Source: Scenedesmus sp. PABB004
Taxonomy: Eukaryota
DNA length: 59,475 nucleotides
NCBI GenBank assembly: GCA_014905635.1
Contig: JABVCE010000019.1
Span: 682,001-741,475, forward strand
Direction of reading: 5' to 3'
Shown here: piece by piece, positions 1 through 59,475 of the stretch
Layout of the letters: the number at the start of each line of letters is the position of its first letter
Numbering within the stretch: the first letter of the stretch is position 1
Program-made: the position numbers and the translations under genes
The notes under the pieces: model-generated
Told to the model about the DNA's origin: nothing
Databases searched by the model: none
The model's input: the letters and a program-made list of their open reading frames with translations, nothing else

Positions 1-237
1 CTGGGCCTCGCCTGGAACCAGGCGCTCGAGGGCGTGCTGCTCGCGGGCGGGCAGCAGGCCTACGTCGTCCGCGTGTACCCCGCCGCCGTCGGCGCGGCGC
101 TCGCGGGCCTCGCCGCCGGCGCGGCGCGCGGGCGCGGCCTGCCGGGCGTGTGGTGGGCGCTGTGCGCGTACTACGCGGTGCTCGCCGCCGGCTTTGGCGC
201 GCGCTTCTGGCTGCCGCCCCGCCGCCGCGCGCGCTAG
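1..237 (+). CDS. 3' fragment of a probable MATE/DinF-like membrane transporter (truncated by window start)
   Basis: Frame open from base 1 to TAG at 235-237: LGLAWNQALEGVLLAGGQQAYVVRVYP...GLPGVWWALCAYYAVLAAGFGARF. The hydrophobic helices with EGVLLA and GLPGVWWAL resemble MATE C-terminal helices. Confidence 0.55.
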   Translation: MGLAWNQALEGVLLAGGQQAYVVRVYPAAVGAALAGLAAGAARGRGLPGVWWALCAYYAVLAAGFGARFWLPPRRRAR

Positions 238-776
238 CCCCGGGCGGGGTGCGCACCCTGGGTTTGCTCGAAGGGCTGGCGGGGGCGTGCCTTGAACGAT
301 TCGCAGCTGCGCGCTGACCGAGGGGCGTTGGCCGCGGTGGGCTGCCGCGCGTGCTGCTGGGGCGCGCGCGGGGGGCGTTCTCAGTGCGAGGCGTGCTTAG
401 TGCCTGTATCTCTCTCTGCTCTTGCGGCCATGTGCGGACGGACGGGCGGCGCCCCAGCGCCGCCGGCCGTGGGGGAGGCTGCGAACTGCGCTGTCCGTCG
501 CCTGGCGGCTCGAGGGGCGGGGCTGGCCGGCTTTGAACCCTGGCGGCCCGCCAAGCTCGTGAACGCGACCGCCGCCGGTCGCGCCGTGCCGCCAGCGTCG
601 GCCCGGGAGCCCACAGCGCGCCGCCGCAGCACCGCCCGCCGCAGCCGGCACCGCCGCTGCGCCGCGCCGCACCGCGCGGCCGCTATTTGGTGGCCTACCT
701 CTCGCAGCGCGCACAGGCTCTGCTGCAGGAGGTGCTGCAGGGACTGCTGCGTCACGACCGCGCTGCAGGGAGCACG

Positions 777-3700
777 ATGCTGCAGCGGCAGCAGCAGCGG
801 TGGCAGCAGCGGCGGCGCGGCGCGGCGCCGCCCGCGGCGCGCCCCTGCTGGGGGCTCATTCGCCCGCCGCGAGCAGTCCAGGCGGCGGCGCGCAGCACGG
901 AGCGCGCGGAGGGCGAGCTGCAGGTGCGGCGGCGAGAGCGCGGCAGCACGCGGCGACCTGATCGGCCGGCCGCTCGCGAGATCGCGCGCCGCACCCGCGC
1001 CGCCGCACCCGGCGCGCAGGTGTCGCGCGTCAGCAACAGCGGCGGCAGCCGCAAGGCGTTCAGCGAGGTGCGCGCGCGCCGTGCCGCGCCGCGCGCCGTG
1101 CCGCGCCGCGCGCCGTGCCGCGCCGCGCGCCGTGCCGCGCCGCGCGCCGTGCCGCGCCGCGCGCCGTGCCGCGCCGCGCGCCGTGCCGCGCCGCCCCCTC
1201 ACGCCGCGCGCTGCGGCGGCGCGGCGTCCCCGGCAGGCCTTCTGCCGGCTGACGGGGCTGACCACGTCCCCCGTGGTCGAGATCACGCCCGAGGCGCTCG
1301 CGGCGGCGCCGTACCCGCGCTACACGCCGCCGCTGTCAGACGTCGCCGTGCGTGCCCGCCCGCGCGCTCGGGAGCCCGCACGCGCGCCCCGCCGCACCCC
1401 ACACTTGCACCCCTCCCGCCCCGCGCGCACGCTCGCTCACACGCGCGCACTGGCACACACACAACGCGCGCGCGCAGGTGCAGCAGAAGCGCCCGTACTG
1501 GGGCGGCGGCCGCGGCTACACCGACACAGACGTCGGCTACCTGGCCTTCTTTGGCGCCATGCACGCCATTGCCCTCGTCGGCGCGCCGCTCACGGCGTCG
1601 TGGGACTGCGCGCGCCTGCTGCTCGCCGGGTGCGGCGACGGGCCGCGGCACGGGGACGGCCGCGCGCGCGCGCGCGCGCGGGGGGCCTCCCGCCCCGCTC
1701 TTGCCCACAGCCGGCCATGCTGCCCCCCCCCCCCCCATACACACACACACACACACACCGCTCGCCCCCACCCGCTCCCCCGTCCACGCCCGACCCTAAA
1801 CCCCCGCCCGCAGCTACGTTGTGACTGGGTGCCTCGGTGTGAGCCTGAGCTACCACCGCCAGCTCAGCCACAAGGCCTTCCGCTGCCCCAAGGTGACGCG
1901 CAGCGGCACGGGCCGCGCGGGCCGCGCGGGCGGCGCGGACAGCCGCAGGGGCCGCCGGGCTCGCGGGGCGCCGCCAGCTCGATCACTCCGGGAGGGACCG
2001 CTGGCGCCCCCGGGGGCGGATGTGAGCGGGCCCGCCCACATCCGTTTGCACGTGCGCTCACACTCCCGCGCTCGCGCTCCCTCCCGCGCTGTCACTCCCA
2101 CCCGCGCTGTCACCCTCTCATCCCCCCCCCAGTGGCTAGAGTACGGCCTGTCCTACTGCGGCGCGCTGGCGTTTGAGGGCGACCCCGTGGAGTGGGCCAA
2201 GATGCACACCTGGTGCGCGGGGGGGGGGGGGGGGCAGGGCTCAGGGGCGCCGGGGCTCAACGCGGAGGGCGGCTCAGGGCTTGGGGTTGGGGCTCGAGGC
2301 AGGCTCCAGGAGGGCGCGGCGCCTGCCACCCACAAGGGCGCTCGCGCCTCGCGCCGCGCTCCGACGCCGCACCGCCGTGCCGCGTGCCGCTGCGCCGCCA
2401 CACCGCGCCGCCGCGCTCGCCAGGCACCACCAGCACTCGGACACGGCCGCCGACCGGCACTCGCCGCGCGACGGCCTCTGGCACTCCCAGATGGGCTGGC
2501 TGTTTGACGAGAGCCTGACCAACACACGGTGTGTGTGTGTGTGGGGGGGGGGGTCCGGCTGGGCGGAGGGCTCGTGCGCGGGCGCCTGCGCCCAGCGCGC
2601 GCACGCGCGTGCCTCCCTTGACCGCCTCTCCCTCCCGCCGCTCGCCCACCTCCGCCCGCCCTCCCCGTCATGCGCCGCGCCGCGCAGGCGCGACGCGAGC
2701 GGCGCAGGCAAGGAGTCGCTCGCGGCGCCGTGGTTTTACGCCGAGTCGCCGGGGTTTTACGGCTGGCTGCGAGAGACCTACATGTACCACATGCTCGCCC
2801 AGGTGCTAGGGTTCAGGGTTAAGACCCTGCGCGCCGCACGGCCGGCCGCGCCGCGCGTCGTCCCCGCGGGGCGCGGCGCGCGCGGCCGGCAGTCACGTGG
2901 CCCGCCCAGCCGCCGCGGCGCCGGGGCCTGCCGCCGCGCCGCCGCCGCCGCGCCCGCGCTCGTGCTCAACCCCGCGCCTGCGCCTCCCTGCCTGCCCCCC
3001 GCCCCCAGGCGCTGTTCTTCCTGGCCTGGGGCGGCGTGCCGTACTTCATCTGGGGCTTTGTGCTGCGCGTGCTGGTCACCATGCACATGACCTGGTGCGC
3101 CGAGGGTTCAGCCCCCCCCCCCCTAAACCCCACCTGCCTCGCTCCAGCGGGCCGCGCGCCACGCCGGCAGCCCCGGCAGGCCCGCGTGGCGCGCGCGCCG
3201 CGCCGCCCCTCGGCGGCGCGAGCGCGGCGCCCCGCCTACGCGCTCCCCCCGCCGCCGCGGCGCAGGCTCGTCAACAGCGCGGTGCACGTGTGGGGCGACC
3301 AGCCGTTTGCCACGGGCGACGAGTGAGCGCGCGGCTGCCGCGCGGCCCCAGGCACTGCCAGCGGGCATGGGCACAGCCCAGGCCCGGCCCGCGCGCCGAG
3401 CTCGGTCTGTGCCTGCGGTGTGCGCCTGCGGCCCTGGAGCCCTGACGCCCGCCCCGCCCGCCGCGCGGCGCCGCAGCTCGCGCAACAACGCGGTCGTCGC
3501 GCTCCTCGTCTTTGGCGACGGCTGGTGCGCCGCGCGGCGCGGCGCGCGCGTCGCGCCGTGCACGCGCGGCACGTGCCGCGCCGTGCCGCGCCGACGCATG
3601 GCGCGGCGCCGCGCCCCCCCCCCCCCCCCCCCCCCGTCGCGGCGCAGGCACAACAACCACCATGCCTTCCCCAGCTCCGCCGCGCACGGCCTGGAGTGGT

Positions 3701-3946
3701 GGCAGGTTGACGCCTCATACGCCATCATACGGTGAGACCCTGAGGCCCCTTGCCCGCGCGGCGGGCCGGCTCACCCAGCTGGGCCGGGCTGCCCCAGTGC
3801 CCCCCCCCCCTCCCACACTCCCGCGCTGCCGCCCCGCCGCCCCCGCGCCGCCGGCTGCACCACGCAGCGCGCTGGAGGCGGTGGGCCTCGCGTGGGACGT
3901 GCGGCGGCCGACCGCGGCGCAGATGGCGCGGCTGCGGCGCAACTGA
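777..3946 (+). CDS. Acyl-lipid desaturase, delta-9-like ADS/FAD5 family, probably plastid-targeted (multi-exon)
   Basis: Joined exons give three His boxes (SYHRQLSH, MHTWHH across a splice junction, GWHNNHHAFP) plus HSPRDGLWHSQMGWLF, LVNSAVHVWG and SRNN. The Arg/Ala-rich N-terminus from ATG 777 is transit-like (start inferred). Stop TGA ends at 3946. Confidence 0.9.
1078..1193. repeat. 17-bp intronic minisatellite (GCCGTGCCGCGCCGCGC), about 7 copies
   Basis: Directly visible tandem array filling most of a desaturase intron. Confidence 0.9.
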
Positions 3947-4530
3947 TGGCGGCGGACGCGGGACGTGCCGCTGGCGTGCGCCGTGCAGAGGGCATGAGGA
4001 GGCGCGGGCAGGGCGCAGGCTGGCGTGGGGAGCCTGGCCAGGGGGCGCGGGCGCTGCCCCCGCCCTGTGGCCGGGGCGGGCCCGCGTGCGCGAGGCACAG
4101 GCTGGCGGCGCTAGGCGGATGCTGCTGGGCGCGCGGAAACGCACGAGCGGGGAACGGGCGCGTGCTGGCGGTGGCACACATGCGATTACGCACGAGCGCT
4201 CGCCCCCCGACGACGCAGTCGTCCCCGGCGGCCGCATCGAGGGCAGCCGCGGGCTGCTGCGCAGGCCGGCACGCGCTTTGTTATTCTGCACCATGTGCCA
4301 GTGCCAGCCCAGCTGAGCGGTCAGCCGGCGAGTCAGACAGACAAGGCAGGCAAGGGCATAACGAGGCTCAGGGTCAGGCCCCACACTAAAAAGCGTGGTG
4401 TGTGCGTGTCACTGGGGTGGAGTCGGCCCCGGACCTCTCGTCAGAGGCGTCAAGGTCAGGCGTCAGCCGGCGTATGATGAATTGCAACGTGCCCCAAGCG
4501 TGTGCGTTGCCCTTGCTATGATGCCTGCGC

Positions 4531-6490
4531 TCAGCCCTGCTGGTGGGTCGCGTGGTTGTCGGTCTTGACGGGCGCGGGCGCGGGCGCGGTGGCCACGGCC
4601 TGGCGGGGCGCGCCCGCCACGAGGACGCCGGTCCCGTGCGACACGCCGGCGGGCGCCGCGATGAGGCGGGCGGTGCCGCTGCCGACGGTGCCGGCCTTGG
4701 CGGTGGCGCGCGGGTCGGCGGCGGACGCGACGGCCTGGTTGATGGCCTTGGCGGTCTGCTGCTGGCTGATGGTCGCGCGCGCGCCCTGGGAGCCCTGGTT
4801 GCGAGCCTGCGCGGCGAGCGCCAGGAGCAGGGGCGGAGGTGGTGTTAGGCAAGGCAGCAGGGGTGGCAGGCATGCAGCCCCGCACAGTGGCGCGGCGCAC
4901 GAGCGGCTCTGATCTGAGCGCACGGGCGGGCCAAAAGCGAAGCGAACCGCGCCACGACGCAGGGACAGCACGCACCTGGAGCAGGTGGCGACCCGTGGTG
5001 GGGCGGGGCGCGGGCGCGGTGGCCACGGCCTGGCGGGGCGCGCCCGTCACGAGCACACCGGTCTGGGGCGTCAGGCCGGCGGGCGCCGCGATGGTGCGGG
5101 CGGTGCCGGTACCGACAGCGCCGGCCACGGTGGTGGCGCGCGGGTTGGCGGCGGACTTGACGGCCTGGTTGATGGCCTTGGCGGTCTGCTGCTGGCTGAT
5201 GGTCGCGCGCGCGCCCTGGGCGCCCTGGTTGCGAGCCTGCGCGGCGAGCACCAGGAGCAGGGGCGGAGGTGGGGTCAGGCCAAGCAGCGTGGGTTGGTGT
5301 GCCGGTGTGCAGCCACGCGCGAGCGGCTCTGATCTGAGCGCACGGGCGGGCCAAAAGCGAAGCGAACCGCGCCACGACGCAGGGACAGCACGCACCTGAA
5401 GCAGGTGGCGACCCGTGGTGGGGCGGGGCGCGGGCGCGGTGGCCACGGCCTGGCGGGGCGCGCCCGTCACGAGCACACCGGTCTGGGGCGTCAGGCCGGC
5501 GGGCGCCGCGATGGTGCGGGCGGTGCCGGTACCGACAGCGCCGGCCACGGTGGTGGCGCGCGGGTTGGCGGCGGACTTGACGGCCTGGTTGATGGCCTTG
5601 GCGGTCTGCTGCTGGCTGATGGTCGCGCGCGCGCCCTGGGCGCCCTGGTTGCGAGCCTGCGCGGCGAGCACCAGGAGCAGGGGCGGAGGTGGGGTCAGGC
5701 CAAGCAGCGTGGGTTGGTGTGCCGGTGTGCAGCCACGCGCGAGCGGCTCTGATCTGAGCGCACGGGCGGGCCAAAAGCGAAGCGAACCGCGCCACGACGC
5801 AGGGACAGCACGCACCTGGAGCAGGTGGCGACCCGTGGTGGGGCGGGGCGCGGGCGCGGTGGCCACGGCCTGGCGGGGCGCGCCCGTCACGAGCACACCG
5901 GTCTGGGGCGTCAGGCCGGCGGGCGCCGCGATGGTGCGGGCGGTGCCGGTACCGACAGCGCCGGCCACGGTGGTGGCGCGCGGGTTGGCGGCGGACTTGA
6001 CGGCCTGGTTGATGGCCTTGGCAGTCTGCTGCTGGCTGATGGTCGCGCGCGCGCCCTGGGCGCCCTGGTTGCGAGCCTGCGCGGCGAGAGAGAGAGGGGG
6101 GCTGCTGGTCACAAGGCGGCGGCCGGCGCGCAACGAAAAGGGCGCCGCGGCTGCCCGCCTCGGTCGCGACCGTCGCGCACCTGGAGCAGCTGCCTCACGC
6201 CGGCCCCTGCGAGGCGAGCGGGCGGATGCGCAGGCGCGCGTGAGGCCGCGATGCCGCCGGCACGCCCGGCGCGCGTGGACAGGCCCAAACGGCGCGCAGA
6301 GGGCTGAACGTGATACCACCTGCGCCATGCATGTCTCCGGCGTGCCGCGGCTGGCGTGGACGCCCCTGGCGGCGCGCAGCGGCCGCGCATCCACATGCGT
6401 GCCCCGAGTACACCCGCGCGCACCGTCAAACGCAGCCTGCGCGCTGCCCACGAGCACCATAACGGCCAGAAGACCGATCAGGCGGGCCAT
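4531..6490 (-). CDS. Secreted tandem-repeat polyprotein, about 383 aa: signal peptide plus 4 units, each preceded by RxLLQ
   Basis: Exons 6490-6424, 6206-6181, 6076-5816, 5656-5396, 5236-4976 and 4806-4531, all GT-AG. Translation is MARLIGLLAVMVLVGSAQAAFDGAGVRQLLQ, then three identical 87-aa units (ARNQGAQGARATISQQQTAKAINQAV...PTTGRHLLQ), then a diverged unit ending HATHQQG*. Confidence 0.85.
4900..6087. repeat. 420-bp tandem repeat (261-bp exon plus 159-bp intron), about 2.8 near-identical copies, with a diverged exon copy at 4531-4806
   Basis: The sequence lines starting at 4981, 5401 and 5821 are identical at 420-bp spacing. Only isolated substitutions are seen, e.g. at 5399 and 6023. Confidence 0.95.
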
Positions 6491-6906
6491 CGTTGCTGAG
6501 ACGCGAGGCGGCGGGGCAGGCTGGTGCCGAGGCGGCCGCGGGCGCGCGTGAGCACGGAAAGCGGCCGCGTTGAGCCGGCGAACGCGTAGAGTGGGCGTGC
6601 CCGAGGCCGCACGGCGAGTACCACAGCCACTGGATCGCCGACGCCCACGATTCCGTCCGCTTCGAAACCTCGCCGGTGACAACGGATGATTGCGCCCTTT
6701 CCGCGTGCGCGGGCGCCCCCAAGACGTGCGGCATCGTCAGGAGCCAAACGCGCCGTGCGCGGTGGGTTCCTCTTGCCTCTGCACGCCGGCAGGGGCCTCG
6801 CATCGCACCCGAGTTCGCCGCGCTGTCTGCGCCTCATTTTATCGTCCGCGCCCGGCGCCGCCCACAAATCTGCCCAGACCGCAAGACCCGTGACACCGGA
6901 AGCGCA

Positions 6907-9375
6907 ATGAGGCCGTTCACGCTCCTGTGCTTGCTGTTCGTGGCTGCCGGCGTGGTGCGTGGCCAGCGCCCGGCGGCTCACGATCGCGATGCTCAGAGCC
7001 GTCCGTCGCAGCGGCGGAGGCCCCGTCTCGTGGCTGCAGCGGCCGCGCGCGGCTGCCCGGTGCACGCACGGCGGCACGCCACGCGCCCGCCGCCGCGCAC
7101 TCCCGCCGCAGGCCCGCGCGGCCGACGCGCCGCTGGCCAAGGGCCTCGCCGGCGACCCCGACACGCGGCTGTGGGCGCGGCTCATGGACGCGCTCGGCGT
7201 GCGCGCCGACGCGGCGGCGACGTACGCCACGCTCCTCACGCCCACCGACCAGGCGGTCTCGTCGTTCCTCTTCGAGATGGGCCTCACATTCGACGACCTC
7301 CTCGCGCCCGGGCGCCGCGTGCTGGTGCGGCGCCGCGCCCGCGCCCGCGCGGGCGGGGTAGGCTGGGGCTGGGCCTGAGCGCCGGGGCCGAGCGCGCACC
7401 AGCCACCTCACGTGCGCCGCCGGCCGCCGCAGGTGGACGCGCTGCTGTCGTACCACCTCGTGCCGGGCGTGGCGATCACCGACTGGCGCCGCGCCGACCC
7501 GCGCCAGCCGGGGCGCCCCCTCATCTCCGGCGACCCAGCCGCGCCAACCCAGATGACCACCGGTGGGCCGCGACGGCGGCAGCGCTCGGCGAGGCCGGCG
7601 CGCGGCCGCCGGCGCGGCGGCCAGCCCTCGCGCGCCCGCGCCCGCCCACGCGCCCGCGCCCGCGCCCGAGCGCGCCCCGCCCCGGCCGCGGCCGCGCGCG
7701 CCGCAGGCGACGTGGACGCGCTGCTGGGCGCGTACGTATCGCCCGTCACGGGCCTGGTCACCCTGCTGGACGCGCAGGGTAACCGCGCCGTGGTCGTGGG
7801 CCCGCCGCGCCGCGAGGTGCGGCGCGGGGGTCACGCTGCCCCCACCGGCGGCCGGGGCAGGCGACATCGGCGCCCCCCCCCCCCCCCCCCAAAAAAACCC
7901 GCCGGGGCAGACCGCCCCAGCCCGCAGCCCTGTCCCACACCCGACCCCTGCCCCGCCCGCGGCGCCGCAGGGCAACCTGGTCTTCCACGACGTCAGCGCG
8001 GTGCTCATGTCCTGGTCGTACTTCTTCAACGCCGTCGACGCGCTGCGCGCCTACCCCCAGGTGGGTGGGCTGCGGCTGCCAAGTGCTTTTACCAGGCTGC
8101 GCAGGCCCTCCGGCTGGCGCCGGGGGGGGGGGGGGTGTTCCGCCGCGCTCCGGGCGCCCGGGCGCGGCACGCGGGAGGCGCGCGCCGGGCGCGCCGGCGG
8201 CGGCTCACGCGCCCGCCGCGCCGCGCGGCCGCAGTGGAGCGGCGCGTCGGGCCTGCTCGCCAAGGCCGCGCTCGTGTCGCCGCCGCTCGCGGACAGCCTG
8301 ATCGGCAAGAGCGAGGCGACGTTCCTCTTCCCCAGCAACGACGCGCTCGAGGCCGACGGCTACGCGCGCCGCCTCGCGTCCGCGCCCTCCGCCCAGGCGC
8401 GGCAGCGGCGCGGCCGCGCGGCCGCGCGGCCGCGCGCGCCGGCGCTGCCCGCCCGGCCGCCCGGCTGCCCTGGCCGCCCCGGTGCAGCGTCCCACGCGCG
8501 CCCGCCTTGAACCTTGAACCTGCCCTCCCCCGCCCCGCCCCTCCCCGCAGCTCGCGGCGCTGATGTCGTACCACGTGCTGCCCGGGCTGCGCCCCGTGCC
8601 GGGCGGCTGGCCCGCCGGCGCGACGGCGCAGACGCTGCTCTCCGGTCGCAGCATCACCGCCGCGCTCTCGACGTCGTGAGCGCGCCGCGCGCCGCGCCGC
8701 GCGCCGCGCCGCGCGCGCCCGCCCCCGGCGGCCGGCTGCAGCGCCGCGGCGCCAGCAGCCCAGCCCTCACCGCGCCGCCGCCGCCGCGCCAGCGCCGCGG
8801 TCGACCCCTACTCCGGCGCGGCTGAGCGCGCGCCGCTGGTGACGCTGCGCGGCGACGGCGGGCCGCGCACCGCCAACGTGACGGTCATGAACATCTACGC
8901 CGGCAAGGTGGGGCGAGGCTCTGGGGCTTGGGTTTAGGGGTTCAGGGAGTTCAGGAGGAGGGGCTAAGGGAGGGGCTGCCGAGAGCGCGCAGCGCGGGCG
9001 CGAGGCGCCGCGGACGCGCGCGGCGCGATCAGCGAGGCCCGCCGCGTCCGCCGCCGCGTCCGCCCGCCGCAGTCGATCGTGCAGGGCATCAACAACATTC
9101 TCCGCCCCAACGACGCCGCGCTGGCGCCGCTGTTCAGCGGCGGCGGCGCCGCGCCCGCGTCGGGCCAGGCCGGCCGGCACCTGCTGCAGCGCCACCGCGG
9201 CGGCGGCGCGGCGCGCTCGCACGCCAACAACTGGGGCGCCCAGAACACGCAGCGCGCGATCCGCGCCGCGGCGCGCGGCGACATCCCGGTCTCGTATGCG
9301 ACGCGCGCGGGCAGCCGCAACGCGCAGCTCGCGCGCGGCGGGTGCGCCAACTGCTGGCGCTGGGGCGCGTGGTGA
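6907..9375 (+). CDS. Secreted protein with two fasciclin (FAS1) domains and an RHLLQ-delimited C-terminal module (multi-exon)
   Basis: Signal peptide MRPFTLLCLLFVAAGV. FAS1 H1, YH and H2 motifs occur twice: TLLTPTDQA, LLSYHLVPG, VFHDVSAVL and TFLFPSNDA, LMSYHVLPG, IVQGINNILRP. Stop TGA ends at 9375. Confidence 0.85.
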
Positions 9376-9803
9376 GCGGGCGCCGCGCGCAGGGGCCACC
9401 ATTGAACAGAAGGCGGGCCCTGGCCACCCAGGGCTGAGACGGACCACGCTACGCGCGGCTTGAGCGCCGAACCTCGCGACGGCGGGCGTTGGGGGCGTGG
9501 GCGTGCATGGGGCGCGTTGCGTGCGCTCAAACGCATGGGTTGGGCGGGTCCGAGCGCGCAGGCGCGGGACCGTTTGGCGTGCGAGGGCGTCGCCGCGATG
9601 CACGGCACCACCAGACGTCTAACGAGCCATGCGAGGCGGGTCTGCATCGCTTCAAAGCGGGTTGATATTGCTTGTGCGCGCCGCTCAAGTGGCGACGCTG
9701 ACGTAACAAGCTCGTTCGTCGCGCCCGGCTCCCCGCCCGCCCGGGCCCCGCCATACTGTTGAACCGCAAACTAGCATTAGAGGTGGGCGAGGGTCGACCG
9801 GCG

Positions 9804-11333
9804 ATGGCCGTGGGGCGCTGGTGTTGCCATGAGCTCCCGCAAGAACGCGGCGACCATCCTGCTGGTGAGCATGGGCACCTGCTGGACCAGCTGCAGGTCG
9901 GCGTCCAGCCGGTCGGCGTCCAGCCGTCGCCGGGCGGCGCCGCCCACCGCCCGCCGCTGCTGCTCGCCGGTGCCGCCGCTGCTGCTGCGGCCGCCCCGCA
10001 GCTTCAGCGCAAGGCGTCGCGCCTGCGGTCCGCCATCCGCGCGCTGGAGCGGGAGCGGGAGCAGCTGGCCGTGCGCGCTGAGGTGGTGGACCTCCTGGTG
10101 CAGCACCAAGACGCGATCGCGCAGTGAGCAGGCTGCCTGCCGGCGGCGGGCCGCGGCACGGGCCGCCAGCCTGCCTGCCGCCGAGCGCCGCCTGCCGCGC
10201 GCCTGACGGCGGCCCGGCCGGCCGCCCGCCCGCCCGCGCGCAGCGCGCTGCGCCGCCTCGTGTCGCGCGCCAGCGGCGGCGGGGTCGCCGGCGACTCCTG
10301 CGACGCGTGCCCGCCGTTTGCGAGCCTCGAGGACGACACGGGGCTCGTCACGCCGGCGCTGCGCGCGTGGCCGCTGCTGGACCGCCTGCAGCGCCTCGAC
10401 CTGTCGCCCTTTGCCTGGCTCGCGTCCGCGCGCCCCGCCGACGCGGCGGCCGCGTGCGCGGCCGCGCTCTCGCCGCTGCCGGGCCTGCTCGCGGCGGCGC
10501 GCGCGGGCGGCGACGCCGGTGCGCCGGACGGCGCGGCGCGGCGCGCGCTGGACGGCGCGGTCGTGGGCGTTCTGCACCTGACCAAGGCAATGTACCTCCT
10601 CGCACCCCACCTCGCGCACAGCATGAACGGGCTCAACCTGCTCACGCGCGCGCGCGAGGCGCCGCCGCCGGGGCACTGGGCGGCCGCGATGGCGGCGGCG
10701 CGCGTGACGGCGGGCCAGGCGCGCGTGATGACGGGCGTGCTGGCGCTCGTCGTGCCGGCCATGGACGCGCTCGAGGCGGAGCGGGCCGCGCTGGCAGACG
10801 CCATCGCGGCGACGCACGAGCCCAGCCTCGCGGCGCAGCAGCAGCAGGCACAGGCAGCGCGCGGCGGAGAAGCGTCGGCGGCGCCGGCGCAGGCCGCGCC
10901 GCGCGTGCGGACGCGCCGCGCCGCGGCCGCCGCCGAGGCGGCAGAGGCGGCGGGGGCGGCAGCGCACACCTGTTCGGCGAGTCCCCGGGGCGGGCCGGGT
11001 GGGCGGCCCGCGTCGCCCGCCGCCAGCACAGGCAGCACCCGCGATGGCGCGGCTGCCGGCGAGGCCCCGCGCCGCGCGCCGCCGCCGCCGGTGGCGGCGT
11101 GCCGCGACGCGGTCGGCGAGATGTGCCGCTGGCTGCTGGCGTGGCGCACGCTCAGCGGCGCGCGCAGCGCGGTCACGTACGCGCTGGACTCGGAGCAGCT
11201 CGCGGCGGTGCTGGTCGCGAGCCTGCCGTACTTGCCGGCCACGTCGATGATGTGTGACTTCCTGCCAAGCGCGGAGCTGGAGCCACGACCAGGGGCGGCG
11301 ACCAGGGGCGGGGCGGCGGCGGGCGGCTGCTGA
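9804..11333 (+). CDS. Uncharacterised protein with an N-terminal basic/coiled-coil (bZIP-like) segment, 2 exons
   Basis: Exons 9804-10123 and 10244-11333 join in frame via a GT-AG intron (DAIAH-ALRRLVSR). Heptad-like segment QRKASRLRSAIRALEREREQLAVRAEVVDLL. Function not recognised and start codon inferred. Confidence 0.55.
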
Positions 11334-12262
11334 TTGGTTGCTGGCGGCAGGCCTTTTGCACCAGTGAAAGGGGGGTGGGGAAACGGGGGGCGCAGGTCGA
11401 ACGTGGCTGCCCGCAGACCACACGCCCGTGGCAGCGGCGAGGCGTTGGCCTCTCTGCTCCTGGCGTCGTGTTGTGCGGGCGTCGCTTCGCTGAAGCGACC
11501 GCCAACAGCATTTCAAAGCGTTCACAGCACAGGTCGTCCGTGCGCTTGCGCGCACGCTCAAGCTGGTCGCCCAATCGCACTGTTGCTCCGCGCCCAGCCG
11601 CCCTTGTACTTCTTTGCGGCCAGCGGTGGCTGGCCGCACCCTTGGACGCCGCATCGTCGCGCGCGGCCGCAAGCAGCGCGCATGTCTGCTGCGTCGCGTG
11701 ATCCCGAGATCGCACGGTTGTGCGGTGCACGAGTGCCGTCTGGCGGTCACGACCACATCATCAGCGCTCGCACTCGGCGACCACTTGTCGCCCCTGTCTC
11801 TGCGATCGCCGTTCGTGCTCTCTCTAGAGAGCATGCAAGTGATCTGTTCGCTCTCGCTCTGTCTCAGTTGCTACGTCTCTGTTGGCTGCTTCTCTGTTTT
11901 CGCGTTGCGGCTGGCTGGGCGCTGACTTTCGCGCCTGGCCCGGCCGCTCTGTGCGGCCTGCTGCGCGGCGCGCCGTGATGGACCTGTGGCCGACCGCATG
12001 TGGCGGCAGGGATGTGAATCACGTTCCGCCAGCGAGGGCCTGGCGTGCGGGCCGCGGCGGCGCGTTCGCAGCGCCGCCTGCGCTGACGTGTCTGGTCAGA
12101 GCGTGCAGCGATCGGTCCCATGTCCCAAGTGAGCTGCCAACACAACAGCGAGGCGACAACGCATCACCCATGTGGCAAGTGCTGTGCACTGCAGCTGCAA
12201 GCGCTCACCCCGGGCGGCAGCACGACTGGTCAATACCCGCATCCCATGGAGGCACAGTGGGA

Positions 12263-15200
12263 TCACACCCCCCGTTCGCCCGCGCTGCCGCTGCCGCTGC
12301 TGCTGCTCTGCGCCGTGATGCTCTCGCCCAGCGCGGGCAGGTGCCCGCCGCCGCGATGGTGCGGGGCCGCCGCCGGCACGCCGGCGGCGGCCGCCGGCGC
12401 GTCCGACCACTGCGCCGCCGCAGCAAACGTGCCGGCCCTGCTGCGCGCCGTGTCGGGCGGGAGCGTGAACACGCCGAACGACGACTCGCCGCGCATGAAC
12501 ACGCCGAACGACGACTCGCCGCGCATGCTCCCAGGGCCCCCGGCCAGCTGCGTCCGCCGCCGCGCCGCTTCCGCCTCGGCCGCGCACGCCGCCGCCGCCC
12601 AGGTCGCGCCGAGCGCCGGCAGCACGTCCGGCAGGCGCACGGGGCAGCCCTGCATGCCCACCACTGGCCCGGCGCGCGCGTGCAGCAGCGCGCCCTTGCT
12701 GCCGCGCGGCGGCGCCGCGGGCGGCGGCGGCACCGGCGGGTGGCCGGGCGCGGTCGCTGTGAACGACACGCTCTCCAGCGCGCCGCAGCCCTTGAGACCG
12801 AGGGTGCCGATGTGCCAGCCGCTCACGCACAGCGTGCGGGCTGGGTAGGGCGGCGCAGCGTCGCCTGGGCACGCGGCGCGACGGGGCGGGCACGGGCGTC
12901 GGCGCGGGCTGCGCGGCAGCGGTGCGGGCCCCACACGCGCAGCGTCGGCCGCAGCCGCGCCCACCCTGGGACTGGCGGCGCGCCGGCGCCGGCGTGGGCG
13001 TCGGGCCCTGCGGCGCGGCCGACTCGGGGAGCTGCGCCGGGAGCCTCGCGCAGCTCGCCGCCTCGCTGTCGGCAGCTGGCTGGCGCGGCTGCTGGTGGAG
13101 CTTGGCCAGCTCCGCCTCGTAGCGCCAGGCGCTGCGGGGGGTGGACGGCGGCGTGGCGGGAGTCTGAGACGGCCCATGGGCCAGACGTCGCCCATTCGCC
13201 TGCAGCCCCCTTCCCCGCCGCACCTGAAAATAGTCTGCGCCGTCTCGCTGCTCGTGACGACCTGCCCGCCCGCCGCGGCCGCCGCCATCATGCGCGCCGC
13301 GAGGTTGACGTACGGCCCGTGGTAGTCGGCCCGACCCTGGCGCGGCGCAGCGGCGGCCGCACGGCGGGCAGCAGCGGGCGCGGGTCGGCGCGGCGCCGGC
13401 GGCCGCGCTAGCGCCGCAGCGCTGCGGCGCACGCTGCGGCACACGCTGCGCCGCGCGCGCGCGTGGCGCGCACCAGGTGGTCGGGGCCGATGGCGCTGGG
13501 CGGCCCGTCAGCCAGGCCGATCTTGATGCAGGGCCGGCCCCAGCCGCCGGGCGCGCCGCTGCTGTCGCTGCTGGAGCGCGGCCGGGCGCTGTCGGCGCGC
13601 CGCGCCGGGTGCTGCGGCGGTGCGGGCGGCGCGGGCGGCGGGCACGCGTGCGCGCCGCCCGCGCCGCTGCACTCGCACGCCTCCAGCACGTGCGGCGGCC
13701 AGGGCAGGTGCTGCAGCACCTCCTGCAGGCGGCGCAGCGCGCGGGCGGGCGGCGGCGCGCGGGTGGGCGGCCGGTGGCAGCCGGCGTCCGCGGCGCGCGC
13801 CGGCCTGCCCTCCCTCCCCCCTCGCCGCCGCAGGCACCTGCAGCAGCAGCGCCCACTCGAGCGCGCGGGGCGGGTCGGAGAATGCGAGCATGTACTGCAG
13901 CTCCGCCTCCTGCGCGCGGCACAAGTAGCCCTGCCAGCGGCGCCCCGCCGGGCCGCCGCCGAGCGCGAGCAGCAGCGCCTGCATCAGGTGCGCGAGCGTG
14001 GCGTGCACCACGCGCGCCGCGTCGGTGCGGTGGTGCCCGCGGCCCCGGCCGAGGCCCTCGACGCGCGCGAACACCAACGTGCAGGGCGGCAGCGGCCCTA
14101 AACCCCAGCCGCCGCCGCCCCAGCGGCCACCGCCGCCGGCGCCGAGCGTGCGGCTGCCCTGCGGGGTCGCCAGCGCGCCCGCGGCGGAGCCGCGCGGCGA
14201 GACCGCCGGCAGCAGCGGCGCGGCGTCCGTGCCCGGCGCGTCAAAGTAGCCTGCCGCGATCTGCTGGTCGCCCGGCGCCAGCGCGAGCGCGGCGCCCCAT
14301 TGCCGCGCGCGGCCCGCAAGCGCGCGGGGCAGGATGCTGACCAGCTGCAGTGTCGGCAGCACGAGGCCGCCCTGCAGCGCCGCGCCGCCGAGCCGGCCGC
14401 CGCCCGGCGCGCAGGCGCTCGGCAGCGGCGGCGTCGCTGCCGCGGCCGCCGCCGCGAGCGCCGCGCGGCCCCCGCCCGCCGCCACGAGCAGCGGCGCCAG
14501 CGGCTCCGGCCCGCCGGGGCTGCCCGGCGGGCTGGGCGCGCCGCCGCGGCTGCTGCTGTGGCGCGCCAGGCCGCCGTCGCAGCCGGCACCGCTGGCCGCC
14601 GCTGCGGCGATGGCGCCCGCCAGGCGTGGCAGGAAGAAGGTCCCCATGTCCAGCAGCACCGCGTCGCTGTCCAGCCCCGGCCCGTCGCCACCGGGTGACG
14701 CGCCCATACACAGGCGCAGGCGCCTGCGTGCAGAACACCGGCCGGCGGCGGCGGTCCCGGCCGCGTCGGCGCCGCAGCGCACGCGCACGCGCGCGCCCTG
14801 CCGCTGCGCCGGCGCGCTCACCCGAGGTGCCTGCAGAGCAGGCCGGCCGAGTGCTGGCGCATCGCGGCGCGCACCGCGTGCGCGAGCGTGGCGTCGTTGT
14901 AGCCTCGGTGGTCCACGCCGCCTGGGCACGGGGCGACAGGATGCACGGGGCGGCGGCGGGCCCTCGGCGAGCAGGGGAGCGCGAGCGAGCCGGCGTGCGG
15001 CGCAGCCCAAGCTGAGCGCGGGCGCCGCCGCGCCAGCGCCCTGCCGCCGCCGGCGCTCACCCAGCTCGGCCAGGCGGTCGCGCACGCCGGCGCAGGTGGC
15101 GGCGTCCAGGAGGACCTGCCCGCCGTGCGCAAGCTCCGAGATGCCTGCGCGCGCGCACACACACGCAGTGGGCGCGGCCGCCGTGGAGCGAGCCCCCCCC

Positions 15201-18200
15201 CCCCTCCCTCGCAGCGCGGCGGCTCACCCTTGGCCAGCTCCAGCACCGCGCAGCGGCTGATCGGCGTGCCGCGCGGGACATGGCCGCTCGCCACACCCAT
15301 ACGCACGCGCAGGCCCATGAGTGGCGGCGCAGGGCCCTCGGGCCCGCCCTTGGCCCCCGGCGCACCGCCGCTGACGCCGAGCATCGCCCAGAAGCGGCTG
15401 CTGCGGCTGCCGCCGCCGCTGTTGCGCCGCACGCGGCCGCCGGCCCCGCCGCTCAGCGCCGACGCGAGCGCCCAGGGACCACCGGCGGCGGCGCCGCCCT
15501 CGCCGCTGCCCGCCGGCGACGGCCCGCCGCTGCCCGCCACCTCGCGCAGTGCTGCCAGCCCCGCGTCGTGGTCGCCGCCGGCGGCGTCGCCGGCGGCCGT
15601 GGCGCTCCCGAGCGACAGCACGACCGCGCGGCAGTCGGGCAGCTGCTCGCTGCTCGCGGCCGCCTTGCGGTCGCCGCTGGCGCCGAGCGGGGCCGCAAAC
15701 GGCGACTCGTGAGCGGCCCCGAGCAACCCCGCGGCAGCCTCGCCGTCTGCCACGCGCACCCAGCCCGGCCGGCCCACGCCCCGGCCGCCGGCCGCCGCGC
15801 CGCCGGCGTCCGAGGAGCGCTGGCGGAGCAGCGCGCTCGCGGCGGCGCCGCCGCCGCCGCCGTTCTGCGCCCGCCCGCCGGCGCCCGGCGAGCCGGGCGC
15901 CGCGTCGGTGCTCGCGCGCTGCTTGCTGGGCGTCGAGAAGAGCGGGCGGGCGCCGAGGTCGTGCCAATTGACCCGCACGAGTGCCTGCTGGCTCTGCAGG
16001 CAGAACGCGGCCGCCTCGAGCGGCGTGTGGAAGGCGACCGTCCTGCGCGGAAGGCGGTGCGCGGGGCTGGCCGCCGCCCCAGCACGCGCGCGCCCCGCAC
16101 GCTGCGCGCGCAGCCGCCGGCGCACCAGCTGTCGCCCTCCTGCTCGACCACGTGCCCCGCGTGCGCCGCGGCCGCGCGGCGCAGCACGGCGTTGTGGATG
16201 CCGAGCGCCTTGGTCGCCAGGGGGGCATTGCTGGCCATGAGCTCGCTGTATGACTCGATGTCAGTCACCACCAGGCTCGCGGGGCCGCCCGCCGGCATGC
16301 CCGCCGCGCGGTGCGCCGCGAGCTCCTGCTCGCGCCGCCAGCGCGGGCGCAGCGCGACCGCGGTGCGCAGCCACGCGAGCAGCGCGGCCGACGCGAGCAG
16401 CAGCGACCCCGCGACCGCGGCGGCCTCAATCACGCCGGCGAGCCACGGCGGCCGCGCCGGCGGCGGCGGCTGCGGCAGGCAGACCAGCAGCGTGCCGTCC
16501 TGGAGCCACAGCTCGTCAAAGCCCTGCGGCGCGGGCGCGGCACAGCACGGCGCCGGCGTGAGCGCTGGCGTCGGCTGGGTGACGGCTCTCAGCACGGTCA
16601 CACCCTGTGCGCCGCACCGTGAGGCAGGTGCAGCCGTGGAACTGGTAGTAAGAAGGGTCGATCTTCCAGGCCTGGTCCTCCGCCGTGGCGTCGGCCAGGC
16701 TGTGCGCGCTCTTGCCGAGCGCGCCGCCGCCGCCGCCGCCGCACGCGGCCGCCGCCTCGGCGAGCGGGCGGCGCAGGACGAGCGGGCAGGCCATGTGGGA
16801 CGAGTCGGTGCGGGGCAGGCTGACGTCGCTGAGCTCCAGGAAGCACGGCAGCAGCGCGCCCGGGTCGCACCGCGGCGGCGGCGGCGGCACGAGCGCCGCG
16901 CCGCTCCCGCCGGGGCCGCCGCCGAGCATCGGCGCCCAGCCCGGCACCGGCGGCGGGCAGGCGAGGCGGGGGTTGTGGGACAGGTTGATCAGGTCCAGCT
17001 TGCGCAGCAGGCCCGCCTGGCGGTGCGGGTGTGGGTATGTGTGTGTGTGTGGGGGGGGGGGGGCAGGGGCGTCGGGTGAACGGGCGGGCGGGGCGGGCGG
17101 GGCGGGCGGGCGGGCGCGCGCAGGCGCGCGCAGGCGCACCTCTGGGGGCAGCGGCCCCGAGAGTGCGTTGCCGGCAAGCTGCAGGTCCTCTAGGTTGCTC
17201 GCGCGCCTGCCCCCGGGCGGCGGCAGCGCGACGCTGTCAGAGGCGTGCGTGGGAGGGGCGAGCGCCGCCGCCCCGCGCGCGCGCGCGCCGGGGGCGCGGG
17301 CGCGTCGCCGCACCCGATCGCGGCGCTGATGCTGCCGTTGATGTGGTTGCCGCTGAGGTCGAGCAGGCGCAGGTGGGGCAGCAGCCAGAGGCCGTCGTCG
17401 AGCGGGCCGGAGAGGGCGTTGCGCTCCAGGTTGATCTCACGGAGGTAGCTCGACAGGCTCACGTGCCGCGGGATTGGGCCAGACAGCCTGCGCGCGGGGT
17501 GAGGCGGCGGCGGCGGCGGCGGCGAGGGTGTGAGTGCAGGGCGGGGCGCAAGCCCCACACCGGCCTTGAGCCCCCCGGGTGACGCCTCACTCACTTGTTG
17601 GCGGCGAGGTTCAAAAACTCGAGCACCGGCGCCTCCACAAACAGCCCAGGGGGCAGCGGCCCGGTCAGCGCGTTGTTGCTGGCGTCCAGCACTGCAAGCT
17701 GCGGCCACACGCCCGCGCCGCCGCCCGCGGCCGCCCAGTGCACGGCGGCGCCGGCACCGCCACCGCCGCCGCTGCCGCCGCCGCCGCCCTCAATGTCCAG
17801 CCCGCCGGTGAAGTTGTTGCCTGGTGGGGGGGGGGGGGAGGGGGCAGCGAGGCGGGCGGGGCGCCGGGCGGAGCCGGGGGTGGCTTCAGGCGGGCAGCGC
17901 GGCCACCGCTGCGGCTGGCGGCCAGGCGCCGCGCCGCGCGCACCCGCCAGGTCGAGCTGTGTGAGGCTTCCGCAGCGCCGCAGCGTTGCAAAGGGCTTGC
18001 CGGTGAGGCGGTTGCCGCGGGCCTTGAGCACGCGCAGCCGGCTGGCGCCGCCGCCGCCGCCGCACAGCTCGGCCGGCAGGGCGCCGCTGAGAGCGTTGAG
18101 TTCCAGGTTCAGCACCTGCGCGCAGGCGGGGGTGCGCGGGCGTCCAAGCCAGTGTTCAGCAGCGGGCGAGCTCGTGGCTGCCGGCGCTGGCAGCTGCCGG

Positions 18201-19148
18201 CGCCAGCACGCGCAGCGCAGCGGGGGCGGCGGCCCGCCGCGGCGCAGCGGCGGCGCGCACCGTGAGGTTGGCCAGCCGCGCGAGCGAGGAGGGCAGCGGG
18301 CCGGCGAGCCCCAGCCCCCGGCCGCCGGGGTTGGGTCCCGTGCAGGCGCCGAGGCTGAGCACCTCCAGCGCGTGCAGCTCGTCGCCGAGCCAGGCGGGCA
18401 GCGTGCCGTGCAGCGGGTTGGTGCCGAGGGACAGCCGCGTGAGGCGGCGGAGGCTGCGCAGGGTGGCGGGGAGCGTGCCGCTGATCCAGTTGTTGGACAG
18501 GTCCAGGTACACCAGGTTTGACAGCCGCCCCCAACCGGGGTGCTCCAGGCGGCCGCTGAGCTCGTTGCCCTGCGCCTGCAGCTTGGTCAGGCCGCACGCA
18601 TGCAGGCGGAGGAGGGCGTCGACAAAGTCCGCATTGTCCACGCTGCCGTTGAGGCCATTGACCTGCAGGTCCAGCCCCCGCACCGCGTGCAGCGCGCCGC
18701 ACGCCGGGGACGCGCAACACGACACGCCCGGCCAGCTGCAGTAGTGCCCGCCGGACGCGTCGCCCGGGTCGCGGGACACGATGGCCTCGCACGGCGTGCC
18801 CCGGCTCGCCTCCCAGCCCGCCGTGTGCGCCCAGGGCGCGCTCGCGTTGAACGTCGCGCGGTGGAACGCCGCCAGCGCCTGCGCGTGGCGGTTGCGGCGC
18901 GGGGCTCGTGCGCTGCGCGCTGGCCGCGCTGCGGCAGCGGTTGGCGCCGCCGCCCGCACCTCGCAGACCGCCAGCTGGCAGGGAGCCGTGCAGACGCCAG
19001 ACTCCACTCCAGGGCAGGCTTCCGGGTCCTCCTCCGCCCCCAGGGCGCCCCGCGGCGGGCGCGCCAGCAGCAACAGCGGCAGCAGCGCCGCCGCTGCCGC
19101 CCAGCGCGCCGTGCTGCCGCGCGGCCGCTGCGCTGCCTGCTCCGCCAT
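12263..19148 (-). CDS. LRR receptor-like class III nucleotide cyclase: signal peptide, LRR ectodomain, one TM helix, two cyclase domains (multi-exon)
   Basis: Signal LLPLLLLA, LRRNT cap CSWPGVSC, and many plant-type LRRs (LxxLDLSNNxxSGxLP). TM segment WLAGVIEAAAVAGSLLLASAALLAWL. Domain 1 has LVVTDIESYS, EGDSW, LRVRMGV and GGQVLL. Domain 2 has IKIGL, RADYHGPYVNLAARM, GGQVV and LKG. Confidence 0.85.
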
Positions 19149-19437
19149 CTTAAGGCTCCAGCGCCAGCTCCAGCCCCTCACGGGCGTGCGGCACGCATCT
19201 GGCCGCGCGCAGTGGCCGCGCCCGGGCGCGCGCGGACGGCCGTGGCGCTCGTGAGCCGCGGCCTCGGTTCGACAATTGCTCGGCAGAAAAGAATCGTGGA
19301 ATATGGGCGCGCGTTCGTTGGAGCTGCGCGCCGAGCTGTCGGGCGCGGCGGCGGTTTCGGGCGGCGCGGCGGTTGCCGGCGGCGGCGCACGCTTGCGCAC
19401 AACTCCTTCGCCGCGGCCGGGCGCGCCCGCCCTGAGG

Positions 19438-21294
19438 TCAGAGCCCGTAGAGCGACGCGGCCATCATGCCGCCGCCGCCGCCGCGGCCGCGCCGGCCGCC
19501 GCGGTCGTAGGCCACGCCGAACCGGTCGGTCAGCTCGCCCAGGCCGGCGAGGCTCTGCGTCAGCCCCGCCAGCAGCAGCGTGGCCAGGGTGTCGTTGAAC
19601 TCGGTCAGGTACTCCCTGCGGCCACCCGGGCGGCGGTGAGGCGGCTGCAGGGGGAGCGCGAGCGCTCTCACGCGCGACCAGGGCCCGCGCGCGCGGCGCG
19701 TCGGCTCACTTGCGGAACGCCGCGCTGTCCAGCGCGGGCAGGCCGCACACGAGGCTGTGCACCTGGCGCATCAGGCCGTGGTCAAACGGCGCGCGGCCTG
19801 CGCGCGGCGCGGTGCGCGCGGCGCGGTGCGCGCGGCGCGGCGCGGTCAGCACGGCGGCGGGCCGCGGGCGCACACACAGCGCCGCGGCGCGGCGTGGGTG
19901 CAGCACCCGCGGCGACGTCCTCCAGGTGCGCCTGGATGGCGGCCAGCTTGCCCGCGAGCATCTTCACGGCGCTGTGCAGCCCCGCGAGGTGCGCCGTCAC
20001 TGCCGCAGCGGCGGCGGCGGCGCGCGGCGTGGGGCGGGGGCGGCGCGTCGGTCCCTAGGCCCGGCAGGGCGGCCTGCGCCGCCATGCCGTGCCGTGCCGC
20101 GCCGCCGTGCTGCGCCGCCACTCACGCTGCTCGCTGCCGCTGGCCTTGCCGCTGGGCAAGATCTTGGCGACCTGGTCCACTCCGATGCGCTCCGCGTCCG
20201 ACGTCTGCGATGTGTGCGTGCGCGCGCGCGCGCGTGGATGGAGGCGGCGTGAGGCGCGCGCACGCGCTCGCGGCGACGGCCCACACGTGCACTGCACGCG
20301 CGCGGCGCCGCACGCACCTCCATGCTGTAGTGCGCCCGCACAAACGTGGTCTGCGGCACGCCGTCCACCGTGTGCAGCTCTGCGGCCGCGGCGCGGGAGC
20401 GGCTCGGCCCGGCGGCCGGCGCGCGGCGGCGGGGGAGCGCGCCGCCCCGGCGCCACCCCGCGCCCGCGGCGCTGCGCCGCGGCGCGCGCCTGTCTCGTAG
20501 ACGGCGACGGGCAGGTCCTTGCGCGCGGGGTCTATGACGGGGTTTAGCAGCAGGAACAGCGGGCTCTCGTTCACCTCACACACCTGGGCGGGGCGAGGGA
20601 GGCAGGGGGGCACGTGGGCGCGCGCACGGGAGGGGCGGGCGCGCGCACTGCCGCTGCCGCCACACACAAGTGCGCGCGCGCCGCCGCGCGCCGCGCCTTT
20701 GCGTGCACGCGCAGGTGCCGCGCCTCGACCGCGGCGCCGGTGCAGTACCAGCCCACCACGTCCTGCTTGGGGAAGACCTGCTTGTCTGCGCGCGCGCCAC
20801 GGCCGGCGGCAGCAGCAATGCGGCCGGGCGTCGGCGCGCCGACGCCGCCACTGCAGCGCCGCGTCCCGCCCGCCGCCGCGGCCGCCCCGCGCGCATGGGC
20901 CGCGCGGGCCGCCGCGGGGGCCTCACACTGCTCCTGCTTCTTGGTCAGGAACGCGGTGTCGACCTCCCAGCCGTCCTCTGTCTCGGCGTACTTGATCTCA
21001 AAGCTGTTGGCCACGTCCACGCTGCGCCCGTCCTGGCTGCCCAGCAGGCAGCCCATCACGCGCGGCGCCGGCGCGCCGTCGGGCCCGTTGGCGCGCAGGC
21101 GCGTGTGGTGGTCGCTCACGTTGATCAGCACCAGCTGCGCGCCGCGCGGCGCGCGCGCGGGGCCGGTGAGCTCTATGGCGGCGCCGGCGCAACGGCGCGC
21201 GGGCGCTGCTGCTCCGCAGCGCGCCGCGCACCGGGTGCAGCTTGAACTCCAGCCCCGAGCCGCTCTGCCGCGACTCGTCCACGCGCAGCGCCAT
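19438..21294 (-). CDS. CSN6: COP9 signalosome subunit 6 (multi-exon)
   Basis: FKLHP-LVLINVSDHHTR, GCLLGSQDGRSVDVANSFE, KKQEQYKQVFP, VVGWY, EVNESPLFLLLNP, DAERIGVDQVA, HLAGLHSAVKML, EFNDTL. Confidence 0.93.
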
Positions 21295-21682
21295 GGCGCC
21301 GGCGGTCGAGGCCGGGCGGGCGAGGGCGGCGACCGACCGCGGCGCAGCAGCAGCGGACGCAGCGGCGGGCACAGCGCAGGGGGCGCCGAGAGCGGGCGGT
21401 GATCGCCTGGGAGGTGGGCTGGCGGCTCGCGGGAGGCGACGGCGGGGTCTGGGAGTGGCCCAGCGCGCGGGCGGAGGCAGAGCAGCTCGGGCAGCGCGGG
21501 AGTCGCGACCGTCAGGGCTCGACGCGGTGACGCGCTCGTGACAGAGGGTGCCTTTGCAACGCGCGGCAGCCGCCACAGCCCGCCGCCCTCTCCCCAGCAC
21601 CTGGTCGCGCGCCATCACTCGCTGCTGCTGCCCAGCTCAGCAGCAGCTCGTGCCCGGCAGCGCCTCCGGTCAGCGCACCCCA

Positions 21683-22870
21683 ATGCTGGCCCGCTCGATG
21701 CTGGCGGGCCAGCCCGGCCGGCGCGCGGCGGCGGCCGCGACGGGTGCGCTGGCAGCGGCACGCGGCGGCGCTGCGGTGCAACGCATTCACTGCGGGGGAT
21801 GCAGCTCACCCGCCCACACGTGCCCCCCCCCTCCCTCTCCCACCCGCACAGGCCGCCGGCTTCCGCGCGCAGCGGCGGCGGCGGCCTGGTCGGCAGCGGC
21901 GGCCGGCAGCGGCCGGCGGCGGCTGGCCGCGGCCGCGGCCGCGGGCGGCGCCCCCGACACGCTGACGATTGCCACGCCGGACGACTGGCACCTGCACGTG
22001 CGCGACGGCGAGGCGATGGCGAGCGTGGTGCCGCACAGCGCGGCCGTGTTTGGGCGCGCCATCATCATGCCCAACCTGGTGCCGCCGGTCACGACGACAG
22101 AGGCGGTGCGGCGCGCCGAGAGCGCCGCCCGCTGCTGCCGCGGGCGGCGCGCAGCGGCGGCCAGGCCTGCGCGGGCCGCCGCCGCCCCCCGTGACCCGCG
22201 CGCCGCGCCGGGGGCAGGCGCTGGCGTACCGGTCGCGCGTGTCGGCCGCGGTGCCGGCGGGGTCGGGGTTTAGCCCGCTGATGACGCTGTACCTCACCGA
22301 CAACACCTCGCCAGACGAGGTGCACCGGTGAGCCGCCTTGCGCTGGCGGGGGCGCGGACCCGGGCGCCGCGCGCGGGCAGACGCCGCTGCTGCCGCCGCC
22401 GCCGCTCCCCGGCACGCGCTGTGCGCGCTTCGCTCGTGTCGCCCACCGGCCGCCGCGCGCCGCCAGGGCCAAGGCGGCGGGCGTGGTGGCTTTCAAGCTC
22501 TACCCCGCGGGCGCGACGACCAACTCGGGTGACGCCGCGGCGGCCGGCCGGGCGGCGCCGCGGGCGGGCGGGCAGGCAGCGGCCGCGCTCACCCCGTGCG
22601 CTCACCCCGCGCTCGCCGCCGCGGTCGCCGCCGCGGCCGCGCCAGACTCGGGCGTGACGGACTGGGCGAAGTGCCTGCCCGCGCTGCGCGCGATGGCTGA
22701 GCTGGGCGTGCTGCTGCTGGTGCACGGCGAGGTCACCGACGCTGACGTGGATATGTTTGACCGCGAGGCGGTCTTCATTGAAACCAAGCTGGTGCGAGGC
22801 GCGCAGCGTGCGCGGCGCGGCGAGGGGGCGCGGCGCCGCGCGCGGCCCTCACCCTCGCGCACCCCGCGGC

Positions 22871-22904
<34 letters not shown>

Positions 22905-23799
22905 GTGCGCGCAGAAGCCGCTGCTGGACGCGGTGCCAGACCTGCACGTCGTGCTGGAGCACATCACCACCGCCGATGCGGCGTCGTTTGTGGCGGGCGC
23001 GCCCGGCAACGTCGCCGCGAGCGTGACGCCGCAGCACATGCTGCTAAACCGCAACGCCCTCTTCGCGGTGCGGCGCGGCACGGCGGGGCGGGGCGGGGCG
23101 GGGCACGGGGCGGGACTGAGCTCGGCCTGCGGGGCTGCGGCGCCCCAACAGCCGCGCCGCGCGCCGCCCGCCGCGCCGCGCCGCGCCGCCGCGCTCTCCG
23201 CGCGCAGAAGGGCCTGCGCCCGCACAACTACTGCCTTCCCATCCTCAAGCGCGAGCGCCACCGCGCCGCCGTGTCGGCCGCGGCGACGAGCGGCAGCACC
23301 AAGTTCTTCCTCGGCACCGACTCGGCGCCGCACGCGGTCGGGGCCAAGGAGGCGGCGTGCGGCTGCGCGGGCGTGTTCAGCGCGCCCATCGCGCTGCCCC
23401 TCTACGCGACAGCGTTTGAGCAGGTGCAGGGGGTGCGGGCGCAGGGACAGGGCGGTGCGAGGGGCGCGCGGCCCCGGCGGGGCGAGGCGGCGCAGGGGGC
23501 GCGGCGCCGCGGAGCAGCCGCCGCCCGGCGCGGCGCGAGCCCCGCGCGGCTGGCCGACGCGTGCCGCCGCCGGCTCCCGGCGCTGCGCTCGGGCGCAGGC
23601 GGGCGCGCTGGACCGGCTCGAGGGCTTTGCGTCGCACCACGGGCCCGACTTTTACGGCCTCCCGCGCAACGCCGGCACCGTCACGCTCGTGCGCGAGGCC
23701 TGGACCATCCCGCCGACCTACAGCTTTGGCAGCGCGGCGGTCGTGCCGATGTGGGCGGGCGAGACGCTCGGCTGGCGCGTGGCGGGCCGCGCGCCGTAG
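21683..23799 (+). CDS. pyrC: Dihydroorotase (PyrC type) with an N-terminal organellar presequence-like extension (multi-exon)
   Basis: [85 protein letters not shown]. Start codon inferred. Confidence 0.95.
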
Positions 23800-24039
23800 C
23801 ACTCGGCGGCAGCAGCGGGTGGCCGGGCGTGCGCCGTGCGGTCAACGAGCTGAGCCCTGCTGCGTAACGCAGGACCTGCACGCCGGCCGCTGTCCCAGCC
23901 CGTCACACCGCTGTCGCGCACCCCGATCCAGGCCCAGCCGGCACCCACGCGTGGCACACAGCCGAGCCGACAGCAGCTGCGGCGGCGCCGGCGCCGGCAG
24001 CGGCAGCGGCGGCGCGCGGGCGCCTGGCCCGGCCGCTCC

Positions 24040-27561
<3,522 letters not shown>

Positions 27562-27850
27562 GGGCGGCGGAAATCAGGGCTGTCGTGCGCGCGCAGTCCA
27601 CCATCAGCGGCTGCGGCGGCGGCGGCCTCGAGAACGGCGGCCTGCCGCGCGGCGAGCTTGGCGGCCTTGTTGACGCGCGGCGCGGTGAAGCGGCCGGGCG
27701 GCGCCTTGGGCGGTGAAGCGGCGGGGCGGGGCCTTGCGCTTGGTCGGCTTGCGCGCGCTGCCGCCGTCCGGGGCCGCGCGGCAAAGCCGCGCGGCGCGGG
27801 CGCGGCTCTGCAAGTTTGGGCTGCCCGCCCGTGGCCTCGACGCTGGTCCG

Positions 27851-27855
27851 TTACA
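27851..27855 (-). terminator. Putative TGTAA polyadenylation signal of the MATE gene
   Basis: TTACA on + (TGTAA on -) about 42 nt after the stop. UGUAA is the established chlorophyte poly(A) signal. Similar sites occur at 42506-42510 and 35970-35974. Confidence 0.5.
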
Positions 27856-27896
27856 CGATGCGCCGTGGCAGGCAGGCGCACCGCAGCGCAGCCAGC

Positions 27897-30231
27897 TCAG
27901 CCCGCGCAGTCCAGCAGCGGCGCGACAGCCTCCGACCCGCCGCCGCTCCCGGCGCTGCCGCCGCGATTCCCGAGGCCGCCGCCGCCGCCGCTGGTGGACT
28001 GCGAGCGCACGAGGTGCTTGGAGCGGCGCGCCTCGGCGTCCCAGTCGAGCTGGGCCACAACCGCCACGAACACGCCGGCCTGCAGGAAGCTGGCGCCCGC
28101 CATCGCGCCCCAGAGCCCCCGCGTGCCCCAGCCCGCCCACAGGCCCGCGGTCGCCGCCGTGGGGAGGCCGATCACCCAGAACACCATGAAGTTGACCCAG
28201 CCGCCCAGCGCCTGCCGCCCGGCGCCGCGGATTGCGCCCGAGAGCACGCTGCCGACCGCGTCGCCCAGCAGGGCCACCAGGAGGCAGGGCAGCGTTGACG
28301 CCACGACGCCCGCAACCTGCCGGCGGCAGGGCAGCAGTCAGCACCCGCGCCACGCGCGCCGCGCCGCCAAACTGGCGCCCCCACACACCCCGCACCTCCG
28401 GGTCGGACGTGAAGACCGCGGCGACGCGCCCCGGCAGGCACCACATCGGCGCCGTGGCCGCCACCGTCGCGGCCAGGCCAAGCACCGTGCCCACGACCAC
28501 CGCGCGCCGCGCGGCGTCCGGCCGGCCCGCGCCTGCGCGCGGCGGCGGTTGTGGCGGCGCAGCGGTCCCGTGCGCCCGCGCGCCGGCCGCGCCTCCCCGC
28601 CCGCCGGCGCCGCGGCGGGCCGCGCCGCGCACCCAGCTCGTTTGAGACGCGGGTGCAGACGGCGGTGGCGATGCCGGCGATGGCCAGGAAGACAACCACG
28701 TGCAGGCCAAAGCACACGCCCATCGCGCCGACCGCGACCTCGGCGTCGGGCAGCAGCCCGGCGAGGAGCGTGAGCGCCTCGAACGCCCACCTGGGGGGAG
28801 GCAGCGGGACAGGGGGCAGGGGTCGCAGCGGCGGGCCGCGGCGGGGCCCCTGGGGCGCGGTGGCGGGCGCCGCCGCCCGCCTGGGCGCGTACGCGAGACG
28901 TGGCCTCGCGGTGCGGCCCCGCCCCCGCCCGGCCCTCGGCCCTAACCCCGCCGGCCTCACCAATCGAGGACCATCATGGCCATGCACGGCAGTGCGAGCG
29001 CAAGGTACGGCCCCCACCCCGCCAGCGCGCTCGCCGGCGACAGCCCCGCCCAAGGCTTCAGCCCCGGCGGCTGCCTGCGCGCGGCCGCGGCGGCGCGTCC
29101 GCGGGGGCGCCGAGCGCCGCCGGCGCACGGCGGGGCCCGAGCCCCAAGGCCGCGCCCCGCTGCTCACCGCGCGTTGTGCCACGCCACGACCGCCACCAGC
29201 AGCACCAGCTCGGCGGCCTGCAGGCCGACGAGGCTCGCGCCCGCGCCGGTCGCGCCCCAGCCGGCGCGGCGGATGAAGGCGTCGTTCAGCGCCGGCGTGA
29301 GGGCCGTGGTCACGCCGCTCACGAGCACCAGCGGGCGCAGCACGCGCTGCGCGGACAGATAGTCAGACAGGCTGCGCGGTGGGAGAATTCAGGGGAAGGG
29401 GAGGGAGGGAGGGGCGCGCGTGTTGGGGTGTGTGGGTGGGCGTGGGTGTGCGTGCGAGCTCGGGGGCCTGCGCCCGCGCTGCGAGCGAGCGGCCGGGCGC
29501 GGCAGGGGCCCGCGGCGCCGCGCCTGTAGTTGAGCGCCGACAGCAGCAGCGCGGGCGCAGCCGTGTGGATGTACGCCGCCGCGCCGCGCGATATCACGTC
29601 AGGCTGCCCTGCGCAGCAGCCGCGCCCGCGTTTGCGGGCGGCCGGGCGCGTGCGCCGCCGGCGGCGCGGCGGCAGCGCGCTGCAAGGCAGACGGGCCAGG
29701 CCGCGCACCCAGCAGGTGCAGCAGGCGCGCCGCCTGGCTCCACGCGGCGAGCGGGAGCAGCGAGACCGCGAGCCCGACCGCCGCGCCGCGCTGCAGAATG
29801 ACGCCCTTCAGCGCCGCCTCGCTCGCGCCGTCCGCGTGGCCGACGAGCGTGGCGATGGCGCTGCACACACCCACCACGCTGCGCAGCGCGGTCGCGGGCG
29901 GGCGCGGGCGCGCGTGGGGACCGGCGGCGAGCGTCGGCGCGGCGGCGCGCACAGCGCGCACGGCGCGTGGTGGCGCTGCTCACATGGAGAGGCCGGTGAT
30001 GTTGTACAGCGTCTGTCCGAGCGACAGCGCCGACAGCGCGGTGCCGCTCAGCCGGCCGACCTGCGCCGTCGTGATGAGCCGCGCGCAGAACGCGAGCACC
30101 CCCGTGGCCGAGCTCGGCAGCGCCAGGCGCAGCAGCCGGCGTGCCTCCGCGAGCGCCTCGCTGGGGTGGCTGTTCGCGCGCGCCGACAGCAGCGGCTCCG
30201 ACGCCGCCAGCGGCCCCGCCTCCGCCTCCAT
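27897..30231 (-). CDS. Eukaryotic MATE (DTX-like) efflux transporter (multi-exon)
   Basis: RLLRLALP, VGRLSGTALSALSLG, GVILQR, ALPCMAMMVLDW-WAFEALTLLAGLLP, TRVSNELG-AGRP, LSGAIRGAGRQALG, GLWGAM, LDWDAEA. Confidence 0.93.
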
Positions 30232-30645
30232 GGCCGCTGGCGTGCCCGCCGCCGCCTCCGCAGCGGGCGCTGCCTGCCGCTCGGTGGACGGTCGGCCGTC
30301 GGCCACGCGAGCGAGCCGCGACGGTGTGATGCGGCCTGCGCGCTGGAGCGGGCGTCGCGCTGCCGCTGCTGCCGCCGCCGCTGCCGGCGCCGCGTGTGGA
30401 GCTTTTCTGCCTGGTGCGCGGATCCAGCGCGAGCGGTGGAGGGCTAGCTTTGTCACAACAACAACGGGCTGCGCGGCGGCCGCTCACGCCGCCGCGGTTC
30501 GGGTCACTCCGCAACCGAGTCTACCGAGTTCCTGCCCGCGCGCCACACCGGTGCGGCCGCCGTCCCAAACCACCATCCCATCGAGCGCAATGCACGCTGT
30601 ACAAGCACACTGATCAGTTCAAAAGGTCAACAGGTCAACGTCCGT

Positions 30646-33600
30646 TCAGCCCTCCATCGAGTCGTCCTCCTCGTCCTCGTCGAGCGCCGCCGAGCCAAAG
30701 GGGTCGAGCTGCCCCCTCAGCGCGCCGACCAGCCCCGCGCCCGGCCCGCCCGCGGGCAGCGGCTTGGCCTCGACCGCGTACGCGAGCCCGTCGCCGCCGG
30801 GGGCGACGTCGGCGGTGACGGTGCTGCTGTCGGGGAGCTCGCCCGCCACGATCATGCGGGAGAGGTCGGTGATGACGTTGTGCTCCAGCCAGCGCCGCAG
30901 CGGGCGCGCGCCGTAGGCGGGGTCGTAGCTCGCGGCCGCGGCGTACGCGAGCGCGGCGGGCGTGAGGGCGAGGGTGATGTTCTTGGGCGCAAGCCGCGCG
31001 TTGAGCTCGGCCGCCTGCAGCGCGGCGACGCCCGTCAGCTGCGTGGGGGTGAGCGGGTCAAAGACCACGATGTCGTCCAGCCTGGCGGATGGGTGGGCGG
31101 TGGTGGGAGGGGACGGAGGTGTCAGTGAGCGCACGTGTGCAGGGAGCGCGGGCGAGGCGGGGCCCCAGCGGCGCCGGCGGCGGCGCGCGCGCGTGCGTGC
31201 GCCACGCCCCCCGCTCCCCCCCCATGCGCCGCGCCCCCGTGCGCCCCCACGTCACACACCGGTTGAGGAACTCGGGCCTGAAGAAGCGCCGCGCCGCGGC
31301 CAACACCGCCTCCTTGGCCGCGCCCATGCCGAGCGGGCTGGGCGGCGCCGAGTCGAGCGGGCTCGTCGGCCGCGCCGCCGCGGCGGCCTGCAGCAGCGCC
31401 TCGCTCCCCAGGTTGCTGGTGAGGATGACCACGGTGTTGGCAAAGCTCACCGTGCGGCCCTGCGGGCGCGCGGGGCGGGGCGCAGGGCGGCGGCGCGTGG
31501 GCGCGAGGGCCGCGCGGCGGCGGCGGCGGCGCGCGCCGGGCTGCAGGCTGCCGCGCCGCGCCGCTCCAGCGCGGGCGCGTGCGCGGTGGTGTCCGCGCCG
31601 CGACTGCAGCCCACCTTGCCGTCGGTGAGGCGGCCGTCGTCGAGCAGACCCAGAAGGACGTTGAAGACCTCAGCGTGGGCCTTCTCCACCTCGTCAAACA
31701 GCACCACGCTGTACGGCCGCCGCCGCACCGCCTCGGTCAGCTGCCCGCCCTCGTCGTGCCCCACGTACCCCGGCGGCGCGCCGATGAGCCGGCTCACGCT
31801 GTGCTTCTCCTGCGCGCGGGCGCGGGCGCGCGGGCGGCAGGCGCGCGGGCGGCGTGGGCGGGCGGCGGTCAGCGGGCGGCAGGGGCGCGCCCGCGCCCGC
31901 GCGCCGCCCGCGCCCGGGCCGCGGCTCGCGCTTCCCGGGCCGCCCTGGGCCCCAGCTCCTTGAGCAGCCCCTGGGCCCCTCCGCCCCTAAACTGAACCCT
32001 AAACCCTAAACCCTCGGCGGGGCCCCGCACCATGTACTCGCCCATGTCGATGCGGACCATCATCTTCTCATCGTCAAACAGCAGGCTCGCCAGCGCCTGG
32101 CCGGCACACACACACACACACGGCGCGCACGCGGGCGGGCGGGCAAGCGGCGCGGCGGGGGCACGGGGTGAGGCAGCTTGAGGCGGGGGCGCCCGCGCCC
32201 GGCGCCCGGCGCCCGGCGCCCGGCGCCGCGCTGCTGTGCGCAGCGCGCGGAGCCCCAGCCGGCCCCGCCCCGCGTGTCGCGCCGCGCACCTTGGCAAGCT
32301 CGGTCTTGCCGACGCCGGTGGGGCCGAGGAAGAGGAAGGACGACCCGCGGCTGCGCGACGCGAGGCCCGCGCGGCTGCGCATGACCGCCGCCGCGACGGC
32401 GTCGACGGCGCTGTCCTGGCCGACGACGCGCGCGTGCAGCGCGTCGCGCAGGTGCAGCAGCTTCTCGCGCTCCGTCTGCTGCAGCTTGGACACCGGGATG
32501 CCTGCACGGAGGCGGGCGCGAGTGTGTGTGTGAGCAGGGGGGAGGGAGGGAGCAGGGAGGCTGCAGCGCCGCCAGCGGCCGCCCGCCCGCCGGCGCCGGC
32601 GCCCGCGCGCGCGTGTCAGCCGCCGCCGCCGCCGCGCCCTCACCCGTCCACTTGGCCACCACGCCCGCGATCTCCTCCGGCCCCACCTCCTCCACCAGCA
32701 TCGCCTCGCCCGGGCGGGGCCCGCCCGCGCGCAGCTTCTTGAGCGTCTCGTCCACCTCCAGCAGGCTGCCGTACTTTATGTCGGCGATGCGCGCCAGGTC
32801 CTGCCGCGCCTCCGCCATCTCCAGCGCCACGAGCAGCTCCTGGCGCTTGCCCTACAAGGATGACGCGTGGCGGGGGCGCGGCGGGCGCGGCGCGGCGGCG
32901 CGTCAGCGTGCGCGCGCAGGCGCTGCTCCCAGGCCCCGACGGCTGCAACGACGCCGCGCGCCCCGAGCCCGGCGCGTCCATGTGCCCCGCGGCCTGCGCT
33001 CTGCGCCGCCGCCCCGCGCCGCCGCCGTCCACGCGCACCTGCAGGCGCCGGATGGCGTCCAGGCGCTCCTTCTCGGCCGCATACTTGAGCAGCCGCGGGC
33101 GCAGGCTGTCCTCGAGCGCCGCGAGCTCGGCCTGCACCTCGCCCAGGCGCGCGACGCTGAGCGGGTCCTTCTCCTTCTTCAGCGCCTGCTCCTCAACCTG
33201 CGGGCCAGGAGGGCGTGCGCGCCAGCGAGTCAGGGGCGAGCCAGGGGGCAAGGGCGGGCTGACAGGCCCCGGGCGCGCGCGCCGCGCCGTGCCGCCGCCG
33301 CCGCCGCTGCCGCCGCGCCACTCCCGTGCGCGCACCTGGAGGCGCACGCGCTGGCGCTCGAGCGAGTCGATGTCCTCGGGCTTGCTGTCGAGCTGCACGC
33401 GCACGTTGCTGCAGGCCTCGTCCATGAGGTCGATGGCCTTGTCGGGCAGGAAGCGCGTGGTGATGTACCTGACGGCGCGGGCGCGCGCCGCGCGCGCCGC
33501 CGGCGCGTGAGGCGCTGGCTGCGGGCCCGCGGCACGGCGCGGCACGGCGCGGCGCGGCGCGGCGCGGGCGAGCAGCCCCTCGTCCCTGACCCACCTGTCG

Positions 33601-35488
33601 CTGAGCTCCGCCGCGACGACGAGCGCGCGGTCCTGGATGTGCACGCCGTGGTGGTCCTCGTACTTCTCCTTGAGCCCGCGCAGGATCTGGATCGTGTCAG
33701 GCACGCTCGGCTCGCCCACGTACACCTGCGCGGCCGGTCAGCGCGCGGCCAGCGCGCGCGGCGTCAGCAGCGCGCGGCAGGCCCCGGCGCGCGGCGCGGT
33801 GGCCGCGCGCTGCGCCGCGCGCAGCGTGTCCAGCGCGCAGCGCCGCCGCCGCGGCGCCGCGCGTCACCTGCTGGAAGCGGCGCTCAAACGCGGCGTCCTT
33901 CTCAATGTGCTGCCGGTACTCGCCGAGCGTGGTCGCGCCGATCGTGCGCAGCTCGCCGCGCGCGAGCATGGGCTTGAGCAGGTTGGCCGCGTCCATTGCG
34001 CCGTCGCCGCCCTTGCCCGCGCCGAGCACAAGGTGCAGCTCGTCGATGAACAGAATCACCTTGCCCCGCGCCTCACGCACCTGGGGGGGGTGGTGCAGGG
34101 ACCAGGCGGGAAGGGACCAGGCGGGAGGGCGGGTCAGGCGGGTCAGGCGGGGCGGGCGCGGCGCGGCGCGGCGCACCGCGGCGGCGGACGCCCCAGCCCT
34201 GCTCAGCCCTGCGCCCAAAACCCTGATGCGCCGTCGGTCACCTCTGCCAGCACCGCCTTCAGCCTCTCCTCAAACTCGCCGCGGTACTTGGCCCCCGCGA
34301 CGAGCGCGCCCATGTCGAGCGCGATCAGGCGCACGCCGGACAGGTTGGCGGGGACGTCGTTCTTCACGATGCGCTGCGCCAGGCCCTCCGCGATCGCCGT
34401 CTTGCCCACGCCCGGCTCGCCGACGAGCACCGGGTTGTTCTTGGTGCGCCTGTGTGAGAGAGGGGAGCGGGGCGGGAGCGGGCCGGGGCAGCGGGGCAGC
34501 GGGGTCAGCACGCGCGGGGGCGGCGCGCGGCGGCGGGGTCGGGTCGGCGCGGCGGGGTCGCCGCGGCCCAGCTCATCTCATTCCCTGACCGCCCCGCCGG
34601 CCGCTCGCCCCTCGTCTCCCGCCGCGCTGCGCCGCGCCGCGCCGCGGCGCGCCGCGTGCGTGCGTCCCCTCCCACTCGCTCACCGGCAGAGGATGCGCAC
34701 GACGCGGCGGATCTCCTCGTCCCGCCCGATCACGGGGTCGAGCCTGGCGGCATTGGCCGTCAGGTCGGTGCCGTACTTGGCCAGCGCCTCCCAGTTGCTG
34801 TCGGCGGCGGGCGTGTCGATCTTCTGGTCCTGCGGGCGGCGTGGTGAGGGGGGAAGGGCACGTGAGCGCGCATGAGGGCACGTGAGCGCGTGTGAGGGCA
34901 CGTGAGCGCGTGCGGCGCGTGGGTGTGTGCGGCGCGTGAGCGTGCGGCGCGTGCGCCCCCCTCCCCTCCCCTCCCCTCCCCGCCCCTCCCTCCCCTCCCA
35001 CCCCGCCCCCCGCGCGCCCCCAGGCAGGCAGGCCTCACCTCTGGCCGCGCCTCCTTGAGCGCGTTCTCCAGCGCCTGCCGCGTCAGCCCGCTCTCGCCGA
35101 GCGCGGCGCTCACGTCGGCGTCGGCCAGCAGCGCCTCTGTCAGCGTGTCGACGCCGAGGTAGGCGTCGCCGCGCTTGCGCTGCGCCGCCTGGGCGCGCTT
35201 CAGCGTCGCCGCGAACTCGCGGCCCGCCGAGACCTCGTCCGGCGCGGGCTCGACGCGCGGCAGGCGCACGAGGCGCTTGCGCAGCGTGCGCAGCAGCGAG
35301 CGGTACGGCTCCTCGCCGCCGGCGCGCACCGCCGCCTGGCGCGCGACGCCCTCGGGGTCCTCAAACAGCGCGACGGCGAGGTGGAGCGGCGTGAGCTGCG
35401 CGTGCTGGCCCTCCTGCGCCAGCTCCACCGCCGCCTGGATCGCCGCCTCGACCTTGGCCGTCAGCTTGGGCGCGCCTGCCAGACCCAT
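30646..35488 (-). CDS. HSP101: Cytosolic HSP101/ClpB disaggregase (multi-exon)
   Basis: Clp N-domain with no transit peptide. [52 protein letters not shown], coiled-coil middle domain, [27 protein letters not shown], and an acidic C-terminal tail. Confidence 0.95.
31985..32014. repeat. Interstitial telomeric-like repeat (CCCTAAA x3, interrupted) in an HSP101 intron
   Basis: CCCTAAActgaaCCCTAAACCCTAAACCCT, the complement of this chromosome's TTTAGGG telomere unit. Confidence 0.8.
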
Positions 35489-35767
35489 GGTGCGCGTCCT
35501 GGTGCTGCTGGGTGCCGGTGGTTGCTGGTGTCCTGCTGGTGTGCCCGCTGAGTGCTGGGTGCTGGGTGCTGAGTGCTGGGTTGCTGGGGTGCCCTGCTGG
35601 GCCCCGCTGAGTGCTGGGTGCTCTCTGCTGCTGCTGCTCGTTGCTCGCTCTGCTCGCAGGGGGGGCTGTGCGTGCGTGTCGCGCTGGGGCGCGTCTCAGA
35701 GCTGTGGTCCACACGAAGGCGGAGGCCCGCTTCAAGGCCCGCGCGCGCGCGGTGCCAGTGCCGGGCG

Positions 35768-35797
35768 CGAGGCTTCTGGATTGTCCGCGACGACTCT
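35768..35797. promoter_or_regulatory. Putative degenerate heat-shock element upstream of HSP101
   Basis: GAG-gc-TTC-tg-GAT-tg-TCC-gc-GAC-ga-CTC gives six alternating nGAAn/nTTCn-like pentamers about 280-310 bp upstream of the ATG. Only one is perfect. Confidence 0.45.
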
Positions 35798-36516
35798 CGG
35801 CGCGCCTCGAGCACGTGATCGCGCCGCGCTGCGGCTGTGCCTGTGATCGGGCGCGGGGAGCGCCATCGGCGCCCGGCCTGCTGCCCTGCGACGCAGGTTC
35901 AGCGGCGGCGGTCATCCGCCGCGACGGCGACGACCGCCGCCGCGCCGGCCCCTCCGGACTGCGGTTGGGTTACAGGCGCTGTGTGCGCGCCAAAGCGAAT
36001 CCAACAGGGGGCGCCGCGCAGCGCCCGGAAGTGCCGCAGTGCCGCCTCCCGCATGCGCAAGAGCAACGCGGCGCGCTGCGCAGGGACGGCAGCGCCGGCG
36101 CGCGTGCACGCGCAGCCAACCAACATCCCCCCCCACGTGCCGCCGCCCCGCAGCGCGCGCCGCAATGCGCGGCGCCCCTGCCCGCGGGGGCGCCTCGCGC
36201 GCCGCCTGGGCCTAATGATACACTGCCGCCGTAGTGCCCTGCAGCCGGCGAGTCGGCCGGCAGCGTGACGCCGCCGCTGCCGCGACTGCCGCGCCTCGCG
36301 CACCCGTGAGGCCCGCCCGGCGCGCGCGGCTGCCGCTGCAGCCGCCGCGGCCGGGCGCGGCCCCGTCGCCGCCGCCGCCGCCGCCGCCGCGGCGTCGGCC
36401 GCCGTGCGCGGCTGCTGCGCGCCGGCGTCGCCGCCGCTGCCGCCGCCGCTGCTGCCGCTGCAGCTGCTCCCCCCGCCGCCGCGCGAGGCGGCTGCGGGGG
36501 CTGCAGGGGGGCGGGG

Positions 36517-36621
36517 TCAGTCGAGGGTGATGACGTTTGAGATGAACGACTGCCCCGTGGTGGCCTCGAGCAGCAGGATGACGATGATGGCGACCATCGC
36601 GATGCGGCCTGGCAGCCGCCA

Positions 36622-36652
<31 letters not shown>

Positions 36653-38854
36653 GGGGGCGGCGCGGGGGCGGCGCGGGCGGGGAGGCGAGGGCGGCGTGGG
36701 CCGCGCGCGCAGGGCTGCAGGCTGGGCGGCGGCAGGCCGCAGGGCGCGGAGCGCGGGGGCGGCCCGGGGCGCGCCCACGGCAGCCTGCGCACCGTTCCAC
36801 GTCTCCGCGCTCTTGGTCCAGCCCCACGACCACGGCTCGACCGGCGCCGGCAGCGTGCGGCGCTCGCGGTCGTACGCGCCGAGCAGCGTGTCGAGGTCGC
36901 CTGGCGGCGCGCGGGGCGCGGGCGGGCGGCATCAGAGGCCCGTCGGCGCGCGAGCGGGGCCAGCTCTGGCCGCTGCGCGGCGGCGCGTTAGGGTTAGGCT
37001 GCGCGGCGGCTGCGCGGCGGCGCGGCGCAACCGCGGCGGCGGCGCGGCGCTGGCTCACCCATGGGCACGAGCGCGTCGCTGGGCGCGCCGGCGATAACGC
37101 CGACGTAGGGCAGCGCCTCGACCACCGCGTCGGCGAGGTCCTCGATGAACCTGGGGGGGGGGGGCGTCAGGGCTGGCCCGCAGCCACACGGCGAGCCCCC
37201 CGCGCGCCCGTCACAGCTGCGCCAGCGGCCGCGCCGGCAGGTGTGCGGCGCACCGCGGGTTGGTGTTGAGCGCGGGCACGCGGCCCCAGTGCTTGACGCC
37301 GCTCTCGAGCGCGAGCTCGCGGTACTCCATGTCAATCTCCTCCAGCGTCTCGATGTGCTCACTCACAAAGCTGATCGGCACCGCCAGCAGGCTGCGCACG
37401 CCCGACGCGCCCAGCTGCCTGCGCGCGCGCGCGGAGACAGGCGCAGCGGCGGCGAGACGGGAGGTCAGCCCCTGGCCGCCGCAGCGCGCCGGACAGGGCG
37501 GCGTCGTGGCGGCGCGCACGGGCGGGCGGCGTCGCGGCGGGGGGCGCACCGTATGCTGTCGTCGGTGTAGGGCTGCAGCCACTCCACCGGGCCGACGCGG
37601 GACTGGTACGCGAGCGTGTGGGCGTTGCCCCGCCCGCGCACGGCGAGCTCTGCCATGATGAGCCCCACGCACTCCTCCATCTCCTCCTTGTACGGGTCGC
37701 CCGCCTCTTCCACGTAGCTCTTGGGCACGCCGTGCGCGCTGAAGAACACGTTGACCTGACCCGCGCACGCGGCGCGGCAGGCGGGGGCCGCGTGGGCGGG
37801 GGCGCCGCGGCGCTGCGCGCTGCGCGCTGCCCGCTGCGGCGGCGCGCTGCGCGCTGCGCTGCCACGCAGCCATGGCTGGCCGCGTCGCCGGCGGCTGCTG
37901 TGCGGCGCGCGCCCGGGTGCGGTGCGCACCTCGGCTGGGTCGCTGAACTTGTCGAGCTCCGCCTCGATGAGGTCGACCATCGCGCCGACGTAGCCGGGGC
38001 GCTGGTACCAGCTGGGGATGACGGTGTGCCGCAGGTTGCTCAGCACGGGGTCGCTCTTGAACAGCGCCTCGAGCAGGCGCAGGCTGCTGCCGCTGGTGGA
38101 GATGCTGAACTGGGGGTAGAGCGGGAGGATGACCAGGTTGCTGATGCCGTCGCGCACGACGTGCTGCAGCGCCTCCTCCGTGTAGGGGTGCCAGTAGCGC
38201 ATCGCCACGTACACCTCCGCGTCGAGGCCGCGGGACCTCAGGGCCGCGGCCAGCGCGGCGGCCTGCTCGTCCGTGATGCGGCGCAGCGGGGAGCCGCCCC
38301 CGATGGCCGCGTACCCCTCGCTGCTCTTGGGGCTGCGCAGCGTCGCGATCACGCTCGCCAGCGCGGGCTGCAGGAACTTGAGCGCGGAGGGCAACCGGAT
38401 GATGTCGGGGTCGGCGAAGAGGTTGTACAGGAAGGGCTTCACATCGGCCAGCGACTCGGGGCCCCCCAGGTTGAGCAGCAGCACGCCATTCTTGGCCGCC
38501 GCCGGCGACGACGCCGGCGGCTGCGGCGACGGCCCGCTGGCCGCGGCCTGGGGGGCCGGCGCGGCGCTGAGCGCGCGGCAGACGCCCCGCTGCTGCCGCC
38601 GGGCGCGCGCCTGCTGCTGCGGGCGCAGCGACGGCAGGGCCGCCTGCCGCGCCGGCTGGGGCCTGCGGCGAGAGGTCGGGGCGGCGGGTGAGCGGCGCCA
38701 CGGCGCGCCATGCGGCCGGGGCGGGGCGCGGCGCGCACCTGGGAGAGCAGTGGCTCTGCGCGCCTTGGCCGCCCGCCTCGAGCCGCCCGCTGCTGCTGGC
38801 CCCCGCCGAGCTGGCGGCGCGGGCCCCCGAACCCAACGCCGCGCTCCCCCACAT
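36517..38854 (-). CDS. hemH: Plastid ferrochelatase with C-terminal CAB domain (multi-exon)
   Basis: [86 protein letters not shown]-terminal [16 protein letters not shown] is the ExxNGRxAM CAB motif. Confidence 0.95.
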
Positions 38855-39227
38855 CGGGACGCCGCGCGACAGCGAGGGCGCGCGTGCTGTCCAGGCGCTG
38901 TCTGCTGCTGCGCTCGGTGCGTGCGCGGGCGTCTGGGGCGCGTCGACAGAGCACCTGGCGCGTCGGGAGGGCCGTGCGAATGGTGCGGGGGCGGCCGGGG
39001 CGCGCGGGAGGCCGCGACAGGCCCACCTCCAAACCTCGCGCGCCTGTCCAGCTCGTCCAGCGGCGCATGCTGCAGGCAGGTCCCACCAAGGGCGCAGCTG
39101 CACAGGCAGCACGCTCCGGCGTCGAAGCAGGCAGCGGCGCGGCGGCCAGCGCGCGGCGACAGCGGACGCGCGCGCGAGAGCAGCCCGCCGCCGCCCGCCC
39201 CGCCGCCGGCCCGCCAGCCCGGCCGCC

Positions 39228-42200
39228 ATGGCGGCGCGCCACATCCGGCGCATGCAGCAGGCGCTGGGCGCGGAGGCGGCGCCCGCCGCCGACGGCGAGG
39301 GCAGCGAGGCGAGCGACGACGGCAGCAGCAGCGGCGACGCCGGCGGCGCTGCTGCCGCGCCGTTCAACCCCTTCGACCTGCTCAGCGACGACGACGAGGC
39401 GGAGGGCGAGGAGGAGGCGCAGGAGAGCGAGGAGGAGGCGCCGGCGCCGCCGCCTCCCAAGCCCCAGGCCGCGCCCGCGGCCGCCGGCGGCGCCGGCGGC
39501 AAGAAGAAGCGCGGCGGCGGCGGCGGCGGCAAGGCGAAGCAGGGCGGCGGCGGCGGCGGCGGCGGCGGGGGCGACGACATCGACGCGCTGCTGCAGGAGC
39601 TCAACATCGCGCCGCCGCCGGCCGCGCCGAGCGCCCAGCCGGCCGCCGCCGCCGCCGGCAGCGGCGTCGCTGGCGCGCTGCCGCCGCTGCTGGGCGTCGA
39701 CCCGCGGCGCATCCGGGGCGACGCGGAGCTGCGGCGCATGTTTGGCGCGGGCGTCGTCGCCGCGGTGGACCGCGAGACGGGTGAGCGGCGGCGGCGGGCG
39801 TGCGGGCCCGAGGCGCTGCCGCGCCGCCCGCGCTGCGCCGCACCCACCACGCGCCGCCGCCTCTTGGTGCCTGCCGCAGGCGGCGGCCGGCGTGGCCCCG
39901 GCGGGGGTGCGGGCGCGTCGGCGCGCGCCGCGGTGCGGCGCCGGCAGGTGAAGAAGCTGCTGCTGGTCACGCCGGCCGACCACTGGCCGCTGGCGGACAG
40001 CGGCATCAGCATGAAGCAGATCGGTGTGGCGCCGCGGCGGGCGGGGGAGGGCTTGGGAGGCGGGGCGCCGCCCGCCTCGCAGCCCGCCCCGCCGCCTGCA
40101 CCTCCGCCTGCCCGCTCACGCCCGCCGCGCGCGTCCAGGCACCGGCCCCGAGGGCCTCCCGCGCTTTGCGTACGCCTGGTCGGCCAACTACGGCGCCGCG
40201 CAGCGCGTGTTTGAGGCGGCGCAGGCGAGCTACGACCCCAACGCCGTCGGCGCGGTGCTCGCGCAGTTCCCCTACCACGTGGACAGCCTGCTGGCAATGA
40301 ACGACCTCTACCGCTCAATGGGCGAGGCACAGGCGCGCGCGGCGCAGCAGCGGCGCCGCGCGGCGCCGCGCGGCGCCGCGCGGCGCCGCGCGGCGGCGCG
40401 CGCTGCGAGCGGCCGCGCCCCGCCCCGCGGCGCAGACCGCGGACGACCTGCTGGCGCGCGCGCTGTACGCGCTCGAGGCGGCCTGGGCGCACGGGTTTGA
40501 CCCCGTCGCGGGCGGGCCGTCGTGCCGGCTGGACATCGAGGCGCGGGAGAACAAGGGGCTCTTCGTCGCGCTCTTCAGACACGCACAGGCGCGCCGCGGT
40601 GGCGCGCACGCCCACGGCCAGCGCGGCGCGCCGCGCCGCACGCCGCGCGCGCGCGCGCGCCCACGCTCGCGCCGCCGCGGCCGCCGCGGCGTCGCAGTCG
40701 CTGTCGCGGCGCGGGTGCCACTCGAGCGCGCTGGAGGTGACCAAGCTGCTGCTGAGCCTCGACCCGGAGGACCCGCTGGGCGGGCTGCTGCTGCTCGACT
40801 ACCTCGCCCTGCGCGCGGGTGAGGCGGCGCGGCGGCGGCTGCACACGGCGCACGGCGCACGGCGCACGGCGCACGGCGCACGGCGCACGGCGCACGGCGC
40901 ACGGCGCACGGCGCACGGCGCACGGCGCACGGCGCACGGCGCACGGCGCACGGCGCACGGCGCACGGCGCACGGCGCACGGCGCACGGCGCACGGCGCAC
41001 GGCGCACGGCGCACGGCGCACGGCGCACGGCGCACGGCGCACGGCGCACGGCGCACGGCGGGCCAGCCCCGCCTGGCGCCCGGGCGGCGCCCGCCCTCAA
41101 CCTCAACCCCGCCGCGGCGCCCCGCAGGAGCGTTTGGCTACCTCGAGCGCTTTGTGTCGGAGTTTGACAGCAGCCACTCGCTCGCGCTGCTGCCAAACTA
41201 CGCGTTTGCGCTGCCGCTTGCGCGCCTGCGCCTCGAGCAGGCCGCACAGGCAGCGCAGGGCAGCAGCAGCGCAGGCGCTGCTGCCGGCGGCTCGCCGGCG
41301 CCGATGAGCAGCCTGACGCTGCTGGCGCAGGCGCTGCTGCTGCACCCGCTCGTGCTGCGTGAGCTCATGGCCAAGCTGCAGGGCCAGGGCGTCGGCAAGG
41401 ACCTCGCCAGCACCAGCCTGCTCTCGCGGCGCCTCTTCGCAAAGGCGCGGCGCGCAGGGCGCCGCGCACGCCGCGCGCGCCGCCGCCGCGGTCTCCGCAT
41501 TGCCAAAGCCACACCACGCGCCGCCGCCGCGCCTGGGACGCAGGCGAGCGACCACGGCAGCGAGAGCCTGGGGCACCTCATCGGCCTCTTTGTGGAGCGC
41601 TCGCACCAGCTCTGGAAGGCGCCCGACGTGCAGGCCTGGCTGCGCGTGGCGGCCGAGGCCGCCGCGGACGTGGCCGACGGCAAGCGCCGCGGCGGCGTGC
41701 CGAGCGCGCCCGCGCGGCCGCCGGGCAGCCTGCCGCGGCCCGACGAGGTCCCGGTGGAGGGCAGCGCCGAGGACTGGGCGTGCGTCGCGCGCGAGAGCTT
41801 CCCCGCGACCGGGCGCAACGAGTACAGCCACCTGCGCGTGGCAGACTTCAGCGACACAGTTAACGCCCTGCCCCAGGCGCGGACGCGGGCGCGCGCGCGC
41901 AGCCGGCCGGCCCGGCGCGCCCGCGCGACGGAGCAGCGCCGCCGCTGCCGCGCACGACGCGCGCTGCGGGTGCGCGCTCCGCCGCGCCGCAGGAGGAGAT
42001 GCAGGCGGCCATGGGCGGCGGCGGCGCGCCCGGGCAGGTGCGCTGGCGGCCGCGCGCACGCGGGCGCGGCGCGGCGACGCGACGCGCCTCTCACGCGGCG
42101 CGTGGCTGCCGCGCAGGACGGGGACGCGATGGAGGCGCTGGAGGACATGCTGGTCGCGCAGCAGCTCGCCGCGGCGGGCGGCGGCGGCGCTGGCGGCCCC

Positions 42201-42410
42201 CCGGGCGGCGCCGGCCCCGGTGCGATGACCGAGGAGGAGCTGCGGGCGGGGAACCCGCTGCTGATGCTGCTGCAGAGCATGCTGCCGTGGGTCAACGCGG
42301 GCCGGCAGCCAGACTACGCCGCCGACGACGCACCGCCGCACCAGGGCCAGCCGCCGCCACCGGGCGGCGCGGGCGGCGCGGGCGGCGCGGGCGGCGCAGC
42401 TGCGCAGTAA
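39228..42410 (+). CDS. TCF25: TCF25/Rqc1 (Nulp1) ribosome quality control protein homologue (multi-exon)
   Basis: [87 protein letters not shown]. Confidence 0.88.
40844..41060. repeat. Perfect 7-bp intronic tandem repeat (CACGGCG), about 31 copies
   Basis: Directly visible uninterrupted array within a TCF25 intron. Confidence 0.95.
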
Positions 42411-42567
42411 GCGCCCACCGGCGGCGGCGGGGCAGTGCAGTGTGCCGTGCGCCGTGCCGCGGCGTGGGCGGAGTAACGTTGACCGCGCGCGACCGGTCGC
42501 AGCGCTTACACTGTGGCCTGCAGGCCGGGGTGGGCAGCTGCCTGCGAGCTCGCCGCTGCAAGCGCGC

Positions 42568-45500
42568 TCACTCCTCGTGGCTGGACGGCCGGCTGCCGGG
42601 CGCGCCGCGCCGCACCCCGCCGGCGCTGCCGTGCTGGGGCCCCAGCTGCAGCAGCGAGCCGATGCCGCGCGCGAGGCCGACGACCGCGCCTCCGCTCGCG
42701 TCCAGCAGTCGGCGCATCTCGTCGGCGAGCGCCGCCTTGACCTCTGGCTCCAGCAGGAAGCCGCCGTGTGGCAAGTGGGCGGCGTACATCACCTGCGCGG
42801 GGGCGCACGGGGCGGCGTGCGGGGGCGGCGCGGCGGCTGCGAGCAGCGCGTGCGCCCGGGCCTGCCAGGCGTGAGCTGGCGCGGCGCCCGCGGCCACCTT
42901 GACGTGCCCCGCGTCGCGCAGCATCGCGCTGACCGCGGGCGCGTCCATCAGGTCGTCCTGCCCGCTGAGCAGCACCACGCTGCCGGGCGCCAGGTCCTCA
43001 GGCCACAGGTTGAGGGACGTCCTGGGAGCGGCGGGGCGGGGGCGGCCCGCTGGGCGCGCCCGCGGCGCGACGCGGGCGCGGCGCGGGCGCGGACGGTGCG
43101 GGCGCGCGGCAGCGCAGGCCCGCGGCGGCGCAGGCGCGGCGCACCAGTAGAAGCGGCGCGCGCACGTCGCCGAGAGGTGCACCTCGCGCGCGATGAGCTG
43201 GCGGCCGGCGGCCTTGGCAAGCTCCGCCAGCCTGCGGCGGCGGGCGGCGCGTTCGGGCCGGCGCGCGGCGCGCGCGGCGCCGAGGGCGCCGAGAGGGCGC
43301 CGAGGGCCGCGCCGCACTCACTCGTGCCAGCCCCAGCTGTGCAGCCGTGGGAGCTGCTTGCACAGGAAGTTCTGCGGGGTGGGCGGGAGGAGGAGGGCAG
43401 GGTGTTTGAGAGACGGCAGGGCGCGGCCTTGGCAGTCACGCGCAGCAGGCTGGCCGCACCTGCAGGAGGAGCGGCATGAACTGCGGGGCGCGGGTGCAGC
43501 GGCGGGGCACGGCGGTGTGGCGGGCGGCGGGGCGTGGCGGCGGCGCGGCGGCCCCCCGCGCCGCACCATGCCGATGCAGACAGGGTCGATGAGCAGCGTG
43601 TGGGCGACGCGCGCAGGGGAGCGGCGAAGCAGCAGCCCTCCAACTATGGTTCCGTAGGAGTGACCCACGATTGCTACGCGCGGCAGCGCAAGTTTGTCCA
43701 GCAGGCCGAGCACGGCGTCCGCCACCTCCTCCGCCGTGTACACGGCCCCCCAGCGGCAGCTGATGTTGTGCAGGTCCAGCGCGATCACCGGCGCGCCGGC
43801 GCCCAGCAGCCAGAGCACGAGCTCGAGATATGCCGGCAGGCCCCCCATCCCATGAAGGAACAGGACCGGCGGCGGCCCCGCCGCACCGCCGCCGCCGGCG
43901 CTGCCGTCCCCGGAGACGGACAGCGCCGCGCTGAGCGCGTCGACCAGCGGGTTGGCCCCGCCCGCGAGCAGCGCGCTCGTGCGGCTCGACAGCCCCGGCG
44001 CGCCGCCCCGCGGCGGCGGCACCCAGGGAGCGCTGGACGCCCGCTGCGCTGCCCGCCCCGCGCCCGCGCCGCCGCCCGCGACCGGCTCCGACTGCTGCGC
44101 GCTCGCAAGGCGTCCTCTGCTGCTGCTGCTGCCGCTGCGCGCCGCCCCCGGCGGCGGCGCCCCGACGTCGCTGCGGCAGCGCAGCGCGCGGCCTGGCTCC
44201 ACCGCCGCAAGCGCCTGCTCGGCACTGCTGTCGCAGCCCGGCGTCGGCGAGCCGTCCACCGCAAAGGGCGTCCAGTCGGGGGCGTCGGCACCGCTGCTGT
44301 CGGCCGCGACCGTCTCCACGCTCCAGCTGCAGCTGGGCGCGCCGCTGCCGGGCTCGCCGCCGCCGGGGCGCGGCGGCGCGGCGGCAGGGCCGACCGACGC
44401 CTGTGACCGGCAGCCCGGCGGCAGGCCCTGCTCCTGCTCGCGCCGGCACAGGAGCTGCTGCCGCTGGGCGGGCCCGGCACCGCCGCCGGGCCCCTCAAGC
44501 TCCTCGGTGAGCTCAGGCAGCCCCGCGGCCTCCGCCTGCGGCAGCGACCGCGGCGCCCGGGTCGGCGCGCGCCCCTGCCGCCGCCCTGCCGCCGCGCCGC
44601 TGTCGCACTGGAGCCCTCCGGCGCCCCTGCCTGCTCACCAGGTCGTGCATGGTGCGAATGCGCCCGCCACCCACCGGCACGTCGATGTCGTCGCGCAGCG
44701 CCGCCTCGTCGCCGCCAGCAGCCAGCAGCGGGCGCGGCGGGGGCTTGCTCAGGCCAAGGCAGTAAAACGTCAGCCCAGCGTGGTGGTGCCGCGCGAAGCC
44801 CCAGCGCCGCAGCAGCTGCGAGGCGCCCCAGCCGGCCGCCCAACTCGCGGCGTAAAACCCCAGCGGCCGCCACTGCGCGCCCAGCGGCTCCCAGAGATGC
44901 CCGAAGAAAGCCAGCCGCGGGTCGCGCCCGGGCGGGAAGGTCACGCCCCACAGCGCCTCGAGGCGGTCAACCATCTCCCCCGGCACGCCGCCCAGCCCCG
45001 CCGCCGCGAGCTCCGACCTGCGAGCGCATTTTGTCAGGCAATGCGGCCGCCGGCGGCACACCCGTGTGGGCGGTCGCCTCGCGCCACGCGCGCCCCCGCC
45101 GCGTCCCCGCCGCGCCCCCCACCCCGCCCTTACGTGGGGCGGTAGAAGAAGCCATACGCCACAAAGTCCTCCACGTTCCCTGCACGCGCGGGGCGGGCAG
45201 GCGGGCGCGCGCGCGGCGGCCGCGTCAGCGCACACACACACCGCTGCCGTCCGCGGCGGCTGCGCGGCGGGCGGCGGGGCAGCCGCGACGGGCGCGCGCA
45301 CCGCGGCGGATGTCTGCAAAGTCTGCGCCGCGGAACCAGCGCGACAGGTAGGCCTCGTGGTCCAGGCTGCCCCGCCGCGCCGCGCAAAAGGTACAGAAGC
45401 GGTCAAACGCGGCGCGCCCGTCGTGCCCCGGCGGCACGTGCACCGCAGGCTGCGCGTTGAGCTGCTCGTAGCGCGGCGCCCAGGCGCAGAGGTAGAACGC

Positions 45501-45695
45501 CGCTTCCACGATCAGCCACGCTGCTGCCAGCCGCCACCGGAGGGGCCAGAGCACGGCAAGCAGAGAGGAGGCCACCAACGCGAGAGCGGCAGCCCCCAGC
45601 AGCAGCCGCAGCGGCCGGGCGCCGCGGCGCGGCGTCGGCGCCGGCGGCGCGCTGCGGTGCGCCGCTGCCGCCCCATTGAGAGCGGCGGGAGCCAT
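42568..45695 (-). CDS. Alpha/beta hydrolase with N-terminal membrane segment and long low-complexity insertion (multi-exon)
   Basis: PVLFLHGMG, nucleophile elbow VGHSYGT, LLIDPV, LSGQDDL (Asp) and HLPHGGFL (His). Hydrophobic N-terminal LLLGAAALALVASSLLAVLW. Confidence 0.82.
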
Positions 45696-46762
45696 GGGAC
45701 TTCTGCTGCTTCGTCACCGCCGGCGGGCCATGGGCGCCCCGCCTTGGCGCGGCGGCGGCTGGCAGCAGCGTTGCGGAGGTGGCGCTGCTGCTCCTGCGCG
45801 GCGTGGGGCGCGCCTGCGTGCCCTAGGCGCTCCCGGTGATCGCGCGGGCTGTCAATGCGGGGATCACGATCAGGCTGGGCGCAGAGTTCGCGGGCTGGCA
45901 CGGCGGCAGCGGTTTTTGAGGGGTCGTCACGAGCAGTTGCCGTTCGTCACTTGCGGTCGTCGTCGCCGTCCACCCTGGCCGCGCGGCCACGCCATGCGCC
46001 GCGCGGACGCACTGAGCGGGAGAGAGAGAGAGAGAGGGGCGCCGCCGCCCACGGCGGCGGCGGCAGCGCGCGCGCGCTCGCGCGGCGCGGCTGCGCACAC
46101 GCGCACGCGCGCGCGTGCCCGCGGTGCACATGCAGCCCCAGCCAAAGCTGCGTGCGCCGCAACACTCTGGGAATGGTCAGCAGTGCGCTAGGTGTGTGAA
46201 GAGCAGAAGAATGTAAAGGCGCCGCCCCCGCCTGGCCCCCCGCGCCCCACCCCGGGCGCCGCCAGGCATGCCTGGAAGCGATGGCCCCGCCCCGCCTGCC
46301 AACGCTCCCTCCGGCCGCCCCGATGCCCCCTCCCTCCCTGCCCTGCCCGGCCCCCCTGCGCATCACGCTACGCCGTCCGCAGGACCGCCAGCGACGCGGC
46401 AGGGCCCGCGCGCGCGGCTGCGCTGCGACCAGCGCGGAGCGGCCGCTGCCGCCGTGGCCGACCGAATCCTGCCGGCGCGCCGGCGGCGCGCCGGCGGCGC
46501 GCCGCGCAGCGGCCCGCAGCGCCCACGCTCAACCTGCACACCGCGCCAGCTGCACCCCCTCCCGCCCCGGGCCGGCCGCAGCTGCTGCTGCTGCGGCGCA
46601 ACACACGGCTGCGCCGCATGCCGGCCCGTCCCGACCCCACGGTCCGGGGGCGGCGCGCTGCTCCTGCCGCCGCGCGCCCTCCTCCAAGCCGCCTGCCGCG
46701 CCGCGGCCAGGCCCTTCCACAACAGCAGCGCCGTGCCGCGCCGCCCTGCTGCGCGCGGGCGC

Positions 46763-48693
46763 CTAGCCCAGGCTGGGGAAGGCGCTCGTGTCCTCCACGT
46801 TGATCGCCGCGCCGCCGCCGCCCCCGGCGCCGCGGCCGGGGCGGGGCCCGCTGTACGCGGGGCGGTCGCCGCCAAAGCGGCCGCCGCCGCGGTCGCCGCC
46901 AAAGCGCCCGCCGCGCCCGCCGCGGTCGCCGAAGCGCCCGCCGCGGCCGCCGCGGCCGCCGCGGTCGCTGCTGAACGAGGGCGGCGCGCCGGTGTCGACG
47001 ACCTGCGCGGGGCGCGGGCGGCGCAGGGGGGCGCTCAGGCACGTGCGCGTCTCGCGCCGCGCCGCCTGCCACGGCGCGCCCCAGCGCGCGGCGCGCCCGC
47101 GCGTGCGCGCGCGCGCACGCGCGAGGCGGCTGGGGCGCGTGCTGCGCGGCGGGCGGGTCACCTTGAAGCTGGTCTCCACCTTGACCACCTCCTTGAGCGC
47201 CTTGGCGCGCGGGCCCTTCTTCTCCTTGGCGCTCGACACCTGCGGGGCGCGCCGCGGCGCGGCGCGCGCGGGTCGGCGCCCGCGGGCGCGGCGCACGTGC
47301 GCCCGCGCGTGCGCTCACGGCGGCGGCGCGGCGCCGCCGTGCGGACGAGGCGCCGCACCTCGAGCGGGTTCTCCTCCGCCTCCTCGTCCTTCTTGACGAC
47401 CTTGAGGTTGGCAAACTCGCTCGCGTCGATCTGGCGCACCGCGCGGGCCTTGTTGAGCTCGGCCTTCTTCTCCGCCAGCAGCGCCTCGTACTCGTCCAGG
47501 CTCATCTCCTTGGCCTCCTCCACCGCGGGCTCCTCGGGCGCGGCCTCCTCCGCCGCGGCGTCGCCCTCGGCGGGCGCCTTCTCCGCGGGCTCCTCGGCCG
47601 CCGGCGCCTCCTCGGGCGCGGGCACGTCGCCGCTGCTTGGGGGAGGCAAGGGCGGCAGCGCAGCAGTCAGCGCGGGCGCAGCTGCCACGCGCTGCCCGCC
47701 GCCGCCGCCGCTGCCGCCGCTGCCGCCGCTGCCGATGCTGCTGCTGCTGCCACCGCTGCCACCGCTGCCGCCGCTGCCAGCGCTGCCAGCGCTGCCGCCG
47801 CAGGCCGAGCGCCGGCGCCAGCAAGCCGCCGCCGCGCACCTGCCGTCCTCGGCGCCCCAGTTGCCGCGGCCGCCACCGCCGCGCTTCTGGCCCTCGTAGC
47901 TGCGGCAGCGCGCAAGCAGGCAGGCGCGTGAGCGACAGGCCGGGGATCCCCCGGCGACATCCGCGCCGCCCCCCGCGCGGCGTCCCGCGGCGGCGGCGGC
48001 GGCGGCGCGCGCACCCGCGGCCGGTGCCGTCGTGGCGGTCGAACTCGCGCCGCGGGCGGCTGCTGTCGTAGGTCCCGCGGCCCGCGCCGCGGCCGCCGCG
48101 GGTGCCGCGGCCCCGAAACTCGCCCGTGCCACGGCCGCGGCCGCGCGCGGCGGGCGCGCCTGCGGGGGCGGGCGCGGCAGCAGCGTCGGCTGCTGATCGG
48201 CGCCCCCGCGCCGTCCCGGGCGCGCGCGACCAATGCGCAGGCGCGGACGACGCGCGGGCCCGCGCTCCCGCCGCCGCACCCGCGTCATAGCCGTTCTCGG
48301 CCACCTCGCCGCCCTCCGGGCGGGGGCGCCAATGCCCCGCCCGCGCCCGGGCCCCGGCCGCGCACGTCGCCGCGGCCGCCGCGGGTGCCGCGGCCGGAGT
48401 CGGGACGCGCCACCGCGGGCTTGGCGGGCGCGGCTGCGGGCGGCGCGGGCGCGGAGCGGGCGCGGCGCGAGGGCAGCAATCGGATCGCTGGCGGCGTGCC
48501 GCGCGGGGGGCCCGCACCGCCCGCCCCGCCGGCGCGGCCGCTCCCAATCGGCCCCGATCGGCCGCGGCTCACCCTTGGGCTCCTCCTTCTTGCCCGCGGC
48601 CTTCACGGCGGGCACCTTGGCGGCGAGGGCCTCGATGTTGGGCTCCGTGTCGCCATCGTCGTTCAGCAGATCAAAGGGATTGACGTCGGCCAT
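46763..48693 (-). CDS. RGG-repeat RNA-binding protein, Stm1/HABP4-SERBP1 family (multi-exon)
   Basis: MADVNPFDLL, RREFDRHDGTGR, KRGGGGRGNWG, KEMSLDEYE, RGG repeats, and C-terminal INVEDTSAFPSLG*. Confidence 0.9.
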
Positions 48694-49127
48694 GGCTGCT
48701 GCGCGCGCGAGCTCCCTTGGGCTCGTCGGCGCCTGCCGGTCAGGGGGCGCTCAGTCCGGTGTGCGGGCGACGGCAGGGGTGGGGGGAAGGGAGGGAGAGT
48801 GGCTCTGAGACGCGCCCTGCGCGGGCGCTGGCCAGCGGGCAGGGCGCGAGGAGCGCAGCAGCAGCAGGGTCTAGGCGCCTGCTGCGTGCTCGGTGTCGCG
48901 CCAGCCTGCCCGCAGCGCCCGGCAGAGCGCCCGCCGGCGGCCCCGCCCTCGCGACGCAGAGCCGGCACCGCCCGCGCGCCGCAGGCGGCGCCGTCCCTCG
49001 CGCGCGCGCGGGCGCGAGACAGCAGCGCGCCGCGCAGACCGCCGCCCGCCGCTGGAGCGGCAGCATGCCGCACCGAGACCGCGGCGCCACCCCACCCGGC
49101 CCGTGAGCGGGAGAGGCGGCAGCAGCG

Positions 49128-52100
49128 ATGGCCGCGCCGGCGGAAGCGCCGCCGCCGCTGGCCGCGGCGCCGCCGGCCCCGGCGCCCGCCCCGGCGCCGC
49201 CGCCCGACTGGTCGGGGCGCGTGCTGTTCCTGGTCGTGGCGAGCGGCGCCGACCCGGGCGCGCTGGACGAGCGGCGGCCGGCGGGGCCGCGCTACACGCG
49301 CGACAGCCTGCGCGCGCTGCTGCAGCTGCTGGGCTGCAAGCCCCGCCTCGCCGCCAAGGTCGCGGCGGCCGTGTTTGGCGGCGTCGAGGCGGCCGTCGCG
49401 GCGGCGCGCGGCGCGCGCGGCGGCGCGCCCGGCTTTCGCGTGCACCCGCACCGCAACGGCAAGGTCGGCGTGAGCCTCGCGCGCCCCGACTTTGCCGCGC
49501 TCGTGTCGACCTGCGCCGCGCGCTACGCCCTCAAGATCAGCCCCGCCAGCGACGAGCTGCGCGTGGCCTGCAGGCGCGCCCGCGCGGCGGGCGGCGCGCG
49601 CGCCGCGCGCGGCGCGGCGGGAGGCGGCGAGCGGGGGCGATGAGCGCACCCCGCCCCGCGCCGCCGCCCCCACGCGCCGCAGCCTGTGCGAGCGGCGGCG
49701 CTGCGTGATTGTGCTGCTGTGCGGCACCAGCGGGAGCGGCAAGTCCACGCTGGCCTCCATCCTGGTGCGGCGGCGGCGCCCGGCCGCGCCAGCGCCGCGC
49801 GGCTGGGGCATGGCTCACGGCCGGCCACGACCGCCGCCGCCGCCGCCGCCGCAGGCCAACCGGCTGGGCATCACCACCGTCATCAGCACCGACAGCATCC
49901 GGCACATGCTGCGCAGGTGCGGCGCTGTGTGTGTGTGTGTGGGGGGGGGGGCAAAGCAGCGTGCGCGGCCCCAAGCAACGCCGGGCCGTTGGCGGTCCTG
50001 CGCTGCCGGCTGACGCGCGCCGCCGGCTGACGCGCGCCGCCGGCTGACGCGCGCCGTCGCAACCGCTCGCAGCTTCTCCAGCCGCGAGGCGGCGCCGCTG
50101 CTATGGGCCAGCACCTACCAGGCGGGCGAGTGCGTGCGCAGCGGCCCAAGCGAGGTGTGGCGCCGCGCGGGTCGCCGCGCGCGCCGCCGCGCGCGCCGGC
50201 GGCGCACACCGCCGCCGCGCGCACCGCGCAGGCGCCGCTGAGCGAGGGCGAGCGCGTGCTGTGCGGGTACAAGGCGCAGTGCGAGCTGCTGGCGGAGCAG
50301 CTGGAGCTGCTCGTCGCGGGCTGCGAGGCGCGGCGGCAGAGCCTCATCGTCGAGGGTGCGGCGTGGCGCCTGCGCGCGAGGCGTCGCGCCACCGCCTCGC
50401 CGCTGCCGCCACGCCCGCCCCGCTCGCCCCGCGCGCGCCGCGCAGGCGTGCACCTCAACGTGAGCCTGGTGCTGCCGCTGATGGCGCGGCACGCGTGCGT
50501 GCTGCCGTTCCTGGTGCACATCGGGAGCGAGGCGAAGCACGTTGAGCGCATGGCGGTGCGGGCCAAGTACATGACGCTCGACCCGCGCGCCAACCGCTAC
50601 GTCCGCTACATCGGCGCGATTCGCCTCATCCAGGTGCGTATGTGTGTGCGTGTGCGCGTGTGTGTGTGTGCGTGTGTGCGCGCGTGTGTGTGCGTGTGTG
50701 CATGGGGGGGGGGGGGGGCTTGGCCGCGCGCGCCGCCGACGCGCCGCCGGCGCGCCGCCGACGGCACCGACGCGCGTGGCAGGAGTACCTCGCGCGCAAG
50801 GCTGACAAGGCGGGCCTGCCGCGCGTGGACAACACCAACCCCGACCGCAGCGTCGGCGTCATCCACCTCACCATCATGGCGTGAGCCCCGCCCGCCGCAG
50901 CGCCCCCGCACCCGCCGCCAGCGCGAGCGCCGGCGCCAAACGTGCCGCCCGCGGCCGCCCGGCGCGCGCGCAGCTGCCTGCGGCGCATGGCCAAGGGCGA
51001 GAGCGTGCTGGACCACGCCAGCGGCACCGCGCGCCTCCTGGCGGCCGAGTACGCGGCGGTGCTGGAGCACCTGTCGGGCGAGGAGGAGCGCGCCGAGGCG
51101 GTGGCGGCCGCGGCCGCGGCGGGCGCGGGCGGCGCGGCGCTCGCGGCGGCGGCGGCCAGGGGCGGCCCCGGCGCAGGCGCAGGCGCGGGTGCGGGCAGCA
51201 GCAGCGGCACCGGGCTGCTGCGCGGCGCGGCCGCAGATGCAGGGCCCAGCTGCAGCAGCAGCAAGGCCCCGCTGGCTTCGGTGGCGGCGGCCGCAGCGGC
51301 GGCAGCGGTCGCGGGCCGGCCCGACGGCGGCAGCGCTGCCGGCCCGAGCTCCCCGCCGCAGCAGCGGCAGCAGCCGGCGGTCGACGCCACGCTGGACGTG
51401 GTGCCGCCGCCCGTCCTGCCGCCGCTGGACACCACAGCCTGGCGGGCGAGGCACAGCGGAGGCGGCCTCAGCGCCGCCTTGGCCGCTGAGCCCGCAGCGG
51501 GTGGCAGCAGCTCCGCAGCTGCGGGCGCGGCCGCGAACGGGCCCGGAGGCGACGGCAGCGACAGCCCCTCAGACCTGCTCCTCTGGTCGGCTGAGGGCCC
51601 TGTGCTGCGCTGGGAGAGGCTGCTGCAAAGCAGGCGCGTGCGCGCGGCGGCGGGCGCAAGGCCGCAGCTCGCTGGGCGCCGCGCAGCTGCTGACGCCTCG
51701 CCTGCCCCGCCCACTGCGCAGCCGGCTGTCGCCTGGCGACGAGACTGGCTCGCCCGTGTCGCCGCTGGCCGCGGCCGGGCTGACCATGCGCGTGCCGCGC
51801 GGCGCCAGCCACCTCGCCCCGTTTGCCACGACCGCGGGGCCGGCCGACGGTGCTGGCGGCAGCGACGACGTCAGCGCGACCGCGGCGGCGGCGGCGCGGA
51901 GCGGCGGCGCTGATGGCGCCGGCCCAGCGGCGAGCGACGCGCGCGCGGACGCGGGCGGCGCGCGCGACGCGCGGGCGGGCTGGGACAGCGACGAAGCGCT
52001 GGTGAGCAGCGGCGAGGAGCTGGACGAGCTGGGCAAGCTAGGCAGCAGCGACAACGAGGCCGAGCGGTTCACGCAGGCGCGCCGTGCCGGCCGCGCTGGG

Positions 52101-52718
52101 GGCTGAGCCGGCGCCGCGCTGGGGCCGCGTTTAAGGCATTGCCGCGCCCGCCCCGCCTGCTCACACGCCTGCGTCCCCCCCGCTCTTGCCCCGTTGCGCC
52201 CCTGTTGACCTCAGGAGTACGGCTACGGCTATGGCAGCGTGGCCGAGTCGACCACCGCGGACGAGCACGACGACGACGACCCCGACCCCGCGCCGGGGCT
52301 GCGCGCGTGGCACGGCGGCATGGCACGCGCACTGTGGCCGCCGCCCGCCAGCGCGCGCGCGCACGACGTGCTCGCCACGCTCGCCGGCCACGCCCCGCAC
52401 GCGGCGCCGCCCACGGCGCGGCGGCGGCCCGTGAGCGCGGGCGCCGAGGGCGGCGGCCCGGCGGGGCTGCCGCCGCACGTCGGCGGCGCGCGGGGCTTCC
52501 GGCGAAGCACGAGCGCGGTCGCGCGCGCGGCCGGCGCGCGCGGCGCCGCCGGCGGCCGGCGCTGGTCGGGCGCGGCCAGCGCGGACGGCGACGCGGCGCA
52601 GGCCATCGAGGCGAGCCCGCGCAGGTCGGGCGCGGCCAGCGCCGACGGCGGCCCGGCGCCGCCGCCGGCGTCGCGCCCGCCGCCAGCGGCAGGCGCGCGG
52701 ACCGGGACTGACGATTGA
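49128..52718 (+). CDS. P-loop NTPase, LPA1 / 2-phosphoglycerate kinase-like (multi-exon)
   Basis: [86 protein letters not shown]. Confidence 0.88.
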
Positions 52719-52945
52719 TGCGGCGCGGGTGCCATCTGCAACGAGCGCCGCCCCGCGGCATCCCGGCCAGTTCCTCTCATTGTCCCAATCCGCCAGAGCC
52801 CATAGTCGAGCACCCCGCCTGACCCGACCGCTGTTCCAGTGCCGGCGCGGCAATTGCGCTCGACGCGCTGCGGCGAGACGCTCATTGTCCCATCTTCGGC
52901 GCCCGTTAACTGCCCGGCAAGGCGGCAACAGCCCTCGACGCCGGC

Positions 52946-53776
52946 ATGGCAATTGCTGCACCGCGCATGGCCAGCGCCCCGTGCCGCGCCGCGGGCGCCC
53001 GCCTGGCCGTGCGCGGCGCGTCAAGGCCTCGCCCGGGCGTTCTCGCGCGCGCCCGGCGCGAGGATCTGCCCAACAGACGCTCGGTGGAGGTGCTGTCGCA
53101 GCTCATCGGCGACGGTGCGCCGCCGCGGCGCCGCCGCCGCGCTGGCCGGTCGCCGGCGCGGTCCGTTCCGGCTGCGCTCCGCGAGCACGTGGCGCCGCCG
53201 CCTGGCGCCGCCGACGCCGCGCGCCGACGCCGCCCGCCCGCGCCCGGGCCCGCCCCCGCAGACGACGGCGCGGCGGCGCAGGACGAGCAGCTCGTGCCGT
53301 GGTGGCAGATCAAGCCGAAGCAGAGCGCGCCGCCGCGGCGGACGCTGATGCACCCGCCGGGGGAGGTCGCGCGGTTTGTGGCCGACCAGGCGATCTACTC
53401 CAACCGCGTCGCAAGCGGGCGCAGCACGCCGCTCGGCAGCGAGCTGGACCTGCCCCAGGTCGAGCCCTACTTCTGCTACCTCCTCACCGCCGCGCAGCTG
53501 GCCGTCTACGCCGCGGGCACCTGGCTCGCCGTGAGCCAGGGGCCCGACGCCGGCGAGGCGTGGGCGCTGACGCTCGCGCTGCAGCCCGACGCGGTGCTCG
53601 GGTCGGGCGAGGCGTGGCGGCTCGGGACGTCGTTGCTGCTGCACGGCGGGCTCACGCACCTCGCGGTGGACACGTTCCTCCTCAGCGCCATGGGCCCGGG
53701 TGAGCGGGCAGCGCGCGCCCCAGCCCCCGCCCCAGTGTGCCGCCGCTGTGCCGCCGCCGTCGCCGCCGCCTGAGCC

Positions 53777-53811
<35 letters not shown>

Positions 53812-54394
53812 TGCAGGTATCGAGGCGCTGCTGGGCCACGGCACGTTTGTGCTCACCTACGTGCTGGCGGGCCTCGCCGGCGGCGCGACGGTGCTGCTGC
53901 TGGGTGACGGCGCCGTGCCCGTCGCGTGCGCGAGCGCGGCGAGCGTGGGCCTCGTGGGCGCGATGCTCGGCTTTGAGCTGCGCAACACCGCGGTCGTGCG
54001 CGAGAGCCTGGCCAGCCGGCGCAGCCAGGCCGACAACGGGCGCACCGGCGGCGAGCTGCTGCGCAAGCCGCTCGGCGCGGTGGGCCTGGTGGGCCTGCTG
54101 CTGCTGCTCGGCGTGCTGCACGGCTCGCTCATCGACAACGCCGCGCACGCGGGCGGCCTCGTCGCGGGCACGGGCCTCGGCTGGCTGCTGGGGCCCCACT
54201 TCAGCCTCATCCGCGAGGTCCAGATCCCGCCCGGCAGCATGGCGGTGCCCGAGGACGCGCCCGAGATGGTCGTCGTGCTCGACAAGCGCAGCACGCTCGA
54301 CCGCCTGCTCGGCGGCGCCGCCGCGGCGGGCGCGGTCGCGGGCCTCGTCGCGCTCGCCGGCGCCGCGCACGCGCTCGCCGGCCCCGCCGCGTGA
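52946..54394 (+). CDS. Rhomboid-like membrane protein, probably plastid-targeted, 2 exons
   Basis: GEAWRLGTSLLLHGGLTHL, GP-GIEALLGH, YVLAGLAG, IDNAAHAGGLVAG. The GT-AG intron spans about 53700-53816. Arg/Ala-rich N-terminus. Confidence 0.85.
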
Positions 54395-55594
54395 CGCGCG
54401 CGCGCGTGCGCGGGCGTGCGCGGGCACGCTTCACTCAATTGATTCCTGCACTCACGCGCGCGCCGCCGCGCCCTGCACATTGGCGGGCGGCGGCTGCGCC
54501 CGCAGCCATACGCGCTGCACACACGCCTGTACTCTAGCCTCGGCGCGCGGCTCGGCGGGCGCAGGCCTGCGTCGTCTGGCGTGCACCAGCGCGCCCAGGG
54601 GTGTGGAGTGTGGGTGTGCGGGACTGGCGGTTCATCGGTCGCGCGCCAGTTGCAACGCGCTGCTTGCTGCGTGCCGCTTCCCGAGGCGCCAGCGACGGCG
54701 CGCGCGGCAGCGCGGCAGCAGCGGCGGCGGCGGTGACCGCGCGCGCTTGGCCCGCGAGCCTCGTCGCTGGAGGTCCAGGGGCCCGTGCCAGCAAGCCAGC
54801 GGCGCCGTGGCAGCAATCCGTTCAGGCGCGGGCAGGAGCGCGGGCTCAACCGTCGCCGGCGCGTCTGCCGCCGCCCTGCCCGCCCGGCCAGCGCGGTCAG
54901 AGCGACCACTCGCCTTGAACGGCCCGACCACGCTGCGCCCAGGCCGCGAGCAGCAGCAGCGGCGCACCGCGACCTCTGGTCCCGCGCTCTTGCCGGCGCA
55001 GGACGACGACGCGGCCGGACTCAGGAGACGCGTGACAGCGAAATAGTGTCCTCGGGAGCGCAGGTGCGGCCGCGAACGGGCCCGCCAGGCCGAGCCGGCC
55101 CGTGCTGCAGCGCCGGGAGAGGCCCCCGGTCGCTGCCTGGGCGTCCAGGGCAGCGGGCACCACGCCGTGGGCCTCCCCGGCCCGCGCGGGCTGCGGCCCG
55201 GGCGCGCAGCGCGCCGGGGCGCGGCCGAGCATCAGCGGCGCCAACTGTCGCTGCGCTCGCCGGCAGCTGCTGGCAGGCGTCGCCTCCCGCCCAGTCTCCT
55301 CCCGCTCCGCTGCCAATTGACGCCCCCGCCCGCGCGGCGCCCGCCCCGCCGCAGGGCTGCGCCGACGCGAGCAGCGCCGGCGCGCACGCAGCAGCGGCGG
55401 CGCCGCCAGCAAGGCCGGCGCACGTCGCACAGCACCGCCCGGCGCGCGCCGCCAGCAAGCGCGCCGCCGGCCAGCGGCGGCGGCGCGGGGCGCGGGCAGC
55501 TGACGGCGGCGGCGTAGGCGGCGCAGGCGCGCCGGCGGAGCTCCGCGCGCGGCACCGCGTGCGGGGCGGCGGCCGCGCGGCCGCGGCGCGCGCG

Positions 55595-58206
55595 CTGGAG
55601 TACCCGGGCACCTCCCCGCGAGGCGGCCACCACGCGCACGCGCACCACCACCCGAGCGTCGACATCCCCGCGAGCGTGACCAAGAGCCCGGGGCCCGCGT
55701 CGAGCGTGCACACGCGCAGCCCCGTGGCCAAGGCGGCCGCCGCGGCGCTGCAGGCGGCGGCGGGCGGCGGCGGCGGCGGCGGCGGCGCGGGCGGCCCCGC
55801 GGCATCGAGCGGCGGCGTGAGCCACCGCACGTCGATCTCCACCCCCGCCGCTGCGGCGGCGGCGGGGCTGAACGGCCACGCGGCGCCGCACCACCACCAC
55901 CACGGCAAGCCCGGGCCGCCGGGCGGCGCGGACAAGGCGCGCCACGCGCGCGTGATGCTCGCGCGCCGGCTGGCGGTATGGCTCACGCTCGCGGCGGGCG
56001 CGGCGCTGGTGCTGGGCGCGCTCGTGCCGGCGGCGGAGGTGGGCCCGCCGGCGGCGCCCGCCGACGTGGCGCTGGACCTGGGGCGGTACTACTTCAACCC
56101 CAGCATCGTGCGCCACCGCGGGCTCTACCTCTCCACCGCGCGCACGGCGCACATGAAGCGCATCGACCGCACCAACTGGTGGTTCAACGAGGCCTACGTC
56201 TGCATGTCCACGCGCCACGACTTTGTGCCCGCGACCTGCCGCAAGTTTGACCCCTGGCAGGGGTGAGTGCCCGCGGGCGCTGCGGCGGGCGGCGCGGCGG
56301 CGGCGGCAGCGGCGGCCGCAGCAGCGGCGGCAGCGGCGGCAGTCGCGAGCGGCAGCGGCAGCTGCGGCGGCGAGCACGCAGCCACCGGTTGCGGCGCCAG
56401 CGCCGCGCGCGCACGCCGTGCCCGACCCTCCGCCCCGCGCGCGCACCCGCCGCAGGCGCTTCCAGGAGTGCCTGTGGGGCAGCGAGCGCAAGGTCGCGGA
56501 CGTGGACACGCAGGGCGTGGAGGACCCCAAGCTCTTTGTCTGGCCGGGGCGGGGCGTGTACGCGGTGTTTGGGCGCAAGCCCGAGGCCCTCGGCGCCAGC
56601 CCCTATTGCAAGGACCCCATCTTTGTGCAGTTTGTGGTGCAGGTGAGCCCCGCGCCCGCGCTGCCGCTGCGGCGCGGGCGCCCCGCGCCCGCGCCGCAGC
56701 GGCAGCGGCAGCCGAGCGCGCCCGCGCTGCCAGCGCCGCGCCTGGCGGCCGGCCGCTCGCGGCGCGCGCCGGGCCGACCGCCGCGCGCCGCCGCGGCCGC
56801 AGGTCGTCGCCGACGGCCCCGACGACGAGTGGTCGCTGCGGCGGCCGACGGAGCTCAAGCCGGGCGCGTTTGCGGCGCAGCTCTACGGAGCGCGGCTGGG
56901 GTCCGGGTCGATCAAGGAGAAGAACTGGATGCCCTTTGTCTGGGGCGACCAGCTCATGACCGTGCACAGCGTCACACCGCACCGCGTGTTCAGGTGCGCG
57001 CCGCGCCGCGCCGGGGGGCTGGCGGCGGCCGGCAGCACCAGCAGCGGCGCGAGCGGCGCGCAGCAGCGCGGCGGCGGCCGGCACCGCCGGCACGGCAGCG
57101 GCGGCCGCGCGCGGGCGGGCGGGCTGCCGCCGGCTGCAGCGCCGCGCCGAGCGCCCGCCGCGGCGCGCGCTCGGCTGATGAGAGGCCCGGCCCCGCCGCC
57201 CCGCCGCGCAGGGTGAACGCGAGCGGCGTGGCGGTGCAGCAGTGGGTGACGAGCAGCCCCAGCCTGTTTGGTCCGTTCAAGGACGAGGACATCCACGGCG
57301 GCCCGCCGCTCGCGCTCGTGCCGGGCGAGCTCGCGGGCGGCGGCGTGCCATACTACCTGGGCGTCTTCCACTTCTTCCAGGCGCGCGGCGACCACCACCG
57401 CACAGCACGCAGCACGCCCGCGCGCAGCACGTCCGCACCGTCGCCGCTGCTGGCGCGGCGGCGCGGCGCGCCCGCCCCGCCCCGCCCTGCGGCGGCGCGC
57501 CCCTGCCGCGCGCGCGCGCGCTGGCGTGCGCTGACGCGCGCACGCGCGCGCACGCGCGCAGACGTTTGGCGAGGGCGCGGGCAAGGTCAAGGCGTACCAC
57601 CACTACGCGTACCGCGTGGAGGCGGCGCCGCCGTTCCGCGTGTGCGGCGTGTCGCGCGAGATCGGGCTCGTCACGCGCAAGCGCCCCGCCAACAAGAAGG
57701 CCTCCGACTGGACGCACCAGCGCATCTGGAAGGACACGAGCCAGACCGCCTACATCAGCGGCCTCTTCATCGACGGCAGCACGGTGCACATGAGCTACGG
57801 CAGCAGCGACATCGACGCGCGCCTGCTCAGCATGAGCGTCGCCGACATGGAGGCGCTCTTCGACGGCAGCCCCTGGGACTGCAGCGCGAGCGCGGTGCTC
57901 GACGACGGCAGCGGCGAGCCGCTCCCGCCGAAGCTGCAGGCCGCCGGCGTCGCCGCCGCCATCAGCGGGGCCGTGCTGCCGGAGGCCGGCGCGGCCGTGC
58001 GGCACCACCGCCACCGCCGCGCGCACCACCGCGACCGCAAGGCCAGCCGCCGCGTGCTGGACGGCGGCGGCGCGCTGCAGCGGCAGCCGCAGCCGCTGGC
58101 GCAGCAGCAGCCGGCGGCGCAGCAGCCGGCGCAGCAGCAGCCGGCGCAGCAGGCGGCACAGCCGCAGCAGGCGCAGGCAGCACCGGCGTCGGGCGCTCGC
58201 CGGTAG
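55595..58206 (+). CDS. Membrane-anchored or secreted five-bladed beta-propeller carbohydrate-active protein (GH130/GT91-like), start uncertain (multi-exon)
   Basis: Hydrophobic LAVWLTLAAGAALVLGALV, then YFNPSI, GVEDPKLF, KEKNWMPF, IHGGPP, YLGVFH, APPFRV and MSYGSSD. First in-frame ATG is at 55955, and a candidate CTG start is at 55595. Confidence 0.65.
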
Positions 58207-58927
58207 CGCACGGCCGTGTGCTGGCAGCGCGGGGCCGCTCACCGGGCAGTGCCCCGCGGGGGAGGGGCTGTTGCATGCGTTGCGTGCGCTGCAGCTCGGC
58301 GTGCTGCGCTGGCGGCGCACATGTCGCAGCAGTTGGGAGGGGCGGGGGCCCCCCGATGCGCGCCCCGCGATGCTCGCCCCGCGCTGGCCAGCGTGATTGG
58401 CCTGGCCGGCGGGGGGCGTGGTCAGGCGGCCCGCAGTGCACGCGCGTTTTGCGCCGTCGTGATCCTGGCGTGCGTGTGTTTTCATTCTAAACAGCAGCGG
58501 CGCGGCCGCCGCGCCGCCCAGCGGTCGCCGTCGGCGCAGCGCCTGGCGCTGCCGGCGCGCACCCTTGCTGGCCTTGCTGTTTGGCAGGCGGGCGGGGCCG
58601 ATTTAGTCAGCGGCAGTGATAGGGAGTACGGCGTGCGCCCTGTCGCTGCAGCCAGCCGCAACGTGCAGCAGCCCCGGTGCGCCGTGGACGCGGGGGAGCA
58701 ACAGCAAGTGCAAGTAGCAAACGAGGGCGCGAGACGGTGCTCGCGTGGGCCGGGCACGCCAACGCCAACGCAGGGGCGCGCGCCGCCGCGCAAAGTGTGC
58801 GCGAGCGGCCAACAGTGAGCCTCAGTTGGACCGCATTGAATCAACTCAGTTCTTTGCGAGGTAACCAATCAGGCTGTCCCGGCTCGACCAAGCCGCCCGC
58901 GCCGTCCACGCTCCAGGTTTGACATCT

Positions 58928-59278
58928 GCCGGGCGGCGGCGGCGCCACGTGCTCGCAGAGCGCGCAGCCGGAACGGGCCGCGCCGGCGACCGGCCAGCGC
59001 GGCGGCGGCGCCGCGGCGGCGCACCGTCGCCGATGAGCTGCGACAGCACCTCCACCGAGCGTCTGTTGGGCAGATCCTCGCGCCGGGCGCGCGCGAGAAC
59101 GCCCGGGCGAGGCCTTGACGCGCCGCGCACGGCCAGGCGGGCGCCCGCGGCGCGGCACGGGGCGCTGGCCATGCGCGGTGCAGCAATTGCCATGCCGGCG
59201 ACGAGGGTCGTTGCCGCCTTGCTGGGCAGTTGACGGGCGCCGAAGATGGGACAATGAGCGTCTCGCCGCAGCGCGTCG
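58928..59278 (-). pseudogene. Inverted partial duplicate of the rhomboid gene 5' region (about 52861-53206)
   Basis: The reverse complement matches about 350 bp (upstream region plus about 85 codons, MAIAAPRMASAP...) with a few substitutions and indels. A 2-bp insertion near 58950 shifts the frame. Confidence 0.9.
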
Positions 59279-59287
59279 GGTCGCCCG

Positions 59288-59475
59288 TTAGGGTTTAGGG
59301 TTTAGGGTTTAGGGTTTAGGTTTTAGGTTTTAGGTTTTAGGTTTTAGGTTTTAGGTTTAGGGTTTAGGGTTTAGGGTTTAGGGTTTAGGGTTTTAGGTTT
59401 TAGGGTTTAGGGTTTAGGGTTTAGGGTTTAGGGTTTAGGGTTTAGGGTTTAGGGTTTAGGGTTTAGGGTTTAGGG
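59288..59475 (+). repeat. Telomere, (TTTAGGG)n with TTTTAGG and TTTTAGGG variants
   Basis: G-rich strand runs 5' to 3' to the end of the sequence, the orientation expected at a chromosome end. Confidence 0.97.

Follow-up and report, generated by a model that had tools for sequence, protein, structure and literature searches.

The window, by which we mean the whole 59,475-nucleotide stretch of DNA that was analysed, holds a pair of head-to-head genes between positions 4531 and 9375. The first-pass annotation had placed start codons at 6490 (minus strand) and 6907 (plus strand), and these were borne out as the starts of divergent genes separated by 416 bp. The features of the pair are listed below.

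4531..6490, minus: polyprotein gene (NCBI HT031_005155), 383 aa, with a signal peptide, an RQLL site and four units of 87-92 aa
6490-6424, 6206-6181, 6076-5816, 5656-5396, 5236-4976 and 4806-4531, minus: exons of the polyprotein gene
4570..6088, no strand: tandem repeat of 420 bp (exon plus intron), 3.6 copies, 95% matches
6184..6195, minus: first RxLL site, RQLL, in a 26-nt exon directly after the signal peptide
5924..6052, minus: module copy 1; after it comes a stretch rich in Pro, Thr and Ala
5819..5830, minus: RHLL site 2; the next codon (Q) is followed by a phase-0 intron
5504..5632, minus: module copy 2
5399..5410, minus: RHLL site 3
5084..5212, minus: module copy 3
4979..4990, minus: RHLL site 4
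4654..4782, minus: module copy 4, diverged; its exon shares 219-220 of 261 nt with the other copies
6491..6906, no strand: divergent intergenic region, 416 bp
6907..9375, plus: gene with two FAS1 domains, nine exons, 431 aa, secreted
6907-6954, 7112-7324, 7433-7562, 7707-7816 and 7971-8060, plus: exons 1-5 of the FAS1 gene
8235-8396 (GC donor), 8551-8675, 8793-8907 and 9073-9375, plus: exons 6-9 of the FAS1 gene
9175..9186, plus: RHLL site separating the FAS1 pair from the tail
9223..9336, plus: tail module core, predicted with low confidence as a helix-G-x-I-P-helix hairpin
9343..9354, plus: CxNC motif, which 31 of the 32 FAS1-type tails carry and the free units lack

All six exons of the polyprotein gene are bounded by AG acceptors and GT donors, and the 383-aa product translated from the window is exactly that of the NCBI model. 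Units 1-3 are identical in protein sequence, so the "five modules" previously counted reduce to three distinct sequences in the window. A weak Pfam match of the polyprotein to PLipase_C_C (24.9 bits against 24.4), in which no single stretch passes on its own, was rejected and read as compositional. No usable ESM Atlas feature match was obtained for the polyprotein or the tail, with structure rows below TM 0.4. In the metagenome scans, the polyprotein pattern gave 598 matches and the tail pattern 214, none of which was confirmed; nor were any of 99 matches in viral contigs.

For the neighbouring gene, the 844-aa NCBI model HT031_005156 was rejected as a fused gene model that reads through into the next gene, and the 431-aa product is preferred. 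Its identity as a FAS1 protein and its ending in GRHLLQ plus the annotated tail (62 aa after RHLL) held up in the translation, the Pfam search and the fold. Pfam PF02469 scored 37.2 bits on P0004 against a curated cut-off of 22, the modelled Tetradesmus obliquus orthologue matches FAS1 structures, and the H1/H2 motifs and YH dyad are present as PTD/PSN and two YH (residues 60, 94, 230 and 258). The protein shares a signal peptide and two FAS1 domains with Volvox Algal-CAM, plant FLAs, fasciclin I and periostin; Foldseek matches to periostin, TGFBI and fasciclin I gave E-values of 3e-12 to 7e-12, and two-FAS1 CAMs of Volvox and plants are described in the available part of PMC10147662. It differs from these adhesion proteins in lacking a C-terminal hydrophobic anchor (maximum 15-residue hydropathy 0.37), the place of which is taken by the RxLL site and a basic module with a Cys pair.

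Membership of the AstaP carotenoproteins, a family mentioned in the first-pass annotation, is not supported, and the kinship amounts to general FAS1 similarity. Both are secreted FAS1 proteins of the Scenedesmaceae, and AstaP gave the best sequence matches among solved structures (E 6e-4 to 4e-3); however, the solved pink1 and orange1 chains have 191-207 aa and one FAS1 match, whereas the present protein has 431 aa and two FAS1 domains. Structure-based identity was 19-24%, and no module-like tail was matched. The jaw and tunnel residues of AstaP include Q56/L57 (PMC10147662, in the part available); this QL pair is absent in a weak phmmer alignment whose register and numbering are unsure.

The tail module and its homologues

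A profile of the tail was searched against 1.84 billion representatives. The 36 matches comprised 31 tails, two signal-peptide polyproteins (P0038 and P0039) and three unrelated repeat proteins, which were dropped. P0038 and P0039 are RxLL-delimited polyproteins made of the module. Each of the three units of P0039 did better than every one of 2000 shuffles, whichever of three null models was used, with scores of 94-106 against the two best-matching tails, and named T. obliquus records sit in its cluster. An SMP/LEA identity suggested by a UniRef name in that cluster was discarded, as 11 proteins showed no match at E-values up to 10 to the LEA SMP domain (PF04927). No link of the tail or its relatives to a Pfam peptide family was found, including the RALF profile, which matched neither the window's tail nor its relatives. 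The literature search, which covered few subscription journals, returned no description of the module.

The unnamed module thus almost certainly occurs both fused to FAS1 domains and free, judging from these sequences, and for P0039 its fused and free tandem use behind RxLL-type sites is clear. In a tree of 44 rows and 46 columns, the P0039 units fell among the P0033-35 tails, a placement that is not firmly supported. Because the test did not reject one common origin for all free units (p-AU 0.44), independent origins are not claimed.

The first-pass annotation had proposed dual use, as a free multicopy peptide and as a tag on cargo. The first part, with fusion to FAS1 and free tandem copies, stands; a tag on varied cargo does not, as FAS1 is the only recognisable domain upstream (24 of 31 tail matches), bar one probably chimeric record. 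Moreover, the RxLL site lies between cargo and module, and cleavage would therefore detach the tag. The closest form of that idea is a tail acting as propeptide or sorting tag, which would chaperone, mask or route the FAS1 pair until cut, with free copies modulating in trans or sorting themselves. It draws on the near confinement of the tail to one FAS1 subfamily and on charge, with a basic tail set against an acidic body in 5 of 7 proteins. SBT6.1 pre-processing also appears to be needed for the transit of CLEL6 (PMC13082318, in the part available). Against it stand the lack of a second eukaryotic cargo class among the 31 tail matches, the four module-only polyproteins without cargo, and the structural models. 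In the full-length AlphaFold model the tail has a pLDDT below 50 over residues 353-400, so no confident docking onto the FAS1 domains was seen. We regard this propeptide role as unlikely.

Probable relationship between the window's polyprotein and the FAS1 tail

The direct comparison between the two genes of the window gave mostly negative results. The ungapped 33-column alignment of tail and unit was reproduced, with 10 identities plus two K/R matches at offsets of 16 and 14 (hand count). Its identity count is sound, although its second half (T.AG) is probably out of register, because alignments across the family call for three inserted residues in the unit, a gap missing from this one. The pair did not rise above chance: the local score of 36 gave shuffle P values of 0.18 (unit shuffled) and 0.05 (tail shuffled), and for unit 4 these were 0.25 and 0.08. 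BLASTP of the window's tail against the unit matched nothing beyond the 6-residue GRHLLQ site. The expectation that profiles of the two modules would recover each other also failed, as the first small profiles missed one another in the window's six frames. A search with a profile of three units returned P0008 and P0009 and nothing else among 8000 scored candidates. The tail of the neighbouring FAS1 gene is not the closest relative of the polyprotein units.

These negative comparisons suit a reading of the pairing as coincidence, with a real tail family, an unrelated Ala-rich secreted repeat protein beside it and an incidental layout; the shared features would then be a subtilase site of a generic kind and a single amphipathic helix. 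Secreted proteins of green algae commonly contain RxLLQ, the window's units need a 3-residue gap and carry no CxNC, and shuffling that left helix 1 intact equalled the units in 1234 and 1187 of 2000 cases. Where the anchor residues were kept in place, 293 and 339 of 2000 did so. The 32-tail profile gave P values of 0.05 and 0.17 on the window's units, and profile-profile comparison gave probabilities of 9-23% (P 0.063 with untrimmed alignments).

A relationship is supported through intermediates. P0008 matched P0009, a relative, at E 4e-18. With the site included, BLASTP matched P0009 to the tail of the FAS1 paralogue P0021 at E-values of 1e-7 and 4e-5; the match at 1e-7 spans both helices, which counts against coincidence, although P0021 against a window unit returned the site only. 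When five distinct units were scored without the site, their best-of-32-tail scores were equalled by 6, 7, 19, 0 and 0 of 1000 shuffles. A score of 61 against P0021 was reached by none of 889 natural windows of this DNA; under best-of-32 scoring, 16 of the 889 reached 61, a point in favour of coincidence, and one reached 73. Reversed units scored 26-37 against 49-73 forward, and local shuffles equalled the unit score in at most 15 of 3000 cases. P0021 has a site-to-core spacing of 18, which recurs in each of the window's four units, and the free form is attested by independent polyproteins. Taken by sequence, the window's polyprotein very probably belongs to the tail family by way of P0009 and P0021, and we consider coincidence quite improbable.

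Predicted processing and candidate roles of the module

On the favoured explanation, the products of both genes would be secretory precursors from which one unnamed peptide module, with a core of about 45 residues, derives. A plain hydropathy scan, made with no dedicated predictor, shows a hydrophobic N-terminus in 11 of 11 full-length proteins, and each module is preceded at a distance of 13-29 residues by an RxL(L/M/Q) site. The RxLL site is kept in 27 of 32 tails and ahead of all units, the five exceptions being short fragments. A signal peptide with an RxxL/RxLx site ahead of a conserved peptide is the arrangement of S1P/SBT6.1-type precursors. The available part of PMC13082318 describes cleavage at RxxL/RxLx by AtS1P/SBT6.1 and SBT3.5, and an S1P-like enzyme is reported in Chlamydomonas (PMC6313938, in part). 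By analogy with this plant biochemistry, cleavage by an S1P/SBT6.1-like subtilase after RxLL in the secretory pathway is a likely prediction. The FAS1 precursor would yield the two-FAS1 protein and one basic 62-aa peptide with a Cys pair, and the polyprotein four basic Cys-free peptides of 87-92 aa. The free forms, as shown for P0039 and probable here, would be the FAS1 tail module amplified by tandem exon duplication, and the module copies would raise the peptide dose relative to FAS1.

What the released peptide does is the weakest step. We propose that it may be the working product, a component of the wall or matrix beside the FAS1 pair. The invariant Ala/Gly/Thr faces of the helical hairpin would allow close packing with partners, and acidic surfaces would be bound by the basic forms. 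In favour of this reading, sequence conservation is higher in the module than in the FAS1 body for 21 of 21 pairs (medians 53% against 36%), a comparison biased toward the module, which is Ala-rich and served to find the proteins. The pI is 11-12 in 7 of 7 tails, and 5 of 7 bodies are acidic. The free units span pI 5 to 12, and the tested P0039 unit is acidic (pI 5.1), so charge does not serve as a mechanism across the whole family. The hairpin model of the tail reached a pLDDT of 56, its best structural match (Z 6.2) was to generic hairpins and uninformative, and the tail homodimer prediction, run without an alignment, gave a score of 0.00 and no verdict. The chances of a structural extracellular role, rather than that of a signal or propeptide, are about even; the explanation as a whole, a subtilase-released extracellular peptide, probably of the wall or matrix and amplified by polyproteins, falls slightly below that.

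The tail, which would be cut at RxLL, is basic and has a Cys pair, could instead be a RALF-like ligand, with the FAS1 pair as carrier or co-receptor and the polyproteins as multicopy hormone precursors. RALF peptides contain cysteines as well. The architecture resembles that of RALF23 and PROSCOOP12, which are cut at RRIL and RRLM (PMC13082318, in the part available), peptidergic signalling is reported from Chlamydomonas, and CxNC is nearly invariant in the tails. The greater conservation of the module relative to the FAS1 body counts for this reading too. Yet no Pfam peptide family is linked to the module by sequence. The free units have lost the cysteines, and their wide pI range fits one receptor poorly. 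The window's units are long, with Pro/Thr/Ala stretches. We regard a hormone-like role as unlikely.

Among known systems, the fungal KEX2-processed repeat proteins (KEPs), as far as the available sources describe them, likewise combine a signal peptide with tandem units split by a convertase site. KEX2 sites are dibasic; those of the window's polyprotein are RQLL and RHLL, of the RxLL (S1P) type. Here the units are long and predicted to form hairpins, a folded FAS1 pair also bears the module, and the sequences showed no link to KEPs; the polyprotein resembles a KEP in the way it works, without being one. Rep1 of Ustilago maydis, for instance, gives 11 peptides that form surface fibrils (available parts of PMC3133707, PMC9769878 and PMC6339444). 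The plant precursors processed by S1P/SBT6.1 and SBT3.5 (RALF23, CLEL6 and PROSCOOP12) share the RxxL/RxLx site before a conserved C-terminal peptide (PMC13082318, in part), whereas here a FAS1 pair of 345 aa, or additional copies of the module, makes up the pro-region. The analysis does not show a new kind of system, and convertase-cut repeat precursors are already known in fungi and plants.

In its fullest form, the proposal would be a subtilase-released peptide system specific to the Scenedesmaceae, in which a conserved hairpin comes in several flavours, as the Cys-pair FAS1 tail and as tandem arrays that lack Cys and are basic or acidic. Together these would build a polymer of the wall or a coenobium glue, to which FAS1 adhesins would be recruited, the head-to-head pair being a co-expressed adhesin-plus-polymer unit. 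This version is improbable. We infer that the 416-bp intergenic region could be a shared promoter. In relatives, the different polyprotein type, the only one checkable for linkage, lies on another contig. Two T. obliquus FAS1 genes, not matched to the sequences here, swing over the diel cycle (PMC12638912, in the part available).

The two neighbouring genes of this Scenedesmus alga appear, from their sequences, to release versions of one small unnamed secreted peptide. The analysis corrects a fused public gene model (844 aa). If the cleavage is real, the genes would supply a concrete S1P-type substrate set from a chlorophyte, and they would define a new family of secreted peptides put to use in two ways, an unusual combination of fusion to an adhesion fold with amplification in a polyprotein. 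The results hint at a peptide system of these algae, and they provide named candidates for wall building and colony adhesion in the Scenedesmaceae, which bears on the flocculation and harvesting of biofuel algae.

Gene structures in the window

The window has a GC content of ~78% and encodes the proteins HT031_005155 and HT031_005156 of Scenedesmus sp. PABB004. The named relatives are Tetradesmus obliquus and Hariotina reticulata; we take all three to be Scenedesmaceae. The features considered are as follows.

~2100-3946, plus strand: upstream gene, convergent with the polyprotein gene
4531-6490, minus strand: polyprotein gene (HT031_005155, P0008), 6 exons, 383 aa
5237-5395 and 5657-5815: two polyprotein repeat introns
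6907-9375, plus strand: FAS1 gene, 9 exons, 431 aa, starting 416 bp from the polyprotein gene
8397-8550, plus strand: FAS1-gene intron 6
9376-11333, plus strand: downstream part of the NCBI model HT031_005156

The polyprotein comprises a hydrophobic N-terminus, an RQLL site and four units (87, 87, 87 and 92 aa) separated by GRHLL, with one exon per unit and a phase-0 intron directly after the site. Unit exons 1-3 were identical at 259-260 of 261 nt and the repeat introns at 159 of 159; such near-identity means that the array arose very recently, was homogenised or is an artefact of assembly, and the number of copies may be assembly-dependent. The upstream gene encodes an HNNHH histidine box, presumably resembling that of a delta-9-type fatty acid desaturase, and short exon scans of this gene gave no Pfam match. 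TGTAA, the polyadenylation signal typical of chlorophytes, was absent from both strands at 3900-9900.

The FAS1 protein presents a signal-like start, two FAS1 domains confirmed by Pfam, RHLL at residues 366-369 and a 62-aa tail (pI 12). The predicted model of an orthologue (pLDDT 76, pTM 0.75) matched periostin, TGFBI and fasciclin I, and the protein is a genuine fasciclin with two domains. AstaP, brought up in the first-pass annotation, is no more than a distant relative (PMC7477208, PMC10147662); term searches of PMC11839794 and PMC10762512 found no mention of fasciclins. In the NCBI model (844 aa), the FAS1 gene and its downstream neighbour are joined into one. Given that homologous tails stop shortly past the cysteine motif CxNC, their sequences favour the 431-aa model. 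The downstream part contains a coiled-coil-like exon and matched no Pfam family at E < 0.03. Intron 6 opens with GC rather than GT, and the public protein is identical across it.

The tail module and its free multicopy forms

A profile of four tails, searched against 1.84 billion representatives (E up to 0.001), gave 36 matches: 31 tail-type, two polyproteins and three that were dropped, P0018, P0019 and P0042 being unrelated repeat proteins. A FAS1 C-terminal stretch lay upstream in 22 of the 31 tail-type matches (single-comparison P < 0.012), and two more showed a weak FAS1 match at the same place. The remaining seven were uninformative fragments, including P0026, a probably chimeric record in which a bacterial IclR match precedes the tail on a 970-bp contig.

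The conserved residues were derived from 32 tails, namely 29 of the 31 matches together with P0003, P0005 and P0006. The consensus was N-T-x2-A-I-x-A3-x-G-x-I-P-x-S-Y-A-T-x2-G, in which N, P and the last G, none of which had served as an anchor, were invariant. CxNC occurred in 31 tails, P0040 being the sole FAS1-type tail without it, and an RxL(L/M/Q) site lay upstream in 27. In 21/21 pairs the module showed higher conservation than the FAS1 body, a comparison biased by the proteins having been found via the module. No Pfam family matched the window tail, and its relatives gave few weak Pfam matches, none describing the module.

The two polyprotein matches, P0038 and P0039, carry a signal peptide, and RxLL-like sites precede their units. 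Even when the first helix was kept constant, all three P0039 units and unit 1 of P0038 scored above 2000/2000 shuffles, while the other three P0038 units were weaker (43-76 of 2000 shuffles as good); the tail profile matched these units with an HH probability of 96%. The cluster of P0039 contains sequences from T. obliquus, and the P0039 unit examined was acidic (pI 5.1). The SMP domain identity implied by the UniRef name of a cluster member was not backed by Pfam. The proposal that one module occurs both fused to FAS1 and free is thus borne out by these polyproteins, and on sequence grounds it holds apart from the window locus.

Relationship of the window polyprotein to the family

The first-pass annotation had aligned the FAS1 tail to a polyprotein unit without gaps. 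The 10 identities in 33 positions are present, but the alignment is no better than chance (shuffle P 0.05-0.25), so the direct pair failed against shuffled controls, the first check that annotation had itself proposed. BLASTP of tail against unit matched GRHLLQ alone, and small tail and unit profiles did not find each other. The window units fit the family alignment only if given a 3-residue insertion, and their nearest relative is not the neighbouring tail.

The polyprotein is nevertheless very probably homologous to the tail family, judging from the sequence chain P0008-P0009-P0021. Its single clear relative is P0009 (E 4e-18), whose units scored above 2000, 1996 and 1998 of 2000 shuffles on a core profile of the 32 tails from which site and cysteines were excluded; the FAS1 tail P0021 matched P0009 by BLASTP at E 1e-7 and 4e-5, site included. 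When each of five distinct units was given its top score over the 32 tails, site left out, these scores were reached by 6, 7, 19, 0 and 0 of 1000 shuffles, and reversed units scored 26-37 vs 49-73 forward. The score of 61 against P0021 was reached by 0/889 natural windows, and site-to-core spacing is 18 in both P0021 and the window units. Against membership, HH comparison of window units with tails gave a probability of 9-23% (2 and 1 of 300 column shuffles did equally well) and a P of 0.063 with untrimmed alignments. Also against it, the window units gave P 0.05 and 0.17 on the tail profile and were unremarkable with anchors fixed (293 and 339 of 2000 shuffles as good); 16/889 windows reached 61 in the best-of-32 background. 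Composition-adjusted BLASTP of P0021 against a window unit missed P0021. Mere coincidence at this locus, to which these results would be congenial and the P0009 chain is not, appears improbable.

Compact genomes often contain divergent gene pairs, so orientation by itself says little. The adjacency of two genes from one small family would suggest local duplication or co-regulation. The FAS1 orthologue of a T. obliquus assembly is unlinked to the P0039-type polyprotein encoded there, a type differing from that of the window, since they lie on different contigs (6.75 and 11.14 Mb, respectively). Homologue searches found no T. obliquus relative of P0008, which is weak evidence. In the PMC12638912 supplements, two T. 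obliquus FAS1 genes (protein IDs 1731048 and 1739821), not mappable to the module family, swing widely over the diel cycle under salt; septins are the strongest annotated members of the same table.

Proposed release and possible role of the peptide

The motif RxxL/RxLx is the site of AtS1P/SBT6.1 and SBT3.5, with RALF23 and PROSCOOP12 cut after it (PMC13082318). The proposed cleavage at RxLL would separate the tail from FAS1, and as FAS1 bodies lacked cysteine in 7/7, no disulphide bond can hold the tail to them. The suggested cleavable cargo tag is therefore unlikely as a lasting tag. A propeptide or sorting tag, which would fit a tail borne by FAS1, is also rather unlikely. The released peptide is the probable product, as indicated by its strong conservation and by the existence of arrays that carry no cargo.

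For this peptide we tentatively favour an extracellular structural role, judging from sequence and modelling. The tail is predicted to form a helix-turn-helix hairpin (pLDDT 56), and many conserved positions are Ala, Gly or Thr, as would be expected for close packing within an assembly. A released signal, akin to RALF23, is as doubtful as the sorting tag. The window precursors would work like fungal KEPs such as Rep1 and like plant S1P-processed precursors, but they fall outside the sequence definitions of both. A literature search on this module found nothing; the module family is real and previously undescribed, and its precursor architecture is of a known kind.

Follow-up and report, generated by a model that had tools for sequence, protein, structure and literature searches.

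A predicted S1P-processed secreted repeat polyprotein in Scenedesmus, with junctions that recur on the tails of fasciclin-like proteins

Our results show that a six-exon gene on the minus strand of the window (the 59,475 nucleotides of Scenedesmus sp. PABB004 DNA analysed here) is real. Sequence comparison suggests that its protein is the first known member of a small, previously undescribed family. We lean towards reading it as a secreted polyprotein from which processing by the site-1 protease (S1P) would release four basic units with a role in the cell wall or matrix. Cleavage of the junctions by the S1P/SKI-1 orthologue of this alga, taken by itself, appears quite probable. The initial annotation of this DNA had described a prohormone-like secreted precursor, with one exon per unit and a terminal Gly that may be amidated. 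This interpretation is partly supported; it overlooked that the internal junctions follow a Gly-basic-basic pattern and that there is a link with fasciclin tails.

Joining and translating the six exons yields a coding sequence of 1152 nt and a protein of 383 aa without internal stops, and all five introns are of the GT..AG type. Exon 1 (6424..6490) carries the start codon and the signal peptide (approximately residues 1–19, with the cleavage point placed by eye). It is followed by a 217-nt intron of phase 1 within the leader (6207..6423), and by exon 2 (6181..6206), a short leader segment that ends in RQLLQ (6195-6181). This is the first predicted S1P-type site, and there is no Gly ahead of its motif. 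After the 104-nt intron 2 (6077..6180), exon 3 (5816..6076) encodes unit 1, which is 87 aa long and ends in G-RHLLQ (5830-5816). Exons 4 (5396..5656) and 5 (4976..5236) encode units 2 and 3, with the same protein sequence as unit 1 and again ending in G-RHLLQ (5410-5396 and 4990-4976, respectively). Exon 6 (4531..4806) encodes a variant unit 4 with a rebuilt C-terminus that ends in Gly (4536-4534), and closes with the stop codon (4533-4531). In the protein, RQLLQ begins with residue 27 and the three RHLLQ copies with residues 114, 201 and 288. The four introns preceding the units are of phase 0 and are positioned directly after the motif Gln, so that the statement that every junction ends at RxLLQ holds for four of the five junctions but not for intron 1. 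The locus has a GC content of 75–82% with green-algal intron signals, and its product equals in length and sequence the NCBI protein KAF8059747.1 (P0004), a "hypothetical protein" of a Scenedesmus strain.

The signal peptide, the RQLLQ motif, the four units and the terminal Gly noted by the initial annotation are all seen in this six-exon model, and its description of three identical, basic, Cys-free units of 87 aa plus a variant is borne out. Units 1–3 have a pI of 12 and lack acidic and aromatic as well as Cys residues. Each of them is rich in Ala, Thr, Gln, Gly and Pro and has two Lys and two Ser among its 87 residues; unit 4 is 78% identical to them. The N-terminus contains a strongly hydrophobic 11-mer (KD 3.24), and a hydropathy scan found no membrane segment after it. 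The RxLLQ-type motif was observed four times, against 0.011 expected per shuffled protein, where three of the four copies stem from one duplication.

Thin support for expression comes from a freshwater polyA metatranscriptome, in which one 186-nt RNA contig, of depth 4.6, skips exactly introns 1 and 2 and covers positions 5951-6075 of exon 3; the shorter side of each joint measures only 26 letters, and the contig comes from a single run. A spliced transcript is thus observed for introns 1 and 2, whereas introns 3–5 are unseen. The metatranscriptome contig search gave no cover at 5042-5509. This gap, together with the near-identity of the 420-nt copies, might suggest that the locus is a mis-assembled tandem repeat or a non-expressed gene. 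However, the copies can be told apart by silent changes, introns 1 and 2 are spliced in the RNA contig, and homologues with two to four units exist, which leaves an artefact exceedingly improbable.

The repeats form a tandem array with a period of 420 nt (4570..6088; 3.6 copies, 95% matches), in which exon and intron were duplicated as one. Since introns 3 and 4 (5657-5815 and 5237-5395) are identical and exons 3–5 contain two silent differences among them, the arrangement of one exon per unit counts as one recent event rather than four. It is a by-product of a recent 420-bp exon-plus-intron duplication, which weakens the earlier suggestion that this layout is meaningful in itself. The layout does not seem to hold across the family either. 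The gene calls of the homologues P0009 and P0010, known as protein only, look unspliced, as the junction is read through unbroken, and they start with intron-like text in the middle of a unit. This suggests that the intron position of these relatives differs from that of the focal gene. Two metagenome DNA scans found no homologue loci as DNA. The idea that RxLLQ at an exon end is a special design was rejected, as the motif stands ahead of a GTGCG donor-like site at 18 further places in the genome, many of them in ordinary genes. On G000:C13 (~538755, minus strand), a signal peptide ends directly in RALLQ at an exon end and is followed by Cys-rich repeats, apparently one per exon.

Four protein searches and one cluster look-up yielded seven homologues. 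P0006 and P0008 are two allelic proteins of Tetradesmus obliquus (354 aa, four units), P0005 and P0011 are unnamed proteins with three and two units, respectively, and P0007, P0009 and P0010 are partial calls. A hydrophobic, signal-like segment is present at the N-terminus of P0005, P0006 and P0011. Between species, the units are 25–51% identical among P0004–P0007 and up to 65% identical for P0009. Conservation of RxLL at unit boundaries, on which the initial annotation had staked its reading, held throughout: all 17 unit starts in the seven homologues keep [RK]x[LM][LM]Q, one of these sites having Lys at P4 and one Met at P2. With the focal protein included, Arg occupies P4 at 20 of 21 sites. 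In all six proteins with a leader site, this site persists although the leader sequences preceding it are unrelated, and duplication therefore cannot explain the motif at that position. In the unit tree the units cluster mostly by species, which implies that copy number changed independently.

Database searches with the family gave little else. Pfam has no family for the unit, with a Mucin match below the cut-off as its only hit, and FAS1 (PF02469) did not match the focal protein or five homologues. PF05506 was rejected for the full protein, since it passed the cut-off (24.9 versus 24.4 bits) only via the four repeats summed and matched none of five homologues. The ESM Atlas returned no usable match for the unit or P0006. 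AlphaFold models had low confidence (pLDDT 39 and 50) and were too weak for a fold search; the single-unit model (pLDDT 50) consists of a helix hairpin and a disordered tail. A search of the alga's own genome with the unit found only the four focal copies and three weak matches that were off-frame or unrelated, and a search with P0006 found nothing, missing the focal gene itself, and is therefore insensitive. In the literature searched, mostly outside subscription journals and with some listings partial, we found no report of the focal protein or of TGRHLLQ, and none of RxLL-cut polyproteins, cleavable fasciclin tails or a described secreted S1P substrate in chlorophytes. Likewise, the available portion of the main text of a Scenedesmus wall proteomics study contains no matching locus tag or accession (PMC11839794).

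Several known S1P-type motifs resemble the focal sites, including RHLL in ATF6 and RRLL or RKLL in plant pectin methylesterases, the pro-regions of which carry S1P/SBT6.1-type motifs of the R-x-L-L kind. RxLLQ also resembles the PEXEL motif of Plasmodium. All four focal sites agree with R-X-(L/V/I)-X, the consensus described for human S1P in PMC7162652. The consensus given there for plant SBT6.1, R-(R/K)-X-L or R-(R/K)-L-X, is narrower and is matched by none of the four, where P3 is Gln or His, although some homologue sites (RKLL, RKML) do fit it. S1P is described as cutting after RRLL in its own prodomain (PMC8019017), and cutting at the equivalent place would make Gln the N-terminal residue of every unit.

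The machinery that such processing would call for is encoded in the genome. An S1P orthologue at G000:C1:2413940-2416912 combines an S8 domain that carries the Asp and Ser catalytic motifs with an adjoining PF23090 (MBTPS1 fourth domain), and its best PDB match is human S1P (E 7.5e-12). PHM-like exons on G000:C37 have PAM as their best PDB matches (E 3.5e-6), and a glutaminyl cyclase gene is available for cyclisation of an N-terminal Gln. The presence of these genes is permissive only. The 76 exon-level Peptidase S8 matches in the genome point to a subtilase family of considerable size, and there are three copper type II monooxygenase loci (C1, C2 and C37), of which the one on C37 was shown to be PAM-like. 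RHLLQ sites on G000:C10, C67 and C76 occur amid Gly- or Ala-rich low-complexity sequence and possibly mark more processed secreted proteins.

The focal gene lies head-to-head with a gene of about nine exons (6907..9375, plus strand), the product of which is secreted and contains two FAS1 (fasciclin)-like repeats; the divergent start codons of the two genes are separated by 416 nt (6491..6906), possibly a shared promoter. We identified the FAS1 repeats of this neighbour by a local profile built from Pfam-positive FAS1 segments, which matched at 8542 (E 5e-8) and in four weaker exons, and by tblastn matches to other FAS1 loci; the locus is not listed by the Pfam FAS1 genome search, and PDB searches with its exons gave no relevant matches. 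The last exon contains a G-RHLLQ junction (9172-9189) and a basic tail of 62 aa with CxxC (together 9172..9372), which shows weak similarity to the repeat unit. Among 23 FAS1 loci, 17 frames contain the FAS1 end motif, and 11 of these 17 have a basic+Leu site downstream, the genes being paralogues. Related CxxC tails are found on FAS1 genes of G000 C76, C4 and C46 (two).

A profile of the unit core, from which the junction was omitted, had a single non-self match in 1.0 million residues from fetched DNA, a set enriched in FAS1 loci by choice. This match lies in a FAS1 gene at G000:C10 ~266550-266960 (minus strand; E 0.0015) and corresponds to the tail that follows GRKLLQ. With bias correction off, the scores of the C10 tail and the neighbour tail were each reached by 0 of 2000 shuffles, and with the focal units left out of the profile the score of the neighbour tail was reached by 3 of 2000. 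Column shuffles reached its family-level score in 7 of 100 and 1 of 150 cases. In pairwise shuffles the neighbour tail performed best against P0010 and P0011 (1/3000 and 3/3000), and was not significant against the focal unit (160/3000). It was absent from the bias-corrected top matches of the unit profile, and gave neither a profile-profile match to the unit beyond the motif nor a BLASTP alignment with the focal protein. These comparisons are suggestive of homology between FAS1 tails and the repeat unit. Homology of the unit to the whole family of CxxC tails is not established, as eight of the 10 FAS1 tails tested by shuffles against the unit profile were not significant and the profile-profile comparison was negative.

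The FAS1 genes vary considerably around these sites. A paralogue of the C10 gene on G000:C2 (minus strand) stops right after GRRMLL, the predicted cut point, and has no tail. At G000:C37:64000-73999 (minus strand) two FAS1 genes lie next to each other, and each has an acidic tail and two successive basic+Leu sites at a distance of 15 residues, while at G000:C36:121800-131000 (plus strand) a FAS1 block is duplicated and each copy is followed by G-RRRLMQ and a tail. In a FAS1 gene on G000:C76 (minus strand), a long poly-Ser run precedes RRHLL and a tail of 5-residue tandem repeats of the QPRME/Q type.

The conserved junction, the diverged units and the presence of the enzyme genes together make cleavage likely. 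In the mechanism that we propose, the signal peptide observed in the sequence would be cleaved as it takes the precursor into the ER, and the S1P/SKI-1 orthologue would cut after R-x-L-L in the Golgi. This would drop a leader of ~11 residues and free four units of ~8.5 kDa, each starting with a Gln that may be converted to pyroglutamate, the enzyme gene being present. The front half of the unit, which appears conserved, possibly forms a helix hairpin, and the variable, Pro/Thr-rich back half is probably O-glycosylated. With a net charge of ~+9, the units could attach to anionic polymers of the wall or function together with fasciclins expressed alongside them, a role to which we give about an even chance in view of their composition, the gene neighbourhood and analogy. 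The focal gene itself may be a detachable tail module that became free-standing and was amplified to two to four copies independently across lineages.

The precursor might instead stay uncut, as a low-complexity secreted repeat protein resembling mucins or wall glycoproteins, with RxLLQ as a structural or sorting motif. The weak, below-threshold Mucin matches would agree with this, as would the commonness of R-x-LLQ-type strings in the genome (492 six-frame matches). Yet, the leader copy of the motif is kept directly behind the signal peptide and outside the repeat, in other genes the motif stands between unrelated domains, the FAS1 linker and the tail, and an S1P orthologue is encoded, which makes an uncut protein rather improbable. 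Cationic antimicrobial or anti-grazer peptides would be a very unlikely product. They would explain the high net charge and the scarcity of acidic residues in all homologue units, as well as the multiple copies per precursor. However, the focal unit has no amphipathic excess, since 32% of shuffles reach its helical moment (fewer than 5% do so for three P0006 repeat units only), aromatic residues are absent, and large hydrophobic residues are few.

A further alternative is raised by the internal junctions, which read Gly-basic-basic/His, then LL, then Q. Gly stands directly before the basic residues at all 15 internal junctions but at none of the six leader sites, and P3 is basic or His at 15/15 internal sites. 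From its residues, this looks like an amidation-like signature. A hormone-like precursor of this kind would be cut by S1P after LL, carboxypeptidases would strip LL and then Arg/His/Lys, and PAM would amidate the unit at its newly exposed Gly, while the next unit would be capped by pyroglutamate. Besides the junction counts, it would be in line with the PHM-like gene, with Gly as the last or second last residue of all complete C-termini, and with Gly ahead of 9 of the 11 FAS1 tail sites, as against 12 of the first 100 of the 492 genome-wide matches (counted by eye). By the same count, Gly before R-x-LLQ was rejected as a genome-wide rule. In Chlamydomonas, an amidated peptide at an internal -GGHRR and removal of His by CPB-like enzymes are described (PMC6919629, PMC10886904), as are two CPB-like genes (PMC6313938), and mature silaffins are described as losing their RRIL (PMC4557024). 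In view of the -GGHRR amidation and the loss of RRIL, the units might be trimmed and amidated.

Amidation would, however, require the removal of two hydrophobic residues, a step without precedent shown in algae. The counts are not independent, because the internal junctions descend from a common ancestor and so do the FAS1 paralogues, and other Gly columns are equally conserved. The C-terminal Gly emphasised by the initial annotation is present in the focal protein, but none of the seven homologues ends in Gly: six end in PRG-L/M and one looks truncated. A C-terminal Gly followed by nothing or by basic residues only is thus found in focal unit 4 alone. PRG-L/M may be a shortened R-x-L, and one FAS1 junction reads P-RGLL. 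Moreover, the residues to be amidated vary, and 70–90 aa is long for such signals. We therefore regard the hormone-like precursor as unlikely, and consider it doubtful that units capped at both ends serve in cell-to-cell signalling. Only tentatively can G-[RK]-[RKH]-[LM]-[LM]-Q be proposed as a compound signal of the Scenedesmaceae, in which an S1P cut plus trimming would give an amide upstream and a pyroglutamate downstream, in a gene born from a fasciclin tail. If true, the focal gene would encode a polyprotein in the style of neuropeptide precursors, with S1P in place of dibasic convertases as its maturing protease, and algal prohormone surveys directed at dibasic, furin or terminal-Gly sites would miss S1P-type junctions. 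If the Gly-basic-basic-LL junction yields amides, it would represent a new route to peptide amidation.

The preferred reading, a cleaved precursor of wall or matrix peptides, has its closest parallel in diatoms. The precursors of Sil1p and the silacidins are described as being cut at RXL motifs after the signal peptide and after each repeat, and Sil1p (silaffins), silacidins, frustulins and cingulins share with the focal protein a signal peptide, an RXL-type motif and tandem units that are each closed by the motif; Sil1p also has basic repeats, and the released diatom peptides serve the cell wall (PMC4557024). The focal family likewise has a signal peptide and a motif at every repeat boundary that is kept while the repeats diverge. 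In contrast to the diatom precursors as described there, its units are 70–92 aa long instead of short Ser/Lys-rich or acidic phosphopeptides, its sites always precede Gln and the internal ones follow Gly, and there is no silica wall. The focal units are rich in Ala, Thr, Gln and Gly and lack the sequence character of silaffins and silacidins; the likeness lies in the architecture alone, and we saw no sequence relationship.

Plant propeptides cut by S1P/SBT6.1, such as RALF and CLEL/GOLVEN, also combine a secreted precursor with an R-x-L-L-type site (PMC7162652), and the protease has an orthologue in the focal genome. As far as described there, they release one product, whereas the focal protein is a tandem array with mostly His rather than Arg/Lys at P3, and with neither Cys nor a sulfated Tyr motif. 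The focal precursor works like Sil1p/silacidin and the SBT6.1 propeptides and is a member of neither. The amidated precursors of Chlamydomonas, namely proGATI (Cre03.g204500), Cre12.g487700 and Cre17.g722300, are similar by description in being secreted and in having Gly followed by basic residues or His (PMC6919629, PMC10886904), and the PAM-like gene is present in the focal genome too. In the available text, however, basic residues alone close their sites, while the focal sites continue with two hydrophobic ones. With algal FAS1 proteins, for instance Volvox algal-CAM and AstaP (PMC10147662), the link is through the neighbour and its many paralogues, which are FAS1 proteins with tails behind the same kind of junction. 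The focal protein differs from these in lacking a FAS1 domain, although two FAS1 tails resemble its unit. AstaP tails are described as disordered solubility aids, and the available part of that account mentions no cleavable tail (PMC10147662).

What is known of peptides in green algae comes largely from Chlamydomonas precursors that are processed at basic sites. If S1P processes the focal family, RXL/S1P polyprotein processing would reach beyond diatom walls and plant propeptides into the walls of green algae, and the family points to a widespread, predicted cleavable tail on algal fasciclins. It also offers a compact test, with four predicted products from one gene and an orthologue, WIA13587.1, in the model alga Tetradesmus obliquus.

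Elsewhere in the window, the 3' part of a fatty acid desaturase-like gene (~3000-3946, plus strand; weak PF00487 in one exon) is convergent with the focal gene. There are also two perfect tandem arrays, one with a 17-nt unit in 7.2 copies (1073-1194) and one with a 7-nt unit in 31 copies (40844-41060).
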